Below, in pieces: positions 1 to 32,000 of a DNA stretch of 32,000 nt. Location of the stretch: the NCBI RefSeq assembly GCF_000010625.1, contig NC_010296.1, positions 4,020,001-4,052,000 of the forward strand. Reading direction: 5' to 3'. Position numbers and translations under genes: made by a program. Position 1 is the stretch's first letter; the number at the start of each line of letters is the position of its first letter. This DNA is from Microcystis aeruginosa NIES-843. GTDB taxonomy: Bacteria; Cyanobacteriota; Cyanobacteriia; Cyanobacteriales; Microcystaceae. A model generated the notes under the pieces. It ran no database searches. It was not told the DNA's origin and saw only the letters and a list, made by a program, of their open reading frames with translations.

Positions 1-112
1 TTTAGGAAGTCAATTACCTAATTTTCAGGGAAAAAGTCCCCCCAATTTTCCCCCCGCTCACTCCCAGGCCCGGCACTGTTTGATCTCAAAAAGGCCTAAA
101 GATATTATCCAA
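1..112 (+). mobile_element. Partial copy of the ~210-bp MITE family (left end cut by window edge, right TIR missing)
   Basis: Aligns with the internal part of the copies at 15920-16131, 24910-25116 and 27257-27470 (caattacctaattttcagggaaaaagt...ttttcccccc...cactcc...). Similarity ends near 112, where a heptamer array begins. Confidence 0.7.
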
Positions 113-117
113 TTACC

Positions 118-190
118 GATGACTGATGACTGATTACTGATCACTGATTACTGATTACTGATTACTGATTACTGATTACTGATTACTGAT
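118..190. repeat. Tandem heptanucleotide array GATNACT, ~10 copies (STRR-like; reverse complement carries the CAGT core)
   Basis: Direct reading: gatgact gatgact gattact gatcact then gattact x6. Confidence 0.9.
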
Positions 191-287
191 TGTGGTTGTT
201 AATTTTTACCTTAAATGTCGGTTTGAAGGAACCCTCGGTTTCACTGACGAGATGAAAAACCGACCAGCATAAAACAGCGAAGCACAG

Positions 288-644
288 CTAATATTCATGG
301 GAGTCTTGATTCTCGACATATTTCTTAAGTTGGTCTATTGTGACACCGCCACAACTAGCCACAAAATATACCCCTGTCCACAAAATTCTCTTATCTTGAC
401 CATATATCTCTTTCAAGTGGTCTGAAAAGTTATCCCACATCAGCTGGCAAGAAGTTGATTTTAAGTTAGCGATTAGACTACTTAACAGCTTATGGGGTGG
501 GTAAGTTAAAAGAATGTGAACATGGTCTGATTCTCCGTTAATCTCTATTACCTTCGCCTCCCATTTCTCAGCTATGTTTTGAAAAACTATTCTCAAAAAC
601 TCTAAATGCTTTTTCTGGAATACTTTCCGATGATATTTTGTCAC
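288..644 (-). CDS. tnpA: IS200/IS605 Y1 (HUH) transposase TnpA; annotated GTG start probably not the ancestral start
   Basis: HUH motif in SDHVHILL and catalytic-Tyr context QLKKYVENQ. The frame stays open upstream to 734 and encodes ...KTNYFKTCRATFNLTVHIVLV-TKYHRKVF. So the conserved first strand (HIVLVTKY) lies upstream of any ATG/GTG/TTG codon. An ATA codon at 705-707 sits where an ATG would be expected. Confidence 0.75.
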   Translation of the reverse strand: MTKYHRKVFQKKHLEFLRIVFQNIAEKWEAKVIEINGESDHVHILLTYPPHKLLSSLIANLKSTSCQLMWDNFSDHLKEIYGQDKRILWTGVYFVASCGGVTIDQLKKYVENQDSHEY

Positions 645-761
645 AAGAACTATATGTACGGTGAGATTAAAAGTGGCTCTACAAGTCTTAAAATAATTAG
701 TTTTTATGCTCTTGAAATTTTGTACTACGAATTGCTATAATCATGGTATAACACATTGAGA

Positions 762-852
762 TGAACGTAGGTTGGGTTGAAGCATGAAACCCAACGCCTG
801 CTCATGTTACGCTACCGCTAACCCATCCTACAAATAATTGTGCCTCCCTACT
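762..852. repeat. 91-bp small repeat inserted in the tnpA-tnpB spacer, bracketed by 13-bp direct repeats
   Basis: TAACACATTGAGA occurs at 749-761 and again at 853-865. The insert carries imperfect inverted termini gtaggttgggtt / aacccatcctac and an internal hairpin gttgggtt-gaagcatga-aacccaac. Its right 51 bp (804-854) recurs at 22466-22516 with 1 mismatch. Confidence 0.5.
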
Positions 853-875
853 TAACACATTGAGAGGTCGAATCG

Positions 876-2057
876 ATGCGAGTCATAGAGTTTAAGTTAA
901 AAGTCAATCCTTCCCAAAAGATAGCCATTCAAGAGGCTATCAGGGTGGGACAGTTTATTCGGAACAAATGTCTAAGATTTTGGATGGACTCTACTAAAGA
1001 AGATCAGGTTAACTATGCTACTTTGTGTAGGCTAACTACCGAATTATCTAATATTCCTGAATTTTCTTTTGTTGGTAAACTCAACTCTATGGCTCGTCAA
1101 GCAAGTGCCGAAAGAGCTTGGTTTTCTATATCCCGTTTCTACGACAATTGTCAAAGGGGTTTGGCAAAAAAAGGCTATCCTAAATTCAAAAAATTTTCAA
1201 GGTCTGTCGAGTACAAAACTTCTGGTTGGAAACTAACAGAAGACAAAAAGTTTATCCACATCACGGATAAAACAGGGATAGGAAAATTAAACCTAATCGG
1301 TACTTTTAACCGTGAGATTCTCGATAAATCCACTATCAAAAGAATCAGGCTTATTAAACGAGCCGATGGCTTTTATTGTCAATTTGTCTTAGACATTGAG
1401 AGAGTAGAAACCTTTGACTCTACAGGAAAAGAAGTAGGGATTGATTTAGGTTTAAACCATTTCTTAACTGACTCTAATGGGGATAAAATTGATAACCCAC
1501 GGTTTCTTCGTAAGTCGGAAAAAAGACTAAAAAAGGCTCAACGTAAACTCTCAAAGAAGAAAAAGGGAAGCCAAAAAAGATTAAAACAGAAATCTAAAGT
1601 AGCTCGCCTTCATCTAAAAGTTTCTAGACAGCGTAAAGATTTTGCCGTTAAGACAGCAAAAGCGTTAATCCAATCTAACGATTTGGTAGTCTATGAGGAC
1701 TTGAAGGTATCTAATATGGTGAAAAATCCTAAGCTTGCTAAATCTATTCAAGATGCGAGTTGGTCAATGTTCACCGATTGGTTAGACTACTTTGGGAAAA
1801 TACACGGGAAGTTTGTGGTAGCGGTGAACCCACAATATACTAGCCAACAATGTTCTAGTTGTGGTAATATTGTCAAGAAAACATTATCTGTAAGAACTCA
1901 TGTTTGTTCTTGTGGGTGTGTCTTGGATAGAGACGAAAACGCCGCTATAAACATTCTCGCACGGGCAAATACTGTCGGGCGGACAGAAATTCAAGCCCTC
2001 GGACAGACTACCCACTGTCTATTAGGTGAAAGCTTAGTAGATAAGGTAACTGGATGA
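876..2057 (+). CDS. tnpB: TnpB (IS605 OrfB-type RNA-guided RuvC nuclease), apparently intact
   Basis: 393 aa. Split RuvC residues lie in GIDLGLNH, VVYEDLKV and DRDENAAINI. Zinc-finger motifs are CSSCG and CSCGC. N-terminus MRVIEFKLKVNPSQ...IRNKCLRFWMD is typical of TnpB. Confidence 0.9.
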   Translation: MRVIEFKLKVNPSQKIAIQEAIRVGQFIRNKCLRFWMDSTKEDQVNYATLCRLTTELSNIPEFSFVGKLNSMARQASAERAWFSISRFYDNCQRGLAKKGYPKFKKFSRSVEYKTSGWKLTEDKKFIHITDKTGIGKLNLIGTFNREILDKSTIKRIRLIKRADGFYCQFVLDIERVETFDSTGKEVGIDLGLNHFLTDSNGDKIDNPRFLRKSEKRLKKAQRKLSKKKKGSQKRLKQKSKVARLHLKVSRQRKDFAVKTAKALIQSNDLVVYEDLKVSNMVKNPKLAKSIQDASWSMFTDWLDYFGKIHGKFVVAVNPQYTSQQCSSCGNIVKKTLSVRTHVCSCGCVLDRDENAAINILARANTVGRTEIQALGQTTHCLLGESLVDKVTG

Positions 2058-2097
2058 ACAGGGAATCCCGAAGCGCTTAGTGCGATGGGAGCGTCAA
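1950..2097 (+). ncRNA. Putative TnpB omega-RNA (right-end RNA) scaffold overlapping the tnpB 3' end
   Basis: This is positional inference only. In characterised TnpB elements the guide RNA scaffold covers the tnpB 3' end through the right end. GC-rich pairing segments are visible (gggaatcccgaagcgcttagtgcgatgggagcgtcaa). Boundaries were not determined. Confidence 0.3.
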
Positions 2098-2163
2098 TTT
2101 AGGTATCCCGTCGAGTATTTTCGCTAGACTGGAAAATAATGCACCTCGGCTAGACAAAATCCT

Positions 2164-3693
2164 ATGGTAAAGCTGCTCGAAAATCCTCTCCGAGTGGGAT
2201 TGCGACAAGAAAGAACCCCAGAACCCCTAATTTTAGTCATTTTTGGGGCATCGGGAGACTTAACCCAAAGAAAACTGGTTCCTGCTCTCTATCAACTGAA
2301 ACGGGAAAGACGACTACCGGCCGAATTAACCATCGTCGGTACAGCGCGCCGAGAGTGGAGTCATGATTATTTTCGCCAACAGATGCGCCAAGGCATCGAA
2401 GAATTTTCCGACGGGATTGGCAGTGAGGAATATTGGCAAGACTTCGCCCAAGGGTTGTACTATTTCCCCGGCAACATGGACGATCCGGAAAGTTACGCCA
2501 AAATGAAAGTCTTTCTGGAAGAATTAGACGGAATCCGGGGAACCCGCGGCAATCGAGTCTTTTATCTAGCGGTTTCTCCTAATTTCTTCCCCCCCGGTCT
2601 TAAAAACCTCGGCGCGGCGGGAATGCTGAAAGACCCAATTAAACACCGCTTAGTGATCGAAAAACCCTTTGGCAAAGACCTCAGTTCTGCCCAAGTTCTC
2701 AATCGAGTCGTACAAGAGGTTTGTCAGGAGAACCAAGTTTATCGCATTGACCACTATTTAGGCAAGGAAACCGTCCAAAACTTATTGGTGTTCCGATTTG
2801 CTAACGCTATCTTTGAACCCCTCTGGAATCGTCAATTTATCGATCACGTCCAGATTACCGTGGCCGAAACCGTGGGAGTGGAGGAGCGGGCCGGATATTA
2901 CGAAAAATCGGGAGCTTTGCGCGATATGGTGCAAAATCACCTGATGCAGTTATTCTGCTTGACGGCGATGGAAGCACCCAACGCTATTAACGCCGATAGT
3001 GTCCGTGGCGAAAAAGTCAAAGTCCTGCAAGCGACTCACCTGGCCGATATTAATAACCTGGAAAAATCCGCCATCCGCGGCCAGTATAAAGCCGGTTGGA
3101 TGAAAGGAAAACCCATTCTGGGCTATCGGCAAGAACCGGGGGTTAATCCCGAATCGACCACCCCCACCTACGTGGCCATGAAATTAATGGTAGATAACTG
3201 GCGTTGGCAGGGTGTCCCCTTCTATCTGCGTACGGGTAAACGTCTGCCGAAAAAAGTTTCCGAGATTGCCATCCAATTCCGCAATGTGCCGTTATTAATC
3301 TTCCAATCGGCAGCCCAACAAACTAATGCAAATGTACTGAGTCTCCGGATTCAGCCTAACGAAGGTATTGCCCTCCGTTTTGAGGCGAAAATGCCGGGGT
3401 CAGAATTACGCACGCGCACGGTAGAAATGGACTTTAGTTATGGTTCCTCCTTCGGTGTTGCCAGCGCTGATGCCTATAATCGGCTACTTTTAGACGCTAT
3501 GCTAGGAGATCAAACCCTATTTACCCGTTCTGACGAGGTAGAAGAAGCATGGCGCATCGTTACTCCCGCTCTCGCCGCTTGGGACGCTCCCGCCGATCCC
3601 GCCTCCGTACCCCAATACGAAGCGGGTACCTGGGAACCCACAGAAGCAGAATTTCTCCTTAACCGCGATGGCCGTCGTTGGCGACGACTCTAA
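2164..3693 (+). CDS. zwf: Glucose-6-phosphate 1-dehydrogenase
   Basis: 509 aa. NADP-binding motif [11 protein letters not shown], plus EKPFG and the active-site RIDHYLGKE. Full length. Confidence 0.97.
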
Positions 3694-3695
3694 AA

Positions 3696-3805
3696 CAGTG
3701 AACAGTGACCAGTAATCAGTGAGCAGTAAACTAAAAACTCACATCTGATAACTGATAACTGATAACTGATAACTGATAACTGATAACTGATAACTGATAA
3801 CTGAC
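3696..3805. repeat. Bipartite heptamer element filling the zwf-opcA spacer
   Basis: Five CAGTRAN units (3696-3730), then the core ctaaaaactcacatctg (3731-3747, its 3' ctg shared with the first heptamer unit), then eight CTGATAA units plus ctgac (3745-3805). The array ends directly at the opcA ATG. The two arms are imperfect reverse complements of each other. Confidence 0.9.
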
Positions 3806-5161
3806 ATGACTACCCAAAGCCCCCCCATTGTCTCCCTGCAAGCACCGAAAGATGTTTCCATCGATGTGATCGAGCAGGAACTGCGCGATATCTGGCAATC
3901 CTATAATGATAATGAGGATGGTATGGCCGCCACCCGGGCCACCACCTTTAGCTTTATTGTCTATGAACCCGATGCGGTACAGGAATTGTTAACCCTTCTC
4001 GGCTATTACACCGGCCCGATTGATGGTATTGCCGGTCCGCGGACTCACGCCGCCATCAAAGTCGCCCAGAAGGACCTAGAACTAGAAGTAACTGGGCTTT
4101 CTAGCGATGAATTTGTCGCTCGGTTAAGGGCGGCCTGGGAAGCGGAAAAAAACGCCGAGGATGGGGCTAATCATCGTCAATACGCCGCCGATTTGGATGC
4201 GATTGGGGTCGCAGATGCGATCGCTGCTTCCAATCCCTGTCGCATTATTACCCTCTGTCCCACCGCCGAGGCCGATGAAGGGGTAAAAGCCTCTGTTTCT
4301 GCCTATTGTCCCGTCAACAAACGTAGTCAGAACACTTTAGTTTGCTGTGAATACGTCACTTTAAGCGGCACAGCGGAAGCCTTGGAACGAATTGGCGGCA
4401 TTATTTCCGAGTTAACTATTCCCAGTTTGCCCAAATTTCTCTGGTGGAAAGCCAGTCCGGATGCGGAATATGGACTATTTAAGCGTCTGGCCAGTCAATG
4501 TGATACGATTATCGTCGATTCCAGCACTTTTCGGGAACCGGAAACGGAACTGCTGCAAGTGGGGGATTTATTAGCAACAGATGTACCATTAGCTGACCTG
4601 AACTGGAGTCGTCTCGCTCCTTGGCAAGAACTAACCGCCGAGGCTTTTGATCCACCGGAGCGCCGGGATGCTATTCTGGAAGTCGATCGCATCACTATTG
4701 ATTACGAAAAGGGCAATCCTTGCCAAGCTTTTATGTTCCTCGGTTGGATGGCCAGCCGGTTACAATGGCGACCGGTGGGATATAGTCACCGGTCGGGAGA
4801 TTACGCTATTCATCGGATTAGCTTCCTCGGTCAGGACCAGCGTTTAATTGAGGCGGAATTAGCCGGTGTTCCCGTGGCCGATTGGGGTGAGGTACAAGGG
4901 GATCTGATTAGTATTAAACTCAGTTCTACTAATCTTCAGGCCGATTGTTGTACGGTAATTTGTTCGGGAACTACTGGCTGTATGCGGATGGAAGCTTCGG
5001 GAGGGGCCCAATCTTGCCGCGTTGAACAAGTGTCCCATCTGGAAGACCAAAAAACAGAAACTCTGCTAGGTAAACAGTTACAGCGTTGGGGCCAGGACGT
5101 GCTTTATCAAGAAAGCATGAAAGTCACTAGCGCTATCCTCAAATTATCCCAACCGGATTAG
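3806..5161 (+). CDS. opcA: OpcA, glucose-6-phosphate dehydrogenase assembly/allosteric effector protein
   Basis: 451 aa directly downstream of zwf, matching the cyanobacterial zwf-opcA arrangement. The N-terminus MTTQSPPIVSLQAPKDVS...TRATTFSFIVYEP is OpcA-like. It contains a peptidoglycan-binding-like segment LGYYTGPIDGIAGPRTHAAIKVAQKDL. Confidence 0.85.
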   Translation: MTTQSPPIVSLQAPKDVSIDVIEQELRDIWQSYNDNEDGMAATRATTFSFIVYEPDAVQELLTLLGYYTGPIDGIAGPRTHAAIKVAQKDLELEVTGLSSDEFVARLRAAWEAEKNAEDGANHRQYAADLDAIGVADAIAASNPCRIITLCPTAEADEGVKASVSAYCPVNKRSQNTLVCCEYVTLSGTAEALERIGGIISELTIPSLPKFLWWKASPDAEYGLFKRLASQCDTIIVDSSTFREPETELLQVGDLLATDVPLADLNWSRLAPWQELTAEAFDPPERRDAILEVDRITIDYEKGNPCQAFMFLGWMASRLQWRPVGYSHRSGDYAIHRISFLGQDQRLIEAELAGVPVADWGEVQGDLISIKLSSTNLQADCCTVICSGTTGCMRMEASGGAQSCRVEQVSHLEDQKTETLLGKQLQRWGQDVLYQESMKVTSAILKLSQPD

Positions 5162-5190
5162 CAAATTAGCAACAATAATCCCACCCACTT

Positions 5191-5228
5191 TCGAGAGACC
5201 TTGTTAACAAGGTCTCTCGATATTTATC
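5191..5228 (+). terminator. Rho-independent terminator candidate after opcA
   Basis: Perfect 30-nt palindrome tcgagagaccttgtt/aacaaggtctctcga (5191-5220) followed by tatttat. Confidence 0.7.
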
Positions 5229-5420
5229 CGGCAGTCAGCACCTGATTAAAACCGATAATTATAAGTAGGTAGGCGTTAAAAATTATCAGACACCCCCCTT
5301 ATCAAGGGGGGCAGGGGGGATCGAACCTAAAATCCATTTTTAATTTAATTATAACCAGCTACTTACCTTTTCAGAAAACAGGTTATCATAAAAACAGAGC
5401 TTTGCTTTCAAGGGGGCAAT

Positions 5421-6005
5421 ATGGTCGCAACCACTGAGAAACGCTACACAGTCGCAGAATACTTTCAACTAGAGGAAACTGCCACCGACAGACACGAGTA
5501 TCGAGATGGAGAAATTATTATTATGACTGGGGGAACTCCTAACCATAATCGCATTGCGGGAAATTTTTATAGAAGATTTCCCTTAACTATCCAGAATCAA
5601 GCCTATGATATATTTATCACCGATCTACGCTTGGCAATACCCGCCTATAATATGTACACCTATCCCGATATTATGATCGTTAAGGGAGAACCAATTCTTG
5701 AAAGAGGACGCACCGATACGATTACCAATCCACAGGTGATTATCGAGGTTTTATCAAAATCTACTCAAGACTATAATCGGGGTGATAAGTTTAAATTTTA
5801 TCGCTCTCTTAATAGTTTTGAAGAATATATTTTAATCGATCAATATGGTTATTATATAGAACAGTTTCATAAAAGAGGCGATCATTGGGCATTTCGGGAT
5901 TATCACGCTCAAGAAGCGATTTTAACTTTGTTTTCTCTAGATTTTCAAATATCCCTGACAGATTTATATCAGCGGGTGGATTTTACCGCAATTGAAGTAT
6001 CCTAG
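5421..6005 (+). CDS. Uma2-family (DUF820) PD-(D/E)xK endonuclease-like protein
   Basis: 194 aa. Family-typical N-terminus ...YTVAEYFQLEE...HEYRDGEIIIMTGGTPNHNRIAGNF. Also YPDIMIV and IIEVLSKST (D...ExK), then EEYILID. Confidence 0.85.
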   Translation: MVATTEKRYTVAEYFQLEETATDRHEYRDGEIIIMTGGTPNHNRIAGNFYRRFPLTIQNQAYDIFITDLRLAIPAYNMYTYPDIMIVKGEPILERGRTDTITNPQVIIEVLSKSTQDYNRGDKFKFYRSLNSFEEYILIDQYGYYIEQFHKRGDHWAFRDYHAQEAILTLFSLDFQISLTDLYQRVDFTAIEVS

Positions 6006-6088
6006 TGGCTCAACTATTTAGGGTTTGCCGCAAAAGTCCTGGTATGATTAACTCCCAATCCAACTTTAAAAACCCACTCCCTAATTCA

Positions 6089-6120
6089 TAAAAAAAGGTG
6101 GGGCAACACCCACCTTGTTT
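6089..6120. terminator. Bidirectional terminator candidate between the Uma2 gene and pgk (convergent genes)
   Basis: Stem aaggtggg (6095-6102) pairs with cccacctt (6109-6116). It is preceded by an A-run and followed by gttt. Confidence 0.6.
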
Positions 6121-6142
6121 AAACCTGAGATATTAGCGATAA

Positions 6143-7351
6143 TTAGGCCTCATCGAGAGCGGCAATACCGGGTAAAACCTTCCCTTCGAGTAATTCCAAA
6201 CTAGCGCCACCACCGGTGGAAATATGGCTCATTTTTTCCGCCACTCCCACTTTTTCTACCGCCGCTACCGAGTCACCACCACCGATAATGGTAGTTGTAC
6301 CCGTAGCAGTTAAATCGGCTAAAGTGTGAGCGATCGCATCTGTACCCGCCGCAAATTTATCGAACTCGAACACCCCCATGGGGCCATTCCAGAGGACAGA
6401 TTTACAGTTAGATAAAGCTTCTTGGAAAACTTTAACTGATTCAGGTCCAATATCCAATCCCATCCAACCATCGGGAATATTTTCGACCTTGACGATTTGG
6501 GACTCGGCATCTTTATCGAATTTATCCGCTAACACCACATCGGTAGGAAGGAGGAATTCCACTCCTTTTTCTTTAGCTTTCGCTTCCAGGGATTTGGCTA
6601 ATTCCAGTTTGTCCTCTTCCACCAAAGACTTACCAACACTTAAACCGCGGGCCTTGTAGAAAGTAAAGATCATACCGCCACCGATGAGCAGTTTATCGCA
6701 CTTTTCCAATAAAGTTTCGATCACGCCAATTTTACTAGAAACCTTAGAACCGCCGATAATCGCCGCTAGGGGACGTTGGGGAGTTTCAATAGCTGCTTGT
6801 AGGTAGTTTAATTCTTTTTCAATCAAATAACCCGCCACCGAGGGGCTGAGATAGTGGGTAACGCCTTCCGTAGAAGCGTGGGCGCGGTGGGCGGTACCAA
6901 AAGCATCATTAACGTATAAATCGGCGTTAGCGGCTAATTTTTTGGCAAAATCGGGATCATTTGCCTCCTCTTCACCGTGGAAACGCAGATTTTCTAAAAG
7001 GGCCACTTGACCGTTAGACATTTGACTAATCGCTGCCGTCACTCCCTCACCAATACAATCGGGACACATGATTACTTCTTGGCCCAATAATTCCGAGAGA
7101 CGTTTAGCTACAGGGGTCAGACGCAAATTTTCTTTAACTTGACCGTCGGGGCGACCCATGTGGCTGCATAAAATAACCTTAGCCCCTTTTTTGATTAAAT
7201 CCTCAATCGTTGGTAGTGCCGCCCGAATGCGGGTATCATCGCTGATTGCCCCGGTGGCTTTGTCCATGGGAACGTTAAAATCGACCCGGACTAAGACCCG
7301 TTTGCCCGCTAAATCAGCTTCTGTTAAATTCGCTACTGTTTTTTTTGGCAC
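6143..7351 (-). CDS. pgk: Phosphoglycerate kinase (start moved to GTG at 7351)
   Basis: PGK motifs [16 protein letters not shown] and STGGGASLE. The ORF-track start at 7384 is a TTG that adds 11 atypical residues. The in-frame GTG at 7349-7351 lies 9 nt downstream of AGGAGG (complement of 7361-7366) and gives [18 protein letters not shown]..., a normal ~402-aa PGK. Confidence 0.95.
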
Positions 7352-7514
7352 AGCCCATAACCTCCTAGATTGCTTACCGTACAATAAAGATTAAATCAGG
7401 GTATCGCTACTTGCGGCAATTACTTTGACAAAGATTATTTCAGATTTGGGGATCAGTTTTGCAGTTCTAAGACTGATTTGCCCAGAAAAATTTGATTGGA
7501 GAGACTTGCTAATT

Positions 7515-7925
7515 ATGTTTGAGACGATTTTATTTCCCATCGACCACAGCCGCGAAAGTCGTGACGCGACCAGTAGTGTGATCGAATTAGTCAAAATCTT
7601 TGACAGTCGTTTGATCCTGTTGTCGGTGGTGGAAACGACACCCACCGGAGAAATTGCCCCCGACGATAAGATGAGTTCGATCGAAGCGGTGGATCGATTG
7701 TTACAATCGGCGCGGGCGATTTTCGCCCAAGCTGGCATCAATGCGGAAATGATTGAAAGGGAGGGAATGCCTTCTTTTGTCATCTGTGATGTGGCCGATG
7801 AAATTAATGCCGACCTGATCGTTATGGGTTGTCGCGGTTTAGGATTAACCAGCGAAGGCGTGTCCGAAAGCGTCACCACTAAAGTTATTAACCTTGCCCC
7901 CTGTCCAGTGTTGATTATCCCTTAA
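7515..7925 (+). CDS. Universal stress protein (UspA family)
   Basis: MFETILFPIDHSRES...LIVMGCRGLG...SVTTKVINLAPCPVLII is a typical Usp fold signature. The ATG at 7515 is preferred over the ORF-track start at 7425, whose N-terminal 30 aa look non-coding. Confidence 0.85.
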   Translation: MFETILFPIDHSRESRDATSSVIELVKIFDSRLILLSVVETTPTGEIAPDDKMSSIEAVDRLLQSARAIFAQAGINAEMIEREGMPSFVICDVADEINADLIVMGCRGLGLTSEGVSESVTTKVINLAPCPVLIIP

Positions 7926-7926
7926 T

Positions 7927-7999
7927 CAGTGAGCAGTGAGCAGTGAGCAGTGAGCAGATGTGAGTTTTCAGTTCACTGTTTACTGTTTACTGCTCACTG
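7927..7999. repeat. Bipartite heptamer element after usp
   Basis: Four CAGTGAG units plus cag, then the core cagatgtgagttttcag (7955-7971, its 5' cag shared with the array), then the inverse arm cactgtttactgtttactgctcactg (7974-7999). This predicts a long imperfect hairpin. The core is the reverse complement of 3731-3747 with 1 mismatch. Confidence 0.9.
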
Positions 8000-8179
8000 A
8001 AAAAAAGCTCCCCACTCCCTTCTCCCGAGAGAAATGTAACGAATTGTGAGAGTTTCAGCCGTCAACCCTTGAAAACTCGATCGATGGGGTTGCTTGAAGT
8101 AATTCTTAGGCCTAAAGTGTAATCTTAAAGTTTTATGATCAATTTTCCTGTTGATCGGAAAAAGGAGAACTCAAACACA

Positions 8180-8662
8180 ATGGCTGAAACTGGATACAAA
8201 CAGGTGGTGACACCCTACAATGATGATCCGTTCATTGGTCATCTAGCTACCCCCATTTCCGCTTCTGGTTTTACCAAAGCTTTTATTGGTAACTTACCTG
8301 CCTATCGTCCCGGTCTAGCTCCGATTCTGCGCGGTCTAGAAGTGGGTATGGCCCACGGTTATTTCCTCGGTGGTCCCTGGGTTGTCCTGGGCCCCTTGAG
8401 AGACTCCGAATATGCCAATATCGGCGGCTTAATCCCCGCTTTAGCCATGGTTCTTTTGGCTACGGGTTGTTTAGCTAGTTATGGTCTTGTCTCTTTCCAA
8501 GGTAAGGCCGCTAGTAATGATCCGCTGAAATCGGCGGAGGGTTGGAGTCAATTCGCCGCCGGTTTCTTTATTGGTGGTATGGGTGGCGCTTTTGTGGCCT
8601 ATTTCCTCCTAGAAAATCTTGGTGTCGTTGATGGCATCATGCGCGGGGTTTTTAATCAATAA
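8180..8662 (+). CDS. psaL: Photosystem I reaction centre subunit XI
   Basis: [43 protein letters not shown]... is PsaL. The ATG at 8180 is preceded by aaggag (8162-8167). The ORF-track start at 8135 adds a non-conserved extension. Confidence 0.95.
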
Positions 8663-8718
8663 TTAACCCTTTTTCTACCTGTTATCATTTCCTTATTTTT
8701 TTACTAGGAGCGTTTGAC

Positions 8719-8835
8719 ATGACTGGTGACTACGCAGCTTCTTATCTGCCTTGGATTTTAATCCCGATCGTCTGTTGGTTAATGCCAGCCGTGGTTATGG
8801 GTTTGTTATTTATCTATATCGAGAGTGAATCCTAA
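8719..8835 (+). CDS. psaI: Photosystem I subunit VIII (38 aa), not in the ORF track
   Basis: Manual translation gives [38 protein letters not shown]. There is an aggag 8 nt upstream. The psaL-psaI linkage is typical of cyanobacteria. Confidence 0.9.
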
Positions 8836-8860
8836 TTTAGCTCTAGGATTCCTACAATTA

Positions 8861-8910
8861 AGAGCTTGAAAATTAGCTATTTGATAGTTAGTTTTCAAGC
8901 TCTATTTTCT
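8861..8910 (+). terminator. Rho-independent terminator candidate after psaL-psaI
   Basis: Perfect 12-bp stem agagcttgaaaa (8861-8872) / ttttcaagctct (8892-8903) followed by attttct. Confidence 0.75.
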
Positions 8911-9020
8911 GAGGAAAAAAGAAAAATATTGACCAGATGAAAATGGGTAAAACACTACACCCCACACCCTGGGGCCAGGGTGCATCCCACATTTGCAGAA
9001 ATACCGACAATCAGCAATTA

Positions 9021-9124
9021 TACTAAATCCGTTGAGTATAGGCTACTTATGAAGATAGGCAAAAGGCACTCATGCAAAAGGCAAAAAGGGGGATAAATAA
9101 TCAGTCTTTAATAACCGGATTTAG
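9021..9124 (-). mobile_element. Small palindromic element (MITE-2 family, termini TACTAAATCCG / CGGATTTAG)
   Basis: tactaaatccg at 9021-9031 and ccggatttag at 9115-9124. The interior (gcaaaaggcactcatgcaaaaggcaaaaagggggataaataatcagtctttaataac) is the reverse complement of sequence in the 24639-24909 copies. Confidence 0.6.
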
Positions 9125-9430
9125 AATTATCAGTGACTCTTAAATTAGTACAAAAATATGAACAATCGCGTGTAAGCATCTCACAGTTAACCTAATGCGC
9201 TCCGGGGTTTGGGGGGGTAGAACCCCCCAAAAGCTTGGATTGAGTGATAAAACCGAAAGTAACGCCCAATTTTAGGAGAAAGTTTCCCCTGAAAAATCCC
9301 AAATTAGTAGATTTACAAAAATGATACCAAATCCCTTTTTAATAGTGTGATTAACTCTCAAGTTATGAATTGTTTCTCCCCACACCCCACACCCCACTAT
9401 CCTATACTTTTTAAACAGGATTTAGTATGA

Positions 9431-9473
9431 GATGCACCCCTACCCCCACAAAAAACTTTTTGCCGCAAACCCC
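9431..9473 (-). mobile_element. Fragment of the ~210-bp MITE (left-TIR end, reverse orientation) abutting the kinase stop codon
   Basis: ...cacaaaaaactttttgccgcaaacccc matches the reverse complement of the MITE left end (ggctttgcggcaaaaagttttt...). A second fragment (gaaaatgggtaaaacactacaccccacaccctg) lies at about 8936-8975. Confidence 0.55.
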
Positions 9474-9475
9474 AC

Positions 9476-11671
9476 TTATAAAGCGGTTAGATAGCGGATT
9501 TTTTCCAACAATAGGGAGGGTTGAATGGGTTTGAGGAGATAGTCGTCAATGCCATGACGACCGAGAAAATTAACGCTGATTTCAGGGGTATCATTCAAGA
9601 TTAGCACTTTACTGGCTTGAGTTTGGCGGGATTTTTTTAAAAGATGACAGAGATGATATATATCTGGCATTTTTCGATCGACAATTATAATACCTGGCTG
9701 CACGATCTCAATTTTTTTGATAGCGGAGACACTATCGATTAACCAAATAACTTGATAATGTGCCACCATCAATAACTCACAAATAAGATTGGCGATTTCT
9801 TCGTCACTTTCAATCAAAACTATAGTGGGATGGTGGTGATTAAAATGGGGATTATTATCCGAGGGTTGGGGTTTGGGGGGCTTTTGTTGAGGTAAACGGA
9901 CGGTAAAGATGGAACCTTTATCTAAGCAAGATTCTACCTCGATCGTGCCGCGATGGAGTTCCACTAATTGTTTAGTTAAAGCCAATCCTAATCCTACACC
10001 ACCATAACGACGTTTGCGGGAGCCATCCAACTGGGTAAATTTTTCAAACAGAAGCGGTATTTTTTGAGCAGGAATGCCGATGCCCGTGTCCTCTACCTGA
10101 AAAATGACCTGACTGCCTTCTTTCCACAGTCTCAGCGTGACAGCACCCTGTTCGGGGGTAAATTTTAGGGCATTTTTTAACAAGTATAAAAGTATCTGCT
10201 GAACTCGATCATAATCGGCGTAAAAATAATGCTCTTTTTCGGTAATTTTCATTTCTAAAATCAGATTAATTTCTTTAGTTTCTGCCTCTGTTTTAATAAT
10301 TTCTAAAACATGATTACAGAGATATTTTAGCGAAAATTGTTTAATATCTAAAACAGCTTTCCCCGCCGAAACTTGCGAGAAATTAAGCAAGTCATTGATT
10401 AATTCTAATAGTTTATTGCCGTTATCCTGAATAACTTTTAGATAGTGTTTTTGTTTGTCGGGGGGTAAAAAATTATTGGCTGCCGAGCATTTTTGCAGGG
10501 TACTGGACAAACCGATAATACAAGTTAGGGGAGTTAATAACTCATGACTAATATTATTTAAAAATTCACTTTTGCAGAGGTTAGCGGCTTCTGCGGCCAT
10601 TAAAGTATCTTGTAATTCTTGGGTTCTTTCTATTACCCGGCGTTCAAAAATATCTTTTTGTTCCTGTACTTGAGAATATAATTGCGCTTGATAGATAGCG
10701 ATGGCGAGATGTTCACCAATCTGACCTAAAAATTTCTTTTCTTGCGGCAACCATTGGCGTTTTTCTTGACATTGATGGGCAATTAATAAACCCCACAATT
10801 CTTCTTGTACCACAATCGGGGCGATTAATTTTGATTGCACTTGGTGTTGTCGCAAAAATTCCGACAAACAGAAGGAAGAAGAATAGTTAGCATCCACATC
10901 ATCTACGGCCAGAATTAATCCTTGACGGTACTTTTCTTTGTATTGGGGAATATAGGAAAAACAATCGTCTTCGGGGGTTAAATTTAACACCGAATTTATC
11001 TGTTCAGAAATGCGCGACTCGGAAGTTATTTTTCCCTTTACCTCACTGGTACTGGGAAAAAATTGATAAATTAACAATCGGTCCACTTGCAGAAACTCTC
11101 GCGCTTCCCTGACTACGGTTTCCAGAATCACCGGTAACTCCAGACTCTGACGCATTTGGGTGATGACTTGGTTTAATAATCTTTCCTGTTGGATTTGTTG
11201 GGATAGGGCAGCTTCTACTGGTTGACAAACGGAGAAGATGCGGGAACAATCTCTATCAGCAGACGGAGAAGAAATTATCGAGAGAATTTTGACTAAAATT
11301 TTATTTTGAAAACTGCTGACATTAATGGATAGAGGCAGATTTAAAATTTGATAACCCTGCTGAATTTTTGGGTTGTGGAGAGACTTGACGGACAGTCCTT
11401 GCAGAAAATTTTTAATCGTGTTCGCTTCAAAACTAATGCGGACTTCGTACTGAAAATTATGCCCTTGGGGACTGGCTAACAATAAAGCTTGTAGGTCAGT
11501 GGAAAGCAAGAGTTGATAGATTTCTCCTGTCTGTGGGGGAAGCTCTCTTTCACTGAGACTAATCCTCGGTGCTGTCACCTGTATTGCCAACTGTCCCCAC
11601 CAAGAACGAATTTGTTCGAGGTGAGTAGATGACAACACTTGACAGCAAACATAAGCGGGAGAAGCATTCAT
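9476..11671 (-). CDS. Hybrid sensor histidine kinase (N-terminal sensor region, GAF, HisKA, HATPase_c, C-terminal receiver)
   Basis: 731 aa. H-box SEFLNNISHELLTPLT. ATPase boxes in LKNALKFTP, EDTGIGIP and GGVGLGLALTK. GAF-like segment ...VDRLLIYQF...WGLLIAHQC. Receiver segment TIVLIESDEE...IIIVDRKMPD...YLLKPI. Confidence 0.9.
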   Translation of the reverse strand: MNASPAYVCCQVLSSTHLEQIRSWWGQLAIQVTAPRISLSERELPPQTGEIYQLLLSTDLQALLLASPQGHNFQYEVRISFEANTIKNFLQGLSVKSLHNPKIQQGYQILNLPLSINVSSFQNKILVKILSIISSPSADRDCSRIFSVCQPVEAALSQQIQQERLLNQVITQMRQSLELPVILETVVREAREFLQVDRLLIYQFFPSTSEVKGKITSESRISEQINSVLNLTPEDDCFSYIPQYKEKYRQGLILAVDDVDANYSSSFCLSEFLRQHQVQSKLIAPIVVQEELWGLLIAHQCQEKRQWLPQEKKFLGQIGEHLAIAIYQAQLYSQVQEQKDIFERRVIERTQELQDTLMAAEAANLCKSEFLNNISHELLTPLTCIIGLSSTLQKCSAANNFLPPDKQKHYLKVIQDNGNKLLELINDLLNFSQVSAGKAVLDIKQFSLKYLCNHVLEIIKTEAETKEINLILEMKITEKEHYFYADYDRVQQILLYLLKNALKFTPEQGAVTLRLWKEGSQVIFQVEDTGIGIPAQKIPLLFEKFTQLDGSRKRRYGGVGLGLALTKQLVELHRGTIEVESCLDKGSIFTVRLPQQKPPKPQPSDNNPHFNHHHPTIVLIESDEEIANLICELLMVAHYQVIWLIDSVSAIKKIEIVQPGIIIVDRKMPDIYHLCHLLKKSRQTQASKVLILNDTPEISVNFLGRHGIDDYLLKPIQPSLLLEKIRYLTAL

Positions 11672-11672
11672 T

Positions 11673-11720
11673 TATCAGTTATCAGTTATTAGTTATTAGT
11701 TATCAGTTATCAGTTATCAG
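11673..11720. repeat. Heptamer array TTATCAG/TTATTAG (~7 copies) abutting the kinase start codon
   Basis: Direct reading: tatcagttatcagttattagttattagttatcagttatcagttatcag. Confidence 0.9.
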
Positions 11721-11723
11721 AAG

Positions 11724-11760
11724 GCAGGAGGCTGCGAGGCTGCGAGGCTGCGAGGCAGGA
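11724..11760. repeat. Octamer tandem repeat GAGGCTGC x3 with symmetric flanks
   Basis: Direct reading: gcaggaggctgcgaggctgcgaggctgcgaggcagga. Confidence 0.85.
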
Positions 11761-11787
11761 GATAGGTTGGTCACTGCGTGCGCGTTG

Positions 11788-11860
11788 CGGGGGGTTTTGG
11801 GGGGTTGGGGTTTTGGGGTGTTAGGGTTTTGGGGTGTTAGGGTGTTAGGGTGTTAGGGTT
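11788..11860 (+). repeat. G-rich heptamer tract (GGGGTTTT / GGTGTTA units), G-quadruplex-prone on the plus strand
   Basis: Direct reading: cggggggttttggggggttggggttttggggtgttagggttttggggtgttagggtgttagggtgttaggg. There are more than 10 G-runs of at least 3 separated by 1-5 nt. Confidence 0.85.
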
Positions 11861-11872
11861 TTAGTTGAAATT

Positions 11873-11906
11873 CCCCCACTTCCCACTTCCCACTTCCCAC
11901 TTCCCC
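11873..11906 (-). repeat. CCCACTT heptamer x4 (G-rich on the minus strand)
   Basis: Direct reading: cccccacttcccacttcccacttcccacttcccc. Confidence 0.9.
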
Positions 11907-12059
11907 AGTCATCAGTAAGGGGACTGGGGTTTGGTTTTTAGTGAAGTTTTCTTAATCCCTATCCCCTACTATTCCCTAATCCCTATTGCCTGTTCTTTAA
12001 ATTGCCGCAGACAGATATAATCATCTCTATCTACCTAAGAATGATCCCTCGATCGAGAC

Positions 12060-12104
12060 CCTGATTCTCAAAACCTAATCATTATTTAACCTGACTCTCA
12101 AAAC
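12060..12104 (+). promoter_or_regulatory. Pair of 15-bp direct repeats immediately upstream of the cobN ATG
   Basis: cctgattctcaaaac (12060-12074) and cctgactctcaaaac (12090-12104) differ by 1 mismatch and sit 30 bp apart centre to centre. The second ends 2 nt before the ATG at 12107. Function is unknown. Confidence 0.3.
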
Positions 12105-12106
12105 TT

Positions 12107-15100
12107 ATGCACCGAATTGCTCCCCAAGCGGGTGGTTGGACAGCAGATACCGAAGGGGTGATTATTATTGACCAAAATCCGGCCCCGATTGTTCTCCTCA
12201 CCATGGCCGATACCGATATTCAAACTCTAGCGGCAGCTATCGACCATCTACCCGATAATTTTCCCGCAATTCGCGCCCTGAATTTATCGCAGTTACAGCA
12301 GCAATACAGTATCGATAACTATGGGGACAAGGTACTATCCCAAGCAAGAGTGATTATTCTTCGCTTATTGGGGGGACGGGGGAGTTGGTCCTACGGATTG
12401 GAAGTAGTTAAGGAAATTGTCGAGGACACCGGTGCGACTTTATTTGTCCTCCCGGGAGAGGATAAACCGGATTTAGAGTTGATGAGTCATTCCACTGCTT
12501 CCCTGACTACTGTTAACCAGTTATGGTGCTATTTCACGGAAGCAGGGATAGATAACTGGATTAATGCTGCTAAATTTATCGCGCATACCTGTCTCCATCT
12601 CGACTATCCTCCCTCTCCTCCTCAGGTTGTCCCTCGGTTGGGAATCTATTCCCAGATAACCCTATCCCAACCCCAAGCACGGACTTGGATACTTTTCTAT
12701 CGTTCCCATTATCTCGCGGGTAATACCAAAGCTATCGATGCTTTAATCAGCGCTTTCACCCAAAGAAATATTGAAACTGTCCCTATCTTTCTCTCCTCTC
12801 TGCGGGAAATTGAAGTGCAAGAGGAACTATTAACCCTCTTTTCCCACCATCCCCCAGACCTAATTCTCGATACCACTAGCTTCTCTATCCAGCGACCGGA
12901 AGACAAACAAAATCATCACTTCTGGCAGTCCCTCAATAAACCCATCTTCCAAGTTATCCTCAGCAGCAGCAGTTTAGAAGCTTATCAACAGGGTTATCAA
13001 GGTCTTTCCCCCCGGGATGTGGCCATGAATATCGCTTTACCGGAAATGGATGGCAAAATTATCACCCGCGCTATTTCCTTTAAATCTGTCCTCACCCGAC
13101 ATCCCAAACTAGAAACGGAAATAGTTATCTATCAACCCCTCCCCCACCGGGTTGATTTTGTCGCTGATTTAACCGCAAACTATTGTCAACTCTCCTCCCT
13201 TCCCAACTCCCAGAAAAAAATTGCTCTCATTTTCCCCAACTATCCCAATAAGGATGGTCGTATCGCTAACGGAGTCGGTTTAGATACTCCCGCTAGTGGT
13301 CTGGAAATTCTTCGCGCATTACAAACCCAAGGTTATACCCTCACCGACCTCCCCGACCATAGCGACGAATTAATGCGATTGCTTATTTCCAGTATCACTA
13401 ATGACCTGGAGACAAGGGAATTAAAACCTATCTATCAATCTCTCTCCCTAGAAGCATATCTAGATTATTTCTCCTCCCTTCCCCCCGATAATCAAAGCGC
13501 TATGCTTGACCGTTGGGGACATCCGGACGGGGATTTTCCTATCCCCGGCATCCAGTTAGGTAATGTCTTTATCGGTATTCAACCTTCTCGCGGTTATGAC
13601 CTTGACCCGACTCTTAATTATCATTCCCCCGACCTGGAACCTACCCACAGCTATCTCGCTTTTTACCATTGGTTACGACAGGAATTCCAAGTCACTGCCG
13701 TGATTAATCTCGGTAAACACGGCAATTTAGAATGGCTACCAGGGAAAAGTCTCGCTCTTTCTCCCCATTGTTATCCCGAAATTGCTTTCTCGTCGCTGCC
13801 GAATTTCTATCCGTTTATTGTCAATGACCCCGGAGAAGGTTCCAGCGCTAAAAGACGTTCCCAAGCTGTTATCATCGACCATCTCACTCCCCCGATGACG
13901 CGAGCGGAATTGTATGGGGATTGGGAAAAGTTAGAGTCCCTCATCGATGAATATTATCAAGCAGAATCTCTTGATCCTTCTCGTTTAGCTCTGATTCGCG
14001 AGCGGATTAACGATCTGGTGGCGAAAACTAATCTCGATCGAGAGCTAGGCACGATCTCGCGTAGCGAGCGCGTTGCGACCAGCGCTTCCTTTAGTCAATT
14101 TCTCACCCTCGTGGATGGTTATCTCTGTGAACTCAAGGAAGCACAAATCCGCGACGGTTTACATATCTTCGGTCAATGTCCCCAGGGTCAGCAGTTAATT
14201 GATTTAATCCAATCGATCGCTCGTTCTCCTAGTCCCGACCGCCCCGGTTTAACCCGTTCGATCGCCCTTGACCTCCATCTCGACTGCGACCCCCTGACGG
14301 AATATAACGATACTACTACCTATCTGGAAAGTCTCGCTCAGGATTTAATTAGCCAGAAAATTGAACCTCTAGGCGAAAATACGGCAAAAGAATTGGTTTG
14401 GCTAGAAAATCAGTTAATTCCTGCTTTAAAACAAACCCCCGATGAACTTACCTATCTCTTAAAAGGTCTCACTGGCCAATACGTCCCCAGTGGTGCTTCC
14501 GGCGCTCCCACCCGCGGCCGTCCCGATGTTCTCCCCACCGGCAGAAATTTCTATTCTGTCGATACCCGCGCAATCCCCACAGAAACCGCGTGGGAAGTGG
14601 GAAGAAAGGCCGCAGAGGCACTAATTGAACGTTATACCCAAGAAAATGGCGAATATCCCCGCACTTTGGCGATTTCTATCTGGGGAACCTCGACGATGAG
14701 AAATAGTGGCGAAGATGTGGCCGAAGCCATGGCTTTACTGGGAATTCGTCCCCTTTGGGATGGTTTTTTCCGTCGGGTAGTCGGGTTTGAAATCCTTACC
14801 CCGTCTAGCTTAGGCCGTCCTCGAATTGATGTGACCGTTCGGGTATCGGGCTTTTTTAGGGACAGTTTCCCCAGCATACTACATCTTCTTAATTCTTGCA
14901 TAAATGCGGTAGCTTGTCAAGAGGAAGAGGAAAAAATTAATCCTTTAGCGGCGAAAGTGAAGACAGAGAGGGAGTTTTGGCTAAATCAGGGCTTAGGAGA
15001 AAAGGAGGCGAAACTGAGAGCTACTGCCAGAATCTTTGGCTGCAAACCGGGTGCTTACGGGGCCGGTTTACAGGGGTTAATCGAGTCACAAAACTGGCAA

Positions 15101-15748
15101 AATGATCAAGACTTAGCTAATGCTTATATTAACTGGAGTTGTTATGCCTATGATAGTCAAGGAACTGCCCATTCTTTACCGGAAGTATTGAGAAATAGAC
15201 TGCAAGAATTAGAGATAGTGCTGCACAATCAGGACAATCGAGAACACGATATTTTCGACTCCGATGACTACTATCAATTTCAAGGCGGCTTAACTGCCAG
15301 TGTCCGGGCTTTAACCGGCAAAAATCCCGTCACCTATTTTGGTGATCATTCCCGACCGGAAAATCCCCGCATCAGAAGCCTAGAGGAAGAAATTCGCCGG
15401 GTTTACCGTTCGCGAGTGGTTAATCCCAAATGGATAGCGGGAGTGATGCGACACGGCTATAAAGGCGCTTTCGAGATGGCTGCAACCGTAGATTATATTT
15501 TTGCCTACTCTGCCACTACTCATCTAGTGGAGGATTTTATCTATCAGGGAGTAGCCGAAGCTTATTTATTTGACGACAAGGTACAACAATTTATTCAGGA
15601 GAAAAACCCCTGGGCATTGCGAGATATGGCCGAAAGATTGTTAGAGGCTCAACAACGGGGATTATGGACCCAGGTGGACCAGAAAACTTTAGATCGATTG
15701 AGGGCAATTGTCCATGAGGCCGAAGGAGCGATCGAATCGGGTCAGTAA
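12107..15748 (+). CDS. cobN: Cobaltochelatase subunit CobN (CobN/Mg-chelatase H family)
   Basis: 1213 aa. N-terminus MHRIAPQAGGWTADTEGVIIIDQNPAPIVLLTMADTDIQ is typical of CobN. The size and sequence are consistent with the family across the whole length. Confidence 0.9.
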   Translation: MHRIAPQAGGWTADTEGVIIIDQNPAPIVLLTMADTDIQTLAAAIDHLPDNFPAIRALNLSQLQQQYSIDNYGDKVLSQARVIILRLLGGRGSWSYGLEVVKEIVEDTGATLFVLPGEDKPDLELMSHSTASLTTVNQLWCYFTEAGIDNWINAAKFIAHTCLHLDYPPSPPQVVPRLGIYSQITLSQPQARTWILFYRSHYLAGNTKAIDALISAFTQRNIETVPIFLSSLREIEVQEELLTLFSHHPPDLILDTTSFSIQRPEDKQNHHFWQSLNKPIFQVILSSSSLEAYQQGYQGLSPRDVAMNIALPEMDGKIITRAISFKSVLTRHPKLETEIVIYQPLPHRVDFVADLTANYCQLSSLPNSQKKIALIFPNYPNKDGRIANGVGLDTPASGLEILRALQTQGYTLTDLPDHSDELMRLLISSITNDLETRELKPIYQSLSLEAYLDYFSSLPPDNQSAMLDRWGHPDGDFPIPGIQLGNVFIGIQPSRGYDLDPTLNYHSPDLEPTHSYLAFYHWLRQEFQVTAVINLGKHGNLEWLPGKSLALSPHCYPEIAFSSLPNFYPFIVNDPGEGSSAKRRSQAVIIDHLTPPMTRAELYGDWEKLESLIDEYYQAESLDPSRLALIRERINDLVAKTNLDRELGTISRSERVATSASFSQFLTLVDGYLCELKEAQIRDGLHIFGQCPQGQQLIDLIQSIARSPSPDRPGLTRSIALDLHLDCDPLTEYNDTTTYLESLAQDLISQKIEPLGENTAKELVWLENQLIPALKQTPDELTYLLKGLTGQYVPSGASGAPTRGRPDVLPTGRNFYSVDTRAIPTETAWEVGRKAAEALIERYTQENGEYPRTLAISIWGTSTMRNSGEDVAEAMALLGIRPLWDGFFRRVVGFEILTPSSLGRPRIDVTVRVSGFFRDSFPSILHLLNSCINAVACQEEEEKINPLAAKVKTEREFWLNQGLGEKEAKLRATARIFGCKPGAYGAGLQGLIESQNWQNDQDLANAYINWSCYAYDSQGTAHSLPEVLRNRLQELEIVLHNQDNREHDIFDSDDYYQFQGGLTASVRALTGKNPVTYFGDHSRPENPRIRSLEEEIRRVYRSRVVNPKWIAGVMRHGYKGAFEMAATVDYIFAYSATTHLVEDFIYQGVAEAYLFDDKVQQFIQEKNPWALRDMAERLLEAQQRGLWTQVDQKTLDRLRAIVHEAEGAIESGQ

Positions 15749-15793
15749 TTAGACCTCTTGTAAAAATCAAAAATCTGACCTTAGGTGAGGAGT

Positions 15794-15817
15794 CAGTAGC
15801 CAGTAGTCAGTAGTCAG
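15794..15817. repeat. Short CAGTAGN heptamer array (3.4 copies) after cobN
   Basis: Direct reading: cagtagccagtagtcagtagtcag. Confidence 0.8.
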
Positions 15818-15919
15818 GAGAATTAAGAATGAGCATTAATCAATTAAATGCTCTATCTAAGGATTTTATGCAATTTTATGCCTATTTTTCTCATTTTTGA
15901 ACTCTCAAAAATTAATTAG

Positions 15920-16131
15920 GGTTTGCTGAAAAAGCTTTTCCTGGGGGCAGGGTGTGGGGTGTGGGGTGTGGGGTGTGGGGTTTTACCCATTTTCAGGGGG
16001 TCAATTACCTAATTTTCAGGGAAAAAGTACCTGAATTTTCCCCCCAATCACTCCAAAGGTCGGCACTTTTTGAGGGAAAACAAGTCTAAAAACCCTATCC
16101 AACAAGGTTTTTAGATTTATTCAGCAAACCC
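15920..16131 (+). mobile_element. MITE (~212 bp), complete, flanked by 6-bp direct repeat TAATTA
   Basis: Terminal inverted repeats gggtttgctgaa / ttcagcaaaccc. Internal (GGTGTGG)n G-run and a C-run. TAATTA occurs at 15914-15919 and 16132-16137. Confidence 0.85.
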
Positions 16132-16224
16132 TAATTAGGCAAGAACTCTATTAATAACTGGTCTAGAATCAATCTATCAAGAAATTGCTCAAATTACTTT
16201 AGTAATGAGAAACGGGACTAAATA

Positions 16225-16503
16225 ATGGCCGGAATTGAGGGATTGAGGATTAAAAATTATCGAGCGCTCAAGGATATAACTCTGGGCAAGTTATGGAATA
16301 CTCAAAATCGAGATTCTCTGACACCGATGACGGCCGTTATCGGCAAAAATGGTGTGGGAAAAAGCACAGTTTTTGATGCGTTCGGTTTTTTATCTGATTG
16401 TCTTAAAGGAGGAGTAGAAGAAGCTTGTGATGCGCGAGGTCGGGGCGGGTTTGAGCGTCTTCGTTCCCAGGGTCAGGAAGGAAGCATTGAATTTCAGATT
16501 TAC
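16225..16503 (+). pseudogene. 5' fragment (93 codons) of the ABC/AAA_21-like ATPase gene, duplicate of 22592-22870, cut by an IS605-family left end
   Basis: The first 92 residues match the 22592 gene except A2S and V49L. At the DNA level there are 3 substitutions. Similarity stops at TTAC (16500-16503), where the IS left-end sequence ctaaaatgtcgg begins. The remaining 27 codons of the ORF-track ORF read into IS sequence. Confidence 0.85.
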
Positions 16504-16727
16504 CTAAAATGTCGGATGAATGCCCCCGCTAAATTTTTCGACAAGATACTCACCTTTGCGGGGGATGAAATCCGACCAGGATATTAACTGCAAAGCACGA
16601 TTTTAATTCTACCATCTATGGGTAAACTGTGTTATAATTAAACTATCCAATGGTCGAGGATTGTTAAATGCTAGTCGTAGAAGCAAAGCTAAAAAACGGA
16701 ACACCAGAGCAATATCAGAAACTTGAT
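16504..16727 (+). mobile_element. IS605/IS1341-type remnant: left end plus the first ~20 codons of a tnpB
   Basis: The left end ctaaaatgtcgg matches 210-221. It has nested hairpins gtcggat...atccgac and cccccgc...gcggggg. An ATG at 16668 encodes MLVVEAKLKNGTPEQYQKLD, a typical TnpB N-terminus. Similarity is then lost. Confidence 0.7.
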
Positions 16728-16802
16728 GTAGTCCCTAAGTACCTAAGCAAAATTAATTACACATTTCGATAAAGCTTTTGCCTTTTGCCTATTGCCTTTT
16801 GC

Positions 16803-17213
16803 CTATCCTAACCAAGAAATTAATTTTGCACGACTACTTAATAATCCTAGCAGGGGAGAAAGGGCGATGACTGCCTCCAGGATTTTATCGCCCCGTTTCA
16901 TTAAGGATAATTGTTCATCGGCAGCCGACTCGAGGGCAAAGTGAAAAACCTCTGGATCTGGATTTTCTAAGCGCAGGGGAGCATAAAGATAGCTACCGAT
17001 GGGGTGATTGCGGGAATCTCTGGCGACTTTTGCCGCCACATCCCAATTACGGATGGCCGATTCCATAATCCGGTTTAAAATCTGGCCTTCACTGAGGAGG
17101 GTGCGACTCCAAAACCAAATTCGTTCGATAATAGTGCTAAGAGCTAAAATAGACAGAAAAAGCAGCGGCCACATAGCCACTCCGCCTTTTTGGATTAAAT
17201 CAGTTATACTCAC
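16803..17213 (-). pseudogene. exbB: Truncated MotA/TolQ/ExbB-family proton-channel gene (N-terminal ~125 aa only)
   Basis: GTG start with an aggaggga [37 protein letters not shown]...LSPLLGLL is ExbB/TolQ-like. The frame ends where GTVxG and the last two TM helices should follow. No exbD/tonB partner is adjacent. Confidence 0.6.
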
Positions 17214-18005
17214 GAGTTGTTTTGTCCCTCCTGGGCGATCGGGTAATGATTATAGTTTAAGGATTATAGTTTAAGATTTAGCTTAATCGATTGACATTTA
17301 TAGTTCTCACGCTGACTTAGAATACAGGATGAGATGGGGCTTTTCAAGAGGCCTGAAGATGTGAATGGTGAACCTCAGTCCAGTCAAAAAATTCCTCGAA
17401 AAATAACCTCTAGACGACTCTGATCGGGGGTTTTTACAAAAATTTAGGGTTTAGCGGGTTTATACAAAGTTTCCCTCAGCAAACTATCCCTAACCCCTTT
17501 TCTAGATAGGAAAAGAGATTAGGGAATAACTGAACTTCCCCCGTATAAATATACTAGCTATGGCTCAAAGTCTTACAGAGCCTGAGTTAAAGCAATGTAA
17601 TACTAATAAACTACTGGGTACAAACTCCTGAAATCCTTACGCAGACAGGGTTTGAGGCAAAATTTTTCAAATTTGACCCTTCGACCATTATAGCTTGTTT
17701 CCAGGCAGAAAACCATCAAAAACATGGCTACCGAGGGAATCGCTGACTCTAGAGATTAATGACACCATCTGTTACAATAAGGTTAGCGATCACTATACAG
17801 CCAACTCTACGGAATCGCTCTACTCTAGATACAGTCAACGGTACAGCCATTTTCAAAGGGAAAATGTACCCAGTAGCGTCTTTTCAATTTTTTCTGAGAA
17901 GCTCCAGGCAGTAAGGGTTTTGTTAATTTTTTAGTATTTCTGTATGGGGGAAGTCCAGGAATAACTGTCCTTAGTCAGTTTCAGGATTAATTTCTAATCC
18001 TTAAT

Positions 18006-21000
18006 CTAGATGACAACGATACCAGTATTAACGAGAGTCGGCGCACCGGTGAGAGTGGCGATTTGAAGAGCGACGGAAGTAGCACCGCTACCGTCAGCAT
18101 CAAAGAACAAAGCGCCATTAGTGGTGTTATAAATAAATCGTTGCGTGGCTGTGGTCGCTGCCGTGATTCCTGCACCAGAGATAAATTGAGCGGCAGCCAG
18201 GGCGCCGACGGCGAGTCCACCACCAAAACCAGTTCTAGAGACGGCAATCTGATCGTTTTGAGCGCTGACAAAATCAATCGAGTCAATGCCTTCATTAGGA
18301 TTGTTGAAAATGAATTGATCGGCATTACCACCGCCGGTGAGGGTATCATTTCCTAGACCACCGGTGAGGGTATCGTTGCCAGCACCGCCATTGAGGAGAT
18401 CTGCCGATACTCCTCCCAACAAACGGTCATTACCGCTACCCGCAGTCACTTGAAACCGCTCGATGCCTGTGTAAGCAACTTGATGACCAGTAGTGGAGAT
18501 GACAGTAGCGGTTTGGCTGATATTAGTGGTGAGGCTAGAGTAGTCAACGATCAGAAGGTCGATGCTACCGCCACCGTCAGCAAAGTCAGTACCTAGACCT
18601 GTGCTGAGGGTGTCATTACCGTCACCACCGATCAGGCTGTCATTCCCAGCCCCCCCATTGATACTATCATTGCCGTTATCACCGATCAGGGTATCGTTGC
18701 CGGCGTTACCGATTAGAGTATCATCTAGAATCGCACCAAATAAGCTATCGTTGCCGCTACCCCCAGTCAAGTTAAAGCGCTCGATACTGGTGTAATTAAC
18801 CTGATTGCTAGTGGTAGATATCTGATTGATTGTCTGAGTGATATCCGTAGTCAGAGTGGAGTAGTTAACGATCAGTAAATCACCGAGGTTTCCTCCTCCG
18901 TTTACTGTGTCAATCCCTAAGCCGGAGCTAATAGTGTCATTACCGTTGCCCCCAAGAAGAGAATCGTTACCATCACCACCACTAATGCTGTCATCCCCGT
19001 CATTACCGTTGAGGGTATCATTACCGGCATTACCGATTAGGGTGTCATTTAAGCTACCACCGAACAGGTTATCGTTGCCGCTACCCCCAGTCAAGTTAAA
19101 TCTTTCAATATTTCTGTAGGAAATACTGTTACCACTGGTGGAAAAAGAGGTGGTAAATTGACGGATATCGGTGGTTAAACCTGAGTAATCGACTTCTAAG
19201 ACATCAATACCGCTACCACCATCCACGTCATCAGAGCCGCGACCGGGATTAAGGGTATCATTGCCCGCTCCCCCTTGTAGGTTGTTATTAGCCGAGATGA
19301 GGCTTGTGAAGCGAATGCGATCGCTGCCGACACCGCCGGTGACATTGGTGAAAAACTCGATACCTCTGATACTGGTGCCGTCGGGTAGGTTTAGGTCTGC
19401 TAAAGTAGTGCCGTCAATGGTGAGATTGAGAGCAGTAGCAACAACGGAGAAATCGGCATCAACAAGAGTATCAATCCCCGCACCACCATCGACCGTATCG
19501 ACACCGCCACCCTTGGTAATTAGGTCGTTGTTATCACCACCATTAATGTTGTCATCCCCGTCATTACCGTTGAGGGTATCATTACCGGCATTACCGATTA
19601 GGGTGTCATTTAAGCTACTACCGAACAGGTTATCGTTGCCATTACCCCCAGTCAGGTTAAATCTTTCGATATTTCTGTAGGAAATACTGTTACCACTGGT
19701 GGAAAAAGAGGTGGTAAATTGACGGATATCGGTGGTTAAACCTGAGTAATCGACTTCTAAGACATCAATACCGCTACCACCATCCACGTCATCAGAGCCG
19801 CGACCGGGATTAAGGGTATCATTGCCCGCTCCCCCTTGTAGGTTGTTATTAGCCGAGATGAGGCTTGTGAAGCGAATGCGATCGCTGCCGACACCGCCGG
19901 TGACATTGGTGAAAAACTCGATACCTCTGATACTGGTGCCGTCGGGTAGGTTTAGGTCTGCTAAAGTAGTGCCGTCAATGGTGAGATTGAGAGCAGTAGC
20001 AACAACGGAGAAATCGGCATCAACAAGAGTATCAATCCCCGCACCACCATCGACCGTATCGACACCGCCACCCTTGGTAATTAGGTCGTTGTTATCACCA
20101 CCATTAATGTTGTCATCCCCGTCATTACCGTTGAGGGTATCATTACCGGCATTACCGATTAGGGTGTCATTTAAGCTACTACCGAACAGGTTATCGTTGC
20201 CATTACCCCCAGTCAGGTTAAATCTTTCGATATTTCTGTAGGAAATACTGTTACCACTGGTGGAAAAAGAGGTGGTAAATTGACGGATATCGGTGGTTAA
20301 ACCTGAGTAATCGACTTCTAAGACATCAATACCGCTACCACCATCCACGTCATCAGAGCCGCGGCCAGGGTTAAGGGTATCGTTACCCGCTCCCCCTTGT
20401 AGGTTGTTATTAGCCGGGATGAGGCTTGTAAAGCGGATGCGATCGCTGCCAAGAACACCAGTAATGTTGGTGAAAAACTCAAAACCTTTAATGTTAGTGC
20501 CGTTTGGCAGGTTGAGGTCCGCTAGGGTTGTGCCATCAATGGTGAGATTGAGAGCAGTAGTAGCAACGGAAAAATCGGCATCAACAAGAGTATCAATCCC
20601 CGCACCACCATCGACCGTATCGACACCGCCACCCTTGGTAATTAGGTCGTTGTTATCACCACCATTAATGTTGTCATCCCCGTCGCCACCGTTGAGGGTA
20701 TCATTACCGGCATTACCGATTAGGGTGTCATTTAAGCTACTACCGAACAGGTTATCGTTGCCATTACCCCCAGTCAGGTTAAATCTTTCGATATTTCTGT
20801 AGGAAATACTGTTACCACTGGTGGAAAAAGAGGTGGTAAATTGACGGATATCGGTGGTTAAACCTGAGTAATCGACTTCTAAGACATCAATACCGCTACC
20901 ACCATCCACGTCATCGAAGCCGCGACCGGGGTTAAGGGTATCATTGCCCGCTCCCCCTTGTAGGTTGTTATTGGCTGGGGTTGTGCTGGTCAAACGAAGG

Positions 21001-21587
21001 CGATCATTCCCAAGACCCCCAGTGACATTGGTGAAAAACTCAAAACCTCTGATTCTCGTACCATCGGGTAGGTTGATATCGGCTAGGGTCGTGCCATCAA
21101 TGGTGAGATTGAGAGCAGTAGTAGCAACGGAAAAATCGGCATCAACAAGAGTATCAATCCCCGCACCACCATCGACCGTATCGACACCGCCACCCTTGGT
21201 AATTAGGTCGTTGTTATCACCACCATTAATGTTGTCATCCCCGTCATTACCGTTGAGGGTATCATTACCGGCATTACCGATTAGGGTGTCATTTAAGCTA
21301 CTACCGAACAGGTTATCGTTGCCGCTACCCCCAGTCAAGTTAAATCTTTCGATATTTCTGTAGGAAATACTGTTACCACTGGTGGAAAAAGAGGTGGTAA
21401 ATTGACGGATATCGGTGGTTAAACCTGAGTAATCGACTTCTAAGACATCAATACCGCTACCACCATCCACGTCATCAGAGCCGCGGCCAGGGTTCAGGGT
21501 ATCGTTACCATCTAAACCTTGCAGTGTGTCCCGGTCTATAGTGCCAATGAGCAGGTCATCGTTTGGTGTTCCGACAAACAAGGGCAT
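18006..21587 (-). CDS. Large RTX-type (hemolysin-type calcium-binding repeat) protein, probable type I secretion substrate
   Basis: 1193 aa. Many GGxGxD nonapeptide repeats (GGAGNDTL, GNAGNDTL, GGDGNDS). No N-terminal signal-like segment. The C-terminal ~100 aa are non-repetitive (...ALFFDADGSGATSVALQIATLTGAPTLVNTGIVVI). Built from 187-aa tandem modules. Confidence 0.9.
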   Translation of the reverse strand: MPLFVGTPNDDLLIGTIDRDTLQGLDGNDTLNPGRGSDDVDGGSGIDVLEVDYSGLTTDIRQFTTSFSTSGNSISYRNIERFNLTGGSGNDNLFGSSLNDTLIGNAGNDTLNGNDGDDNINGGDNNDLITKGGGVDTVDGGAGIDTLVDADFSVATTALNLTIDGTTLADINLPDGTRIRGFEFFTNVTGGLGNDRLRLTSTTPANNNLQGGAGNDTLNPGRGFDDVDGGSGIDVLEVDYSGLTTDIRQFTTSFSTSGNSISYRNIERFNLTGGNGNDNLFGSSLNDTLIGNAGNDTLNGGDGDDNINGGDNNDLITKGGGVDTVDGGAGIDTLVDADFSVATTALNLTIDGTTLADLNLPNGTNIKGFEFFTNITGVLGSDRIRFTSLIPANNNLQGGAGNDTLNPGRGSDDVDGGSGIDVLEVDYSGLTTDIRQFTTSFSTSGNSISYRNIERFNLTGGNGNDNLFGSSLNDTLIGNAGNDTLNGNDGDDNINGGDNNDLITKGGGVDTVDGGAGIDTLVDADFSVVATALNLTIDGTTLADLNLPDGTSIRGIEFFTNVTGGVGSDRIRFTSLISANNNLQGGAGNDTLNPGRGSDDVDGGSGIDVLEVDYSGLTTDIRQFTTSFSTSGNSISYRNIERFNLTGGNGNDNLFGSSLNDTLIGNAGNDTLNGNDGDDNINGGDNNDLITKGGGVDTVDGGAGIDTLVDADFSVVATALNLTIDGTTLADLNLPDGTSIRGIEFFTNVTGGVGSDRIRFTSLISANNNLQGGAGNDTLNPGRGSDDVDGGSGIDVLEVDYSGLTTDIRQFTTSFSTSGNSISYRNIERFNLTGGSGNDNLFGGSLNDTLIGNAGNDTLNGNDGDDSISGGDGNDSLLGGNGNDTISSGLGIDTVNGGGNLGDLLIVNYSTLTTDITQTINQISTTSNQVNYTSIERFNLTGGSGNDSLFGAILDDTLIGNAGNDTLIGDNGNDSINGGAGNDSLIGGDGNDTLSTGLGTDFADGGGSIDLLIVDYSSLTTNISQTATVISTTGHQVAYTGIERFQVTAGSGNDRLLGGVSADLLNGGAGNDTLTGGLGNDTLTGGGNADQFIFNNPNEGIDSIDFVSAQNDQIAVSRTGFGGGLAVGALAAAQFISGAGITAATTATQRFIYNTTNGALFFDADGSGATSVALQIATLTGAPTLVNTGIVVI
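18950..21510. repeat. 561-bp (187-codon) tandem repeat, about 4.5 copies, inside the RTX gene
   Basis: Antisense ORF-track entries 19261-19680 and 19822-20241 have identical translations at a 561-bp offset. Entries 20404-20802 and 20944-21363 are near-identical at further 561-bp steps. The protein repeats NDTLNPGRGSDDVDGGSGIDVLEVDYSG... five times. Boundaries are approximate. Confidence 0.9.
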
Positions 21588-21620
21588 AATTCCACCTCAT
21601 CTTGTGCAAAAATGTTAAGT

Positions 21621-21734
21621 TACGCGATGTGCAACTAATTTTTAGTCCTTGATTTATAAGGGTTTCAGAAACCAGAAAAATCGGTGAGTAGTCTGAAATC
21701 CTGATTTGATCGTTGTAAGTTGCACATCGCGTTA
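21621..21734. repeat. 15-bp perfect inverted repeat in the RTX gene upstream region
   Basis: acgcgatgtgcaact (within 21621-21636) and agttgcacatcgcgt (within 21718-21734). Both arms also lie next to gttaagtta. The intervening sequence is ~80 nt. Confidence 0.7.
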
Positions 21735-21830
21735 AGTTACCTTAGGGAACAATTGCCCGTTTAATTTCTGAGCCACTTGTGGGTACATCCTATCATAAGT
21801 TTGCGACGAAAAAACAGTATTTTATTTTAG

Positions 21831-21901
21831 TCCCACATTCCGCACCCTAGTAGTTGAAATCAAAAGTTGCTCTAGCCCTTGTATCCCACATTCCGCACCC
21901 T
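21831..21901. repeat. Two perfect 18-bp direct repeats tcccacattccgcaccct
   Basis: The copies lie at 21831-21848 and 21884-21901, 53 bp start to start. They sit between the RTX gene and the IS1634-like fragment. Confidence 0.8.
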
Positions 21902-22053
21902 CAACTGTCACATAAGCTGTCCCCCTCCAGAGACTTGAGTAAAAATACTTAGCTGGTGAAGGTTTTCTCGGTGGCCGCTAGGGGGGTCTTGAGACCCCTA
22001 ATTATGAAAAAATAGGAATTGTTGCAAAACCTAGGCGAGTGGACTGTTCGACC

Positions 22054-22465
22054 ATGAATCAATCAACAGAAATTGAAGTCAAAAATCTAGACCATCTGGG
22101 ATTAGTAGCTGGAATTATCGATGAAATAGGAATCGTTGAAATTATCAACGAACAAGTCTCAATTGAGCGAGGAGAAATTGTCACAGCGGGGCAAGTAGTG
22201 AAAGCAATTATCCTGAACGGATTGGGATTTGTCTCCGGGGCCTTGTATTTATTTCCTCAATTTTTTGAAGATAAAGCAACCGAACATCTGCTGGGAGAGG
22301 GCATCGAACCCAAGCACTTGAATGATGATAAAATTGGTCGAGTAATGGACAAACTTTATCAACTTAATGTTTCGGTCATTTTCCTACTCATCAGTTTAGC
22401 CGCCGTGAAAAAATTTGGTGTAGCAACCGAGAATTGCCATTTAGATTCGACTTCTCTATCAGATT
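22054..22465 (+). pseudogene. N-terminal fragment of an IS4/IS1634-superfamily transposase (DUF4277-type N-terminus)
   Basis: MNQSTEIEVKNLDHLGLVAGIIDEIGIVEIIN...HLDSTSLS resembles the N-terminal third of IS1634-type transposases. Similarity ends near 22465, where the 51-bp repeat shared with 804-854 begins. No DDE region follows. Confidence 0.6.
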
Positions 22466-22516
22466 ATGTTACGCTACCGCTAACCCATCCTACAAATAAT
22501 TGTGTCTCCCTACTTA
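22466..22516. repeat. 51-bp copy of the right part of the small repeat at 762-852
   Basis: atgttacgctaccgctaacccatcctacaaataattgtg[t]ctccctactta has 1 mismatch against 804-854. Confidence 0.8.
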
Positions 22517-22591
22517 GAATCAGTCTATACTATATATTCTCCGGGGAGAAATTGCTTAGATTGCTTTAGTAATGAGAAACGGGACTAAATA

Positions 22592-23875
22592 ATGTCCGGA
22601 ATTGAGGGATTGAGGATTAAAAATTATCGAGCGCTCAAGGATATAACCCTGGGCAAGTTATGGAATACTCAAAATCGAGATTCTCTGACACCGATGACGG
22701 CCGTTATCGGCAAAAATGGTGTGGGAAAAAGCACACTTTTTGATGCGTTCGGTTTTTTATCTGATTGTCTTAAAGGAGGAGTAGAAGAAGCTTGTGATGC
22801 GCGAGGTCGGGGCGGGTTTGAGCGTCTTCGTTCCCAGGGTCAGGAAGGAAGCATTGAATTTCAGATTTATTACAAAGAAGATTACAATTCCCGACCAATT
22901 ACCTATGAATTAGCTATTGATCTAGATACCGATAATAGACCTTATGTAAAAAAAGAAAGACTCAGACAGAGAAGAAAAGGTCAAAAGACCGGATGGCCTT
23001 TTTCATTTTTACTCCTCGATGAGGGGAAAGGAATCGTCTGGAAAGGAGAAGAAGAAGGGAAACAAGTAGAAGAAGGTCAAGACCATTTTGATTTACTTAA
23101 GTTAATAGAAAAAATTAAACGAGGAGATTATGAGGATGGGGGGGAGTTAGTGGAACTGAATGATAAGCGCAAACTAGGAATTGCTACGTTAGGTTCTCTC
23201 AAACAGCATCCGAGAATTTCCCTATTTCGGAGATTTATTGAGGGATGGTATCTCAGCTATTTTACTCCCGATGCGGCCAGAAGTTTGCCCCTAGCCGGAC
23301 CCCAGAAACATCTGAATATTCATGGAGATAATCTCGGTAATGTGGTGCAGTTTATGGAAAGAGAGCATTCCAAGAAATTTCAGAATATACTTAATAGTAT
23401 TTCTCGTAAGATACCGGGTATAGAAAAAATTAGCACCGAAAAAAGTCCCGATAATCGACTACTATTAAAATTTAATGATCGGGGATTCCAAGACCCATTT
23501 TATGTACAGCAAATGTCCGATGGTACTTTAAAAGTATTCGCCTATCTCTTACTGTTAGAAGACCCTTCCCCACCGCCATTTATCTGTATTGAAGAGCCAG
23601 AAAACGGCTTATACCATAAACTATTAGAAACCTTGGCTCAAGAATTTAGAAAACACGCCACAGGACAGAGAGGACGTTCTCAAATTTTTATCACCACCCA
23701 TCAACCTTATTTTGTTGATGCTCTCCAGCCGGAAGAAGTTTGGATTCTGGAAAAAGGTGATGACGGGTTTTCTCGGATTAAACGGGCCAGTGACAATCCC
23801 TTAATCAAGAATCTCGTCTCAGAAGGATTGCCCCTTGGTAGTCTTTGGTATAGTGATTACTTAGATGAGAGATAA
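22592..23875 (+). CDS. ABC-type (AAA_21/AAA_15-like) ATPase, first gene of a two-gene module
   Basis: 427 aa. Walker A GKNGVGKST, signature-like QMSDGT, Walker B/D-loop PFICIEEPENGLYH and H-loop FITTHQP. The insertion between Walker A and the signature is as in OLD/AriA/PtuA-type ATPases. Confidence 0.85.
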   Translation: MSGIEGLRIKNYRALKDITLGKLWNTQNRDSLTPMTAVIGKNGVGKSTLFDAFGFLSDCLKGGVEEACDARGRGGFERLRSQGQEGSIEFQIYYKEDYNSRPITYELAIDLDTDNRPYVKKERLRQRRKGQKTGWPFSFLLLDEGKGIVWKGEEEGKQVEEGQDHFDLLKLIEKIKRGDYEDGGELVELNDKRKLGIATLGSLKQHPRISLFRRFIEGWYLSYFTPDAARSLPLAGPQKHLNIHGDNLGNVVQFMEREHSKKFQNILNSISRKIPGIEKISTEKSPDNRLLLKFNDRGFQDPFYVQQMSDGTLKVFAYLLLLEDPSPPPFICIEEPENGLYHKLLETLAQEFRKHATGQRGRSQIFITTHQPYFVDALQPEEVWILEKGDDGFSRIKRASDNPLIKNLVSEGLPLGSLWYSDYLDER

Positions 23876-24551
23876 GGTCATGTACTTTGAAATTTTGGTT
23901 GAGGATTTGTCGGGAAAAAAAGCACTTGATATTCTAATTCCTAAGATTATTGACATGAATGCAGGTCATACATTTAGGGTTCATTCCTATAAAGGCAGTG
24001 GTCATATTCCCAGAGACTTACAGTCTGTTTCCGATCCTAGTAAGCGGATTCTTCTTGAGCGACTACCTAAACTGATTCAAGGATATGATAAAACTTTTTC
24101 CAGTTGCGCTGATAATTATGCTGCTGTGCTGATTGTGGTTTGCGATCTGGATAATCGATGTTTTCGGGAATTTCGACAGGAATTAAGCAATTGTCTGGAA
24201 AAATCTGCTATCAAATCCCAAATTTACTTCTGTATTGCTATTGAAGAAGGAGAAGCTTGGTATTTAGGTGATATTAATGCCATAAAAATTGCTTATCCCC
24301 ATGCCAAAAGTGCTATCTTGGATTCCTATATTAATGATAGTATCTGTGGTACTTGGGAAAAACTGGCAGATGCTATATACAGAGGTGGAGCGAAACAATT
24401 ATCTAAGTTAGGTGGCGCTTCTGTGGGTCAAGAGAAAACAGTCTGGGCAGAAAATATTTCTCCTCAGATGAATGTGGATATTAATCGATCGCCCAGCTTT
24501 GGCTATTTTCGGGATAAACTACGTCATCTCAGTCAGGAAGAATCAAGATAA
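23865..24551 (+). CDS. Toprim-like small protein (DUF4276-like by size and motifs), second gene of the module
   Basis: 228 aa (223 aa if it starts at the ATG at 23880: MYFEILVED...). It has an N-terminal acidic residue in ILVED, a DxD in LIVVCDLDN, and a later acidic cluster AIEEGEAWYLGD. It overlaps the ATPase stop by 11 nt, or sits 4 nt after it. The family call was not verified by search. Confidence 0.6.
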   Translation: MRDKVMYFEILVEDLSGKKALDILIPKIIDMNAGHTFRVHSYKGSGHIPRDLQSVSDPSKRILLERLPKLIQGYDKTFSSCADNYAAVLIVVCDLDNRCFREFRQELSNCLEKSAIKSQIYFCIAIEEGEAWYLGDINAIKIAYPHAKSAILDSYINDSICGTWEKLADAIYRGGAKQLSKLGGASVGQEKTVWAENISPQMNVDINRSPSFGYFRDKLRHLSQEESR

Positions 24552-24638
24552 GTAATATTTTTTCAGGCTAAACTTTTAGGCATTTAAAATAATCGTCGAG
24601 AGCGGGGAATAGGCGATAGTGAGCAGTAAGCAGTGAGC

Positions 24639-24774
24639 CTAAATCCAGTTATTAAAGACCGATTATTTATACTCAATCCAGTTATTAAAAACTGATTATT
24701 TATTCCCTCTTTTGCCTATTGCCTATTGCCCATTGCCTGTCCTGATATGTAGCCTATACTCAACGGATTTAGTA
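24639..24774 (+). mobile_element. MITE-2 family copy with an internal duplication
   Basis: ctaaatcc...cggatttagta termini. aatccagttattaaaRacYgattatttat occurs twice. A ttgcct heptamer run is present. It matches 9021-9124 in reverse orientation. Confidence 0.6.
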
Positions 24775-24775
24775 T

Positions 24776-24866
24776 TAAGCTAAACGGCTTTTACTTCGGA
24801 TCACTGATATAGACTCCAAAAGGGTTATAGCTATTGGATCATGCAGGTTAAATGCCGTTTAGCTTA
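24776..24866. mobile_element. 91-bp palindromic mini-element with 13-bp TIRs
   Basis: taagctaaacggc (24776-24788) and gccgtttagctta (24854-24866) are perfect reverse complements. Confidence 0.6.
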
Positions 24867-24909
24867 TTCCCCCTTTTGCCTCTTGCATGAGTGCCTGTCC
24901 TGATAAGTA

Positions 24910-25116
24910 GGGTCTGCTGAAAAAGTTTTTCGGTGGGGGCAGGGTGTGGGGTGTGGGGTGTGGGGTTTTACCGGTTTTGAGGTGGCCAATTACCTAATTT
25001 TTAGGGAAAAAGTCCAGGAATTTTCCCCCTGATCACTCCCATACTTGGTACTTTTTGATTGACAAAAAGTCTAAAAGTCTTACCCAACAAGTTTTTTAGA
25101 TTTATTCAGCAAACCC
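24910..25116 (+). mobile_element. MITE (~207 bp), complete, flanked by 6-bp direct repeat TAAGTA, inserted into a MITE-2 copy
   Basis: TIRs gggtctgctgaa / ttcagcaaaccc. TAAGTA at 24904-24909 and 25117-25122. The flanks join to cctgtcctgataagtagcctatactcaagggatt, which matches the uninterrupted cctgtcctgatatgtagcctatactcaacggatt at 24737-24770. Confidence 0.85.
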
Positions 25117-25181
25117 TAAGTAGCCTATACTCAAGGGATTCAGTCTTAAATGCGATCGCCCTGCTCGTTCCTTCCCAGGGC

Positions 25182-25211
25182 TTGACATAAATCCCGCAAT
25201 AATGTTATGAT
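25182..25211 (+). promoter_or_regulatory. Sigma-70-type promoter candidate for rplJ-rplL
   Basis: TTGACA (25182-25187), an 18-nt spacer, then TATGAT (25206-25211). Confidence 0.5.
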
Positions 25212-25425
25212 GAGGGACTGGCTTAAGCCAAAGACAGCAGGTGCGAAACAGCTTAAATACCCTGCCGAGGTCAAAGCGAGAAAACAGCAGCCAAAAAGAC
25301 TAAAGAGAGATATTTTCTGTCTTGGTCGTGCCTGAACTGGATTCTCTCCACTCAACCCCGGCGCTACAAGGGGTTATTTTTGTGCCTGTGGAACCGGTCC
25401 CCCGCATACAGGAGGTGAACAAGGG
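25212..25425 (+). promoter_or_regulatory. Long rplJ 5' leader with a terminator-like hairpin (possible L10 leader/attenuator)
   Basis: The leader is about 200 nt. The hairpin aacccc (25354-25359) / ggggtt (25370-25375) is followed by atttttgtg. A strong SD acaggagg lies before the ATG at 25426. The L10-leader identity was not verified. Confidence 0.4.
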
Positions 25426-25974
25426 ATGGGGAGAAGCAGAGAAAGCAAGGGAGTGATTCTAGAAGAATTAAAAACCTCCCTGAGCGAAGCTCAATTAACG
25501 ATGGTCATCGACTATCAAGGTTTAACCGTCGCCGAAATCAGCAATCTACGCCGCAAATTGCGCCCCACGGGAACGATTTGTAAAGTCACCAAAAATACTT
25601 TGATGGGATTGGCGATCGCTGAAGATAGTGGCTGGGAACCGATGAAAAGCCTTTTATCGGGAACATCCGCCTTTCTGCTCGTAAAAGAGGACATCGGTGG
25701 AGCTTTCAAGGCCTATCAAGAGTTCAAAAAAGAAAGCAAAAAAACCGAACTGCGCGGCGGTGTCCTCAAAGAAGGGACAAAAGGTCAACTGTTGACGGAA
25801 GAGCAGCTCAAAGCGATCGCTGATTTACCGTCGAAAGAACAGTTAATCGCTCAGGTCGCCGGAGCAATCAACGCCATTGCTACCAAACTGGCCCGCAGCA
25901 TCAACGAAGTTCCCGCATCTTTGGCCCGCGCCGTCGATGCCGTGGCCCGTCAAGAAGAAAAAGAAGCGGCTTAA
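25426..25974 (+). CDS. rplJ: 50S ribosomal protein L10
   Basis: 182 aa. MGRSRESKGVILEELKTSLSEAQLTMVIDYQGLTVAEISNLRRKLR is typical L10. Confidence 0.95.
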   Translation: MGRSRESKGVILEELKTSLSEAQLTMVIDYQGLTVAEISNLRRKLRPTGTICKVTKNTLMGLAIAEDSGWEPMKSLLSGTSAFLLVKEDIGGAFKAYQEFKKESKKTELRGGVLKEGTKGQLLTEEQLKAIADLPSKEQLIAQVAGAINAIATKLARSINEVPASLARAVDAVARQEEKEAA

Positions 25975-26017
25975 TACCGCGCCAATCAATCACTTAAAAC
26001 AATTAGGAGTCTAACCC

Positions 26018-26410
26018 ATGTCTGCTGTAGCTGAAATCTTAGAAAAACTCAAAACCCTGACCCTCTTAGAGGCTGCGGAATTAGTCAAAGGTATCGAAGA
26101 AACCTTCGGAGTTAGTGCCGCCGCTCCAACTGGTGGCATAATTATGGCGGCCCCTGGGGCCGCTCCCGCGGCGGCTGCTGAAGCTGTGGAAGAACAAACC
26201 GAATTTAACGTCGTTCTCGAAGAAGTTCCCGCCGACAAGAAAATTGCTATCCTTAAGGTAGTGCGCGAATTGACCGGTTTAGGACTCAAAGAAGCGAAAG
26301 ACCTAGTAGAAGCCGCTCCCAAAGCGGTTAAAGAAGGCACTAACAAAGATGATGCCGCCGCCATCAAGAAAAAACTGGAAGATGCCGGGGCAAAAGTTAG
26401 CGTTAAATAG
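26018..26410 (+). CDS. rplL: 50S ribosomal protein L7/L12
   Basis: 130 aa. It has an Ala/Pro hinge and the C-terminal domain [24 protein letters not shown]...[11 protein letters not shown]. Confidence 0.97.
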
Positions 26411-26514
26411 ATTGCCACTGATTCTGGGGATGTAGATTATATCCCCAGACAAGCTGAAAAGCTCATTTCCTGATACTATAGGATTGTTATAGCAGTCTTG
26501 TAGGATGTCCAACC

Positions 26515-26610
26515 ATGGAAAGCGTCGCTTACATTTTAGTTTTAACTATGGCTTTGTCGGTAATTTTCTTCGCCATCGCCTTCCGGGAACCTCCCCGGAT
26601 TCAAAAGTAA
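26515..26610 (+). CDS. psbT: Photosystem II reaction centre protein T (31 aa), not in the ORF track
   Basis: Manual translation gives MESVAYILVLTMALSVIFFAIAFREPPRIQK*. The FFAIxFREPP motif is diagnostic. The overlapping ORF-track entry 26505-26699 is in another frame. Confidence 0.85.
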   Translation: MESVAYILVLTMALSVIFFAIAFREPPRIQK

Positions 26611-26647
26611 ATTTCTTAACTCCGTTTAGGTTAATAATTTTCTTCCC

Positions 26648-26696
26648 TGAGCCGCCCGCTTGTCAAAAGCAGGTTAGCGGCTCTGGTTTTCGTATT
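26648..26696 (+). terminator. Terminator candidate after psbT
   Basis: Stem gagccgc (26648-26654) / gcggctc (26676-26682) followed by tggttttcgtattt. Confidence 0.5.
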
Positions 26697-26737
26697 TAAA
26701 GGCTTAAATTAAAGGTTCCCCTCACCGAGCGCCTCCT

Positions 26738-27253
26738 ATGCAGTGTCCTCATTGTCAGCATACCGATAGTCGCGTTTTAGAGTCCCGTTCCTCCGAAAAC
26801 GGTCAGAGCATTCGTCGTCGTCGTGAATGCTTACAGTGTAAATATCGCTTCACCACCTACGAGCGCATCGAATTCGTGCCGATCACGGTGATTAAAAAAG
26901 ATGGTAAACGGGAATCTTTTGATCGCTGCAAACTGCTGCGCGGTATCGTCCGCGCCTGCGAAAAAACCGGCATTCCCCCCTCAAGATTAGAGGCGATCGT
27001 CAATGATATCGAATCCCGTCTGCAGCAAGACTCAAAACGGGAGGTAACCAGTCAGGAGATCGGTCAATTAGTCCTAGAATATCTCCGACAAGAATCGGAA
27101 GTGGCCTATGTGCGCTTTGCTTCGGTTTACGGCAATTTTCAGGGAATTAGAGACTTTATCGCCGCTTTAGCGCTGCTGCAATCCTCCGAAATCGAACGCG
27201 CTCATCCTTCTTGGTCTCAAGTGGAAGAAGCCAGCGTGATCACCTCGTCTTAA
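26738..27253 (+). CDS. nrdR: Transcriptional repressor NrdR (zinc ribbon plus ATP-cone)
   Basis: 171 aa. [17 protein letters not shown]...[20 protein letters not shown] is the NrdR signature. Confidence 0.95.
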
Positions 27254-27256
27254 ATA

Positions 27257-27470
27257 GGCTTTGCGGCAAAAAGTTTTTCCTGGGGGCAGGGTGTGGGGTG
27301 TAGGGTGTAGGGTGTAGGGTTTTACCCATTTTCAGGGGGTCAATTACCTAATTTTCAGGGAAAAAGTCCTGAAATTTTCCCCCCGATCACTCCAATAGGC
27401 GGTACTTTTGGATTTCAAAAAGGTCTAAAAGTCTTATCGAACAATGTTTTTAGATTTATTCAGCAAACCC
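27257..27470 (+). mobile_element. MITE (~214 bp), complete but with a degenerate left TIR, flanked by 6-bp direct repeat TAAATA
   Basis: TIRs ggctttgcggcaa / ttcagcaaaccc. TAAATA at 27251-27256 and 27471-27476. The left copy contains the nrdR stop codon (27251-27253). Confidence 0.85.
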
Positions 27471-27705
27471 TAAATAGTTCCCGATTCAGTTATAATTAGG
27501 ATCCCTTGTGCTATTTAAAGCCCAAGCTCTGGTTAGATTCTTAAGAGTCATTCTTGAGGCGGATTGCCTGCAAGAAAGCCGGATGCGGCAGTTCATCCCC
27601 TAGGCCCTGCCTAGGAACTAAATTGGGAGGCATCTCCTTTATTTAGAAACTGTACATCACATAGGAGGAAAAACCTACGGAAATTCCGAGGCCCAAACAA
27701 CGTAC

Positions 27706-28698
27706 ATGACCACCCAAAAAACCGCAAACAAAAACATAGGCTTTACCCATGAAGATTTTGCCGCCCTTCTAGACAAATACGATTATCATTTCAGTCCGGG
27801 AGATGTTGTCGCCGGGACTGTTTTCAGCATGGAACCCCGGGGAGCGCTCATCGATATCGGTGCTAAAACCGCCGCTTTTATCCCCGTGCAGGAGATGTCG
27901 ATCAACCGCGTCGATAATCCCGAAGAAGTTTTACAACCTAACGAAACCAGGGAATTTTTCATCCTTACCGACGAGAATGAAGATGGACAGCTAACCCTGT
28001 CGATCCGTCGCATTGAATATATGCGCGCTTGGGAACGGGTGCGTCAATTGCAAAAAGAAGATGCTACCGTGCGATCCAATGTTTTTGCCACTAACCGTGG
28101 TGGGGCATTAGTCAGGATTGAAGGTCTCCGCGGCTTTATCCCCGGTTCTCACATTAGCACCAGAGAGGCGAAAGAGGATTTAGTTGGTCAGGAATTGCCC
28201 TTAAAGTTTTTAGAAGTGGATGAGGATCGCAACCGTCTGGTTTTAAGTCATCGTCGCGCTTTAGTGGAACGCAAGATGAACGGTTTAGCCGTGGGACAGG
28301 TGGTAATCGGTTCCGTGCGCGGAATCAAGCCCTACGGTGCTTTCATCGATATCGGTGGAGTCAGTGGTTTACTGCATATTTCCGAAATCTCTCACGATCA
28401 CATTGACACCCCCCACACGGTTTTCAATGTCAATGATGAGTTAAAAGTGATGATTATCGATCTTGATGCCGAAAGAGGTCGCATTTCCCTCTCGACTAAA
28501 CAATTAGAACCAGAACCGGGAGATATGCTCAAAAATCGCCCGTTAGTGTTTGAAAAAGCCGAAGAAATGGCGATTAAATACCGAGAAAAACGTCTAGCGG
28601 AAGCGGAAGGCCGGACCGTCTCGGAAGTAGTGGAAGAAATCGAAGTTCCCCCCGCCTTGGAGGAGGAAGATTTAGTTCTCGCCGCTACCGAAGAGTAA
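27706..28698 (+). CDS. rpsA: 30S ribosomal protein S1 (three S1 domains, cyanobacterial short form)
   Basis: 330 aa. It has repeated S1-domain signatures: GDVVAGTVFSMEPRGALIDIGAKTAAFIP, GGALVRIEGLRGFIPGSHIS and GQVVIGSVRGIKPYGAFIDIGGVSGLLHISEIS. Confidence 0.93.
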   Translation: MTTQKTANKNIGFTHEDFAALLDKYDYHFSPGDVVAGTVFSMEPRGALIDIGAKTAAFIPVQEMSINRVDNPEEVLQPNETREFFILTDENEDGQLTLSIRRIEYMRAWERVRQLQKEDATVRSNVFATNRGGALVRIEGLRGFIPGSHISTREAKEDLVGQELPLKFLEVDEDRNRLVLSHRRALVERKMNGLAVGQVVIGSVRGIKPYGAFIDIGGVSGLLHISEISHDHIDTPHTVFNVNDELKVMIIDLDAERGRISLSTKQLEPEPGDMLKNRPLVFEKAEEMAIKYREKRLAEAEGRTVSEVVEEIEVPPALEEEDLVLAATEE

Positions 28699-28700
28699 GT

Positions 28701-28815
28701 CAGTTATCAGTTATCAGTTATCAGTTATCAGTTATCAGATTTTAGTTTTAAGTGTACAGTATTAAATAAAAGTTTCCTACTGTCTTTTCACTGATTACTG
28801 TTTACCGATCACTAA
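28701..28815. repeat. Bipartite heptamer element after rpsA
   Basis: Five CAGTTAT units plus cag (28701-28738), a degenerate core cagattttagttttaag (28736-28752, its 5' cag shared with the array), an AT-rich spacer, then the inverse arm cactgattactgtttaccgatcact (28789-28813). Confidence 0.8.
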
Positions 28816-28848
28816 AACGTCTCCCAACCCCCCGTTTAATTTCAATCT

Positions 28849-29871
28849 TCAGACACTGCCGATAAATCCTGTAATTCCAGTCATCTCCTCATTAATATTG
28901 GCATCGAGGAAACGATCCAAGTCATCAAAAGTGGTTCCGTAGGCAATAGTGCTATCGTGGTATCCTTTCAGGCTGACGGTATGTTGAGTAAAAACTTGCT
29001 GGAGATGGGGTAAACCGATGAGATAACTGTAGGTAGTGGCTCCGATGGCTAAATCCTTGCCCATTTCTTTGGTAGCCGACTCTAAACGAAAAGCGGCGTT
29101 GACTGTATCCCCGATCGCCGTATAATCTGGATGTTCACCGCTGCCAGTATTGCCGACCATAGCATAACCAGTATTCACTCCCGCACCGATGCGTAATTTA
29201 AAAGGTAAGGGATATTGTTCGCTTAAGGCGCAAGTCATGTTATTTAGTTGTATAATTGCTTGGAAAATTTGCAGGATATCGTCTTGATCGACTTCCTGTT
29301 GGCCGTGAAACCAGATGGCCATGATCGCATCACCAATATATTTATCTACCCAACTGCCGGAACTGCGGATAATACCCCCGGCATGGCGAAACCAACTGCC
29401 AATCAGAGAAGAAAGCACTTTTTCGTCTAATTGCCTCGTTAAAGCCGTAAAATTCCGCATATCTACCACCATCACCGATGTTAAGCGCCGTTCATGGACG
29501 GCGGAGGTGAGGGTATCCCATTCTAAATTGCGCGGTTGCTTGCCCACATTGGTGGGAGCAGGACGATAGAACTGCACCTCGGTTTTGCCAAAGGTGATCT
29601 GCTCTTGGCTATGGATAGTCACTGGAATGGCCACCCTTCTGCCATTGACAAAAGTTCCATTGCGACTACCGAGATCGATCAGATAAAAATCCCCTGTTTC
29701 CGTGGATTGTAGAATAGCGTGATTACGAGAGATACAGTGATCTTTAATCACGATATCGTTATCTTTGCTCCGTCCGATTGTCCAGTAAGATTTCCCCACG
29801 AGAGGGAAAAAACGCTGGCCTCTCTCGGTATGGAGTAGTAAATAGGGATTTTGTCCTAGTAGTATATCCAC
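28849..29871 (-). CDS. FHA-domain adenylate/guanylate cyclase (class III CHD)
   Basis: 340 aa. The N-terminal FHA region is WTIGRSKDNDIVIKDHCISRNHAIL...DLGSRNGTFVNG. The cyclase domain is LTSVMVVDMRNFTALT...KYIGDAIMAIW...GDTVNAAFRLES. Confidence 0.88.
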   Translation of the reverse strand: MDILLGQNPYLLLHTERGQRFFPLVGKSYWTIGRSKDNDIVIKDHCISRNHAILQSTETGDFYLIDLGSRNGTFVNGRRVAIPVTIHSQEQITFGKTEVQFYRPAPTNVGKQPRNLEWDTLTSAVHERRLTSVMVVDMRNFTALTRQLDEKVLSSLIGSWFRHAGGIIRSSGSWVDKYIGDAIMAIWFHGQQEVDQDDILQIFQAIIQLNNMTCALSEQYPLPFKLRIGAGVNTGYAMVGNTGSGEHPDYTAIGDTVNAAFRLESATKEMGKDLAIGATTYSYLIGLPHLQQVFTQHTVSLKGYHDSTIAYGTTFDDLDRFLDANINEEMTGITGFIGSV

Positions 29872-29922
29872 GGGTGCATAAGCGGCAATAGATAGACTGC
29901 GTTAATTATATAGCCTATTGTC

Positions 29923-30624
29923 TTAGGCCAGAGAGGCGGTAATCCAAAATAAACCATCGACTAAAATTGTACTCAATACAGCCCCGCTAAATGCCCACCA
30001 ATGACATCCCCTTTTTTGCAAAGGATAAATACCGATCGCTAAGAGCAGGTTGAGCAGCACGATCGCCCAACTGATGCCCCAGGGGGTCTCAATTTGGGCT
30101 AAGGCGTTATGAAATATCGGCGATACTAGGTTGGGAGCTAGTTCCACGGTCATTAATTGTCGCCAGTAGGGAATTAGTCCCGTTAGATAGAAATATACAT
30201 CGGTGATGGCCGTTCCTAACAAAGAACCCAGATAGAAAAGATTGCCCACTTTGCCACGACCTTTGTATAGTCCCCAGAGAACAAAGGGCAGCCCGATCGC
30301 TTCCATGGGAATATGGATCAACGGTTCCCAACGCCACCAACCCCAGTACAGAGAACCTGCTAACCAACTCCAACTAAAGCCCAAAAGTAAATCCCCCCAA
30401 AGACTGATTTTTTCTTGTTTGAGCAGCCAAACCCCTAACCCCACCCAGAAAAAGGTTAAACCTAGGCTAACTTCGGGATAGTAGCGCACTAGGGGCGCTT
30501 GTATGAATACGGGGACTGATACCAGAAATGCTGCTGTCCAAAAGACGGATTGACATTTTTCCCAGTTAGGGACTAGGGGTTTCAGGCGATCGGGATTGCT
30601 GGAAACTAGGGTAGAGTTGAGCAA
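29923..30624 (-). CDS. Multi-pass integral membrane protein, conserved-hypothetical type (possibly the cyanobacterial DUF3120 family, unverified)
   Basis: 233 aa with about 6-7 hydrophobic helices and Trp-rich segments (WSWLAGSLYWGWWRWEP). The ORF-track start is a TTG, so the true start is uncertain. Confidence 0.6.
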   Translation of the reverse strand: MLNSTLVSSNPDRLKPLVPNWEKCQSVFWTAAFLVSVPVFIQAPLVRYYPEVSLGLTFFWVGLGVWLLKQEKISLWGDLLLGFSWSWLAGSLYWGWWRWEPLIHIPMEAIGLPFVLWGLYKGRGKVGNLFYLGSLLGTAITDVYFYLTGLIPYWRQLMTVELAPNLVSPIFHNALAQIETPWGISWAIVLLNLLLAIGIYPLQKRGCHWWAFSGAVLSTILVDGLFWITASLA

Positions 30625-30787
30625 AGGATTTCAGAATTGTTACGAAACTTTACTCACATTAATATACATCATTCTCTCTCTACTATATCCCCCCTAGGGG
30701 GATTTGGGGAAATTTAAAAATTGTTTTTGGCAATGCGCTATCCTGTTAAAATCGAAACGACAGCAGCGATCGAGGAGTGCAAAAAAT

Positions 30788-31456
30788 ATGGCAGCGGGCC
30801 ATGAAGAAAATCCGAGAATGCCCCTAGATAAAGTTATTTTTGTCATTGCTTGCGTCTATCTAGGTTGGGTGGTGGCATGGCTAATCAGTCAAAAAAATGC
30901 CCCTGTCTCTCAAAATGGCACGATTTCCCAGGAAGAGCAAAAATTTATCGCCTATCTGCAATCATCCCTGGCTATTATCGATCGCCAAGGTCAAACTTCA
31001 TCCCCCGATCCTGATCCTGATCCCCAAAATAACCCTTCTCCGGTAGCCACGGTTCCACCACCACCCCCCGCTAATTTACCGGTTAATAATACTCCCCAGA
31101 TCATAGAAAGAATTTACGTTCCCGTTTATCCCCAAACCCCTGAAACTGCTGCCAAAATTGCCCCGGTTACACCCGCAAATCCCGACATTTCCGCGCCACC
31201 ATTACCGGCTGCCCCCCAAGTGAATCGGCCGTTGGCAGCGGTTATTCCCACTAATAATCAGGTGAAAAATACCCTGGTGGGGGTGATGGATTTAGGCGAT
31301 CGATCTTCAGCTTTATTTGATAATAAGGGGATAACTATGCGTATTTCTCCGGGGGAATTTATCAACGGTTGGACTTTAGTGGAAGTTGGTAGTCAACAGG
31401 TTATTTTGTCTCGCAACGGGCAAACGAAAGTCTTAGAAGTGGGACAATCTTTTTAG
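30788..31456 (+). CDS. Membrane-anchored proline-rich protein with a small C-terminal beta-domain (hypothetical)
   Basis: The ATG at 30788 is preceded by gaggag (30772-30777) and is preferred over the TTG at 30704. One TM helix VIFVIACVYLGWVVAWLI. A long Pro-rich linker (PDPDPDPQNNPSP...PPPPPANLP...). The C-terminus is LVGVMDLGDRSSALFDNKG...GWTLVEVGSQQVILSRNGQTKVLEVG. Confidence 0.65.
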   Translation: MAAGHEENPRMPLDKVIFVIACVYLGWVVAWLISQKNAPVSQNGTISQEEQKFIAYLQSSLAIIDRQGQTSSPDPDPDPQNNPSPVATVPPPPPANLPVNNTPQIIERIYVPVYPQTPETAAKIAPVTPANPDISAPPLPAAPQVNRPLAAVIPTNNQVKNTLVGVMDLGDRSSALFDNKGITMRISPGEFINGWTLVEVGSQQVILSRNGQTKVLEVGQSF

Positions 31457-31634
31457 GGTGAACTACCCGCTGGGCGAGATTGTCGGGGCTTCTGAACTCA
31501 CGGGGGAATGCCTGAAGATAGACTTACGCCCACCTGGCGGATTTGGTATGATAGAGACAATTAGAACAGGTTTGAGAACTAGGGAAAAATCTATCAATCT
31601 CCATCAATAAAACACCTGATTGACAAACATTTTG

Positions 31635-32000
31635 TTAACGAAGAAAATAAACTGTAGCGGTAATAATACTCAGAATTACCACAGTCCAGCGCAGATAACT
31701 AGGAGAGATAATTCTAGCTAGTTTTCCCCCCAATAAACCCCCAATTAAAGAACCAATTGCTACCACTATCGCCGCCGACCAATATACCTGATTAGAAAAG
31801 AGAAAAAACCAAGATGCCGCCACGTTAACCACCAAAGAAAGCAACTGTTTTAAAGCATTTAATCTCGTGAGATTATCCTTGAGAAATAAGCCCAAAATTG
31901 CCAACTCGATCACACCTAAACCCGCTCCAAAATAACCACCATAAATTGAAGCGAGAGCGATGGGTAAAAACGCCCAAATTTCCGGTATATTGCCCTTTTT
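31635..32000 (-). CDS. TauE/SafE-family anion exporter permease, C-terminal part (gene continues past the window end)
   Basis: The frame remains open from 31913 to 32000 ([37 protein letters not shown]...). The [10 protein letters not shown] and [13 protein letters not shown] motifs are typical of TauE/SafE. Confidence 0.75.

Follow-up and report, generated by a model that had tools for sequence, protein, structure and literature searches.

A probable Microcystis member of HEC-01: an ABC ATPase gene coupled to a predicted Toprim nuclease gene as a candidate anti-phage system

Two genes on the forward strand lie next to each other just downstream of a strain-specific insertion in the 32,000-nt stretch of Microcystis aeruginosa NIES-843 DNA that was analysed here (the window). 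The first, gene A (22592..23875, +), encodes a protein of 427 aa which, judged from its open reading frame and from Pfam and PADLOC matches, is an ABC-type (SMC/OLD-like) ATPase of the AAA_21/AAA_15 type. It matches Pfam AAA_21 over the full length of the profile (6e-49, positions 1–304 of 304) and the PADLOC model HEC-01A (PDLC04182) with an E-value of 6.5e-200 and 662 bits, residues 1–426 aligning to profile positions 1–402 of 406. A Microcystis protein annotated as 'AAA family ATPase' has the identical sequence (100%). Every motif quoted for this ATPase in the original prediction is found in A, and 75 homologues from other genomes conserve them. More specifically, G40, K46 and S47 of Walker A, GKNGVGKST (residues 40–48, nt 22709–22735), are found in 100% of the homologues, and the same holds for S309, D310, G311 and T312 of the signature QMSDGT, an SDGT motif (residues 307–312, nt 23510–23527), for E334 and E335 of the Walker B/D-loop FICIEEPENGLYH (residues 330–342, nt 23579–23617) and for H370 of the H-loop ITTHQP (residues 367–372, nt 23690–23707). 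Compared with PDB sequences, a profile made from relatives of A gave only P-loop-level matches; no relative with a solved structure was detectable.

Gene B follows directly. Both readings of the junction that had been proposed exist in the sequence: an ATG at 23865 opens a longer frame of 228 aa (23865..24551, +) that overlaps A by 11 nt, and an ATG at 23880 leaves a gap of 4 nt, in which case the junction (23873..23882, +) consists of the TAA of A, GGTC and the ATG of B. The second reading is favoured. The true start of B is very probably 23880, because B homologues start at MHFEILVED, the GenBank record gives a product of 223 aa and the 80 related loci have a short gap too. A and B form a tightly coupled operon arrangement.

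The 223-aa product of B (HEC-01B; 23880..24551, +) is a DUF4276 protein and a predicted nuclease of the Toprim superfamily, as indicated by Pfam, PADLOC, residue conservation and an AlphaFold2 model. Its own Pfam score exceeds the DUF4276 cut-off by a narrow margin (31.0 versus 30.2 bits, profile positions 1–191 of 192). DUF4276 is matched by all 55 scanned relatives of B; DUF3226 (five relatives), RloB (four) and OLD-like_TOPRIM (four) are the only further Pfam families with matches in two or more of these relatives. Scanned against Pfam at E ≤ 10, the consensus of the family and its most divergent members returned nothing besides DUF4276. The DUF4276 partner comprises 3,482 homologue clusters. 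In PADLOC, B matches HEC-01 models only, HEC-01B (PDLC04205) with an E-value of 1.4e-94 (residues 6–221 on profile positions 1–211 of 213). The ABC-ATPase and DUF4276 assignments made earlier from the sequence agree with these calls, namely AAA_21 and DUF4276 in Pfam and HEC-01A and HEC-01B in PADLOC.

The three stretches by which the partner protein had been likened to Toprim enzymes, ILVED, VVCDLDN and IEEGEAW, are all present in B. They hold E8 (nt 23901–23903), D89-x-D91 (nt 24144–24152) and E122-E123-G-E125 (nt 24243–24254). Among 55–97 representatives, down to 32% identity, E8, E125, W127 and K186 are invariant and D89, D91 and E123 are conserved in at least 90%, and so the expected conservation of the E/DxD residues holds. 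We also considered that the C-terminus of B might have been cut by the downstream MITE; this was ruled out, as Microcystis strains without the insert share the same C-terminus.

Whether B has a Toprim fold was addressed by modelling. The AlphaFold2 model (pLDDT 89.7, pTM 0.88) has the topology β1(2–8)-α-β2-α-β3(82–89)-α-β4(114–120) followed by a helical domain. In the model E8 ends β1, the DxD motif ends β3 and E123/E125 come after β4, which is the canonical Toprim order. Foldseek was run against the PDB with this model and with a first one (pLDDT 76.6), and against BFVD with the first one. Nothing significant was returned, and the top 50 included no Toprim protein; what came up were generic α/β folds (vWA, flavodoxin, Arf and Ku). 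No match was obtained with a B-relative profile against PDB sequences. A homologue search with the P2 Old C-terminus yielded four near-identical proteins only, no phage homologue except P2 itself and no PDB sequence at E ≤ 10. Aligning B to the single P2 Old sequence with hhalign placed ILVED over LLVEG with non-significant support (E 0.033, probability 1.5%); this alignment falls at the expected β1 Glu. Since the Foldseek results are non-significant, a Toprim fold is assigned to B from its topology, its conserved residues and published work, in which DUF4276 has been placed in the Toprim superfamily (PMC12065111). The suggestion of a Toprim-like fold agrees with the modelled topology and residue order, and structural comparison gave it no significant match. 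Within the Toprim superfamily, B is predicted to be a small, nuclease-like member of the DUF4276 branch.

The two genes are conserved as a pair, as had been anticipated. B lies directly 3' of an A homologue on the same strand in 80 of 80 related loci, in most of them with the same spacing. These loci span cyanobacteria, Desulfobacterota, Poribacteria, Acidobacteriota, archaea and others, and their A homologues share 57–83% identity. There is no third conserved partner gene, no neighbour cluster being present in more than 8 of the 80 loci. In seven loci the pair sits between HmaB and HmaC, and in two to four between PglX and BrxHI of BREX. A UvrD/GajB-like helicase stands directly 3' of B in two loci (L058 and L070), and in a third (L021) such a gene lies on the opposite strand, some 8 kb further downstream. 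Proximity to defence genes, which the original prediction expected, is therefore seen in a subset of relatives (Hma, BREX) but not in this window, where no known defence gene adjoins the pair, which is surrounded by chlH, rplJ/rplL and further housekeeping genes.

The pairing of A and B is not new. It is already catalogued in PADLOC as HEC-01, i.e. Hma-embedded candidate 01, which was described as an ABC ATPase plus TOPRIM pair that occurs in Hma systems and shares a conserved metal site with BpOLD (Payne et al., bioRxiv 10.1101/2024.01.29.577857). The novelty implied earlier does not stand, as both this pairing (Payne et al.) and the place of DUF4276 in the Toprim superfamily had been recognised before. 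The window pair corresponds to HEC-01 in both its proteins and their order (AAA_21 ATPase, then TOPRIM-like DUF4276), and its relatives occur between HmaB and HmaC as first described. It shows the PADLOC traits of HEC-01, namely a HEC-01A match, a HEC-01B match and adjacency on the same strand; in PADLOC-DB v2, from which the models were taken, Hma embedding is the discovery context and no detection rule. The difference is that the window pair stands alone between chlH and rplJ without Hma or another defence system. Published HEC-01 phenotypes disagree. One representative gave E. coli protection against no phage tested (Payne et al., bioRxiv 10.1101/2024.01.29.577857), whereas another shielded E. 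coli B from at least one of T7, T5 and T4 (2026 cold-seep study, PMC12881386), and both results come from representatives other than the Microcystis pair. We consider it likely that the locus is an intact HEC-01 copy of Microcystis, i.e. a candidate anti-phage system of two genes in which an ATPase sensor would control a Toprim nuclease.

How such a pair could work is suggested by other ABC-ATPase/Toprim systems. In PARIS, the ABC ATPase AriA is a scaffold which frees the DUF4435 Toprim nuclease AriB upon trigger. As far as analogy goes, PARIS is the best-understood mechanistic analogue of the window pair: here too an AAA_15/21 ABC ATPase and a Toprim-superfamily effector are separate genes, and the generic AriA (AAA_21-type) PADLOC model matches A with 8.1e-45. 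However, DUF4435 is not matched at E ≤ 1 by B or by its 55 relatives, and AriA structures match the A profile at the P-loop only (E 0.12). MADS, the methylation-associated defence system, offers a further comparison. Mad4 is a DUF4276 homologue (PMC12065111), mad3 and mad4 are required for MADS defence, and MAD3-4 has been grouped with OLD, PARIS and AbiL among the ABC-ATPase/TOPRIM systems. MAD3 is an AAA_15/21 ATPase, and A matches mad3 in PADLOC (8.6e-26) and NCBIfam (1.6e-27); on NF047739 it nevertheless scores 96.7 bits against a MAD3 equivalog cut-off of 420 bits, no mad4 model matches B at E ≤ 1, and no other mad gene (methylase, MAD6–8) is found among the ORFs of the window.

With OLD and GajA the pair shares the combination of an ABC ATPase with a Toprim nuclease bearing a conserved E plus DxD metal site, and the A profile weakly matches the OLD structure 6p74 (1.1e-3). 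The helicase that follows B in two to three related loci is reminiscent of class 2 OLD and Gabija. The differences are that OLD and GajA are fused single polypeptides and A and B are separate genes, that OLD-like_TOPRIM (PF20469) is not matched by the window B at E ≤ 1 and weakly by 4 of 55 relatives (best 0.0028), and that the window contains no helicase (GajB). AbiL likewise combines an ABC ATPase with a Toprim-like partner, RloB; AbiLi models match A with 2.2e-26 and RloB is the weak secondary match in four of the 55 B relatives mentioned above. B is, however, DUF4276 and not RloB, and the AbiLi match covers part of the model only.

By analogy with OLD, Gabija, PARIS and AbiL we propose the following mechanism. 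A would dimerise or oligomerise via its Walker A and signature motifs and keep the Toprim protein B in check. In the analogous systems, an anti-restriction protein or a disturbed state of DNA repair acts as the cue. Here a phage-derived cue would shift the ATP cycle of A, and B would then be released or activated. B could bind Mg2+ via E8, D89, D91, E123 and E125 and cut nucleic acid, which could be DNA, as with OLD and Gabija, or tRNA, as with PARIS. Phage replication would be halted, possibly at the expense of the cell. What the analysis shows is the family identity, the intact and conserved catalytic motifs, the strict pairing of the genes and the position of relatives within Hma and BREX; complex formation, trigger, substrate and any expression of the copy in this strain are inferred. 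By analogy with OLD and PARIS, the most likely mechanism would be one in which the ATPase acts as a sensor and keeps a Toprim nuclease under control.

The surroundings of the pair differ between this strain and its relatives. A 6.0-kb insertion (16503..22514; breakpoints determined against strain L083) is absent from other Microcystis genomes and contains a fragment of ExbB, an RTX-like repeat protein of 1193 aa (18006..21587, −) and an N-terminal fragment of an IS1634-family transposase (22039..22569; DUF4277 2.5e-41, NF033559 profile positions 2–142 of 483). The last of these is the IS1634-like fragment that had been noticed directly upstream of A. The insertion is flanked by a duplication of about 355 bp, the left arm of which is a truncated copy of the native upstream region and the first ~278 nt of A (16164..16502, +; recognised by identity and by the L083 breakpoints). 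Positions 16180–16502 are 98% identical to 22547–22869 over 323 nt, which agrees with the reported second, destroyed copy of the 5' end of A. The duplicate ORF (16225..16587, 120 aa) is 93% identical to A over 100 aa and has the N-terminus of AAA_21 only. Downstream, the spacer between B and rplJ (24552..25425) contains nested MITE-like repeats, as described before, which recur in the window at 15913–16138, 27251–27477 and 9020–9127; a 340-bp insert at 24778–25116 has 33-nt direct repeats at its flanks and is absent from L083. A strong promoter-like site for rplJ is located at 25182–25211. An Rfam search of the whole window gave no match and no known RNA element beside the pair.

It follows that the 'island' look of the locus and the second copy of the A 5' end are due to the strain-specific insertion, which lies outside the HEC-01 module proper. 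The mobile-DNA-rich setting put forward in the original prediction is present in this strain but makes a weak argument for defence, since other Microcystis genomes have neither an IS element nor an RTX gene at the chlH-pair-rplJ site. The mobile-DNA setting is a feature of this strain, not of the HEC-01 module.

The insertion raises the question whether it has separated an intact operon from its native promoter and left this strain with a remnant, silent or in decay, that no longer functions here whatever the family does elsewhere. The native sequence before A has shrunk to 77 nt, and it is now the truncated 120-aa copy that is driven by the native upstream region. A simple scan, uncalibrated for cyanobacteria, found no promoter-like site above chance in these 77 nt; promoter and terminator scans in general found no more sites than in shuffled sequence. 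B also has Y at position 2, where H is nearly invariant in relatives (H2Y). On the other hand, neither ORF is shortened and all catalytic residues are preserved, only 3 of the 223 residues of B deviate from other strains, and independent sequencing yielded an identical A-B pair. Transcription may also come by read-through from the IS fragment or from a promoter in the 77 nt. We regard a remnant as unlikely.

In Microcystis generally the pair is found in most genomes examined, and its usual site is between chlH and rplJ (6 of 8 informative contexts); in two genomes it is missing from this site. It can be imagined that HEC-01 in Microcystis is a genus-wide, vertically kept fixture at chlH-A-B-rplJ and no mobile island gene, and that it senses a host-side perturbation or has been domesticated for housekeeping nucleic-acid processing. 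The unusual conservation of A from cyanobacteria to archaea could mean that it senses a conserved host perturbation, in place of a phage protein that evolves fast, or is domesticated. To us this is a rather doubtful alternative.

The same observations bear on whether the pair is a module for DNA repair or chromosome maintenance, similar to RecF-RecR or SbcC-SbcD, and a stable fixture of the Microcystis chromosome rather than a part of immunity. Profile searches show a weak resemblance of A to SMC_N, RecF, Rad50 and SbcC, and the conserved housekeeping position and the high identity of A over phyla would suit such a role. The pair is also nearly absent from phages and plasmids, with homologues in 1 of 50,697 phage records and 4 of 72,556 plasmid records. 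However, the best-scoring models for A are those of defence systems (HEC-01, AriA, AbiLi and mad3), above repair proteins; relatives sit inside Hma and BREX operons; and one HEC-01 representative gave phage protection (PMC12881386). The two Microcystis genomes without the pair at the chlH-rplJ site do not fit a stable fixture. Moreover, near-identical pairs are scattered over bacteria and archaea; such a patchy spread points to horizontal transfer, as is usual for defence genes. A role in repair is in our opinion quite improbable. That the pair is a toxin-antitoxin-like addiction module, in which B is a toxic nuclease and A its ATP-dependent antitoxin and which mainly stabilises the surrounding DNA, is suggested by the Pfam text for AAA_21 ('putative AbiEii toxin, Type IV TA system'), by the word 'antitoxin' for AriA in PDB entries and by the tight coupling and strict co-inheritance, which suit a toxin-neutraliser pair, but the syntenic chromosomal site and the rarity on plasmids oppose plasmid addiction, the contrast with the preferred explanation is more one of emphasis than of mechanism as PARIS itself is toxin-antitoxin-like, and we find it highly improbable.

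The discovery value of the HEC-01 assignment is small, because PADLOC and published papers already cover the gene pair, its domain make-up and its kinship with OLD, PARIS, AbiL and MADS3-4. The pair is widespread, with strict pairing over bacterial and archaeal phyla. Microcystis are harmful bloom formers and their phage defences are ecologically relevant. If HEC-01 in Microcystis did sense a host perturbation or had been domesticated, it would offer a tractable model for the triggering of split ABC-ATPase/Toprim systems and could be a determinant of cyanophage resistance in bloom-forming cyanobacteria.

The gene pair in the window is HEC-01, a candidate anti-phage system already catalogued in PADLOC, and a close ally of MADS3-4; it is no new kind of system. 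The ATPase (A) matches the HEC-01A model PDLC04182 at 6.5e-200 and the Toprim-like partner (B) matches the HEC-01B model PDLC04205 at 1.4e-94, both over the full length. In Pfam, A spans the entire AAA_21 model (6e-49) and also matches AAA_15, while B covers the whole DUF4276 model with 31.0 bits, barely over the gathering score of 30.2. The score of A against NCBIfam MAD3, 96.7 bits with a cut-off of 420 bits, points to distant kinship only. The original prediction of a split OLD/PARIS/AbiL-like defence system left it open whether this pairing had been catalogued, and both the PADLOC models and the literature answer that it has. HEC-01 was defined by Payne et al. (bioRxiv 10.1101/2024.01.29.577857) as an ABC ATPase with a TOPRIM protein embedded in helicase-methylase-ATPase (Hma) systems, its HEC-01B having a metal-binding site in common with the Burkholderia OLD Toprim domain. 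In the PARIS paper (PMC11464382), DUF4276 figures in the tree of AAA15/21 defence ATPases, and AbiL and MADS3-4 are included among the ABC-ATPase/TOPRIM systems. According to the Menshen paper (PMC12065111), the Toprim superfamily takes in DUF4276 and RloB with conserved E and DxD, and Mad4 is a DUF4276 homologue. Labels A and B seem to be swapped in PADLOC for one HEC-01 subtype: PDLC04144, named HEC-01B, matches the ATPase at 7e-94, and PDLC04143, named HEC-01A, matches the DUF4276 protein at 3.5e-11.

The sequence reading behind the prediction was accurate and its interpretation correct. Both ORFs lie exactly where they had been placed, A at 22592..23875 (plus strand, 427 aa) and B at 23865..24551 (plus strand, 228 aa, or 223 aa from the internal ATG at 23880), and every motif quoted for them is present. 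A Microcystis 'AAA family ATPase' has the same sequence as A (100% identity). Two arrangements of the junction had been proposed, an 11-nt overlap and a 4-nt gap (TAA-GGTC-ATG). Since B homologues start with MHFEILVED, the GenBank record carrying the window sequence (AP019314.1, GCA_003945305.1) gives a product of 223 aa, and in all 80 related loci (the best 80 of 556) the last residue of A leads directly to B on the same strand, with identical spacing in most, the gap, rather than the overlap, is very probably the true arrangement.

Homologues of B fall into 3,482 clusters; at 50% identity there are 705 representatives. Among 55–97 full-length representatives with identity down to 32%, E8, E125, W127 and K186 (223-aa numbering) are invariant and conservation of D89, D91 and E123 is 90% or more, which bears out the predicted conservation of the E and DxD residues. 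A first AlphaFold2 model reached pLDDT 76.6 and a second, built from 97 sequences, pLDDT 89.7 and pTM 0.88. The modelled layout is β1 2-8, α1, β2 31-38, α2, β3 82-89, α3, β4 114-120 and an all-helical domain 125-222. β1 ends at E8, DxD follows β3 and E122-E125 follow β4, so that in the model the order of strands and residues is the canonical Toprim order. Conserved residues and predicted topology thus both agree with a Toprim protein. Every one of the 55 relatives scanned has a DUF4276 match; apart from that, just DUF3226 (5), RloB (4) and OLD-like_TOPRIM (4), all of the Toprim clan, are Pfam families matched by two or more of the relatives. Foldseek searches of both models against PDB, and of the first also against BFVD, gave nothing significant, and none of the top 50 hits was a Toprim protein. 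Alignment with P2 Old by hhalign paired ILVED with the Old motif LLVEG at an E-value of only 0.033, and no solved structure of any detectable relative of A or B was found.

The catalytic motifs of A are intact. In 75 homologues, G40, K46 and S47 of Walker A, S309, D310, G311 and T312 of the signature, E334 and E335 of Walker B and the catalytic pair, and H370 of the H-loop are all 100% conserved. Dimerisation of the ATP-sandwich type, known from other ABC ATPases, is implied by the intact signature. Variability in the family is confined to residues ~150-190, the type of insert to which Payne et al. (bioRxiv 10.1101/2024.01.29.577857) propose to ascribe specificity. Across phyla, the ATPase is better conserved than its partner (57–83% versus 50–65% identity to the same genomes), the opposite of what might be expected for a fast-evolving phage sensor.

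Other Microcystis genomes have the order chlH/cobN–A–B–rplJ–rplL (6 of 8 informative rplJ contexts). An insertion of 6.0 kb (16503-22514) sets the window apart from strain L083. It contains an ExbB fragment, an RTX-like/HemolysinCabind protein and an N-terminal fragment of an IS1634 transposase; IS element and RTX gene are both missing from this site in the other genomes. The RTX-like protein (18006-21587, minus strand, 1193 aa) has long near-identical internal repeats of roughly 180 aa, and its NCBIfam matches to calcium-binding repeat/RTX families are all sub-threshold. The 'mobile-DNA-rich island' offered as a hint of function is therefore a strain-specific accident that says nothing about function. 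A direct duplication of ~355 bp, comprising 77 nt upstream of A and its first 278 nt, flanks the insertion (16164-16502 and 22515-22869) and leaves a truncated ORF of 120 aa at 16225-16587; this accounts for the destroyed second copy of the 5' end noticed 6.4 kb away. Single-crossover (Campbell-type) integration or duplicative recombination would be expected to leave such a pattern; a transposon target-site duplication would not. Because of the insertion the intact operon retains just 77 nt of native upstream sequence. Three of the 223 residues of B are not those of the L083 protein; one of these changes, H2Y, affects a nearly invariant position. There is a small chance that this particular copy is inactive, which would be compatible with a defence function of the family.

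Two MITE-like families (77–85% identity) are scattered in intergenic regions of the window, one at 15913-16138, 24904-25123, 27251-27477 and 11-112, the other at 24669-24775 and 9020-9127 (minus strand). The B–rplJ spacer holds a nested 340-bp MITE-like insert (24778-25116), which lies between direct repeats of 33 nt and which L083 lacks. A stretch of 51 nt (22466-22516), which marks the right edge of the 6-kb insertion and falls in the last part of the IS1634-fragment ORF, occurs again with 98% identity at 804-854, just upstream of a TnpB gene (876-2057), and may be a shared element end or MITE terminus. TnpB is an IS200/IS605-type RNA-guided endonuclease. A near-consensus candidate sigma-70-type promoter (25182-25211; 11/12 matches, extended -10 TG) lies 215 nt upstream of rplJ; Rfam detected no L10 leader or other known RNA in the window. 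Two Microcystis genomes without chlH–A–B upstream of rplJ (CP134413.1, L093 1-1682, and BFAC01000001.1, L094 1-1682, minus strand) carry in its place a resolvase+TnpB element, UbiD and a different AAA_15/AAA_21 ATPase of 376 aa, whose partner is a DUF3226 protein of 190 aa. The genus thus has a second kind of ABC-ATPase/Toprim-like pair. DUF3226 is also the commonest weak secondary match of the HEC-01B family.

A genome-wide scan with the B profile confirmed 556 loci. The best 80 come from cyanobacteria, Desulfobacterota, Poribacteria, Acidobacteriota, Latescibacterota, Methanosarcinaceae, ANME archaea and other groups, and in all 80 an A homologue (57–83% identical) is immediately upstream of B on the same strand, so the pairing, as predicted, is conserved and is in fact obligate. 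Clustering of 1,034 flanking ORFs from these loci brought out no further gene conserved beside the pair; even the largest cluster of neighbours spans just 8 loci. In 7 of the 80 the pair is flanked by HmaB (DUF1156 methylase) and HmaC (DUF499 ATPase), HmaA being close by, and in 2–4 by PglX and BrxHI of BREX; immediate neighbours give strong PADLOC defence matches in ~15–20%. A–B is thus a self-contained two-gene unit found repeatedly inside or adjoining methylation-based defence systems. A repair or maintenance role is an unlikely alternative. Most copies, including all cyanobacterial ones, stand alone. Homologues are rare in phage (1/50,697) and plasmid (4/72,556) records, and a pure addiction module is a very improbable reading. 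A UvrD/GajB-like helicase directly follows B in about 2–3 of the 80 loci (L070 10660-13647; L058 10661-13678), a three-gene order resembling a split Gabija or class-2 OLD system; in L021 a member of the same cluster lies ~8 kb downstream on the opposite strand (18731-20638, minus).

An OLD/PARIS-type sensor–effector pair is the best-supported model for A–B. An oligomer of the ABC ATPase would bind the Toprim nuclease and restrain or position it, a phage-associated cue would change the ATP cycle of A, and B could then cut DNA or tRNA through a carboxylate-bound metal site. The HEC-01 representative of Payne et al. (bioRxiv 10.1101/2024.01.29.577857) did not protect against any of the phages in their tests. 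For a cold-seep representative, a Nature Communications 2026 study (PMC12881386) reports protection of E. coli B from one or more of T7, T5 and T4. What the window copy adds is a cyanobacterial example of HEC-01 that is stand-alone and syntenic across the genus.
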